A stretch of 64,000 nt of DNA from Botryllus schlosseri (lineage: Eukaryota). The stretch's first letter is position 1; every line of letters begins with the position of its first letter. The stretch lies in contig CM119371.1 of NCBI GenBank assembly GCA_051294905.1, positions 15,376,001 through 15,440,000 on the forward strand, written 5' to 3'. Below the pieces are notes generated by a model. That model saw only the letters and a list, made by a program, of their open reading frames with translations. It searched no databases and was not told the origin of the DNA. Positions 1 through 64,000 of this stretch are shown here, one piece after another. Made by a program: the position numbers and the translations under genes.

Positions 1-146
1 CAGCTGTATTTTACTCGTCTGGGGCCAGAGTCACCTATCATATTTCTAGTTCATAATACGCAATAGTCACCTCTAAGCGGGACAAAACTTGCAGTGCATT
101 TCGATAAAGCAGATCGCTTTGCGCAATGATCGCTATACGTGACCAC

Positions 147-765
147 TAGGGCTGTTCAAAAATAACTTTTTTTCCTGAATCTTGCTGGTTACTTGATTAA
201 ATCGTTAGGTTGCCTTAAAAAACGACGCACACCAAATTTGAATTCATTCCGACAAATATTCGCGGGTTACGTAGAGTTTGAAAATTTTGGATTTGCCCAA
301 AAACGCAAAAAAATTTTTTTTCCAAATTTTTCTGCCAACCCCATGAAATTGTTGAGCTGTCTTCAAAAACTATGCAAAACAAATTTGACTCAATTCCAAG
401 CCGTAGAAGCGGAGTTATTCCAGTTTTTCGGTGATAATTCTTGGATTATCCACCAATCAAGGATAATCCCAGAATTATCGAATAAAAACTGAAATAACTC
501 CGCTTCTACGGCTTGGAATTGAGTCAAATTTGTTTTGCATAGTTTTTGAAGACAGCCCAACAATTTCATGGGGTTGGCAGAAAAATTTGGAAAAAAAATT
601 TTTTTGCGTTTTTGGGCAAATCCAAAATTTTCAAACTCTACGTAACCCGCGAATATTTGTCGGAATGAATTCAAATTTGGTATGCGTCGTTTTTTAAGGC
701 AACCTAACGATTTAATCAAGTAACCAGCAAGATTCAGGAAAAAAAGTTATTTTTGAACAGCCCTA
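147..765. mobile_element. Palindromic hAT-type MITE (TAGGGCTG termini)
   Basis: Arms of ~300 bp are near-perfect reverse complements (TAGGGCTGTTCAAAAATAAC...GTTATTTTTGAACAGCCCTA). 8-bp TSD GTGACCAC at 139-146 and 766-773. Partial copies at ~42975-43285, ~52790-52863 and 60221-~60370. Confidence 0.9.
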
Positions 766-979
766 GTGACCACAGATCTGGTTTGCAGGCATAACCGCTC
801 ACTATATAAGCGTGCCTTGCTCGATACGTCCATGATTACGTTATGCGATGTAAATGCGCTTGACTTCTCTAAACTGTTGGAGTACTTGAACACGACATAT
901 GCGACTTGACACACGTGAACACGACATGCGACTTGACCCGACACAACACGACTTGAAACGGGTTTGCCAGCCACTATAA

Positions 980-1281
980 CAGTGGTTCACAACCTTTTTC
1001 CACCCATCGCCCCCTTTTCAAGGTCAACACCGGTCATCGCCCCCCAAATTTTGTGTACCGAAAATTGGGCATACAAACTGTAATCAGCGGCCGGCTGACT
1101 AAAGTCAAAATTTCGGCTCAATGGCTAATTTGACACACTTTTGTAACTAAATTTCCGTGGTTTGACCCCCTTCGCTATTTTCGCCCCCCGTCGCTCCCTT
1201 GGTCCATTTTCACCCCCTGTCGCCCCCTTCGTCATTTTCGCCCCCCCTAGACCGCCAAATCGCCCACGTTGGGAACCACTG
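980..1281. mobile_element. hAT-type MITE (CAGTGGTTC...GAACCACTG)
   Basis: Terminal inverted repeats, 8-bp TSD CACTATAA at 972-979 and 1282-1289, internal CGCCCC motifs. Confidence 0.88.
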
Positions 1282-1365
1282 CACTATAAGTAGAGACCTT
1301 AAGAAAATAATCCGAGGACCAACCCGGGGTATGAAATTTAATTAATCTGGTCCTAAGCTAAAGCT

Positions 1366-4300
1366 AGTGTCACTATCGAATGTGACTATGAAACGGAAAC
1401 TCCCGTTTTCCCATTGTTAAGTCACGCTCGACTGAATCTAGCGACTTTGGTCAATGGCAGCGCAACAATCGAGCAATTTGCCTTAGGTTAAATGGCATAT
1501 CACACTTGTAGATACCCGACTTTGATAACGAAATTACTAGACTAATCAGTCAGTGGTAATCTTGAAACTTGCTACAGTGTTAGATGACATCATCAAGATA
1601 TACAATTCGGAAGCTAGTCGCTCATCTGGGTATGCAACACAATCAAAATCAACATAGACCGATAGCGGCTTTTGCGAAAAATCCGTTACGCGCTAGGCTG
1701 CGCGCACCTATATACTTGACTTCGATAACGAAATTATCACCCTAGTCAGTTAGTGGTAATCTTGAAATTTGCTACAGTTTTAGTTAGATGACATCATCAA
1801 TATATACAATTCGAAAGCTAGTCGCTCATCTGGGTATGCAACACAATCAAAATTAACATCGACCGATAGCGGCTTTTGTGACAACTCCGTTACGCGCTAG
1901 GCTGCGCGCACCTATATACTTATACTCGACTTCGATAACTAAATTACCATCCTATTCAGTTAGTGGCAATCTTGAAAGTTGCTGCAGTGTTACATGACAT
2001 CATCAAGATATACAATTCGAAAGCTAGTCCCTCATCTCGGTATTCAACACAATCAAAATCAACATAGACCGATAACAGCTTTTGCGAAAAATCCGTTATT
2101 GGCTAGGCTGTGGGCACTGCGCATGGTGCGCATGCGCATCTATACAGTACATACTCGACTTCGGTAATGAAATTACTGATCCAACTGTGTAGGACAGAGG
2201 TCTCAAACACGCGGCCCGCGGGCCGCATGCGGCCCGCGAGAGCATTTTGTGCGGCCCGCGATGGCATTTTGGAACTTCAAGTATTCGACAAATGTTCAAG
2301 TTCCACATATCTTTTTTAGATACAAGAACTTAAAGTTCACCCTGAAACTACTTTAATAATCACTGAAATCTCAACTAACTACAGTATCACATCGCTTTTA
2401 AAAAATACCATGATATACAAGATCACATTTCTAGTTCATGATGATAAAACATGACCAGTTGATGATTTGTGACTGAAAATTGTGATTTTGATTTGTGCGA
2501 CCTTTCATAAAATTACTCGATTTCGGATTGACATGGTGATTAAATAAAAATGGCTCGAGTTGAGTCGGGTCAAACGTTAGAATCAGACGACTTGCGACTC
2601 GGAACGGTGACTTGGTAATCCTACGAACGCAACGATCTATGAAACTGCTATGAGGAATAGTAATATATAAAAAGGTCGTAGCTTGCGTTGGGTAGGGTAT
2701 ATAGCTATCTAATCAGGTCAGTATGGCAACTATCCGAATTATGTAACCCGCGCGACGTAAAATTGGTTACATGCAGGGTGTAGTTTCTTCTCTCTGTCCA
2801 TGTTATTATCGGTGGCGAGTAAGGTAGTGTAGTACGCTCCACAGCTGAAACATCAATGAATTCATTGGCGGTTGTACATTTCTGTTCCAGAGGTTCTTAA
2901 TCAGGGCCCGTAGACCCCATTCGGGTACGAAGCAACACATCAGGGGTTACGAGATGCATTGGGGAATTGGGCCTATATGCTGTGGAATATTTTTAGGCCA
3001 ATTTATTCAACTGGAAAATGACCTTCGCGCTACGCGTGATTTTATGTGAATGGGATTTCTGATTTTAATATGGGTTGTTATTGATATGTTACAATAATAA
3101 TCGAAGGCAAAACCAAACGCTGTTTTAATTTGACTTTGGCAATGACAGTAGAAATAGCCTACTCACGACTTTATCTAAACCCGGATTAGGCTACAACGCT
3201 CAAATGCTCTGATATCAGTATATTGTAAAATATTCTACAAAAAATTGTGACTCGTCAAAGGTTCAATAGCTACAATGTTATAACCCGACAGTTTGACGAT
3301 GGCATGATGCAATTTTATTCAAATATTTGAAAACGTGATTTTTCCGTGTCAAGCGTGAATATTACAATAGTAAATTACATTCTCACGATGTTTTTGGAAT
3401 GCCTGTCTGCAAGCTCCCGTCGAATAAGGTATACTTGGAAATTATACATTGTATATCCCTGTTATTGGTGCTGCGGCCCGCGACGTCATCAAAACTAGGA
3501 AATTGGCCCGCGAACACATTTGAGTTTGAGACCTTTGGTGTAGGAAGAGCCGTTAAATTTCGCACAGAGTTAGAACGCATAATCCGAATGGGGAATAATA
3601 GATACGAAATCTCGACATGTCTCCCGCTATGGAAATACCTTCAAAATCTATAGAGCAACACAGGTTTTTGCGTAAAATCTGTTCCGCAGGCAGGCCTATA
3701 GGCTGGATGCAGGACCGTAACAGCACTTCGTCAGGCCCCCAAAAACGTTGGTCTTGGGCCCGCCATAGGGTGATAAATAATGGCCGACGCCGAAATACTT
3801 ATTTGAAATTTCGTGTATTTGTATATTGCATATGTATGCGCAAAGTGCGCTATCGCATAATAGATTTTACGCGAGTAGGCTATATAGGTGCGCGCAGCCT
3901 AGCGCGTAACGTATTTTTAGCAAAAGCCGGCATCGGTCCATGTGGATTTTAATTGCATAACCAGATGAGCGACTAGCTTTCGAATTGTATATATTGATGA
4001 TGTCATCTTACACTGTAGCAAATTTCAAGATTACCACTAACTGATTACGGTGGTAATTTCGTTATCGAAGTCGAGTATATAGGTGCGCGCAGCCTAGCGC
4101 GTAACGGAATTTTCACAAAAGCCGCTATCGGTCTATGTTGATTTTGATTGTGTTGCATACCCAGATGAGCGACTAGCTTCCGAATTGTATATCTTGAAGA
4201 TGTCATCTAACACTGTTGCAAGTTTCAAGATTACCACTGACTGATTAGTGTAGTAATTTTGTTATCGAAGTCGAGTATCTATAAGTGTGATATGCCATTT

Positions 4301-4419
4301 AACCTAAGGCAAATTGTTCGATTGTTGCGCTGCGATTGACCAAAGTCGCTAGATTCAGTCGAGCGTGACTTAACAATGGGAAAACGGGAGTTTCCGTTCC
4401 ATAGTCACATTCGATAGTG
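1366..4419. repeat. Foldback-like large inverted repeat with ~200-bp tandem subunits
   Basis: Sequence from 1366-~2170 recurs reverse-complemented at ~3860-4419. Each arm contains tandem ~200-bp units (GCTAGTCGCTCATCTGGGTATGCAACAC...GCTAGGCTGCGCGCACCTATATACT): about 3 on the left, about 2.5 on the right. Termini and TSD not resolved. Confidence 0.75.
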
Positions 4420-5537
4420 TCACACTGATTCAGACAATACGAATTATATTTTTGTCAAGATAATGGAACGACATCAAAATAGCCCCCAAAGTCTGAAAAT
4501 CGGCATTGATCAGAACACTCGGTGGACGAAATTGGTCATTGTTATGTTCATCGTGTTACGGCGGTGCCACTGATGAAGCAATGCCGGTTTTCAGACTTTG
4601 AGGGCTGTTTCGGGGTGCATGGTTACATTGTCCTGACGAGATTTTATTTTGTATTTTCAAAATCACTGCGACACTAGCTTTCGATCATGGCCAATTACAT
4701 GAAAGTTCAGCTCTCAGGTCGCCAGATATGTAGCACTGACAATTATGCTACTTTAAGATTACTCGGCAAGAAGAGACACTGTTTGCCCATGCGTAACCGC
4801 CAGGAATTGCGTATCTACTATTTATCCGTAGGTTAGAAATTTATAAATTATAATTATATATCATCAGAGTCTGCACTCTGGTGACCGGTATAGCCAATGC
4901 AGTCGTCGGCCAGAACTCGATCTTTATTGGTTATTTTGGTTAAAAAAGCGCTAAATAATCGCTAAATTCTTTTTCGAAAATCGCCAGATTTATCGCTAGG
5001 CGCTAGATCCATATTTTTTGGCGCTAAACCGGATGAAAAATCACTAGATCTAGCGCGAAAATTGCTAAATTGGCAACACTGATCGTGATACAGTCCATAT
5101 TTCGCCGAGTTGTTACGACAATTTTACTAGAAAACAAACTCCGGATCTACTTGCTCTACAAAATAAAGTATAAGCAGTCTCTATTTTTGCCTCGAAAACT
5201 GTTGAATAGAAGTAGCCTAAAAGTAATCCAAAATCAGTACCAAGAACAAGTTTGAGTACCTGATCGTTACTGACCCGTTCTGGCCATTTTGAACCTGGAT
5301 GAACGTCGAAAATGCGAAAAATGACAGGGCGGATAATATAACCATCTGTGTATCTGCTGAATATTTGAACCTTTCCTGAAGCTGGCTCATTTTTTTACTT
5401 GTGCGCGAGGCTGTTACTTATTTTGCCGCGAATGTTACAAGCTATGGATTGAAAACAATCACGTGTTACGAGATCGTATGTTTCAGCGTTGTATAGTGTT
5501 GTAGCGGTAGAATCAATTGTAAAGTGTTGACTCTGAA

Positions 5538-7145
5538 ATGGAGGTTGTTTACAAAACATCTAAAACTCACCGCGGCTCCCTGTTGTCAAAATTGAAAGCC
5601 AACGGGAAGTTTTCCGACGTCACAATACGATGCGGACCCGTCGAAGTTATGGCGCATAAATGCGTGCTGACCGCATCGACGCCATATTTTAGAGGGATGT
5701 TCTTGAACGACACTTACGAAGCCAACACCGGAATTCTTGACTTCTCTTCCGCAATGACTCCTGAGGTGATGAGACAATGCGTCAACTTCATTTATATGGG
5801 AACCGCGTGGATCTCTGCCCCAATAGCAACAGGACTGATTGATGCCGCGGAAATGTTGCAGTTGCCGGAACTGTCTAAATTATGCATCGAATTTCTAGCC
5901 GAAAACATAAATCTGACAACGTTTCCGGAAGTGATCTCTTTGTCACGTCTCTATAATAAGAATTCTTTAAATGAGCCGATACTGCGCTTTCTTGATGACA
6001 ATCTAAAAATGCTTGTGAAGTCTAACCGTATCAAGTCGCTCGATTATGAAACGTTGGGTTATTGTTACGATTTGTTGCAACGAGCGACTCAATCGCACGA
6101 GCTCTGGAAATGGTACGGGCTGTTGAATTGGACGCACGCCAATCTCGAAGAAAGAAAGTCCAAGCTTCCTGAACTGTTTCGAACTACAGCGCATTCCAGC
6201 GGACGTAGTTAAAAAGCTTATTTGTCCAGAGAATCTGATTGATGGATCGCTGAAATGCCTACAACATATCCGCAGTTTTGTCGCGCGCAAGCAAGCTCGC
6301 ACTGAAAACGGAACACCGGCGATGAGACGCATCACGTCGATTAATAAAGCTACGAAAGTAGTTTACCAATACGATTTGTACAATGAGCTGTGGCAAAAAG
6401 TAGACGTGATGCCATCAACTGTTGGTCTACATTGTCAAGCAGTTGAATATCGCGGGATATTATATGTTGGCGACAGTTCATCCTTATACGCCTTCAATGG
6501 GACGAAGTTGACCCGTCTGGCAGTAACGTCGGGAGGCCACAGCCATGATAGGCCACAGTACAGTCAGATTATTGGCGTGGCACAGCGGATGGTCGTATTG
6601 GTCACAATTCATTGCACTTTGCTAGTGGATATCGAGTCTCGCGAGTTGCAAAAGGTGCATCACCAAAATATGAGACTTACGGATGGATTTGCGGTGCATG
6701 CAATGAAAATTCGGTGTATGTTATGGGTGGAAAGAAAGGATATAATGATGCGAATGAACGCAATACTGTATCTAGATTGATATTGCGTAAAATGAAGTAT
6801 TTGGATTCACCGCCGATGATCAGGGCCAGGGCGTACGGTGCAGGCTTTTGGTACAAGAATATTCTGTACGCTCTCGGAGGTGTTACTAGTACGGTCGAAT
6901 TCCTCAACAAAGAGACCAGACAGTGGCAGATTTTGAAAAATTTAGAAATGCAATGTAGGAATGTCAAAGTGCATCTTGCCGACAAGTTGTATATTTTTGG
7001 TGGCGTGTTGGGGACTGACGTTAAAACTGTTGATCTACATCAGCTGGATATCCCCGCGAAAGAGCTACAACCCTCAAGACGTAGTGCTGGCGACATGGAG
7101 GCGTGTTGCGCGTCGTATACCAAGTATATCAAACTTTCCAAATGA
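5538..7145 (+). pseudogene. Intronless BTB-BACK-Kelch (KLHL-like) gene, frameshifted
   Basis: BTB (FSDVTIRCG..AHKCVLTASTPYFRGMF), BACK (WYGLLNWTHANLEERK) and Kelch repeats (VYVMGG, ILYALGG, LYIFGG) are split over ORFs 5538-6212, 6322-6780 and 6612-7145 in different frames. At least 2 frameshifts (~6185 and ~6540-6610); assembly indels not excluded. Confidence 0.85.
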
Positions 7146-9952
7146 TTAGTATTTTCCAGTGTTTAAATATGTATTCTTTCGATGCATAGGCTAAGTCATA
7201 AAGTGCAGCAGTAGCAGCACCACAAACAATGGCAACATTGATGGTCAAGATTAGATATTTTGGTGGCATCTAAATCAGGATTTTTTAGTTTCCAAAAGTA
7301 TAGGTGTGAAGCAGGGTTTCTCGGCTTCCCTCGTATGACGGGCCGCATTTTAACAGCGAAATACGCTGCGGGCCGCAGAACATCATTCCCATGTATTAGT
7401 GGGATACTACCAAATTTAGGCTACTACAGCCTGCTTCTTTCCTTCCATGGATGCAGCCCTGCACGAATACAGACAGAATTCAGCGTTGTAAAGTTGACGT
7501 TTTTCGCTGGTCCCTACCTCGTTTGCCCTGCCAGCATTTTCACTCTGATAGAAAGCCCCCATGCAGATAATTAATTCGCTCTGTAATGTCTGTGGAGTCA
7601 GTGGATTCGTCCGATGCTAGGCTAAAGTAGTCTACGCGTCAACGTATTTCAGAACATGCGATGAAAGATCGACTGAAATTGCTGTAACTCTTCTGGTCAA
7701 GGTTGAAACAGACAACTGTAACTTCAAAATTTGTCAGGTGATATTGTCCTTGCTGTTAAGTATCGGAAGCAGCGAATATTCGTTTTTTTTTGAAATCACA
7801 CCTTCTATGGCCAATTTCATGGGTTTAACGATATTCCAAGCAATTTTAAGCCATGCGTCAGTAACATAGTCGACAATTTTAACAATGCCTCGAAATATAG
7901 ATTGGTGGGCTTGGCACCTAATAGCTAGCAATGTTTTTTCTAACAACAGGCGATACAAATAAAGTGTCGTGGTATAATCTTGAGCTTCTATACGCTTCGT
8001 TACGAAAACTGTTATTCGAAAAATATGTCACATCGGTTTTCCATTTATATCTGAGTGAGAAAGTAAATTGATTGTTCCGAACGGAGCCCAGTTCCCACCG
8101 ATTAATTTCCCGTTCCTTGTTCTTATTGACTTGAACACCCATCAAGAGTTTAGTACACAACGGAATTCTCTTGAACTAGAGTCCAGCCGAATAGCGATTT
8201 AAAACAATAACAATTCACACTCGAGCATATATCAAGAAACCAAAATACATCAAAGAATGAGTAATTAAACGAGACATAGACGGTGCGATAAGAGAGCTAA
8301 AGTATCTAAATTAATATGTAACATCGTGCCAGTAGCGATTGCGTTTATAATGGAAGATGTCGCGGGCCGCAAAATATACGTATGCAGTCCGCGGGTTGAG
8401 AACCCCTGGTGCCCAGGTGAGGAAGCATGGTGTCCAGGTAACGAAGCGGCCAGCTACAAACTATGGTCGGTTGGGATGTGTTGAGTGAACAAAGAGGCGC
8501 TAAAGCAGTGGTTCTTAACCTTTTTTCCTCCAGCGCCCCCTTTTAAACATTATCGTGCTCCAGCGCCCCCCACCTCATATTGTAAGGACTGTAATAAAGA
8601 CAATGGGTGATAGGGAGGGCCGCAACAGCACTTCGTCAGCCCCCCTAAAAAAAAAACAATTGTCTTGGGCACCCATAGCGTGATAAACTAAACTCATGAG
8701 GGCTTGGCCCCCAGGAACCCCGTCGCGTGATTTCGATGGTCAGTAAAGTTTATATGGCCTGGTCGCCATAGGAGCTAAAATTGTCTATAATGCATGAATG
8801 AAATAGGTTGTAATTGCATATATATGTAACTATAAACTTTTTATCCTCTCAGTCCACGTAATCAGATTTACCAGTAGCGCCGAATGAGCTGTTGTATTAG
8901 AAAATGAAGGCCACGTAATTAGTTATTTTAATTGAACATATTCGGGCGTGCCCGTTGGTATAATTAAATCGTTACATGTTATTTTGTTACTAAAGTCAGC
9001 ACTCGATTCAATATTGGCATTTAGTCACTGACAAACAATTTTCTCTGATGGATGTTATTTGTCCTGTGGGGAGCAGATTGCGACGACATGATAGTTCGGC
9101 ACGAGCGATTTAAGTAGGCCTACATATGGATAACTGGACTTAAATGCGTCGAAGTTTACGCTCAACATAAGGCCAATCCTCTTCGGTTACGGTTTTCTCG
9201 CTGACGATCGTTTGACACACTTCTTGGAGTCCCATATTCACCAGAACTTTATATGTCTTCGTGCATCGTGGCGTGATAATGGCCGACGCCGAAATGCCTA
9301 TTTCTATTTTCTATAATTATGCGCATTCTTTCTGACGATTTAATTGGCGATCTAAAAGTAGGCACAATTCGTTTTATATGAATTATCATAACCCACTACA
9401 TTTATGAAAACATATATAGCAAACATCGTCGCGTAGCGCGACCAAAAATTTCGGGATTTGACATGTTTTGTTGGGTGTTAATTAGTTCTGAATACTCATT
9501 AAGGATATGTCCTACTACCACATCATCTATGGCGAAGTCATTTTTCGTCAGCGCCCCCTTATCGCCCCCCTGATCCCAGCGCCCCCTATTTCGCCCCCTG
9601 AGCGTTTTCGCCCCCTTGAAAATCGCCAGCGCCCAGTGGAGGGCGCTGGAGGCAAGGATTTAGGCCTTTTAGGGCCGATTTTATTTTTATTCACTTTCTC
9701 CGCACTTCCCGCGCATATTGCGCATTTGGCCCGCGGACTGTAAAATGCCCAGGCCTGCCCTACGCTAATCTACAAGCCTTCGGGGAACCGCTAAAATTAA
9801 GTGAGTCCGAAAACAAAAGTTCACATTTGTGCATACCATGTGTGTTGTAATCTGTAGGACTACCAGTAAGCGAGACAGGCAGACCTTTGCAAACCAACGT
9901 TTTTTTGAGTAGTAGTTTTAGTTCTAGTTGCTGATTTTGATATTTGAGTACA

Positions 9953-11342
9953 AGGGCGTAGCCAGAAAAGATATTTTGGGGGGGCGAAAAATTCGATGAC
10001 GTAAATGAGCCATCTCCTTTAAAGATAAGAAAATAGGTTAAAAACGATGGTCTTGGGCCCTTATTGGATGATTGACACAACATCTGGGGCAAATATTCCA
10101 CTCATACATAAAGTGAAGTGATAATATAATGATTGTTTCAAACTCGGGCGCGAACACTTTCGCGCGAAGCGCGAAATTTTTTAACAGTTAATGAATGAAA
10201 TTGGTTCATTATATTGCTACTTGCATATTGCAAATTCGTTTTCATCATCAAATTTACCGATAGGGCTGATAGAAGTGGTGTCATCCAACATTCAGGAGGC
10301 ATGCTTGAACTATGTTCAATTGTTCATACCATACGGCAAGACTATTTAGAGCAGTGGTTCTCCACTGGGGGTCCGCAGAGCATTTTCAAGGGGCCCGCGA
10401 AAACTACAAATTTGCAAAAAAAATTGTTTTAAATTAGAGAAATCACAAAGCTATTTCGCTTCATAACTGCTAAAACTTCAGGACTCACATAAACAGAGAA
10501 TGGCCGTCTGAGATGAAATATTCCACTGTGGAAGTCATTTTAATTGCCAATAGCCTACTCGTACTAACATATTGCTGTTTAGGAATGTTTTTGGATAAAT
10601 GAAAGAATTTGATGAATAATATTGGTGCGCGAGCAAGTGAATTCCGGTCTTATTAATTACTTCGTTGAAGCACGGTTATTTAGCAACCTCTGGTAAAGAT
10701 TGACGCTATACTTTAAAGATTGGAATTGCTGATAGCTTACATACAGACCAAACTAAAAAACTCCTTTGATCAGAAGCGTGCGATTCCAAATTAGCACTTT
10801 TTAACGGGAGGTGTGCCAGTCGCATTTATATCGGAGGGGTCTGATTGCAGGGGAAGGATCATTAGGCACCAGCCATTTAAGCACCCGGAAATCTATATTG
10901 AAGGCTTCGGAATACATGCGTCGGTTTTTTAGTTGTCAAACATTTTGAGAACAGAGTCTCATGTAGCCTACTTTAAATGTCTTCATGTGTCCCGGTACGG
11001 AAATTGCCGGAACTAACAGTCCTCAACCCCCTTACTGAAGTGACATCACCCCTAGACCCAAACAACCCAACGACCTCGTACTACTCTCGTGCATCTGGTA
11101 CTGTTGTATTCTCATGAGAATGCAGTTAAATTCAATTATGAGTATTTGAGGAACAATTTTTTTCGGGACACCGATAATAAAATCAAGAAGTGTATGGACA
11201 CTAAACCGCGGGAAGCGCTAAGAAATTTATTAGGTTGCATTCATCTACCTCAAAATACTGTTATATTTATTGATTTTATGAAAGGTTTCCAAAAATTTGG
11301 GTAGAGCGATCGCCCCTTTCGCCCCTATCTGGCTACGCCAGT
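9953..11342. mobile_element. Non-autonomous DNA transposon with GGCGTAGCCAG...CTGGCTACGCC ends
   Basis: Inverted terminal motif at 9953-9966 and 11329-11342. A related, more degenerate copy lies at ~61826-63510 (shared GCCAGAAA...TTTTGG.GGGGG.AAA..C.GATGA.GTAAA start). TSD not resolved. Confidence 0.45.
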
Positions 11343-13526
11343 GTTTTAGTAGTTATAGTTGCGGATTTTGAAAATTGCGTAGTAGTTGCACGTTTTGAAA
11401 ATCCAGCAGTGTGTAGTGTACTAGTTTCGAGTTTCAAAAATTGCATAGTTCTAGTTGCACGTTTTGAAAATCCAGCAGTGTGTACAAGTCTGACTACAAT
11501 GTGATATGATAAGTCTGAACGATACTCAAGTAAGTAGAAGCACAAGGTAGATTTGGTCGACACGTTGTATACATGTCGCGTGAATCAGAGGTGGCTAAAT
11601 TTAAATTCGAAGCTGTTGAATCGCACCTAACACAGAATGACTTCCTGATACGCGACCAGGTACCCGTCATCGTCCCTGCTTAGCAATAGAAGATATATCA
11701 CCCTTCTCGAGTTCATATTGTATCCGGATGATTACCGTGTAGCAGAGTTACGACTGTTGGACACTAGTGCGGAGCGGATCGACAATTTCTCTGGTCCGAC
11801 TCCGATGAGACTGGGTTAAACCCGCAAGACGCTAACCGCCAGACGCCACCATATCGCTGAGTCACTACGTGGCGTCAGGCGTGTGAATGGGTCGAAACGT
11901 AGACTGGCGGCTGAATTGCTACATGGCATTTCTCGTGTCAACGGGTTGAAACGCAGACTAGCGGATGGATTGCTACATAGCATTTGACGTCCAACATTTT
12001 ACGAAAAGCAAGCTAATATCACGGATTTCCGACGCCCATTGAGAATATGTTCTGTTTGCTGCTTCATCTAACTTGTTACTAGATGTTAAAAACTTTCACA
12101 AAGCCAGCGGCATCAAGTGTCATATTACCGCGGTATTGTCAAAATGTGACTTCATATATTTTGCTCTTTTTGTGATTGGTAGGATTGAGATTAGAGCTGT
12201 GTAGTGCAATATACTAAAGTAGGTGTAAATCATAGTAAAAATGAAAATTCCGGCCCGCCAGAGTCGTACACTCAATGTTTGGCCTGCCGTACAGAGACAT
12301 GGTGTTTGTAGTCTGAAATTTTGAGACGCCGTGCCATGTGTAAATAGCACAGCGTCAAAGGCAAAGTTACTTACCGAGATGGAAGCGAGGGCTGGTCATT
12401 CGTCATGGATCAAAGTGATTGATCGCTGCATTATCATCTTCGTCGATAGAGGAATAATGTCTGCTACAATTATTTGTTGGATTGCTGCTCGAGTTCTCTT
12501 GTATCTTAGACAGCAATGACTTGAGCTGAGCACTTTACGCACCGTATTAAAGTCGTTACAGCCGAAGAAAATAGTTGCAGTCGACGCGACATCAGGACTT
12601 TTTCGTAGACTACTTACATACAGTCCTGACTTTTTAGAACTAGCCTATTCATTCATCCTAGTATGACGTGGCTAGCTAGCGCTTGCTGTCTATTAACTTA
12701 ATTCCGCGTATTTACGGCATAGCCGACATATATCCAATATCCATGCGACAAACGTCGACATGTAGGTAACAAATGAGATGCAGCCCGTGGCGTCTTTATA
12801 GCTGATATATCCGACGCCAAACGTCGACATACACAGATTAGATCAGGGGTGGGCAAACTTTTGGGCTCGCGGGCCGCATTCAACATCCTAATCCATACGC
12901 GGGCCGCATTATATAAAATTGGGATCATAAACCAAAACGTAATATTGCTGGTATTTGATTATATAGTGAGGACATGGAGATAATATATATGCTTATTTGA
13001 AACGAACCAAACATTGCTATGATGATATCGTACACGCGTCAGAAACAATGGCGAGATTTCATAGGCTGGTCGACCTCAATAACCAATTTGTCAAAACCAT
13101 AGAGATGAGAGTCCGTTGTCCCTATTCTTTGAATAGGATTGAAATTTAAATCTGTGAGCAGTGATCATCAGTTCATAGATTTACTAATTCCGCTTTGGGT
13201 TCAGTTCCAGGACACACAATGCTGACAGCATCATAACCATGTTAGCTTCAAATCCGCTTCTACTATATAGGCCTATGTAGATTTCGCGCCCCCTTATCGT
13301 CATATCACAAAACGCATTCAGGATGCTATAGCAAACCTAACGGATTGTTTGGTGGCATGGAAGGTTACGACTATTGATGAGAGAATTTTAAATATGAAAC
13401 TCATACTAAATACAGAGCACTAATTAGCAATTGGAAGGAAATCGCCCAAAGCGCGAAAAAATTTTCAGTTGAGCTCAGCTTCGCGATCCCCTTCAGATGC
13501 TTTCATGACCCCAAGAGGCACGCGTC

Positions 13527-15244
13527 AGTAATGTAATCGCGCTTCGGTGATTCGTAAAATACCGGAAGTCACAAATGTTGTATTTCGGAAGTCAGAAACG
13601 CAGCATTTTGAGCTAGCTAGCAGTCGAAAATCGGTCTATGGAGCTTCGGAAAAGCGTCATTGTGGCTCTTCATGGACGCGCATTGTGTATTTCGTCGAGC
13701 TAATTACATTGTATATCGTGCATATGGTTGATTTTCCACGAGTGGATTTTGAAATCAGGTGTTTTTAATGCGTAGTGACCTACATTCCGCGGGACAAATG
13801 ACTATGGTATCCTGTCCACTGAATCACTATAGTGGTTATATCGTGAATTGTTTCCCGTATAACAGGTTGCTCTCAAAGCAATCCGCGAGCGTATACACAA
13901 GACACACCGAATACAACCGCTCAGCACCCAACTATCCTATCGAGTGTGACTTTGAGATTAACAAATTGTATATTGAGTATACGAGATTTGAATGTTTGAC
14001 TAATGATAGATTGAAAATCTCGCAAGAGAATCCATGTGATATGATGTAAGATATCGTGATACCAGCAAATTCTTTACGGAATATCTACGAGTTATTTCTT
14101 TACGGAATACCTAGACCAATTGGTTCGCAACCGATATTCGACTGTCCGATCAGTACTCGATAAAAATCATTTTCATGTATAGCACCTATTGCGTTGTGGT
14201 GAAGGGTGTTTTGATCTGAGCAAACATTTCATAAACACCAGTATTAGCACCTCGATTTAAAAAAAACTAGATTAGTATGTATGGAAAGCGCTTGATTGGG
14301 GATTTATCTATTTCTCACAATCACACACTGTTTTTGCGTGCGAATTGACATGGGTGGGTTGATTAATGCTTGATTCCATTCGCAGCACCATCCGTCACGT
14401 TCAACGTAAAATATGGTGAGGTATACAGATTTCACAAAGTTTCATCATCACAACAACAAATTAAGATGGTGTTTAAACTTAGACTTGAATTATATGTTGA
14501 ACTCAGAACATCAAAGAAATCGGAAATATGCACCGTCATTTAGTAAATTCGTGTTTTGTGTCTCTATTCATTCGCAGTATTGGAAACAAATATTATCACC
14601 AAATCCAAATCACCGAATTATATTTTTCGGCTCATATGAATTTGAGTGGTAATTGAATTGCTAGCAATTTACTCACGCATAGGTGAATTCAGTTCTGATT
14701 TATCTCACGCAATACACAAGAGCATCACTGGTGTTTCAACATAGTCCACATATCTGAAATATCACTCCCTCTGATTAATCAATACCTAAAGCACAGACAA
14801 ACGACCAACACAAATTCTTAATCGTCATGTTGTTATTTTTTCGATATTACACATATAATACAATTGATGTTTTTTTCGTGGCTCGAGATTGATTTGGGTC
14901 ACACCAAATTCAAGGTACGTTTTACTCACTTGTCAGATTATGACATGGATGTTGTCCAGTTCGCGTCATTGGTGTGGAATCTTTTTCAGTACCGTAGATA
15001 GAAATTTTATTACAGCCACAGACAGCAATCGTACTCACTTCGTAGATTTTAAAATCGGTGTCGGAATGAGTCTTATTTCGCTAGTTCGTTTGCATAAGAA
15101 CCTTTGATTTCGAGATGAGTCCGTCGAAATGTTTGAAATTTACCAGCTTTCATAGGTAAATCAAGATTATGACTAACTGATAGACTTGTAATCACAACAC
15201 GACGTCGTTGCCATGTACCGTTTGCAATCGTGCCGTATCATCAC

Positions 15245-15287
<43 letters not shown>

Positions 15288-18200
15288 GTTGGTTTATTAG
15301 CAATTTTATCGGTTCAATAGGCCTACACCACAAAAATGCGATACAAGGAAAAGATAGGAAGGTGTCGAAGCGACTTGGAGTAGTCTATGGAATAAGACAC
15401 CCACCTTGACCCACCGTATTGGAAATATATGCATACATTTCCTCCACAATATACAGCATCGATTTCGATTTCATCACAATGACAGAAGCATACTTGCCCT
15501 AGTTTCTCTCAATCAACTTCCTTGTCGTATGATGGATTTTTCAAAAGTTATGCTCAGAACATTGGCTTTCCATGTCGCGATGAATGACAATACAACTGGT
15601 CTGCTACCGCTAATCTGTTGACCGATATTCTGGATAATCAGTTTATTTAGATTTTTCCAATTTTCGAACCACCTGTCTTACAATGACACAAGTATTAGCG
15701 ATGAGATGGTAACAATAGAACCGCGGCGGTCAGTCCCTCCATAATGGAAATGGTTATCACACACGACCAATCGACCATCCTCATACGAAACATATATTTA
15801 CAAGATACCATAGGTACAGATTTACAAATTTAGGTCGAAGTAGATAATTGACTTCACCCTATATTCTACTGCTACAAAACCCTAGATTAGTTGGTTACAC
15901 ACCGTAAACCTATCGCTATACATTGCAGTCGACCAATTTCGTGCTTGGACTTATCAAGACCTCTAATTATTTCTTTCTGGCGTATCTGAATATTCAAATA
16001 ATCCAACAATGGTATTAGTGCTTCAAAAAATCACAGGTATTTTCTTCGCAAAAATAGTGTGTGTGTGTGTGTACGATGTATCTTCATTCTGTGCACTTAC
16101 ATGATCTATGTTAACCGGAATCAAATGGAAGTGCGTTAGGGGAAGAATCAATATGTTACCAGATTGTTCCGTTTTGCTCACGAAACATTCAATAAAGTCA
16201 CATTTAGAACTGACAAACAAGCCTGATATCGAACAAGACTAAGCTTATGTAAATTTATTGTATGGCTGTCGTGTCCTCCTTCGTAACACCAATTCCTCAC
16301 TGCATACACTCCAATCTATTTTGTATACGAAAAGCGAGAGTTATCACATCAATCGATTCATCATATCATACCAACTCTTCTATGGTTCTGTATGAAAAAT
16401 GTTTGTTATCATTTTTACACGAGTACTAAATCCGATTATGAATAGGTTTGTGAATCAAATTGGTAAAGAGTGTGAAGTTCATTTTTCAGTATCAAGATAT
16501 ACGATGCTAATTAAGGTAGGTAGCTAGGTAGGTATTTTGGGGGGATGGGGCTTAGCTACTTGGCTTTTTGCCACAGGACGATAACTAGCGATTATTCACG
16601 CCTATACCAATGGTTTATGACTCTTCATATAGCCCTTCCACTTGCTATCGTGAATTCGATGACTGGCCGTATCGTATGGCTATCTGTTAGCAGGGACTTG
16701 GCCGTTAATGATACTTTATTCCGCTCTGCTAATTAAGGTGTATAGATTCGAATACGATGGTCATAGTCTAATTAAATGGACTTGCCGGTCTCCTTTATTT
16801 GGTCGCAAACTCTCACCATGATTATTAATGAATCTGCTTCTACAACTTCAACAGCGTACCTGTAGGGGAGGCGTGGTACTGATAGATAAAATATTGAAAG
16901 ATGATCTCGGGTCCCCACATCTTCAACCGATAACAGTAGATCTTTTGCATGGCTCAATACTTTGATTAATCCCTACTCGGTGGGTCGGAAGGAACACGAC
17001 CTGGGGACCTATGAGACATACACTCAAAAACCGGAATCCGCAAACTGTTTTTCGGCGTGTCGATGTGTAATATACTCTAAGCTACAACAAGCCAAAAACT
17101 AGAATGTTTGACCGCAACCATCGAGAAAATAGAATAAATATTACTTCAAATGTTGCCATGAAATCCGTTTCGATTTTCGCACAAACTTACAAATTATAGG
17201 GTACATAGACATTCCCCGTAAATCGACAACTTAACTTCCAAATAGTTCATTGTAGTGGTAAAACATAACATCAAATTACTAAATACAGTGTCTACTGTCT
17301 ATGTATGTAGGCGTGTTTCTGTTGTTGCATGATTATTTATCCAAACCATTTTGCTTGATTTTTCTATGGTATTGGTATCAACTCTATAAATTTTGTAATT
17401 GAATTGAGAAAATGCACCAAAGGATGGCATTGAATATAAAAATTGTGATGCTGTATAGCATGGTACGAGACCTATACACTTTACATTAAAATGGCTGCAG
17501 GTTTTTTCGTCTTGAAAGTTACAAAGAAAGTGAATGCGTCGACAAAAATATATTTTACATCCCTCAAAACAGAAAACTTATGTCAGAGATGCTATAACTC
17601 GTGCAGATCAAAGTTTTTTTGCATGAGAGGAAAGATTCCGCCAGCATACAAATGTAGACAAATTCACGGAGTGTAATCAAGGCATTAACATTGAGAATTA
17701 TTCAAGTATTTTTGCCCGCAGTGTATCATCGGTACCACAGCTCGCATAATCGACGTTTTTCTTTAACACGCACAAGAATAATCGGATTTATTTGCTACAA
17801 CTGGCAGCTTGATTATGTTAAACGTAGACCGGTTGCGGTTTCAAGTCGGGACACACAGCAGCCGTCTCTATTTCGCGTTGATCGACTTAAGGCTGAGAGG
17901 AACGGGAGAGCAAAATACATACATTCACACTTGGTAACGATTTTGTTTTCACCATACGATATAGTAGTACATTCGAAGTAAAAATCTTTCTCGCACTCGT
18001 CATAATATTTTATAACAACGAAAATAATCCGGCGCGACTCGACAATGCTGAAAAAGTCCCATGATTTTGCTAACATTCGGCGAAGTAGCACATAATATTT
18101 CTATGGGTATATTCAAAATATGATTTCCGTTTGGGGATAATATTCTGACCACTATGCTGCCCTCTTACACAGCAATTTGATAGTTTTTTAATCGATAGTC

Positions 18201-18880
18201 GACAGTTTCAGATTGAACACAACGACAAAATATATGCCACGAACGATATCAGAATATTCGAGTAATTCCATATTTGTTTGTTCTAGGATGCGTCGCATCA
18301 AAGTTGTCGTTATTTTACACATTTACACATATGCATTATTTTACACATTTACACATATGCAATGATGTACACCGACTATTAGTTGTGAAATAGCGTAGTA
18401 GTATAATCGACAGCTACGACACCAATGGCTTGTGCGTTCGAGAACGACCGAGTTTGACTCCAAAATTCCTACCTAAGTGATGTTGGAGGTTTATCTGGGC
18501 GGTGTCTTGTGTATACGCTCACGGATTGCTTTGAGAGCAACCTGTTATACGGGAAACAATTCACGATATAACCACTATAGTGATTCAGTGGACAGGATAC
18601 CATAGTCATTTGTCCCGCGTAATGTAGGTCACTACGCATTAAAAACACCTGTTTTCAAAATCCACTCGTGAAAAATCAACCATATGCACGATATACAATG
18701 TAATTAGCTCGACGAAATACACAATGCGCGTCCATGAAGCACCACAATGACGCTTTTCCGAAGCTCCATAGGCCGATTTTCGACTGCTAGCTAGCTCAAA
18801 ATACTGCGTTTCTGACTTCCGAAATACAACATTTGTGACTTCCGGTATTTTACGAATCACCGAAGGGCGATTACACTACT
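13527..18880. mobile_element. Non-autonomous Polinton/Maverick-type element (5.35 kb)
   Basis: TIRs 13527-~13908 and ~18501-18880 are highly similar. Termini are AGTAATGTAATCGC and (reverse complement) AGTAGTGTAATCGC. Perfect 6-bp TSD CGCGTC at 13521-13526 and 18881-18886. No recognisable long ORF inside. Confidence 0.75.
15245..15287. repeat. (CAT)n microsatellite
   Basis: About 14 perfect CAT units. Confidence 0.95.
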
Positions 18881-20537
18881 CGCGTCCCCCAGGTTGAGAC
18901 CCACTTCCTTAGAACTATCATGGTGAAATATACTAAGAAAAAGTTTAAGCAAGTCCCTGCATTAATTCGATTTTTAGTACGCATTTTATCAATATTCTTG
19001 GTAAGTTTCTTTAGACTCTCACGGGCCGCACAGAACAGCGTTGCGGGCCGCATGCGGCCCGCGGGCCGTAGTTTGCCCACCCTTGGGCTACAGCATCTCA
19101 CATGAGGGGTATTGCGACGCAAAAGAAGGATATTGCATTGATAAACATTTGGTCTTGTTGTACCCTTCGATAGAACTCAATACGATCGGTTCCTAGGCTT
19201 TTATTAACATAAAAGTAAGCTAGTGTATCTGAATACAACATGGCAATAATACAGAGTTAACGTAGGTACAACTAACAGAAGCGACGCCACACCCAACTAG
19301 TACGAATGAAATGAATAGTCCCGACGTGAAGGTAATCAGGAGCAATCAGTATAAACACCCACTAGTTGTCAAAAGGGACTGATACACCACAGTCTTCACG
19401 ACGGTTTTGTAATTGTTTTGCAGTGCGTCTAATCATTTGATTGGACTTGGATCTCCGAGACGCTCTTCGAATCTGGCGCCGCATGGTATTATTCTATATT
19501 CAAGACTCTGCTGCCCTACGAAGACCGATCGAATCTGCTTGGCACTAAATCTGCTAATATTTAGTTTCCATACAATTGAATGTTTTAAATGCAAACCTAT
19601 GTATATTGTATATGCTATGTCTTACAAAAGGCGTGGAGGGAAAGTTGGCTGGGCTATAAAGTAGACATCTCAGTAATCATAATAAGCAATATCGGTCTGG
19701 TGTAAATTGTCCATAAAACGTCAAAGATTTGGAAAGGCGATGTGTAAAAAAATAAACAGAAAGAGGTCATCAATCTGCGCCACGTCACTGTTTAGTGTTT
19801 GCTTTTTAGCCGCCGGCTCTGATATAGGGGTGACTACAGATCAACAACTTCGGCCAAACCTCAACATCACGGCACGTTAGCCCGAGCAATGAGCTTTTGT
19901 TTAGTAATCACTTTCCAAAATGCTACTATATGCATATGGGGGTGAGTTGGCGTACCACCACCATTGACGTCGAGGAGGCCCCGCTTTCATTCTAGGACGT
20001 AGTAAGCTCCGTAGCGTCGAATAGTTATCCTCTACAAGTCGCGTTGCTCAAAGTGTCATATCAAAAACATGCCCAGAGAAATACCAGAGTATTATAACCA
20101 TCGATTATACGCCACACTCAGAATTTGGATTCCCAAATGTTTGATATACGTCGACCTTGTTTACCACATTTCCTCGCGGCACCCTGGAGCAGTCCAGTTG
20201 GAATACTAGTGTGCCGCGGAATGCACCGGTTGAGTTAGTTGATCATTGTTATTCCAGTATCTAAAAATAGATGAGTTATTCACATTGCCATTTTCATCAA
20301 GGCTTGTTGCGCAAGATTATATCACGGCTGAAGTATTTGAGAATTGAAAAGTAATATCAGCCAAATGATATAGGGTCTATATAGGGTCTAGGGCAGTGGT
20401 CGGAAACCTTTTTCGTCTGAAGAGCCATGTTTGCCCTATATTTTCCATTTTGACTCCAAAAGAGCCATACATGTCAATCAATTGTTACGAAACAATTGAA
20501 AATTTGTGACATCATGGTAGTACTAATTCGTACTCAC

Positions 20538-23500
20538 CAGACATGGGGTAATCGCGATTAGTAATCGTAATCGATTACGACGATTACAGCATTTTCAAGT
20601 AATCGTAATCGCAATCGATTACATTCGAAAAAATTCCGAAGTAATCGTAATCGTAATCGACTACTTCCCATATCTAATCGATTTCTCTGTGAAAGAACGA
20701 TTACTTTTTATTTGTACAAGGACTATGACATAAACTGAAAATTTGTGAACAAGGAAGAGATATTATACCAGGTTCGTGATAGCACAAGCGTCTGATTTTC
20801 AGACGCCACTGCTCATTATTACGTCAGAAGCCGCACTTGGCTTTGCGCGTCATTGCGTAAGAAGTATCCACAGTAAATAGATGTTCGATCTACGTACGTC
20901 GTACGTTAGTGTGATTGCGAGAACGCCTGTCGTGCTTTATATCAGGTTATCAACACGTTCCACACGCCACTACCTTGCAGCAGTATAATTTGTCTCCGCT
21001 CTGCTTACTTTAAAATAGTAACTTATGTGTTGGTGTTTGGTTATGCTTATAGTTAAACGCAGTTTTACCGTTGCTGCTTGGCGAGCAGTAGGCCTATCTA
21101 GTACGTACGGAAACCGGACGACGATTTGATATTTTGTACTCGTCAAATAAAACATTGGGGTTTCCACAATGAAGCAGTAAAATCAACAGCTGGGGATATA
21201 TATATATATATCATAACCGAACCGTTTTTCTTAACTGCGCCATGCAGTATTAAGTTGAAGGCAGAATTTTATGTTCGCTTCTTCTTATTCTCATGGCTCT
21301 ACTTGAAACGGGCGCCAATCGATATTTCACAATAATTTACTCAACATTGGGACCTACGGCCATGGCCATGTGCTTATACGTCATGTTAACGTGGGATGTA
21401 GCTGGAATCAGGACCAAAACAGCACTTCATCCCCAATCCAAACGTTGGTCTTTGGCCCCATAGGGTGGCAATCTCAAGTTGAACACTGAATTTCGTCAAT
21501 TAGTAATTGCAATATATTATTCTTAGTTTTTAATCCTCTCTCAGCCCCCGATGGTCAGATCTACCTGTAGAGTTTGTTTGTTTGAGGTAGGCTAATCATG
21601 GTGTTTGTCGGCTACAACGGTCATTTACAACAGGCCGATTTTCTACATTTTTGATTCCGTATCTGCTAACTTGTAGCACGGCCCACTTCTAGGCTTTTTG
21701 TAAGACACCGCTTGCGCGGATGAGGCGGCGAGGACGAGCCTAGATAAACCTCCAACACTTTGGTAGGAACCATTGGTGTTGCAGCCATGGATTATACCAC
21801 TGCGCTATCTCGCCACATAATTAGGGGAGATGTGGTACCGATGGATCACTGGGACCGAAAATACTTTGAAAATTCTCTATGATAATTCCATGATTACACT
21901 CCGTGAACTTGTCTACAATTGCATGCTGGCAAAATCTTTCCTCACATACAAAAAAAATTCGACGTGGGCGAGCTATGGGGTCTCTCACAGATGATTTTTG
22001 TTTTGGGGGGTCTAAACTAAATTTAGATCGACATATACATTTTTCTTTGTAACCTTCAACACGAACAAACCAGCAATAATTTTTATTGTGAAGTGTAGGG
22101 CTTGTATCAGGCTATATAATGGCACCTATTATTTTTTTAGTACTTTACTTGAGTGGACTTTTTTTCGATTCATGTATAAAATTCGTAGGGTGGGTACCGA
22201 TGATACAATAACCAAATCAAGCAAAATAATCAAGCATACTAATCATGAAACAAATGAAACATGCCTACGTACAGAAAATCTTTATCTAATAATTGCATAT
22301 GATGTTTTATCGCTATAACGAGGTATTTGGAATTCACACTCTCGATTTTCGGGCAATATGTATGTACCCACAAATTTATAAGTTCGAGCCTAAATCGAAA
22401 CGTGATTTTATGACAACTTTTGAGTTAATATTTATTCTATTTTTTGACAGTTGTGACCAAACCTTCTTTGGCTTGCTGCAGCTTAGATTATAATACTGAG
22501 CAAGAAAGGTAGTCACATTTGAGTTTTTAGGGTATATGTGTCATAGGTCCCCGGGTCGTGTGTCATTGGACCCACCGGTTGGGGACCGATGACACGTTCG
22601 AGCAACAAATTTTGAACGTCCATAAATATTTTTTGAAAAGACAGGTATTCATGTATATGTTCGCGATAGGTGGAGCTTGTATAAAAGTGCTGAGCCAGCA
22701 AAAGATCTGCTGTTTTCGGCTGAACATTTCGGGGCCAGCGATCATTTTCCAATTTTTGATCCATCGGTACCACATCTCCCCTACCTGCCTGTAGAGCTGG
22801 GGGCACGTAATTCATAATTCATATTATCTTGTTATAATTACTTTTGTGTATGTTGTTAATTCGTGAGCTCCGATTTGTTATATAATCAAAAGATATTGCA
22901 GTGGCTCAAACGTAGCAGATTAAAAGAAAAACTTTCGTGAGACGCACAAACAAATTGTCGTGTCTGCATGTCTGCAACTCAAACTGTAAATTACTAGGGT
23001 CAGTAGCCACATTACCTACAATAGGACTTGAAAACAATTTCATCATGGGCAAAAAAGGATTCACTCCGTCAATGCGGCCGTTGAACTTAACAATCAAGTC
23101 AAAGATCAATTGGTTTGATGGTAAGATAGCGTTGTAAAACGTGTTGTAACACCACTTACTCTTAATTAAGTCTGATGATAGGCAAACTTAAATTTGAGTG
23201 CCCATCCAAACGCATTTGAGTGTGAGCGTACTTTACGACGTGAGTTGAGTAACGAAATCGTTGCTGAGTAGAGAATCGTTACTTGACAGCAAGGGATTTG
23301 GTCTCCACCCTTAATTATAAACTCCAGTTTCCATGCCAAGCAAGTGTAATTTTTGAATATCATTATTTTTGTTTGTTATAGATTGATTTTTTATTATTTT
23401 TGTTGGATTTTCCAGCGTCAATGGGAGCTGAAAGTAGGCTAGCTGGGAGCCGTGGTTGAGAATCACTGATCTAGAGAGGATTTTCAAGTTAATTAGATCT

Positions 23501-23943
23501 CTCGAAAATACTTTATAACTATGTTGGTTTACGAAATACTTTTTGAGTCGCCTTCGAACTCGCTCTCCACCCTACTGGGAAATTTGGGGTGCGGCAATTA
23601 TGGCCATGGCAAGAATGCAAATGGTTGGGCGCGATAAATTGACCTCTATAAAAATGGGCAATAGACACATTATGACGTAACAAGCAAATTACGCATCTTT
23701 TTAAAGGGAGTGTTATCTCATTAAGCCTTTTCAGCGCAATCCATACATTGTCTTCCAGCATAGCTTCTAAGATGTAAAATAAATGTAATCGTGAGTAATC
23801 GTGATTACTTTTCCAATGTAATCGTAATCGTAATCGACTACTTCCTGATTTTGCTATAATCGTAATCGTAATCGTAATCGCGTCATTCGGAAGTAATCGT
23901 AATCGCAATCGATTACATTCATGAAGTAATCACCCCATGTCTG
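20538..23943. mobile_element. hAT-type non-autonomous element with subterminal GTAATC repeats
   Basis: TIR CAGACATGGGG...CCCCATGTCTG. 8-bp TSD GTACTCAC at 20530-20537 and 23944-23951. (GTAATC)n arrays near both ends. Confidence 0.88.
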
Positions 23944-24150
23944 GTACTCACTGCAATGGGATTCGTCGTGGGCGCCCCATTTTCTATGTAGAAACTCTGT
24001 AAAAACTACTAATCATCCTGTGATAGCGCAATTCATGGTAAATAGCTCAGAATTTATAATAACTGATATAAATCTAATATAACTATAGCACTGGCTCTGA
24101 AAATGAATATTGATCGACTTCTCCGAGATCGTGTAATCGAGATGGTGTAA

Positions 24151-24347
24151 CCGAGCGAAATGGTGTAATGGTTGTGCGTCCTGTTTCCCGATCGGTAGGT
24201 CGTGGGTTCGATCCCCGGCCGGGTCAGACCAAAGACTCGAAAACTGGTATCCGCGGCTATCCTGCTAGGCGCTCAGCAATCACGGATAGCATGGAGGAGA
24301 AAAAAATCGGGGTGCAGACTAGATGACCTTACTATAAAGACCGTATC
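24151..24347 (+). mobile_element. tRNA-derived SINE, 5' part (split by the Polinton; 3' part ~39027-39097)
   Basis: Pol III A box (TGGTGTAATGG) and B box (GGTTCGATCC), followed by GGGTCAGACCAAAGACTCGAAAACTGGTATCC...CCTGCTAGGCGCTCAGCA, which resembles the Meta-SINE core as I recall it. Continues after the right TSD into a (CT)n tail. Confidence 0.7.
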
Positions 24348-24604
24348 AGTAGTAGACTTAGCTGGCTTTATTGCCCGCCAATCCCAGAAGGCCACGTCTC
24401 CTTAATTTCCTCGCCTACATTGCCCCATCATCCGCCCATTGCCGCACCTATAGCACACCTATTGTCACATCATTCACCCATTGCTGCACCTATAGCACAC
24501 CTATTGCCACATCATCCGCCCATTGCCGCACCTATATGACGCCCATTGCCACATCATCTACGCCACATCATCAAGCGCCACGCCTATAGTGCCACATCAT
24601 CCAT
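24348..24604 (+). repeat. Left TIR of the Polinton
   Basis: AGTAGT terminus; internal tandem GCCACATCATC / GCACCTATAGCACACCTATTG subrepeats matching the reverse complement of 38817-39020. Confidence 0.9.
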
Positions 24605-24838
24605 CCACAATATCATGATTATGCGTACTGAGCTGTTTTTGAGAATATGAATTCCCCTGTAATACACTAAACGTTGAACTAGATTTCATAACGTCATCAC
24701 AGAGGAATCAGCCAACGATATTGATCTAGGTTTTAGGTTTGAAGCCTGTAGTCACCGCATTTCATACGATTCAGCGCTTTTCATGTCTCCTAACACTTTA
24801 CTCAGTCTCATTGAAATAGCATTGCATAGTGTATCAGT

Positions 24839-25406
24839 TCATTTATTTCGAAAAAAGAGCATATCAATGATATCGTTGAACGTTATTGCGTCGATTCGCG
24901 TGCTGAAATCCTCCGGATCGGTTGATGTTTCGAGGTAATCCGCTTTGATGCCATCCGACGCTGCGATCCGAGTTCTTGCGTTCGATCTGACCGTTTTGTT
25001 TGATGTAGCGATCACTGGCTTGTAGTATAAACGATACGAGTGGAAGGTCGGGATTAGGAACAACTACGCTGGGCGAATAGATGACGAATTCGTCAGCCGA
25101 ATTCAGAGGTTGATAATGCTCGATCCCGTCGCGAGTATACGTAACGACCAAACCTCCTTCATGCTTCAGAGTGGCTCGATATTTCTGAATGATCCCGCTT
25201 GTGGCATGTACAAAGAGTTGATCCGAGGTCAATTCTGCTCCATTCGAAGCTTCGATACGTAATTTTGTGATGTCATTAAAAAGATACAAGTCTTTTCTAT
25301 AGGGCCCCTGGGCCAGAATAGTATCTCCACGGATTGCTAGACTCATTCTTTGAAAAGAAATATCAAACATAAGTACAACAGTCATCACGCAATTCCACCT
25401 CGCCAT
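24839..25406 (-). pseudogene. Unknown accessory ORF A, possibly secreted, probably one frameshift
   Basis: Hydrophobic N-terminus MARWNCVMTVVLMFDISF. Comparison with the paralogue at 26441-27000 shows third-position changes in the frame ending EDFSTRIDAITFNDIIDMLFFRNK (ORF 24839-25063), so that frame is the likely true C-terminus. Confidence 0.5.
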
Positions 25407-25944
25407 CAAATTTAGTCGAGCCTCTTCTTATATTAGGTGTCGCATAACAGACATTACGAATATATTGCAACCCCTTCCGCTTGATGAGAAAAGGACACGC
25501 AGGATAAAACTTTGCATGCTCGAGCCAGGGATCATCGCACGGCAACCAATTTTGAAACAACCCTCCGCATGAGAAACACTTTAAATGATCCTTATAGCCC
25601 AAATAGAACAATCCGCAGTCTGCGAGCTCTGTTCCGGAGGTATTGATATTATCCGGCCACCGCATGAATGTGCTTAGTCTACGAGCATAGCGTGTCATGT
25701 TATAGAAAACGGGATCATTCAATGGGGAAACAGTTACATCTCTATGCTTCGCATAGCATTCATAAATCTTTTCCCCTCTGTTATTTATCATAGCTTGGTA
25801 CTGTTCAATGGGACCCATCCGAGTTTCATCTTCGCCTATTCCTATGCTACTTGTGTTACCGATGCAAGCGCAGTTGAATGTAGCGTAATTTGTAGGGTCC
25901 ACACTACGCTTAGGTAGCGAATCGCTTTGATCAATGTTCGACAT
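25363..25944 (-). CDS. Inhibitor of apoptosis (IAP), single BIR domain, no RING, 193 aa, intronless
   Basis: RLSTFMRWP..LADCGLFYLGYKDHLKCFSCGGLFQNWLPCDDPWLEHAKFYPACPFL is a complete BIR signature with Zn ligands C-X2-C-X16-H-X6-C. The GGL..W...DDPW.EH groove is of type II (IBM-binding) BIRs. Confidence 0.93.
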   Translation of the reverse strand: MSNIDQSDSLPKRSVDPTNYATFNCACIGNTSSIGIGEDETRMGPIEQYQAMINNRGEKIYECYAKHRDVTVSPLNDPVFYNMTRYARRLSTFMRWPDNINTSGTELADCGLFYLGYKDHLKCFSCGGLFQNWLPCDDPWLEHAKFYPACPFLIKRKGLQYIRNVCYATPNIRRGSTKFDGEVELRDDCCTYV

Positions 25945-26440
25945 TGCTATCCGAATTGATATACTCTCATGATCAGTATGCTTTATACCGATATTGAGCT
26001 ATGCACCGTTGAAATATGTGCTTGGTACCGATCGAATGATAGGCCCCCTAGGTCGTATCACGGAAAATTAGAACGTCGACTGCTCACAGAAAAAAGCCAC
26101 GTAGCTCATATCCGTTCCTGGTACGTGTTATCAATAATTAGAATGTTAGTAAGAATGCCACGAGTACAATCACGCGGTGATGATTAATACCTAAAAAATG
26201 ACATCTTGACTCATGCATTTATTTTAAAAAATTAAACTATAGTGTATCGGAACTTAGTTTTACTTTACTGAGATTAGTTTTACTTTTCAACTAACTTGTC
26301 TGTCGATACATTCATTTAATTACGATCCCGAGAAGTCGGATCGATTCCCATAATATAACGATTCAGTGCCGACCTTATGTCTTATACTTCAGCTGACACT
26401 TACTCAGTCTCATTGAAATAGCATTGTATAGTGTACGAGC

Positions 26441-34923: not shown

Positions 34924-37410
34924 ATCTAGCAAGAACCAGGAATTTGTATTGAGTGACTTCGCTCCTACAGCAAACGCAGCTTACATTACGGCGGTACTGA
35001 ACATCGAGTAATAAGCGGGACTAGGCAGGCTACCGTTAATACGAATTTGCATTTTGCTGCTACAATCTATGCTATAGTTGAGCGACTTTGATACGACCTC
35101 GGCACACTTCTTTGATATAGCTGCGCAGAGATGTAGCCTTGAACGCTTGCGTCTGGGACAGATGTGATGTCAGTGATCTGAAATGTTATAGCCCGCAGTG
35201 GCATAGCGTTTTAGGAGATAAATTATAGCATAGACATAGGTTTAGCTATAGATTTAATTCACTGTCGGAAAAGCATCAGTGCACTAGCTATTAAAATCAC
35301 ATATCTAAAAGCAGCAGCTTATGGACTTGTAAAATCGGCATAATGCAAATCACATATCCAAAAGCAGCAGCTTATGGACTAGTGGCTTCATATTATCATC
35401 ATCTAGCAAGAGCCAGGAATTTGTATTGAGTGACTTCGTTCCTATAGCCCCGATTGAGTGACTTCGCTCCTACAGCAAACGCAGCTTACATTACGGCGGT
35501 ACTGAACATCGAGTAATAAGCGGGACTAGGCAGGCTACCCTTAATACGAATTTGCATTTTGCTGCTACAATCTATGCTATAGTTGAGCGACTTTGGTACG
35601 ACCTCGGCACACTTCTTTGATATAGCTGCGCAGAGATGTAGCCTTGAACGCTAGCGTCTGGGACAGATGTGATGTCAGTGATCTGAAATGTTATAGCCCG
35701 CAGTGGCATAGCGTTTTAGGAGATAAATTATAGCATAGACATAGGTTTAGCTATAGATTTAATTCACTGTCGGAAAAGCATCAGTGCACTAGCTATTAAA
35801 ATCACATATCTAAAAGCAGCAGCTTATGGACTTGTAAAATCAGCATAATGCAAATCACATATCTAAAAGCAGCAGCTTATGGACTAGTGGCTTCATATTA
35901 TCATCATCTAGCAAGAGCCAGGAATTTGTATTGAGTGACTTCATTCCTATAGCCCCGGCAAACGCCCCGCTCCTCCTTATGCTATCGTGATCAATTATGA
36001 CGAAGCTCGAAAAATCGGAAGTCACTGGATATGCATTTACGCGGATGAGGATGAGACACATTTTCACGATAGCTTTGGCTTAATGCCGCTGAAATACGAG
36101 ATTGCCTGCTTTATAGAACCAGAAAATTATACCTGCTCCATAAAGCGTCTGCAGCACAAACGTTCCAGAGCTTGCGGTCGTCATTGTCTAAGCTTCATCG
36201 TCCATAAGGCGCGCGGATGGAGTACGGAACGTTATTTAAATTCCTTTGGCGAAGATCACCGCAAGAATGATTCGATCGTACGACGCTTCGTCAAGGAGCT
36301 GAAGCAAGAAAATGAAATTGTATAAATGTATATGCGAATAAAATCAATAGTTTCAAAGTTTGCTTAGTACGTTTAAGGGTGATATTCGCTACGTTCATTA
36401 TAGCAATCATCTCAAAGTAGTAGACTCTAAATCAGCAGTAGCGACTTGCTTTCGGTTAGGTGATAGTGGCTACATATTACCATCATCTAGCAAGAAACAG
36501 GAATTTGTATTGAGTGACTTCGCTCCTACAGCAAACGCAACTTACATTACGGCGTTACTGTACATCGAGTAATAAGCGGGACTAGGCAGGCTACCCTTAA
36601 TACGAATTTGCATTTTGCTGGTACAATCTATGCTATAGTTGAGCGACTTTGATACGACCTCGGCACACTTCTTTGATATAGCTGCGCAAAGATGTAGCCT
36701 TGAACGCTAGCGTCTGGGACAGATGTGATGTCAGTGATCTGAAATGTTATAGCCCGCAGTGGCATAGCGTTTTAGGAGATAAATTATAGCATAGACATAT
36801 GTTTAGCTATAGATTTAATTCACTGTCGGAAAAGCATCAGTGCACTAGCTATTAAAATCACATATCTAAAAGCAGCAGCTTATGGACTTGTAAAATCGGC
36901 ATAATGCAAATCACATATCTAAAAGCAGCAGCTTATGGACTAGTGGCTTCATATTATCATCATCTAGCAAGAGCCAGGAATTTGTATTGAGTGACTTCGT
37001 TCCTATAGCCCTGGCAAACGCAGCTTACATTAATACGGCGTTACTGAACATCGAGTAATAAGCGAAGCTAGCCAGGCTACACTTAATACGAATTTGCATT
37101 TTGCGGGCACAATCTATGCTATAGTTGAGCGAGTTGAAATGATACGACCTCGGCACACTTCTTCGATATAGATATAGCTGCGCAAAGATGTAGCCTTGAA
37201 CGCTAGCGTCTGGAACAGATGTGATGTCAGTGATCTGAAATGTTATAGCTTCAACCCGCAGTGGCATAGCGTTTTAAAATGGGAGATAAATTATAGCATA
37301 GACATAGGTTTAGCTATAGATTTAATTCACTATCGGAAAAGCATCAGTGCACTAGCTATTAAAATCACATATCCAAAAGCAGCAGCTTATGGACTTGTAA
37401 AATCGGCAAA
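34924..37410. repeat. Array of four ~480-bp tandem units inside the Polinton
   Basis: The anchor ATCTAGCAAGA..CAGGAATTTGTATTGAGTGACTT recurs at 34924, 35401, 35906, 36485 and 36962. More diverged copies at ~37500-37980. Confidence 0.9.
35958..36325 (+). pseudogene. 5'-truncated duplicate of the adenain protease
   Basis: Copy of ~34398-34763 offset by 1562 bp. Retains His/Asp/Cys but lacks the N-terminal ~30 codons; a few substitutions (ACGRHC, STERY, GEDHRKNDS). Confidence 0.88.
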
Positions 37411-38816
37411 ATCTCAGTAGTTAGATGCTTGCTACAACTCGCAATTTATCAACTTTAGGTCGTGAGTAAAGCAAGAATTCATAGACTAACATCCATCTCA
37501 AATCCGAAGTGCATACCCGCGTAATTATAACCAAATTTAGTGCGAATCTATACGGAAATGTAGCCTAACTCACCTGCGTCATTAGGTGAAGTGCATAGCG
37601 CGATAGTTGTGATAAATGCGAAATTTTCCGAGCGTAAATTGCGTATATGCGATGTCGGCGTTTTGATCTGAAATGAAATGAGCGAATTTAAATATAGGTG
37701 ATAAACTATTGCTCTAGCTAATTATTATAACCACACCGAGATTCGAGTAATAAGCGAGCCTAGATAGTCTACCTTTAACAGAAAACTTGCGTATACATTC
37801 GAATTTGTGCGACTTCGGCTATATTGCCGGTTAACATTATAGCCGCGCGCAGGACTCACCATTACGTTAGCTATTGGAGAAATCTCAACGTAAATCAATC
37901 TGCGTTCACAATTCGCGTAAGCTAATGCTGCATCGAGAAATTATAGCTAAATTGAGTTTAAATTGACACGAAAATACATTGGTCTTACCTCGTCTGCGAT
38001 ACCTGCATCCCTGCGCACATGGCAATACTTGTAATAGAAATGTGAAGTTTTCAGAATGCGAATTGCTTTACGTCGGAACTAAACATTCTAATTCGTAACG
38101 CCAGCGCGGCGTTTTCTTGGAAACGCAACTATATTTAGAATGTTCTAATTCCCATTATCGATGTGGCCCGACTTTTTGGAATCGCAACTATATTTAGAAT
38201 GTTCTAATTCATATTGTCGATGTGACCCGACTTCTTTGAATCGTAAGCAACTATATTCGTGCCGCATTTACACGCGTCAATTTCTTGGAATAGTATTCGG
38301 CAATATGCGCGGTGCATGAGCTTTGCGTGATCGTAGGCGTTTATGGTTGTGATATCTGTATTATCAAGTTGCATTTGCAGAATTCCCCAAAATCATTGAC
38401 TAATTAATGATGACACAGTGTTATAGTACACACTAACATAGTCTTACATTTATGTGTAATAACTCGAAAAAGGTGTTGTCTCGGAATTTAAGAGAGAATC
38501 GGTGGTTATATTCTCAAAACAGCTCAATACGGCTAGTTTGCTCAATAGCCTGGTGGTGAGCGACGTGAAATTATGGTCATCCAAACTAGGTTCGATTCTA
38601 GCTAAGGTAAGTTTTGACGGGGCAATGAGTGTCATGGGTGCAGCAATCGACATCGCGCTGGTTGATGCGGCACTGTGCGTCATATAGATGCGGCAATCAA
38701 TGCGGTGATTTCGAGTCAATGGATGATGTGGCACTGTGCAGCAATCGACATCGCGCTGGTTGATGCGGCGCTGTGCGTCATATAGATGCTGCAATCAATA
38801 CGGTGATGATGTGGCA

Positions 38817-39020
38817 ATGGATGATGTGGCACTATAGGCGTGGCGCTTGATGATGTGGCGCAGATGACGTAGCAGATGATGTGGCAATAGGCTGATGATG
38901 TGGCAATAGGTGTGCTATAGGTGCGGCAATGGGTGGATGATGTGGCAATGTAGGCGTGGCAATTAAGGCGATGTGGCCTTCTGTGATTGCCGGGCAATAA
39001 AGCCAGCTAAGTCTACTACT
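38817..39020 (-). repeat. Right TIR of the Polinton
   Basis: Ends CGGGCAATAAAGCCAGCTAAGTCTACTACT; GATGATGTGGC subrepeats continue inward to ~38620. Confidence 0.9.
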
Positions 39021-41969
39021 CGTATCGCATCTCCGTCGTCAAAGCATCTCGATGTGTAGGCGAAAATGAATACCATATCTCTCTCTCTCTCTCTCTCCAT
39101 TCGGCAGTGACATAAACGTTGCATCACGCGCCTAAATTATAACGGCATTATCAGTAAGTTACTTATCAATTTGAACGTGGATAGCGAAACGTTGTTTGTA
39201 TTTTGGATGTGCAATTAGAATATCACTTCCAAGGCAGTTCATTTCTCGGCGTAGATCAGGAATAAAATGTGTATTGGAATACTACATTGCGTCCCCTTGT
39301 CTGCTATTCTCTTGATCACCCAACGTATAGTGAAATCCAAGATAATGACCCAGTCAACAAAAGTGTGTACATTCAATGCCGAAACAGGCGAAGAAAGTGC
39401 AGGAGAGAAGTGAACGCAACTGTTTTGACACTACAGTGAGGCGGTACCTTTGATGTACAAAAACTGATCGCTCTCGAATTCAAAAGATCGATTGTTCTCC
39501 TTTCCATCGGTCGGCCAGCGAGATTGGTGTCAGCGTAATTAACCAATCAAATTGCGCTTGATTATCACGCGGCTTCACCGTGACGTTTCTTCTGCGTGGC
39601 TTTTCCAGGTTCGTGAGCACTTGAGCGTGTAATGATTGTGATGTCATAAGTCATCGGATGTTGTTTACCGCTACACACTTGAAGTTTGAATTATCGTCCG
39701 TACAGGCGAATTGTATTTCCGAGACTGTAGCGATGGAGGGGAAGTGAAGTTCTTTGTTGAGATAAGTGGAGCAAGGGATAGTTCGGGTTATTTTTGAGAT
39801 TTTTTACATGCTTGCTTAGATGTGTATTGGTAGTCAAAAGGTGTTTCGAATAGCAGATCAGTCGTATTAATTGCTTGTTTGCGTTAGGCTTGTAAAATAG
39901 TACTTGATATAAATGCTGACTTTGATTTTTCCGTGGCCTGAAGTGTCAGGTTGGCGGCAGTGAACAGCGTGATACTTGTCAAGTGCTTTGACCGTTATGC
40001 GTACTACCGACTTGTTGATATATATTTCAATGCTAAACCGCGGAAAAGTGTCGTTACCGCGCGCCGAATCTTGACGTGTTGTGGTTATGGCTTTAACATC
40101 ATTTGTTAGTGCATTCATTTATGTAGGCTAGGTATATTAACGAAACATGGGATATGCTCAACCATATACGTTCTCTGACTGCATTATCTGTGACTGAATT
40201 TACAATCGTTACAACGGTTGCCATTTCAACTGTTCAGCCAAATACTATATCTTGTGATAATTTCTAATTAAAATTTGTGACACTCATTTCAGTTAATCTG
40301 CGAGTTATTTTATTGCAATATTTAGCCTTTATTTCACGATGGAGACCGAAGCCATGAAGTGACTGCGATATGGCCAAATATCCGTATACGTCTGATGGTG
40401 AATTGAAAGAAATGCAGCGTTGGCGAAGGCAACAGTTCATAAAATATCGTTCTCCAAGCATTGGTTCAGCCTGCAGCGACTATGTCCTTGATCAGCCGAT
40501 TATCACTACTAAGGATATCTCGCTTTCTGTACATCGATGAATATGAGGCCAGTGGAATTACCCAGATATCAGTGACCAAGCCAAGCCTAAACGTGGGTTT
40601 TATCATTCACAATTGGGTTCTGAATGAAGTTAGCGTCCCACACAGTGAGCTGGCTGCTGATGGTAGCTCGGCGTTGCGTTGACCCTATTCTTCCCGCCAG
40701 ACTTGTTTGATAAACCAGATTTTGTCTGCATTTCAATTCAATAACAAGAATAGTTGTATCAAACTTGTCCCCGGAAAGAACATCTCTCTGTATTTCAACT
40801 GAAATCAATGTGTCGTTTTATGCATTTTATATGACTGTCTGTCTGTATTTGACCGGTATTTTGAATGTATGCTCGTGGTGGATTTTATTAAAACTAACAC
40901 GATAATGAAAATATATTTAATTGTCAATTGTGATGTCTTGCAACATACGGTTAATATATCTGCCAGAAAGCAACAATGATTCAGGTAGCCATAGGGTTAC
41001 TAGCGGTCGTAAGCTGCAGTAGCGAGAGGGTTAATGAACGGCAACTGAAGGGTTAATGAGTGTGCAGCTGAAGTGCGAAAATTGTATCTTTTGAAGCATC
41101 ATTTTGACATCGAATGCGGAAAATACGCCTGGCGATCGCTTCCCATTTTGTTGACTGGGGAAGCGCGCGATGTCGGGTAGCCTATAGGCTACATCGAATT
41201 CGCGAGGGATATTTGTCGCTGGCGCTACAGCAACTTATACTTGAGGATTTTGTAACGGGATCCAAGCCCCTAACCCTGGCTACGGCACTGTCCTGACCTC
41301 TCAAATACATGCTTATGCTGCCACGAGAATAATTATTCTGGTCGTTAAAAAATTGACCAACAATATCGATATAATTATGTACAAAATTAGAAAAAATGTC
41401 AAAGAGCCATATCTTACAACCAAAAGATCCATACATGGCTCGCGAGCCATAGGCTCCCGAACAGTGGTCTAGGGTCTAATATAGGGTTCATGGCTATTCT
41501 GACGAAAAAGGTTCCCAAACCCAGGTTTACAGTGTTCAGTATCACATGGCGTTGTAACGCAATAACAGGGGCGTTACACATCCGCATCCAGCCCGTCAGA
41601 CCATTCCATCCGGCCCGCGAGGCCATTCTGAGTGAATTGAAAAATAATAATCTCATCACCTGGCAGATTTTTAACAGAAGCTGAGATTTTAGTACTGAAT
41701 ACTTCGACGTAAATAAATAAATAATTTTACTATTCCGTTGTTTGCGAATAACGTTGTTTCTCGAATAGAGTCCCGAGCCCACATATTCCGTAGCATGATA
41801 AATAATTCTATTATGTATTATTATGCATAGCAACTAATAAACCATTCCAGTGAAAAGCAAAGACATGGATTTCAACGTAACATATTGAAATTTATTTGAC
41901 TGGTTCGGCCAGCGAGCGACCAAAACTATTGAATCCAACCCGTAGCCGAAGTTGAGTTTGACAACCATG

Positions 41970-42854
41970 CAGTGTTGGGATGACTCGAGTCATCTTTTTC
42001 GTATGACTTGACTTGACTCGAGTCACTTTGCCAAAATGACTTGACTTGACTCTGCGCATCAGAAATGTGGATTGACTTGTGACTCGGAGCAAAATTCACG
42101 AGTCAATTTCAAGTCATCAAGTAATCGGTGTTGATAAAAATCACTGTATCTTGAATATGTTCAAGACCAATCGAGCGACCAATCATTCAATAATCGTGTG
42201 TTTCACTGAGCCTCCATTGTACTCTCAAAAATGATTTGACCGCAAACCAAGTCATCGAAGCTTACAGCTTACGTTGTCGTAAACTAGTATAGCAAAGTAA
42301 TTTGTAGCAAATAGTCTATTTCTGTTCTCTGTTCTTACTTTAACCAAACCTCATGTTTTATTAAAATTGAATTGGAATATATAGTTTATATAGACCTCAA
42401 ACATTGGCGCAGGCTCAAATAGTACCATATCAATTGTAAATGGAAATTTATTGCATCGTATCAATTCGTTTCTCTATTCCCTAGTTTGGCTGGTAACTAT
42501 AAACTGAGTCTATGCAATTACTTAAATAGTTTAAGGTGTATATTTAACTCTATATTTGTTCATCGATTCAAAATCATTGACCTCTCGATCTGTATTTTAT
42601 TTCAGACAGCTAGCAAAATGCAATGACGTAATCATGCCTCATACTTCGAAAAGGCAACTTGACTTGGATTGTGACTTGACTCGTGACTTGACTTGACTTG
42701 ACTCGACTTGACTCGAGTCACCTCCAAAAATCGAGTGACTGGTCTCGACTCGACTCACCTTTGAAAATCGATTGACTTGACTTGACTCGAGTCAAAATGT
42801 GCAATGGCTTGAAATGACTCGTGACTCGAAAGTAGTGACTTGATCCCAACACTG
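41970..42854. mobile_element. hAT-type element with GACTTGACTCGAGTC subterminal repeats
   Basis: TIR CAGTGTTGGGAT...ATCCCAACACTG. Degenerate 8-bp TSD CAACCATG / CGACCCTG (6/8). Confidence 0.7.
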
Positions 42855-44169
42855 CGACCCTGTAATCTACAACGATCGGTGTTCCATCAATGAATTTGCT
42901 GTGATACATAGCATGGCAATGATACGTGGTTTATTACTAGCAAACACACATAATATAGCCTACATTGGGCATTGTGCACCAATCAAGGATAATCCGAGAA
43001 ATATCAACGAAAAACCCCAATAACTTCGCTTCTACTTGTTGGAATTGAGTCACATTTGTTTTGCATCGTCTCTGAAGACAGCTCAACAATTTCATGGGGT
43101 TGACAGAACATTTAAATTTTTTATTTTATTTCCCTGTTTAAATTGAAAAATTAATTAGATCTGTGGAGCCCTATACTTGTTAGAATTGAACCAAATTTGG
43201 TGTGCAGCGTTTTTTAGGGTAACCTGACAATTTAATGACTGAATGGCTGGAATCCAGAACAAAATATTATTTTCGAACAGCCCTACTGTACAGTTCCATT
43301 CGTCTGCAACGCAATGCAAATAAAGTGTCGGTTTCGAAACTTGAAATAATTGATTGTTATTTATCAAACAACAGCAAGCCCAGGTAACCTTATGGCCTAT
43401 AACCACGTCGATATGAAACTGTCCGTTCCAATCCACCCTTGTTCAAATCGGAAAATATACCGTGACCCAAAAAATGTTGAAAACCCCTCCATAAGATTGA
43501 GTCGAATATGTCTGACGATCTATTTGAGATCAATGAGCGGGAAACGATGACGGTTTACCGTATAATGTGGCTACGAATACATTGCACGTTAGCCTATACA
43601 TACATTGACGCTGAATGATTGCTGAAATTTGCGTTCTAGGTATTTCCAAGAGTCTCGGAACTAAATTAGTTATCTCATGATTCCGATTGCCTCTTTCCAC
43701 GTAATCAGCACATCGCAATCAATCCAGACGTACAGTACTCGTTATCGAAAGACTCTTCATTAACGTTGCAACGTCTCTGCGGACGCGTCAAATTACAAGT
43801 TACACCTGCGTCAAGAACGACAGTATTTTTGTAAGCAAGAAAAATGGTAAAGTGCAGCAGTAACAAATCACAAAACCGTACGGAAGGAAAATGGCATGTG
43901 AAACTGCGCAATAGGATTTTCAAATCTCGAATGTCATCTATCGGTACGAAGAAAATGAAGATCAAAGCTGTGCCGCAGTTTGCAGACTACTACATCGCCG
44001 AGGAAACTGTGAGGTTAGACTTGCAATAATGCTATACAGACCTTGTCCGTTATCGTAACTGATGTCACTAGCACTGAGATCCCTTTAGTCATACGCATCG
44101 AAGATATATATGTGTACTGTAAACGAGTATGGTGTATTATGCCAATTTTGAACTTAGTAAATCTGGTAC

Positions 44170-45085
44170 TAGGGATGGCGTGAACGTGAGGTTCACGTTC
44201 GTGTTCTGTGCGTGAACCTCAGAAATTTAGAGGTTCACGTTCACAAACGAACCTTGCACTGTGAACCTTTTTCATATATTGCAATTTTCACTTCATTAAA
44301 CATCTTTGGTTGAAATCTATTGGATTTCAAATGCGGGCCACTCCACGCAAAGAACTAGCAGCATAAAAATCAACACTAAACGAGCATGCACCGTGACAAT
44401 CTTAAAAATCTTACTTGCTTTGTAACAAAAGTGTGCTCGAAATATCGAGTTATCCGTTTGTGAATATTTAGTGACTCTGTGCTGCGAGCTAGACCCGCAA
44501 TCACACAGCACCACGATCGAAATACACTACATGTAGGTATAGTCAGCGAATGATGCTTATTCAACCAATCAATGAAATAGATATCGTTGTCTGACGTAAA
44601 AAATCTAGGACGCGTACGGGGTCAATCTTGACTTCATATGTTTATTGTATCGTAAAAACCAACCCGGTGCGATTGGAGTGTTAGCTACTGCTGTATAACT
44701 TGTTAATGTATTATATCGGTAGCAAGTATAGTGACCCGTTTTACACACTGCTCAACATCAACGCAGCCATACTCAAACGCCGAATATATTGTCCATTCTG
44801 GCCTAGACCGTTAGGGCGTAAGGTTATATTCCCTTCTTGGCAAAGCGACGGAAGATAGCGACTTTTGGGATTATGATATAATTTGATTGGTCCAGTTCAT
44901 ACATTTGGTGACGGTTAAAACGTCAATATGTACTTCAGCATTGTGGCATTATGTGGCGCGCGTCGTCGCTAGGTATCGTGTACAAGGCTGTCGCTCTACT
45001 GAAATGTGGGGTGGGAATTAGCAAAATGACGTCACGTTCGCGTTCACACAGAACCTGAACCTTTCAGAGGTTCACACCATCCCTA
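44170..45085. mobile_element. hAT-type element with GTGAAC/GTTCAC subterminal repeats
   Basis: TIR TAGGGATGG.GTGAAC...GTTCAC.CCATCCCTA. Flanks TCTGGTAC / TCCGGTTT match only 5/8. A related end is present at ~61070-61094. Confidence 0.6.
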
Positions 45086-46544
45086 TCCGGTTTCGAACCC
45101 GTTCCTGTTAAAGAGAGAATGACCCTTCAAAACAAGTGGTTCTCAACCGCTTTGACGTTGCGATCCGGTATTTCATCAATAATAAATGTGGCGGACCGGC
45201 GAATCTTCAAGAATCAAAATTGTATCAAATTCCATTTCCACAAAATGTATGAAACTTCATGGTCAATATTGGATACTTGATATAATGCTGCCTTATGATA
45301 TCAGACGAGTTCGACGCGGATATATGGCCGTTTCAGCGAGGTGAAGTGTTAGTAAAAACCACCAACTACATAGAAAAACGCAGGTTTGCTGTTGAGCCGC
45401 TATTCTAATGTTAAATGTCGCTAAACGTAGTTCGATAAGAAATTATGATTAATCGTTCAAACACTTGTTGGTGTTCATAACAATTCAGTGTATGCGGCCT
45501 TTAATGGCACCGACGCCAGATTCCACGAACTATGTCAATTTATAAGTCCTTCTATCTATTATGCATAACATGCATATTTTCTGATATAATGAGCTTTCAT
45601 TCGTAAACAGGCGCATTTTTGGAAGTTAGAGCTGACTCCGCTGGATTCGGACAATTTTATCGGAATTATCAGATAATCAATTTGTATGGTTCATAACCAT
45701 GGTCACGCGTAAGGGAAGACGACGCATTAAAAATACGTCACTGTCATCGAACTATTTGAAGGTGGACTATCGAAATTCAACCAACTTTCTTTAAACTGAA
45801 CTTTCCTTAAACGTCGCACACCGCTTTCGCATTATAACTTACCCTGAACGAGTATTAGGCTACTTCAAAACACTTTCCTAAACATACAACACTTGCAGCA
45901 TACACACTATACAGTACCGTACTAAGCTCAAAGCAGACCATGTACTCGTGAACATACGGAGAAAGACGTTTTAAATTTCGGAATCAATTTGAAATTTGAT
46001 GTTTAATATTTCTAATCAATGTACAAGCCTCCAACTTAATGCGTTTTGGGACTGAGATGAAATTTTGTAGGCGTACCAGCAGGAGACCTGCCGTGGACTG
46101 GCGCTCCAGAATCACTGCTCTAATGGATGCATTCACCTGATATGTATCCCAGGGTTACACATTGGTTCCTTTTATGTGTACCACGGTGCGTGATGAGCAT
46201 CGGGCGGATTCGGATATGATTCGGACCGGATTTTACACCATTTTGAGACAGCTGGATCGGATTCGGGTTCTATTGCAGATTTGGTTTCGTATATTTTCGG
46301 ACAGCTCAACTTTGCTTCGGACATTTTTTTTATAGTTGTGACAGACGTGACTTTTGATTTCAAGTCAAAAGAAGAAATCGTAAGCTGGATAACCAAAACG
46401 GAAAGTGTTCCTATACTTGTGATAGGCCTCCTAGCTTTCGAAAGTTGTTCTGTCAAAGGTCAAAGTATAAGTCAGTCAAAAGGTCTAAAAAAGTATAAAT
46501 CGGTCAACTCTAACCTTACCCTTTATAAAGGCTACGCCCTAAAT

Positions 46545-48024
46545 CAGTGGTTCTCAACCTTTTTGGCTTCGCGGACCCCTTTTGACCGTCACGGACTCTC
46601 GCGGACCCCCTGAAGTTTTAGTTAAATTTTAGCTCTATTATGGTGCAACCTTCATATCTGTCTCGTGCAAATATGAACTGTAGGCTTGTGATGAATAGCA
46701 AAATAATGATTTTTCATGAAAATAACATCATACTATTTATGTAGAAATTGGTAGACTTCTATTATTTCAAAGCTAATTTTGGTGCTGTATTTCATGAAGT
46801 ACGTGGTCGTGTCTTGAAAATCCGCGTCTTCGTTGTGATATGAACGATGAGTGCCCAAAACCGTTTCCGCAAAGATAGATGGGGGCTAATCCAATATTAA
46901 CGCATAACGCTGCGACGATACTTTTGGTGCGATCGCAACATTTATGACACCAAAATGAAGAATCATATATTTTATAAACGTATCACGTCCAGCATCTAGC
47001 GCAGGGACGGGCAACAGACTACGGGCCGGATTCGGTCCGCGACAGCATTTTGATCGACCCGTTAGAGAGTTTCCGAGGTCAAGGTAAAATCTTAATATAG
47101 AAGTATAGACAAATTTTATGCGCCAAAGAATGGATCCAAGTTTTCCAACCTGAGAAAGACTGTCATGAAACTACTTGTTCTGTTCGGTTTTACATATATA
47201 TTTACGAGCAAACATTTTCGACCATGAACAATTGAACATTAACAAGACAAGGCTGCTGCATACCAATATAACTGGTGATATGAATCTGGGTTGGAGCGTA
47301 ATGCTTTGATAGCAACGAAACACTTCTTGTTCATCAAAAAACCAGCCTTGTCGATGGGGGATCCGCAATCAGAATGCGCCAAATCTGATAGCCGAGCATT
47401 AGGAGCATGTATATCATTGTCCGATTTATGACGGGTTTCAGCCAAAAATATTCGGGTTCATTTCAATATGAATAATGAATATACTATTCAATTGTATATT
47501 GAAATTCTGTGCCTCCAAAAAGCTGTTCAAATAATTGTTATGTATATCACAGGATAAAATGGATTTTGGGGCGAGGTTTTAATCCCTGCATTGGGACAAA
47601 TTAGTGAAATAATCCGGAACTTTTTATTTCAAACGACTGTTCACTAATTTGATGAGACTTACAACTTCAAATCGAGAAGGTTTCGCAGACATTACGAAGT
47701 CACCCTGATTGACGTTACTATCTCCGTATTTTTACTTTATCCACAAACCCCAACAAAACGTCTCTAAACAGCAATATGTTTGTAGCAGCAGGTTAATGGA
47801 AAATTGACAATGGAAATGAATTTCCACACTGCGATCGTATCAGACGATTATTACGATGATATGAGTCGTGCGGTTTTAGCAGTTGCTGTGCGAAACTGCC
47901 TCATGCTTTCTCAAATAAAAAAATGATATCAACCATACTAAAAATTTGGAGGTCTCGCGGACCCCCTGAAATTGCTTCGCGGACCCCTAGGGGTCGTCCG
48001 CAGACCCCCGGTTGAGAACCGCTA
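46545..48024. mobile_element. hAT-type element (CAGTGGTTCTCAACC...GGTTGAGAACCGCT)
   Basis: TIRs with subterminal CGCGGACCCC motifs. TSD CCCTAAAT / ACCTAAAT (7/8). Confidence 0.75.
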
Positions 48025-49629
48025 ACCTAAATGTATCTAGTTATTGTTACTTTATTAGGATTTTTCGAATTCGCATGGATATATTGATGCAACTGTTCGG
48101 ATTTGGACGGATAGGTCCTCGAGACTCAAGCTGTTGGATGGATCCGGTTTCTCAGAAATAAATGTCCGCTCATCACTGACCGCGTGCGATGTCGCCTACG
48201 TGATATACCAATTCGCACCATACGGAATACAATCAAAGGACATTCAAACATCATCTCAAATGATTACTATAACATTACTTCAAATGTTGACTATCTAAAT
48301 AAAAAGCGACACTTCTAATTTAGCGATTTATATGGTGTGATTTCCCACGAAATCTACAGCGTCATGAGATACCGCGCTTTGAACGAACGGAAATCGAGGT
48401 ATTTCACCCTAGCGTAGTGTGTAAATCAGGCATAAACAAGCATGTTCTCTTACCAAATCTCGCTCTTGCTAACATTGGGATAAACTAGTCAAATACATCA
48501 ATTACTATGTGGTTTTACATTACAGGGAACGAGTGGGCTCGGTTTTCGCGTAGCCTACCACCTCGTGACTGTTAAGAGGTGATTTACGCGAACGGAATCC
48601 ACTACGCCCCTAGGATATAAAACGATTTATGTATTTACTGGTTTTCAACCATTAAGTACGGGTGGAAACATAGTCTGCTTCCAGAAAGTGTCAATTGATC
48701 CATTAGCTCCGTATACCAGGGATGGGGTATTTTCCCCGTTGGACCAAATGTGAAGGAGAAAATACGCTGGCGGGACGAGACGGAGGTTTAAACTGAGCGT
48801 ATAATTTTATTTCTAAATTGAAAGTAGGGAATTACACTGTTTAGACATCTTGCTATGTGGATTCGTTAAGATACGAATAGGACGGAGTATAAAAGGGTCC
48901 GAGAACCCTTCGGCTGAACTGCTATATTGGTCCAATATTTTGGATTGTAACGCGCAAAGAGCCATACAGGTCATAACTGTGATATCACAATCTAAAATTA
49001 GTAACGTATTGGTTTTGGTAACACTTGACATAGGATTCGTAGTGTGCGCCATATTTTGTCTGCTCACATGCGCATGAGGAGACAAACAGGGTGAGTGCAG
49101 AGAGAGAGAGAGATAGACAGAGTCTTTATTTTCATCCAACCAAAATACATAACACACGGCAGTGAGTGCAGCAGTAGATAACTGCGATTTGGAAATGTAT
49201 GACGTTACTGTTTGAAGTACAGACCTGCAACAAACAAGATATGGAAACAGTGACTTGTAATTTAATTTTTACGGTATAATTTGCTGCAATTGGCTTTATT
49301 TTGAACGTGGATTACTCGCATGACGTAGGTACTCTACGTAATCACGGTACATGAAGAAAATATACGTAATCACGGTACATAAAGAAAATAGACTTTGTAG
49401 TAACGCATTTGCGAATCAATTTCTATAGTAGTTTTTGTCCACACATTAATATTAACAAATATATTCAGAATCGCGTCGCGGGCCGCATTTGGCCACCTTT
49501 CGCACAATGCCCGGGTCTGCCCTATAAGCTGCTATGGTTGAAATTCAGCAAATCCACCTATTTACTACCCACGTATTTACAAGGACTTCTGCAGCTCCAA
49601 CTTGTAATGCGAATTGATTTCTCTCACAG

Positions 49630-49879
49630 GCCAACGCTCACGACAGCGACGGGCTTGTCGTCACATACGCACTGGGGCTTGGTAAACGGAAATCTCGTTA
49701 ATTATCAGTGCCCCACCTATCCGAGCCTTGTCAAGCCTACCCACGAGGAACTGCTGAGAGCATGGCGTCGCGTTCAAAATAAGCGCATCAACGTCGAACG
49801 AGAACGGGTTCTTCTGAAGGCAAAAGCCGCGAGGATTGGATATCTGATGAAAAGTACCGACGAACACACCACCGTGTGA
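49630..49879 (+). other. Putative terminal coding exon of an unidentified host gene (copy 1)
   Basis: Acceptor TTTCTCTCACAG at 49618-49629. Peptide TATGLSSHTHWGLVNGNLVNYQC...RVQNKRINVERERVLL...YLMKSTDEHTTV* is conserved at protein level with 61410-61643. Confidence 0.45.
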
Positions 49880-52800
49880 ATTTTAATGATTTTAATGATT
49901 TTATTGAATGATATTATTCCTGGAAGTAAATACACCAACCACATTATGTAACATCTTGTGTCTCCCGTGTCTGCACCCAATGAGGTAGACCTACTCGACT
50001 TTTTGTTGACCTTCGTATGTCGCACTGTAGTGTTCACTGTTCGGTGTTCATACGTCGCTAGAGAGAAGATATGTACGAGACTTGAAATCTCTCATTGCAT
50101 TATCGCCCCAACTACTCCAGTGTCCATCGTTGTTGGTGCGCAATTATCAAACTGCCCATATGCAGCTTGAGAATGTATATCAAAGATCAACGTCTCGGCT
50201 TGAATTGAGCAACTACACGACGATAATGCAAGCTTGACGACAATGCAAGCTTATCTGATATTATTACAATATTACATTGTCGCTATCAAGTTCCTAAGAT
50301 TATAATAATCGTTGGGTTATAATTTTCATCCAATCAAGTTACACACAATGTACAATGCGACAAGATACAATGCGCTGTAACGAACAGATAGGAGGCGAGG
50401 ATGTCGAACGACAAGCAGCAGTAGCGATCCTTTGTAGAGTGCTCGGGCATGGTATGGTTTGGAATGAGAATATTCCATACTCCACACCCGCCCAATCGTT
50501 CCACACAATACTTGAGAATTTTCCATACCATAGCAACATTCTTCCATGCCATATTTAATACTTTTCCATACTTTCGCAACTTGACTAAGCTCTCAAGGGA
50601 TATTCTATTTTTTAATGTGTGGAAATGTTCCGGTGTATATATTCTAATAATTTTGGATGAGATTATCCATTTAAACATCCCCAGTACACCAATGATATCC
50701 CCAGTTTCTTTATATCACATGTCGTCAGCGATGTAGGAACATATATAGGCCTATATACACACGGAATTATTTGGAAATCGAAACAGAATCTCGCGACATG
50801 TAAATCTAGTGTGGTAACGTACTGCTAGCAGTAGCCTCATCTACAGAATTAGGCTACATAAAACAAAGATATTTTCAAAATATAAGATAGGTTCCCAACC
50901 TTTATTCACTTCAGAATTGCCCCTCCAATAAAATATGTTGAGACTTTCTTTTGTAAAGACTTGCTATAGGCGAAAGTTGAGAACCCCAGAATGGAACAGC
51001 ACGCAATTAAATTTATGAGCAGTGAACTGGTAAGTGGTAACCGTACACGCAATGTTGCGCCTCCATAAAATGGATATGTTAGGTAAGCTGACAGAAAAAT
51101 AGGAATGGTTCGATTTTTTTTTCAAATGTACAAGGTAACATCCATTTACATGCGTTTATGCCGAATATATTGCATGGGTCATAAGCACTTACCGGGGTTG
51201 ACCAACTTTTATGCGTATGGTAGATATAAGCGACCATAACCTAAACACTGTGGCGCGCTACTATAACTCGAGCAGTAGGAAATTTCATCATTAAGGAGTC
51301 CGGCTATGCTATCAATTAGCGATTTCACAATCTCACGTGAGTACATATTCAAATGCATATACACATGAACTTTTATTTTAACGAATCAGGTGATTTCAAT
51401 AACACCATTTCGCGTAGGAATCAATAACAACCTATATGCGGGAGATCGCGTGCCACTGTCCGATCGATTCTCGCTAATTGGACGCAAGTGATAATACGAA
51501 TTGCTGAATTGCAAATGAGCGAAGAAATATTAGAGATATATACGATCAGCATTTCCTATGGACGTTTAATAAACGTTAATAATGTAAAGTATATGTTTTC
51601 CAATTGAGTTTATTCCAAACCAGATGGCCCTAAATTCCCCGCAATTGGGGTAGCCTATATTCCCTCCGGTTGGAAACACCTGTACTAGAAGATATCCGCA
51701 AATATAATTTTACATCACTACAATCATTTTGCGATCGCTATTTGTCTATTTTCGCCGCCAATCTGTGGGTCACACTCATTAGCTTTATTAGCCAACATTA
51801 AGGTGTCCGTTGTCCATTATATTAGAAATGACAAGATTTCAGGTGTGTTATAGGCCGGCATATCGTAACGTCGCTCCATGACAAGCTATATATTTTTGAA
51901 TTAAATTGAGGGTTAGGCCTATGTCGAATAGATATTGCGTGATGATCATCCTCCCCAAGCGCGGAAGATTATCTCCAAGTTCAACAAATTGATCAAAATG
52001 TTCATGTAACTTCTACACTCTACAGTCACAGCGAGTCTACGATTTTAAAACTACATTGGTTATTTATGTACGTTATATAAGTTACGATAAGCGAAATGCA
52101 ATTGTAACGGGTAGCGGTCGAATATCATTCATTTTTATAATATTTAAATCGGAATAATTATCAATAATATTATTTTCATTCATTCGTGCGTCGCGAAACT
52201 TAAGTTGTCTTCAAATAGACGTTGACCGGAATGGGTGAGTCATAAATCACAATTTGGGCTATGAATATAGACAGTGAGCGATTTTCTGTGGTCTGCAATC
52301 AATTTGACAAATCGAAAGTAGGATTATTGTCATGGTTCTGGCAAAACTGTCAAGTATGGAAGTATGGAAAACACGTTCCATGCCATACCATACTTGCATT
52401 CTTCCATATTCCGTACCGTAAATTTCGTTCCATACCATACCATACTACCATACCATACCATACCATACCACACCACACCATGTCCTGGCCCGATGTCACA
52501 GTTCTTTTTCTATGTTGATTTTTTGAAGCCGCGGCCCTTTCTGCTAGTTCTTTCCATTCCTTGTGAGTGCTTTCTTTCTTCGGTTTGTTTCTGGGCCTCC
52601 GGCCCATTATCAAGCTGTAAACCCGTGAACAAATCTTCACTTTCCCGTCAGGCATGCTTGGAACACGATAATTCGTCATATCAAACTTACGAAATTAGCC
52701 ATACCGTAAATAATATGAATTCAAAAATGGTTGAGATTTCAATTCAATATTGTACGGCCTTTACTGGCCGTAAGTGACCGAAATTTGGTGTGTAGCGTTT

Positions 52801-55113
52801 TTTGGCAACGATTTCATCATTAAGCGAGTGAAATTTGGACAAAGTTATTTTTGAACAACCCTACGCCTCACGAATGACTTGTAAATTGGCTGTGCTAATT
52901 GATGTATGTGATACAAACCACATCAGGGTTTCTCAACCAAGGAGTCCACACCATGACGCTCGTTTGCCTATTCGGTAGGGGTCGCGGAGTCACTGATTGA
53001 ATAGGAATGACTACTACCAGAATGCCAACGAACCGGATGCTATCGGGGGCTCATTTCTGAAAAGTCTGGTTCATTTTCCAAAGTAGGAATGAACGACATT
53101 TGATGAATGCGAAACCGCCAAACAAGGTATCAGATCAGCCGAAGTGTGATTTCAAAGCGCCACCTACAATAACGTAAGGTTGGTGTCTGGCCCCTACTAT
53201 GAATACTAAAGTGTCGGGACATAGAAATGAATAAGAAGAATTTTTCTCTTCCTGTAAAACTACAAGTAACCGATAGTGCTATGTGATAAGAGTATATACA
53301 AACAGATACGCTCGTTATTTGTATTGGGCGTGACGCATGATATCACGTATCATTATTTGCCTATATCGATTGTGTATCGATAGAAATCGCTACAAAAGAC
53401 ACATAGAAATTGTAATAATCTTGACAGACGGAGGTTGACGAGTTCATAATTAATATTACTGCGAAGTACGCACATAGTCACCAGCATCCCACACGGGCCG
53501 TGAGTGTTGGTAAGGGTGCTGACCATTTTTTAGTTATCAGCATGCCAAGTTGAGAGGTAAGTCGCGCAACGTTATCGAATCGAAAGTTGGGGTCACGGCC
53601 ATCAACACATTGGGATCACACGGCCTGCGGTATATGAATCAAGTATTCAACCATAGTAAACAAAACATATTCTAGCATTGGACACAAGTCATTAAATTGA
53701 AACTTTGTCGTACTTGTAATGGCTAACAAGTGTTAAGCGGGAATGCACGACGACGTATACTCGGTATAAATGGAATGGCGTGTCAGAAAATATCTTCCCA
53801 TGCAGTATAGTATGGCCATCTATTCATGATTCAGACGAGCATATAATACGTTCCAATATGACGAGTGCAGATGGTCCAAGTCAGAGTCGCCGACTCGAAA
53901 CGGCTCAGGCCAATTTTCCCATTTCGTAACGGCCGCAGGCCGCGTGAACTCAATATCAAGGTAAAATAGGCCACCAAATGACAAGTCTACTTTAAAAACT
54001 ATACGTCACTGCAACGCTGTGCGTTCCAACATGGGCGCGATTTGCATAGTTGCCAGGCAAAAAGTAATATTTTATTAAAGAAATTCAAATACAGCAAAAA
54101 TATCATGCTCATCAAGTTCATTTTATTTTGAACTCTGAGCTGCGATCGATACCTGACAACACTCCTCAGCGACTACGGGATCGATATTGGGGCTTGCGGG
54201 ACGTGGTACTAGCTGAGAGACTATATCCACGTCAAGCTTGATCTTTTGGGGAAGCCGTGGGCCGTTTTCTAAGCGTCTCTGTCTTGGCACTGTCCGCGCC
54301 ATTATACGTCAAGGCAATATACTCATTCATATCAGCTGGTTCTCTCTCGATGGAATGTTGTTGCCATCGCAAAACCCGTTTCAGCTAGTGAGGAATGGTG
54401 ATGTTGGGTACAGGAGAATAGCTTATTTTGAAACAACAACGACAATATTTGAAAAATGAAAAATGCTTTATTTATCGTACTTCCAAAATCTCAAATCATA
54501 TCACGGGCGGCAAAATACAACCGCGCGGGTCTCGTGTTGGTGACCCCTGGTTCAAGTCATCAGCGTTGACACTCAAGTAGAAGTAGAAATAACGCTGTGA
54601 ATTTCCATCCAATTACAAGTGGACGCATCAAGTTCCGAGACAAATAGAAAACGAAAGATTTCAAAACTAGTGAAGGAAGCTGATTTAAAAAGTAGATTGC
54701 TCGCATGCATTTAGCAATGAAAGTCGCCAGATACAACCTCACGTCTAACGCAAAATGTCTATAATGCCACTGCCAATAAATAACAAAGTGGTAATATCTT
54801 AAGCTAATAGTAGGCTATATACGGGGGTTATTTTACCAGATTTTTATGGCAATTTCACTCGCAAAAGTAATGCAAACTTACCACGGAACTACTTTCCCCT
54901 TTACAGAATCCAAGTTGTTTGACTCTAAAGCTATTCAAATAGAGGTAACCTAAAAACTTGAGTACGTATTGCACGGATGCAGAACGTAGCTGAGTACTTC
55001 TGATTCATTTCTCCCGCTGTGCACGCGATGATCACACATAGCTATTTATTATTTCACTGTTGCTATGAATGAAATCTTGAACAAAAACTGATTCAAGCAC
55101 TGAACGACAATCT

Positions 55114-55325
55114 TCAACGCGATAGTTTGATGTATTTGCTGTACGATGCGCAGCACGCTTCTATGTCGCCAGATACTGCGCCGGGTAGGCCGCAGGTCTT
55201 TAGCTGTGATTTCCAGCCGACAAAGCTCAAAGGTTTTGACCTCAGTTCCCAGCTCGCCTCCTAAAAGGTATAGCTTGTCGGCAAGGTAAACCGTGGCGTT
55301 GCGGAATTGTATCTCAAAACCTCTC
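55114..55325 (-). pseudogene. 3' fragment of a third Kelch paralogue
   Basis: FEIQFRNATVYLADKLYLLGGELGTEVKT...LRPTRRS and, after a frameshift, GDIEACCASYSKYIKLSR*, aligning to the C-terminus of 5538-7145. Confidence 0.8.
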
Positions 55326-56933
55326 AAGACTGAAATAGACAATGGCATAATGTGAATCAACCCAATTCAATCATAGCAACCCATCGTCTACAACTGGATT
55401 GGAATGTCAGGTATACTGCTCCCGATTCACTCCCGATTCTCGTATGATTCCAAATTGCGACTCCGACTCAGCTCATGAATATTTTATGAACTGTAATTCC
55501 GGCTTCATTTGAATACCTAGGGTTCCCAACCGGTGGTAATTCTCCACTTGTGGAGAATTGGTGGGTTTCTCGTGGTGCATGACCAGACGCAGTTGCAAAA
55601 TAAATACATAGATACACATATATCACGAGACATAGCACCACGATTACGGTTACCACTTCAATGTGGCCTGGACGGTATGAGTCACTACTTTTAAGGCGTG
55701 TGGATCATAAAAAGTCATTTTGAATTCTGGGTAACCAATATTGGGTCACAAACACGCTCAGCACGAGCAACATGACGTGCAATAAAGCCTTTGCGCAATT
55801 TTGTGGGATACCAATACACAGTATGTTCTATGCTGTAGTAAAATGCGATTATTCATGTCCACTGTCAGGCGTCCCAGGGTTTATGGACGTATAAGCAATA
55901 AGCCAATAACTTGTCCGTGACATCCGGCCACTATTAAGCGTTTTATAAAAAGTATAACGACCAAAATTAAAACAAAATACGATCACAGTTAATTCGACTT
56001 CGGATTCACGCTGATTAAAAAAAAAAGACAACCGCCGCAATCATTGCTGCGGGCCGTCATAACTTGCACCATGAGAATTTCCTTTACGAAACAAGGTCTA
56101 ACCAAGGGGTCGCCAACTCAAAACGAATCGCAGGTCACTTTTCATAATTTCGCACAGGCTGTGGGCCGCATGAATCAGTATCGATTTGAAATAGGTCACA
56201 CATTTTTACTCGTGGTCTTTCATTCTATACGCGGAGAATGCCGTTCACCGATTTCCAACACTTTGCCTTGTGCCCGGAGTTTCCTTTCCTTCACCACTTA
56301 GCTGGTCTTTACTATACGCGAATCACTTTGATTTAACGAATGCTACCTTCATTTTATGACATTTACTCGTCCTGCTCTACATAGTTGCGGTTTTGCATCT
56401 GGAATGTGTAAATTTTGTTGGTTAGCAAATCCTATAACTACATGGGCGGTTTTGTTGTTGACCAGATGCAATTGAAATGTGAATAGTTGTGTAATTGTGT
56501 TCTGTCGAAACCTATGGAACCACTATGAATGTACTTGGGGATTACGTACAATTTCACGATTACTTGCAACACTCTGGTCAAGTGAATCTTTGTGATAGTG
56601 ACTATTGCCCTGCACATAAAAACCGTCTGGACGGTTTTATCGCAAGTATTGCCAAACTCAACAAAAGGCTTCGATCAGCTGAAACCATTCGTCGCGGAAC
56701 TAATAACGTACAAATTTCACTCAGTATATTGATATAATCGCGTACCAGAAAGCGAGGCTAGCTACTCAAATAATTATCTGAGTCCCTACATTCATGACCC
56801 GGGGAGCACACAGTACGTTCTAATATCACTAAGGCAGATTCTGCTCGGTGTGAATAATCTGGTAACGAATTGCAATTTAATATTGCATTGCTACGCTTTG
56901 AAGTCGTTAACAGACGAGCTGATGTAAGCAATA

Positions 56934-59357
56934 TCATTGTCTAATTTTCTTGCCATACGACGCGCGTCACACGCCCATGTCACCATCACCACGCCAGGTA
57001 GGTTGCAGTGCAGCTCTGTCACAGGGATTTCCAGCTTACAGTAATCAATGGTTTCGACATCGGTTCCCAACGAGCCTCCAAAATGTACACCTTGTCGGCT
57101 AGGTGGGCCGTGACGTTACGAAATTGCATTCTACAACCGCCAAAATCTGCCGTTCTCTTGTACAGGAGTTAAAGTAGTCAATGCCGCTCCAGCCACCTCA
57201 CACAGCGTACAAAAATCCTTTATGCCTGAAAGCAGCTCCGTACGCTCTACCCGTGACCATGGAAGCGAATGACGAATACTGCTTTCTAGCGAGCAGCAAC
57301 TTTACAACAGTTTTTCTCTCTGAATACCCAGACAGCAACTCCAATCCTCCGAGCACACTCACCAACTTTTTGAGCAGGTAACAAAAAAACAGCTGTAAGC
57401 GGTGTCGGGGCTGTTTCACTTCTTTGACATCTCCAGAAGAAATTTCCACCATAATTGTGTAACGGACGGTGATCATAATCACCCATACGTCATTGGAGAT
57501 AAGTTTGCAGTAATGCGGTGTACAAACAGTGGCGTTGTCGTTGTTGTGCAATAAATTCCAAATCGTTCCGTTCTACGAGTATAAACAGACTCCGTCGTCT
57601 ACGTACAGCATACCGTTGTACTCTACAGCTGAACAATAACCGCCCATTGTTGGTGGCATTTCACCCTTCACTGCCCACAGTTTGGTACTCAGATCACACT
57701 GATAAACCCGCTTTGCAGACGAGTTAATGAACACGATAGAAGTCAGTGGTTTGTTTTCCCCGAGCGTGACACGGCAGCTTGATGATTGCCCCGAGGAATA
57801 CTTTCAGATATACTGAAGACTTTTTAGCGAGTCTTCAATTAATGTATCCGCATATAGGGTTACCATATTTTAGTAATCCAAATTCCGGACGCTCTTAAGC
57901 GCCCACTAGCGGATTTCAAAATGAGGTAGATGAATATGACGTCACACCGGCAAAGTTTTGTCTATCGACTAGAGGTGGTCACGATCCGGTTCAGAAGTAT
58001 GTGGTTGTGTGTTGCAAGTTGTAACCAGGGCTGAAGCCACATTTTTTTCCGCCCCCTGCCGCCCAAATAAACACTGATCTTGAGCCCACCGCGCAGGGTA
58101 ATCGATGCAACATCTGGGGGCTTACTATATGCATCTGCTCGTTAAATGATTTCAATGAATATGTCAATAATATTGATTCGTTCATATATTATTATATAAT
58201 TTGATCCTCTCTCCGCCCACATGATCAGAGTTAGCGGTATAGAGCTGGTGGAGCATGATGACTTCGAAAATGCAAGGAGTGTAATTGTACATCGATTGGG
58301 TCATGACCAAACGGCTTAGACCGACTCTATGAATATACGGTTATCTTGTAATTGCGATAACAACGAGACTTATTTCGGTAACTGAATGTTATTTTTATTT
58401 ATTTGTTGATTGCAGTTTGCGAGGGTAGTAGGCTAGTCCCCATATTAAAACCAATAAATGTGATACTACATCGCGCGCGAAGAAAAATTTCATGTAGCTT
58501 ACATGTGTCCAAAAATAATATTGTTTCTGTTGATTTAGGAAAAAATTATGAGATTACTTCAAAATTCCGGACATTTAGGCATATTTTAGAAATTCCTCCC
58601 GGACGCAGTTTTAACGGTAAATTCCGGACATGTCCGGGAAATTCCGGACGTATGGCAACCCTAGCATATATGCGCTATTCCACAAATTCTTTCTCAAGAC
58701 ATTGCAGATTGACCTTCTGGAAGATGTCTTGGAAGAAAACCTTCCTTTTCGAAAGGTCGGCATTGGTCCATATCGATATTACCTCCCACTTGAGCATTTC
58801 CAATGCTAGAGACCCACCATGTATCATTTCGTAACAGGATTTCACGGCATTGTAGTCGAGAACTTTGAATTGGTCGGATCTTAGGACCTGTTCGAAATTT
58901 GCTTCAAGAAGATTCTTGACGGGCGCGCGCAAAGCATTTATCTCATAGAGACAAGACAAAGAGAGAATTGCAGCAATATTTGTCATGTCAATATTTTCAG
59001 TCAGGAATTCAACGCAGAGTTCCGTTAAATCTTACAGCTGAAACATTTCCGCGGTATCCATCAGGCCTACCGCTATCTCCATGGAAATATCTACGAATCC
59101 CAGGTAAATAAAGTCAACCCATTGCTTCACAATTTCGGGGCGCATCGCCGGAAAGTCTATAATTCCTGTATTGGCTTCGTAAGTATCATTCATTAGCATC
59201 CGCTGAAATATTCCGTCGCAGCGTCCAGCACGCATTTATGTGCCATGACCTGGAAGTCTCCGCATTTGATGGTGACGTCACAGAACCTCCCGTTCGCCTT
59301 CACTTTTGACAAAAGGACACTCCCTTGCGTGTTGGAGGTTCTGCGGGTGATCTCCAT
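56934..59357 (-). pseudogene. Second BTB-BACK-Kelch paralogue, multiply disrupted
   Basis: MEITRRTSNTQGSVLLSKVKANGRFCDVTIKCGDFQVMAHKCVL...NDTYEANTGIIDF...; VYQCDLSTKLW...AVEYNGMLYV; GRAYGAAF. Collinear with 5538-7145. Several stops and frameshifts plus a MITE insertion. Confidence 0.88.
57855..58663. mobile_element. MITE (TAGGGTT(A/G)CCATA ends) inserted in Kelch paralogue 2
   Basis: TIR TAGGGTTACCATA...TATGGCAACCCTA with TCCGGA subrepeats. Flanking direct repeat GCATA. Removing the insert plus one repeat restores the frame VE*RIYADTLI. Confidence 0.8.
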
Positions 59358-61409
59358 GTCTTATTCTTTAATTTGCTATTCGTGTACCGCACTGCACCGT
59401 AAGAATATTTAGAGTAACGTTCTCTTTGTTTACATACATATAAGTTTACTTGATTTTCGATATCGTTCACCGAGTATGCTCCATCTGTAATCGTGTTGCT
59501 TATTATATTCCGAGTTCACGAACACGCTGCATCATAAGCTGGCTATATGCTCCCTTGTAAATTAAATACGCGTCTCCTTGAATGAAGTAAGCAACTAAGC
59601 ATGACAATAATATCCAGCAATAAAACAACTGACGAAATTGTCAATGCCGAATTCTAAATACAACCAATTACAGTTAATTAATTGCATGTCGCGAGTAGAT
59701 ATCATCCGGACTAAAACATTACCGCGACCTAGAATAATACCTGTAGAGTTGTGCTCCTTTCCACACGAAATCACGGATCCAAAATGGATCACGCACGTGA
59801 TAGATTGAAAGCGCCTATTCAAATTCATGCATCAAACGTGAGAAGCACTGGCGCATAGCATATTCAGTGAAGAGTGGAATTATGGGGCAATGCCTTATTG
59901 TTCTAATATTCAGTTTATTATTCTTACTGCACCGTAAGAATATTGACAGACTGACGTGGATGCTATTTTGCTATTATGGAGACATGCATAGCATTGTGAA
60001 ATATTATTAAAGAAACATAGTTTTCATCAACATCTACTGTTGACAATGACACCATTACGGCAATAATTACGGCCATGAGTCGTTTTAAATGGGTTTAGAG
60101 TTTTTCTATTCCATACGGCACAGTATAGCGATCGCACATTCCAACTGATGGCCGGATAATAACAACTGTATAGCGAGCCGAATCGTTAGATAGAGCAACG
60201 CAATTAATTGTCATGGACAATAGGGCTGTTCAAAAAATAACTTTTTTCCGGATTCCTGCCAGTCACTTATTAAATTGTCAGGTTACGCTAAAAACGCTGC
60301 ACGCCAAATTTGGTTCAATTGCAACATGTATAGGACTCTGAAGATCCAATTAAAATTTTTAATTTATTTGGGAAAGTCACACTGGATCGACGCTTGTTAC
60401 AGCTTTCCAGATGCCGCAGGGATTATAACAACATTTTTGCGAGATAGCGTATATATATATAGCGTATATATTGGTATGATCCACAGCTGCATTGTGATCG
60501 AGTTTGGCATTGAGTATGTGCAGATGTAACGCCGTAACAAATTCCTCCTCAAGTAGAAGTAGAGGTAGGCTACACATAGGCAAATGCGTAAAATAGTAAG
60601 TATTCATGGCATATCTAGTTTGCCTACCAACGCTGGTCTTGGGCCTCCGTAGGGTTGCAATACAACTTATTGCGGCTTCGAATCGCATCATCACTGTGAC
60701 CTCATGACCCTTATAGTGACATTGCACGTAACCATCACATCGCAATCAATATACAAATAAAGTAGCCGCTATCCAAACACAGTTCACTTGAGCAAGGAAA
60801 ATAGCAAGTCACGAAAACACGTTGACGGCAAATGGCAAGTGAACATATGCAAAATTAAAAAAGGCAAAGCGGTGCCGCAGTTTAGAATAGTACTATGCCT
60901 CGCCGAGGAAACTGAGTTAAGTCTTGCAGTAATCTTATGAAAGCCTGGTCTGTTATCGTTGCTGATATAGTAGGCTACAAGCACCGAGTTGACTATGAAT
61001 ATACTGTGAACGAGAACAGTGTATTCTACCAACAATTTTCCAACTACACGTAAGAGTAGCCTACATCAGAGGTTCACGTTTCACACCCATCCCTGTTAGT
61101 GAGAATGAGAATGAACCTGAATCATGCATTGTGTTATATTTCAGAAGGGTGGCATGGATCTTATTTTGGCGTACCATCCAAATACTCAAAATAGGTGATT
61201 TATTACGGACTCAGAACCCACTTCCCTCCTGAGATATACTGCAATAACGACTGATCTATGGGCTAATTGATCGAATGCAACTTACTGTTCCGTTTGCCAC
61301 CCACGTATATTGTACACGCATTGTACAGTGCATTCAATGAATTCTGCAACTGCAACTCCAACTCGCAATGAAAATAATTTATCGCCATAAAAATATATCT
61401 CGGTCATAG

Positions 61410-61643
61410 GCCAACACGCACATTCAGCGACGGGTTTGAAGCTTAATTCGCAAGTGAGCTGGATAAACGGAAATCGCGTTAGTTATGAATGCCGTAAATG
61501 CCCACGCCTATCCACGAAAGGTTGCTGATAGCATACGGCATCGCGTTTATAACAAGCGTTTCAGAGTTGAACGAGAACGGTTTCTTCAGAACCCCAGAAT
61601 TCACTATCTGATGAAAAGTACCGACGAATACACCACCGTGTAA
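61410..61643 (+). pseudogene. Putative terminal exon of an unidentified host gene (copy 2, frameshifted)
   Basis: SATGLKLNSQVSWINGNRVSYEC...RHRVYNKRFRVERERFLQNPRIHYLMKSTDEYTTV*, homologous to 49630-49879. Confidence 0.4.

Positions 61644-64000: not shown

What the first reader, a model, noticed from the sequence alone, without database searches (positions are those of the whole stretch)
24348..39020. Complete-ended Polinton/adintovirus with full virion module and integrase but no DNA polymerase
Seen: both TIRs and the TSD are present, so nothing is lost to the window edge. All morphogenesis genes and the integrase are identifiable, yet no pPolB ORF or PolB motifs (DxxSLYP, KxxxNSxYG, YxDTDS) were found by eye. 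The largest unassigned spaces (24610-27500, 34800-38700) hold small cargo genes and repeats. Established: pPolB is a defining Polinton gene and AGTAGT ends serve protein-primed slide-back replication. Inference: either a helper-dependent satellite lineage that swapped polymerase for host-manipulation cargo, or a post-insertion deletion.
Basis: partly seen in the sequence, partly recalled or inferred. Interest (0 to 1): 0.85.

Follow-up and report, generated by a model that had tools for sequence, protein, structure and literature searches.

The report
Polymerase-deleted adintovirus copy with stub
This is an integrated copy of an animal virus-like transposon (adintovirus/Polinton) that lost about 95% of its DNA polymerase gene by deletion, keeps a short tail of that gene, and is itself decaying; a second, independent contig suggests, on thin evidence, that the polymerase-less form went on multiplying for a while.

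Summary
The element at 24348-39020 is real. It has 137-nt terminal inverted repeats, AGT-reiterated ends and a 6-bp target-site duplication.

It carries BIR/IAP and Bcl-2 cargo, an A32-type packaging ATPase, an rve-chromodomain integrase and a virion block. The order of the block from the ATPase to the protease matches an 11.7-kb relative (L001) that has a 1300-aa protein-primed polymerase just upstream of the ATPase.

The window has no polymerase gene, but it is not polymerase-free. The last ~76 codons survive as a stub (28344-28565) next to the ATPase.

The copy is also decayed. Integrase and major capsid gene each carry one frameshift and one stop. Bcl-2 and IAP are known adintovirus accessory genes.

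An independent metagenome contig (L004, 97% identical) shares the deletion. Between the two copies the ATPase shows dN/dS of about 0.25. The stub carries far more lesions per codon than the other genes. This gives moderate support (about 50%) for a polymerase-less form that kept propagating before this copy died.

The copy is a new member of a known kind, of moderate interest.

The parts
24342..24347 (.). Left copy of the 6-bp target-site duplication (CGTATC)
   Evidence: Read directly from the sequence. It is identical to 39021-39026.
24348..24484 (+). Left terminal inverted repeat. The terminus begins AGTAGTAG. The arm contains 42-bp tandem repeats that run on to about 24607.
   Evidence: The arms differ at 13 of 137 positions, and the first 30 nt are identical.
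24867..25427 (-). Open frame of 187 codons with no recognised domain (accessory gene of unknown function, or the 3' part of the BIR gene)
   Evidence: There is no Pfam hit. Its 3' end region is duplicated at 26400-26524 and recurs in L005.
25366..25998 (-). BIR-domain (IAP-like) accessory gene; the open ATG frame is 193 aa
   Evidence: Pfam BIR, E 1.7e-18. PDB cIAP/XIAP/NAIP BIR domains, E 1e-21 to 1e-39.
26725..27009 (-). Small conserved ORF (about 92-95 aa) of unknown function, part of the cassette shared with L005
   Evidence: L005 has a 95-aa ORF at the homologous place, at 80% nt identity. There is no Pfam hit.
27518..28171 (+). Bcl-2-family accessory gene, 217 aa, intronless and open
   Evidence: - Pfam Bcl-2, E 1.4e-20.
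- PDB Mcl-1/Bcl2L10/A1, E about 1e-10.
- The best named relative is Styela clava bcl-2-like 2 at 48% identity, an intron-bearing host gene.
- pN/pS is below 1 against the sister copies L005 and L006.
28344..28565 (+). [quoted passage not shown] It is broken by two frameshifting indels and one stop.
   Evidence: - tblastn with the PolB of L001 and L002 gives 54-58% identity.
- PolB profile hits: E 1.5e-12 and E 5.4e-10 with a profile built without the close relatives.
- Lesion counts come from a nucleotide alignment to L003.
28572..29189 (+). Packaging ATPase (A32/FtsK-HerA type), 205 aa, open
   Evidence: Pfam Pox_A32, E 8.3e-9. Relatives at 97%, 90%, 66% and 62% identity.
29225..29524 (+). 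Small basic ORF (99 aa) at the position of the 115-aa gene of L001
   Evidence: The evidence is synteny; only a short C-terminal similarity to the L001 protein was found.
29626..29964 (+). ORF of 112 aa, homologue of the 161-aa gene of L001 (N-terminal 52 aa at 46% identity)
29961..30946 (+). Retrovirus-like integrase (rve core plus C-terminal chromodomain), broken by one frameshift and one in-frame stop
   Evidence: Pfam rve E 1.8e-13 and Chromo E 3.7e-9 on separate frames. It is 61-65% identical to the 331-aa integrase of L001 over residues 1-329.
30903..31112 (+). Small ORF, homologue of the 72-aa gene of L001
   Evidence: 62% identity over 47 aa.
31142..31917 (+). First of two paralogous genes of about 250 aa (candidate vertex/penton protein). 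It may carry one frameshift, on weak evidence.
   Evidence: tblastn to the 282-aa protein of L001, E 5e-31. The paralogy is shown. No fold evidence was obtained.
31914..32636 (+). Second paralogue (240 aa, open), candidate vertex/penton protein
   Evidence: tblastn to the 255-aa protein of L001, E 1.4e-34. The AlphaFold model was poor, pLDDT 39.
32614..32985 (+). ORF of 123 aa with a basic C-terminus, homologue of the 126-aa gene of L001
   Evidence: 63% identity over 110 aa.
33035..34308 (+). Candidate major capsid protein gene (homologue of the 430-aa gene of L001), broken by one frameshift and one in-frame stop
   Evidence: tblastn covers residues 6-429 at 45-52% identity. The assignment is by synteny and size only, with no Pfam, PDB or fold support.
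34308..34763 (+). Maturation cysteine protease (adenain/clan CE type), 151 aa, open
   Evidence: 50% identical to the 150-aa gene of L001. A profile gives a marginal hit to the ASFV S273R protease, E 0.01.
34401..37420 (+). Recent tandem duplications (97-99% identity). A unit of about 1.56 kb, holding the 3' three-quarters of the protease gene and repeats of about 505 bp, is duplicated. This gives a second, partial protease copy at 35963-36322.
37421..38883 (.). Non-coding right arm with 59-bp and 98-bp tandem repeats
   Evidence: no Pfam hit in any ORF.
38884..39020 (-). Right terminal inverted repeat
39021..39026 (.). Right copy of the 6-bp target-site duplication (CGTATC)

Best explanation
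The element is an integrated copy of an adintovirus-type Polinton/Maverick of a marine invertebrate; ascidian and echinoderm are the candidate hosts.

Its ancestor had the usual layout: TIR, accessory genes (IAP, Bcl-2), protein-primed PolB, packaging ATPase, integrase, virion genes, protease, TIR. One deletion removed everything from the end of the Bcl-2 cassette to about 76 codons before the PolB stop. That is at least 3.7 kb of PolB plus some upstream sequence. A stub was left next to the ATPase.

Most likely (inferred, not shown) the deletion happened before this copy was integrated. The polymerase-less genome kept its own integrase, capsid, packaging and anti-apoptotic genes under selection for a time, so it must have been copied by a polymerase supplied by a full-length relative. 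This copy was then inserted by an rve integrase (6-bp duplication). It has since begun to decay, and its integrase and capsid genes are broken.

The shown part is deletion derivative, stub, decay and shared junction. I hold it at about 0.9. The clause that the deletion came first and the element propagated in trans I hold at about 0.5, and that is the figure given as confidence.
For: Shown:
- TIR and TSD are present.
- Gene order from the ATPase to the protease matches L001, where a 1300-aa gene precedes the ATPase.
- That gene is a PolB. Its homologues, at E about 1e-238, carry PF03175.
- Only the last ~76 codons survive in the window.
- Against the closest PolB-bearing relative (L003), the stub has pS 0.66 and pN 0.08, like the ATPase (0.78 and 0.06). 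It therefore comes from a gene that was functional until recently.
- Homology to L003 starts, and homology to L005 stops, within about 10 nt of each other.
- An independently assembled contig, L004, has the same junction at 98% identity, which rules out misassembly.
- Bcl-2 and IAP are published adintovirus accessory genes (PMC8502044).

For deletion before death and propagation in trans:
- The ATPase of the window against L004 has 7 synonymous and 7 nonsynonymous changes, dS 0.058 and dN 0.014, P 0.013.
- In the window lineage the stub gained 8 derived substitutions in 222 nt. The ATPase gained 4 in 615 nt (P 0.004).
- The stub has 3 independent lesions in 76 codons. The other genes have 4 (perhaps 6) in about 2400 codons (P 0.001-0.002).
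- Bcl-2 shows pN below pS against L005 and L006.
Against: - Only one sister sequence with the deletion was found. It is 1.1 kb long and has no flanks, so distinct insertion sites are not shown.
- L004 could be the same locus from another individual or a close species.
- The TIR arms differ by 9%, more than the 3-5% between the two copies. If the arms were identical at integration, integration would predate the split.
- The non-coding spacer beside the stub differs at only 2 of 191 positions, so rates are uneven and the stub could be a local hot spot.
- The selection tests rest on 14 and 12 substitutions.
- No full-length partner with the same TIR was found.
Confidence: 0.5

Rival explanations
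1. One-off decay. A full-length adintovirus was integrated, died in the germ line and later lost PolB through an ordinary genomic deletion. L004 is the same locus, as an allele, an orthologue or a segmental duplicate. No polymerase-less lineage ever multiplied.
For: - Fragmented and deleted Maverick copies are commonplace (PMC8504770).
- This copy is decayed, with integrase and capsid genes broken.
- TIR arm divergence (9%) exceeds the divergence between the window and L004.
- No second insertion site was found.
- The spacer next to the stub is nearly identical in the two copies.
Against: - In a dead copy all parts should evolve alike. Instead, the ATPase has dN/dS of about 0.25 between the two deletion-bearing copies (P 0.013).
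- The stub has about 20 times more disabling lesions per codon than the other genes (P about 0.001).
- The stub has about 5 times more derived substitutions than the ATPase in the window lineage (P 0.004).
- If the 9% arm divergence were all post-integration time, about 14 new stops would be expected in the other genes. Two are seen.
Confidence: 0.38
2. An ancestrally polymerase-less lineage, like a Polinton-like virus or a virophage, that replicates with another enzyme or always depended on a helper and never carried PolB.
For: No polymerase ORF is present. The virion genes and the integrase are present.
Against: - A PolB stub sits exactly where relatives have the PolB 3' end. Its substitution pattern is that of a recently functional gene.
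- Relatives at 62-90% ATPase identity all have PolB.
- No alternative replicase domain was found in any ORF of 45-60 aa or more in the unassigned regions.
Confidence: 0.03
3. Assembly artefact: the polymerase was lost by a collapse or mis-join in this assembly.
For: The right arm holds 97-99% identical tandem repeats that could trouble an assembler.
Against: An independent metagenome assembly (L004, ENA ERZ928222) has the same Bcl-2 tail, spacer, stub and ATPase junction.
Confidence: 0.02

Closest known systems
Adintoviruses / Polinton-Maverick elements with PF03175-type PolB ('Alpha' class of Starrett et al. 2021, PMC8502044)
   Same: - TIRs and a 6-bp TSD.
- An rve integrase with chromodomain, an A32/FtsK-type ATPase and an adenain-type protease.
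- A capsid block whose gene order matches a polymerase-bearing relative.
- Bcl-2 and IAP accessory genes.

   Different: The defining polymerase gene is reduced to a ~76-codon stub. The integrase and capsid genes are broken. The Alpha assignment is indirect: it rests on the relatives' PolB, whose homologues carry PF03175. L001's own PolB gave no Pfam hit.
Internally deleted (non-autonomous) derivatives of DNA transposons, and fragmented Maverick copies
   Same: Both ends and the TSD are kept, an internal gene is lost, and a remnant of the lost gene remains. Deleted Maverick copies are common (PMC8504770).
   Different: Here nearly everything except the polymerase is kept, including a whole virion module. 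There is statistical evidence of selection after the loss. Amplification to several loci, the hallmark of a non-autonomous family, is not shown.
Polinton-like viruses and virophages (helper-dependent small dsDNA viruses; PMC5499653, PMC4028283)
   Same: Same class of virion module (capsid genes, packaging ATPase and cysteine protease). Many members lack a PolB of their own. They may depend on another replicon.
   Different: Those lineages lack PolB ancestrally or carry another replicase (abstract of PMC5499653). This element lost PolB recently by deletion, keeps an rve integrase and shows no other replicase.

Membership tests
Polinton/Maverick - adintovirus | Terminal inverted repeats with a 6-bp target-site duplication | tested here: met
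   137-nt TIR at 91% complementarity. CGTATC lies on both sides.
Polinton/Maverick - adintovirus | [quoted passage not shown] | tested here: not met
   Only a C-terminal stub of ~76 codons remains. The PolB profile found nothing else in the 64-kb window.
Polinton/Maverick - adintovirus | Retrovirus-like (rve) integrase | tested here: met
   rve E 1.8e-13 and Chromo E 3.7e-9. It is 61-65% identical to the L001 integrase. The gene is present but broken by one frameshift and one stop.
Polinton/Maverick - adintovirus | FtsK/HerA-A32 type packaging ATPase | tested here: met
   Pox_A32, E 8.3e-9, above the Pfam cut-off; open 205-aa ORF.
Polinton/Maverick - adintovirus | Adenain-like maturation protease | tested here: inconclusive
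   No Pfam hit. A three-sequence profile gives E 0.01 to the ASFV S273R cysteine protease. It is 50% identical to the gene at the same position in L001.
Polinton/Maverick - adintovirus | Double jelly-roll major capsid protein and single jelly-roll penton | tested here: inconclusive
   Clear homologues of the 430-, 282- and 255-aa genes of L001 are present. There are no Pfam or PDB profile hits. The AlphaFold models have pLDDT 39 and 28, so no fold search was run.
Non-autonomous (helper-dependent) derivative family | Several copies with the same internal deletion at different genomic sites, each with its own TSD | not testable with these tools
   Only one further sequence with the junction was found (L004, 1.1 kb, no flanks). 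Exact TIR and junction patterns are absent from IMG/VR and JGI metagenomes. The host genome outside the window is not available.
Non-autonomous (helper-dependent) derivative family | Retained genes under purifying selection after the loss | tested here: met
   ATPase dN/dS is about 0.25 between the two deletion-bearing copies (P 0.013). Lesion and substitution densities are higher in the stub than in the other genes (P 0.001-0.004). The samples are small.
Non-autonomous (helper-dependent) derivative family | A full-length partner with matching termini in the same host | not testable with these tools
   The closest PolB-bearing relative found (L003) is 76% identical in DNA and is a 2-kb contig without ends.
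Polinton-like viruses | Ancestral absence of PolB and rve integrase, often with another replicase (primase-helicase type) | tested here: not met
   A PolB stub and an rve integrase are present. No other replicase domain was found.

The most novel reading that the evidence does not exclude
A long-lived, helper-dependent adintovirus lineage. It is a polymerase-less genome that keeps its own capsid, packaging ATPase, integrase and anti-apoptotic genes under selection and relies on the polymerase of a full-length relative. That would make it a satellite of an animal Polinton-type virus, of which this window holds one integrated, recently decayed copy.
Probability: 0.4. Interest if true: 0.7.

Novelty: new member of a known kind. 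Interest (0 to 1): 0.4.

Why it matters
Polintons/adintoviruses are defined by their own polymerase. Whether they spawn helper-dependent derivatives, as other virus and transposon families do, is poorly documented.

This copy shows cleanly how such a derivative arises: one deletion that spares both ends and every other gene. It also offers a testable hint that the derivative stayed under selection afterwards.

It is a further, well-delimited example of an adintovirus carrying host-derived Bcl-2 and IAP genes.

If only the deletion is real and the selection signal is noise, this is an ordinary decayed endogenous element.

Tried and rejected
- **Direct domain searches on the relative's large protein.** Pfam on the 1300-aa protein of L001 gave no hit, and PDB phmmer gave nothing. 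Its identity as PolB came only from its homologues.
- **Stop counts from tblastn.** I first counted 3 in-frame stops in the stub, and 2 stops shared with L004, from a single-frame tblastn reading. I inferred a long neutral history from 66% amino-acid identity. A nucleotide alignment to L003 showed these figures were partly out-of-frame artefacts. I withdrew that argument and replaced the counts.
- **Bcl-2 search.** The word-indexed protein search with Bcl-2 found nothing. The exhaustive search was needed.
- **Window proteins in the assembly index.** Exact look-up of the window's own ATPase and Bcl-2 proteins found no record.
- **Exact TIR and junction patterns.** IMG/VR and JGI metagenomes gave 0 hits. 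An ATPase-based locus search in IMG/VR found no relative.
- **Structure prediction.** Models of a penton-like ORF and of a capsid piece were too poor for a fold search.
- **PDB profile searches.** Capsid and penton profiles gave no hits.
- **Contig L009.** This relative was uninformative: bacterial-type neighbours and no large PolB ORF.
- **'Cargo replaced the polymerase'.** I considered this and set it aside, because L005 carries the same cassette and continues past the junction.


Full report
**1. The observation**

The window holds an inverted repeat pair at 24348-24484 and 38884-39020, 137 nt long and 91% complementary. The first 28 nt occur exactly twice in the window, in opposite orientation, against none expected by chance. 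Both ends start AGTAGTAG, and the six bases outside each end are CGTATC. The element, its ends and its 6-bp target-site duplication are therefore real and lie wholly inside the window. No part of the element is repeated elsewhere in the window.

**2. Gene content**

Pfam finds these domains:
- a BIR domain at 25366-25998 on the minus strand, E 1.7e-18;
- a Bcl-2 domain at 27491-28168, E 1.4e-20;
- a Pox_A32 packaging ATPase at 28572-29186, E 8.3e-9;
- an rve integrase core at 30051-30812, E 1.8e-13;
- a chromodomain in another frame at 30674-30946, E 3.7e-9.

The BIR ORF matches cIAP/XIAP/NAIP BIR domains in the PDB. The Bcl-2 ORF matches pro-survival members such as Mcl-1, Bcl2L10 and A1. The remaining large ORFs have no Pfam hit.

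Their identity comes from a relative. ATPase homologues were found at 97, 90, 66 and 62% identity. The 62% relative lies on an 11.7-kb contig, L001. Its called genes, in order, are of 75 (cut by the contig end), 138, 1300, 219 (ATPase), 115, 161, 331 (rve plus Chromo), 72, 282, 255, 126, 430, 150 and 90 (cut by the contig end) aa. tblastn of these proteins on the window shows the same order from the ATPase to the 150-aa gene.

The last gene of the block is a cysteine protease. A small profile gives E 0.01 to the ASFV S273R protease. The 430-aa gene and the two paralogous ~250-aa genes are the candidates for major capsid and vertex proteins. I could not confirm them: PDB profile searches found nothing and the AlphaFold models were unusable (pLDDT 39 and 28).

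**3. The polymerase**

In L001 a 1300-aa gene lies directly upstream of the ATPase. L002 and L003 (ATPase 66% and 90% identical) likewise have a long ORF ending just before the ATPase. The 1300-aa protein has no direct Pfam or PDB hit. Its homologues, at E about 1e-238 and 35% identity over 99% of its length, carry PF03175 (DNA_pol_B_2), and one is named a DNA polymerase.

In the window, only residues 1225-1300 of this protein find a match, at 28344-28565, immediately before the ATPase. I tested this with two profiles:
- A profile of 41 such polymerases, run without filters on all 2851 six-frame pieces of the whole window, hits only that place. It matches the last positions of the model at E 1.5e-12.
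- A profile built without the close relatives gives E 5.4e-10 for the window piece, 1.1e-22 for the L004 stub and 2.8e-82 for the L003 tail.

About 95% of the gene is therefore gone and a stub remains. No other replicase domain was found in the ORFs of the unassigned regions.

**4. What kind of loss**

Homology to the polymerase-bearing relative L003 begins at the stub. Homology to L005, a 4-kb contig with the same ORF95/Bcl-2 cassette at 80-88% identity, ends there, and L005 then continues with about 870 nt that are absent from the window. L005 thus represents the undeleted left side and L003 the undeleted right side of a simple deletion.

Against L003, the stub has pS 0.66 and pN 0.08, like the ATPase (0.78 and 0.06). 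It therefore derives from a gene that was under purifying selection until shortly before the present.

An independently assembled contig, L004, is 97% identical to window 28153-29251 and has the same junction. It is 1104 bp long and comes from an aquaculture-system metagenome (PRJEB22134; PMC9710629). This excludes misassembly.

**5. State of the copy**

Counted against L001:
- integrase: one frameshift and one in-frame stop;
- capsid candidate: one frameshift and one in-frame stop;
- first ~250-aa paralogue and the small basic gene: possibly one further frameshift each, on weak evidence;
- ATPase, second paralogue, 123-aa gene, protease, Bcl-2 and BIR: ORFs open.

Against L003, the stub has two frameshifting indels and one stop. 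These are three separate events. The L004 stub has none.

The right arm holds tandem duplications at 97-99% identity that include a second, partial protease copy.

**6. Cargo**

Starrett et al. report Bcl2 and IAP homologues in adintoviruses and place accessory ('Oncoid') genes typically upstream of PolB (PMC8502044). The cargo here is of the known kind and in the expected place.

The closest named Bcl-2 relative is Styela clava bcl-2-like protein 2, at 48% identity. It is a gene of 1.7 kb lying between host XPG and NUDIX genes, so it has introns, whereas the element's copy has none. This fits capture from a host. It makes a marine invertebrate host likely but does not identify it.

Bcl-2 shows fewer nonsynonymous than synonymous changes against the diverged copies L005 and L006 (P 0.012 and 1.5e-4).

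**7. Did the polymerase-less form multiply?**

For:
- Between the window and L004, which share the deletion, the ATPase has 7 synonymous and 7 nonsynonymous differences. This gives dS 0.058 and dN 0.014, P 0.013.
- Using L003 as outgroup, the window lineage gained 8 substitutions in the 222-nt stub but 4 in the 615-nt ATPase (P 0.004).
- The stub has 3 lesions in 76 codons. The other genes have 4 to 6 in about 2400 codons (P 0.001-0.002).

These results say that the other genes stayed under selection after the polymerase was lost. That implies copying by a polymerase supplied in trans.

Against:
- The numbers are small.
- There is one sister contig only, and it has no flanks.
- The spacer beside the stub differs at only 2 of 191 positions, so rates are uneven.
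- The TIR arms differ at 13 of 137 positions, only 3 of them at CpG sites, which is more than the two copies differ.
- That arm divergence cannot be pure post-integration time either. It would predict about 14 new stops in the other genes, against 2 seen (using my own rough figure of 4% nonsense among random substitutions). The arm clock is therefore unreliable.

I put propagation after loss at about 0.5, one-off decay at about 0.4, and other readings at a few per cent.

**8. Comparison and novelty**

The element meets the Polinton/adintovirus criteria for ends, TSD, integrase and ATPase. It fails the polymerase criterion through a secondary deletion. The capsid and protease criteria are inconclusive here.

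It is not a Polinton-like virus, because it has an rve integrase, a PolB stub and no other replicase. Deleted Maverick copies are common (PMC8504770), and the cargo types are published. I therefore file it as a new member of a known kind. The helper-dependent lineage is the most novel reading not excluded.

Noticed in passing
window 5538-7145 (+): Three adjacent ORFs carry BTB, BACK and Kelch domains. They look like an intronless KLHL-type gene split over frames, possibly a processed pseudogene or a retrocopy.
   Followed up: partly
window 24419-24607 and 38804-38950: Both TIR arms contain arrays of a 42-bp unit, with 14-21-bp sub-repeats built around ATTGCCACATCATC. These may be protein-binding sites. 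The first 30 nt of the two arms are identical, while the rest differs by about 9%.
   Followed up: partly
window 27150-27460 versus 35064-37842: A segment between the minus-strand accessory genes and Bcl-2 is an inverted copy of part of the ~505-bp unit that is repeated five times in the right arm (pairs I3, I10-I14, I20, I22, I23). It could be a shared promoter or regulatory module.
   Followed up: no
window 24798-24918 and 26400-26524; L005 3694-3773: A piece of about 120 nt, covering the 3' end of the 187-codon ORF and the sequence downstream of it, is duplicated 1.6 kb away. It recurs in L005.
   Followed up: partly
L005 389-557 and 3849-4016: In this relative the ORF95/Bcl-2 cassette is repeated in tandem with a period of about 3.45 kb at 82% identity. 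Its Bcl-2 is split into two ORFs.
   Followed up: partly
window 23779-23933: Just upstream of the element, host DNA holds a GTAATCG-rich imperfect palindrome with arms of 32-45 nt at 71-72% complementarity (I6, I13).
   Followed up: no
L009 (ENA ERZ25039605 contig, 18.9 kb): An ATPase relative (50% identity) with a weak rve hit downstream lies beside genes with TaqI_C, PLDc_2, Helicase_C and Cullin hits. Only small ORFs lie upstream of the ATPase, where PolB would be expected.
   Followed up: no
window 28172-28343: The non-coding spacer between Bcl-2 and the stub differs from L004 at only 2 of 191 positions. The neighbouring stub and the ATPase synonymous sites differ by about 5.5%. This may reflect a constrained regulatory region.
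   Followed up: partly
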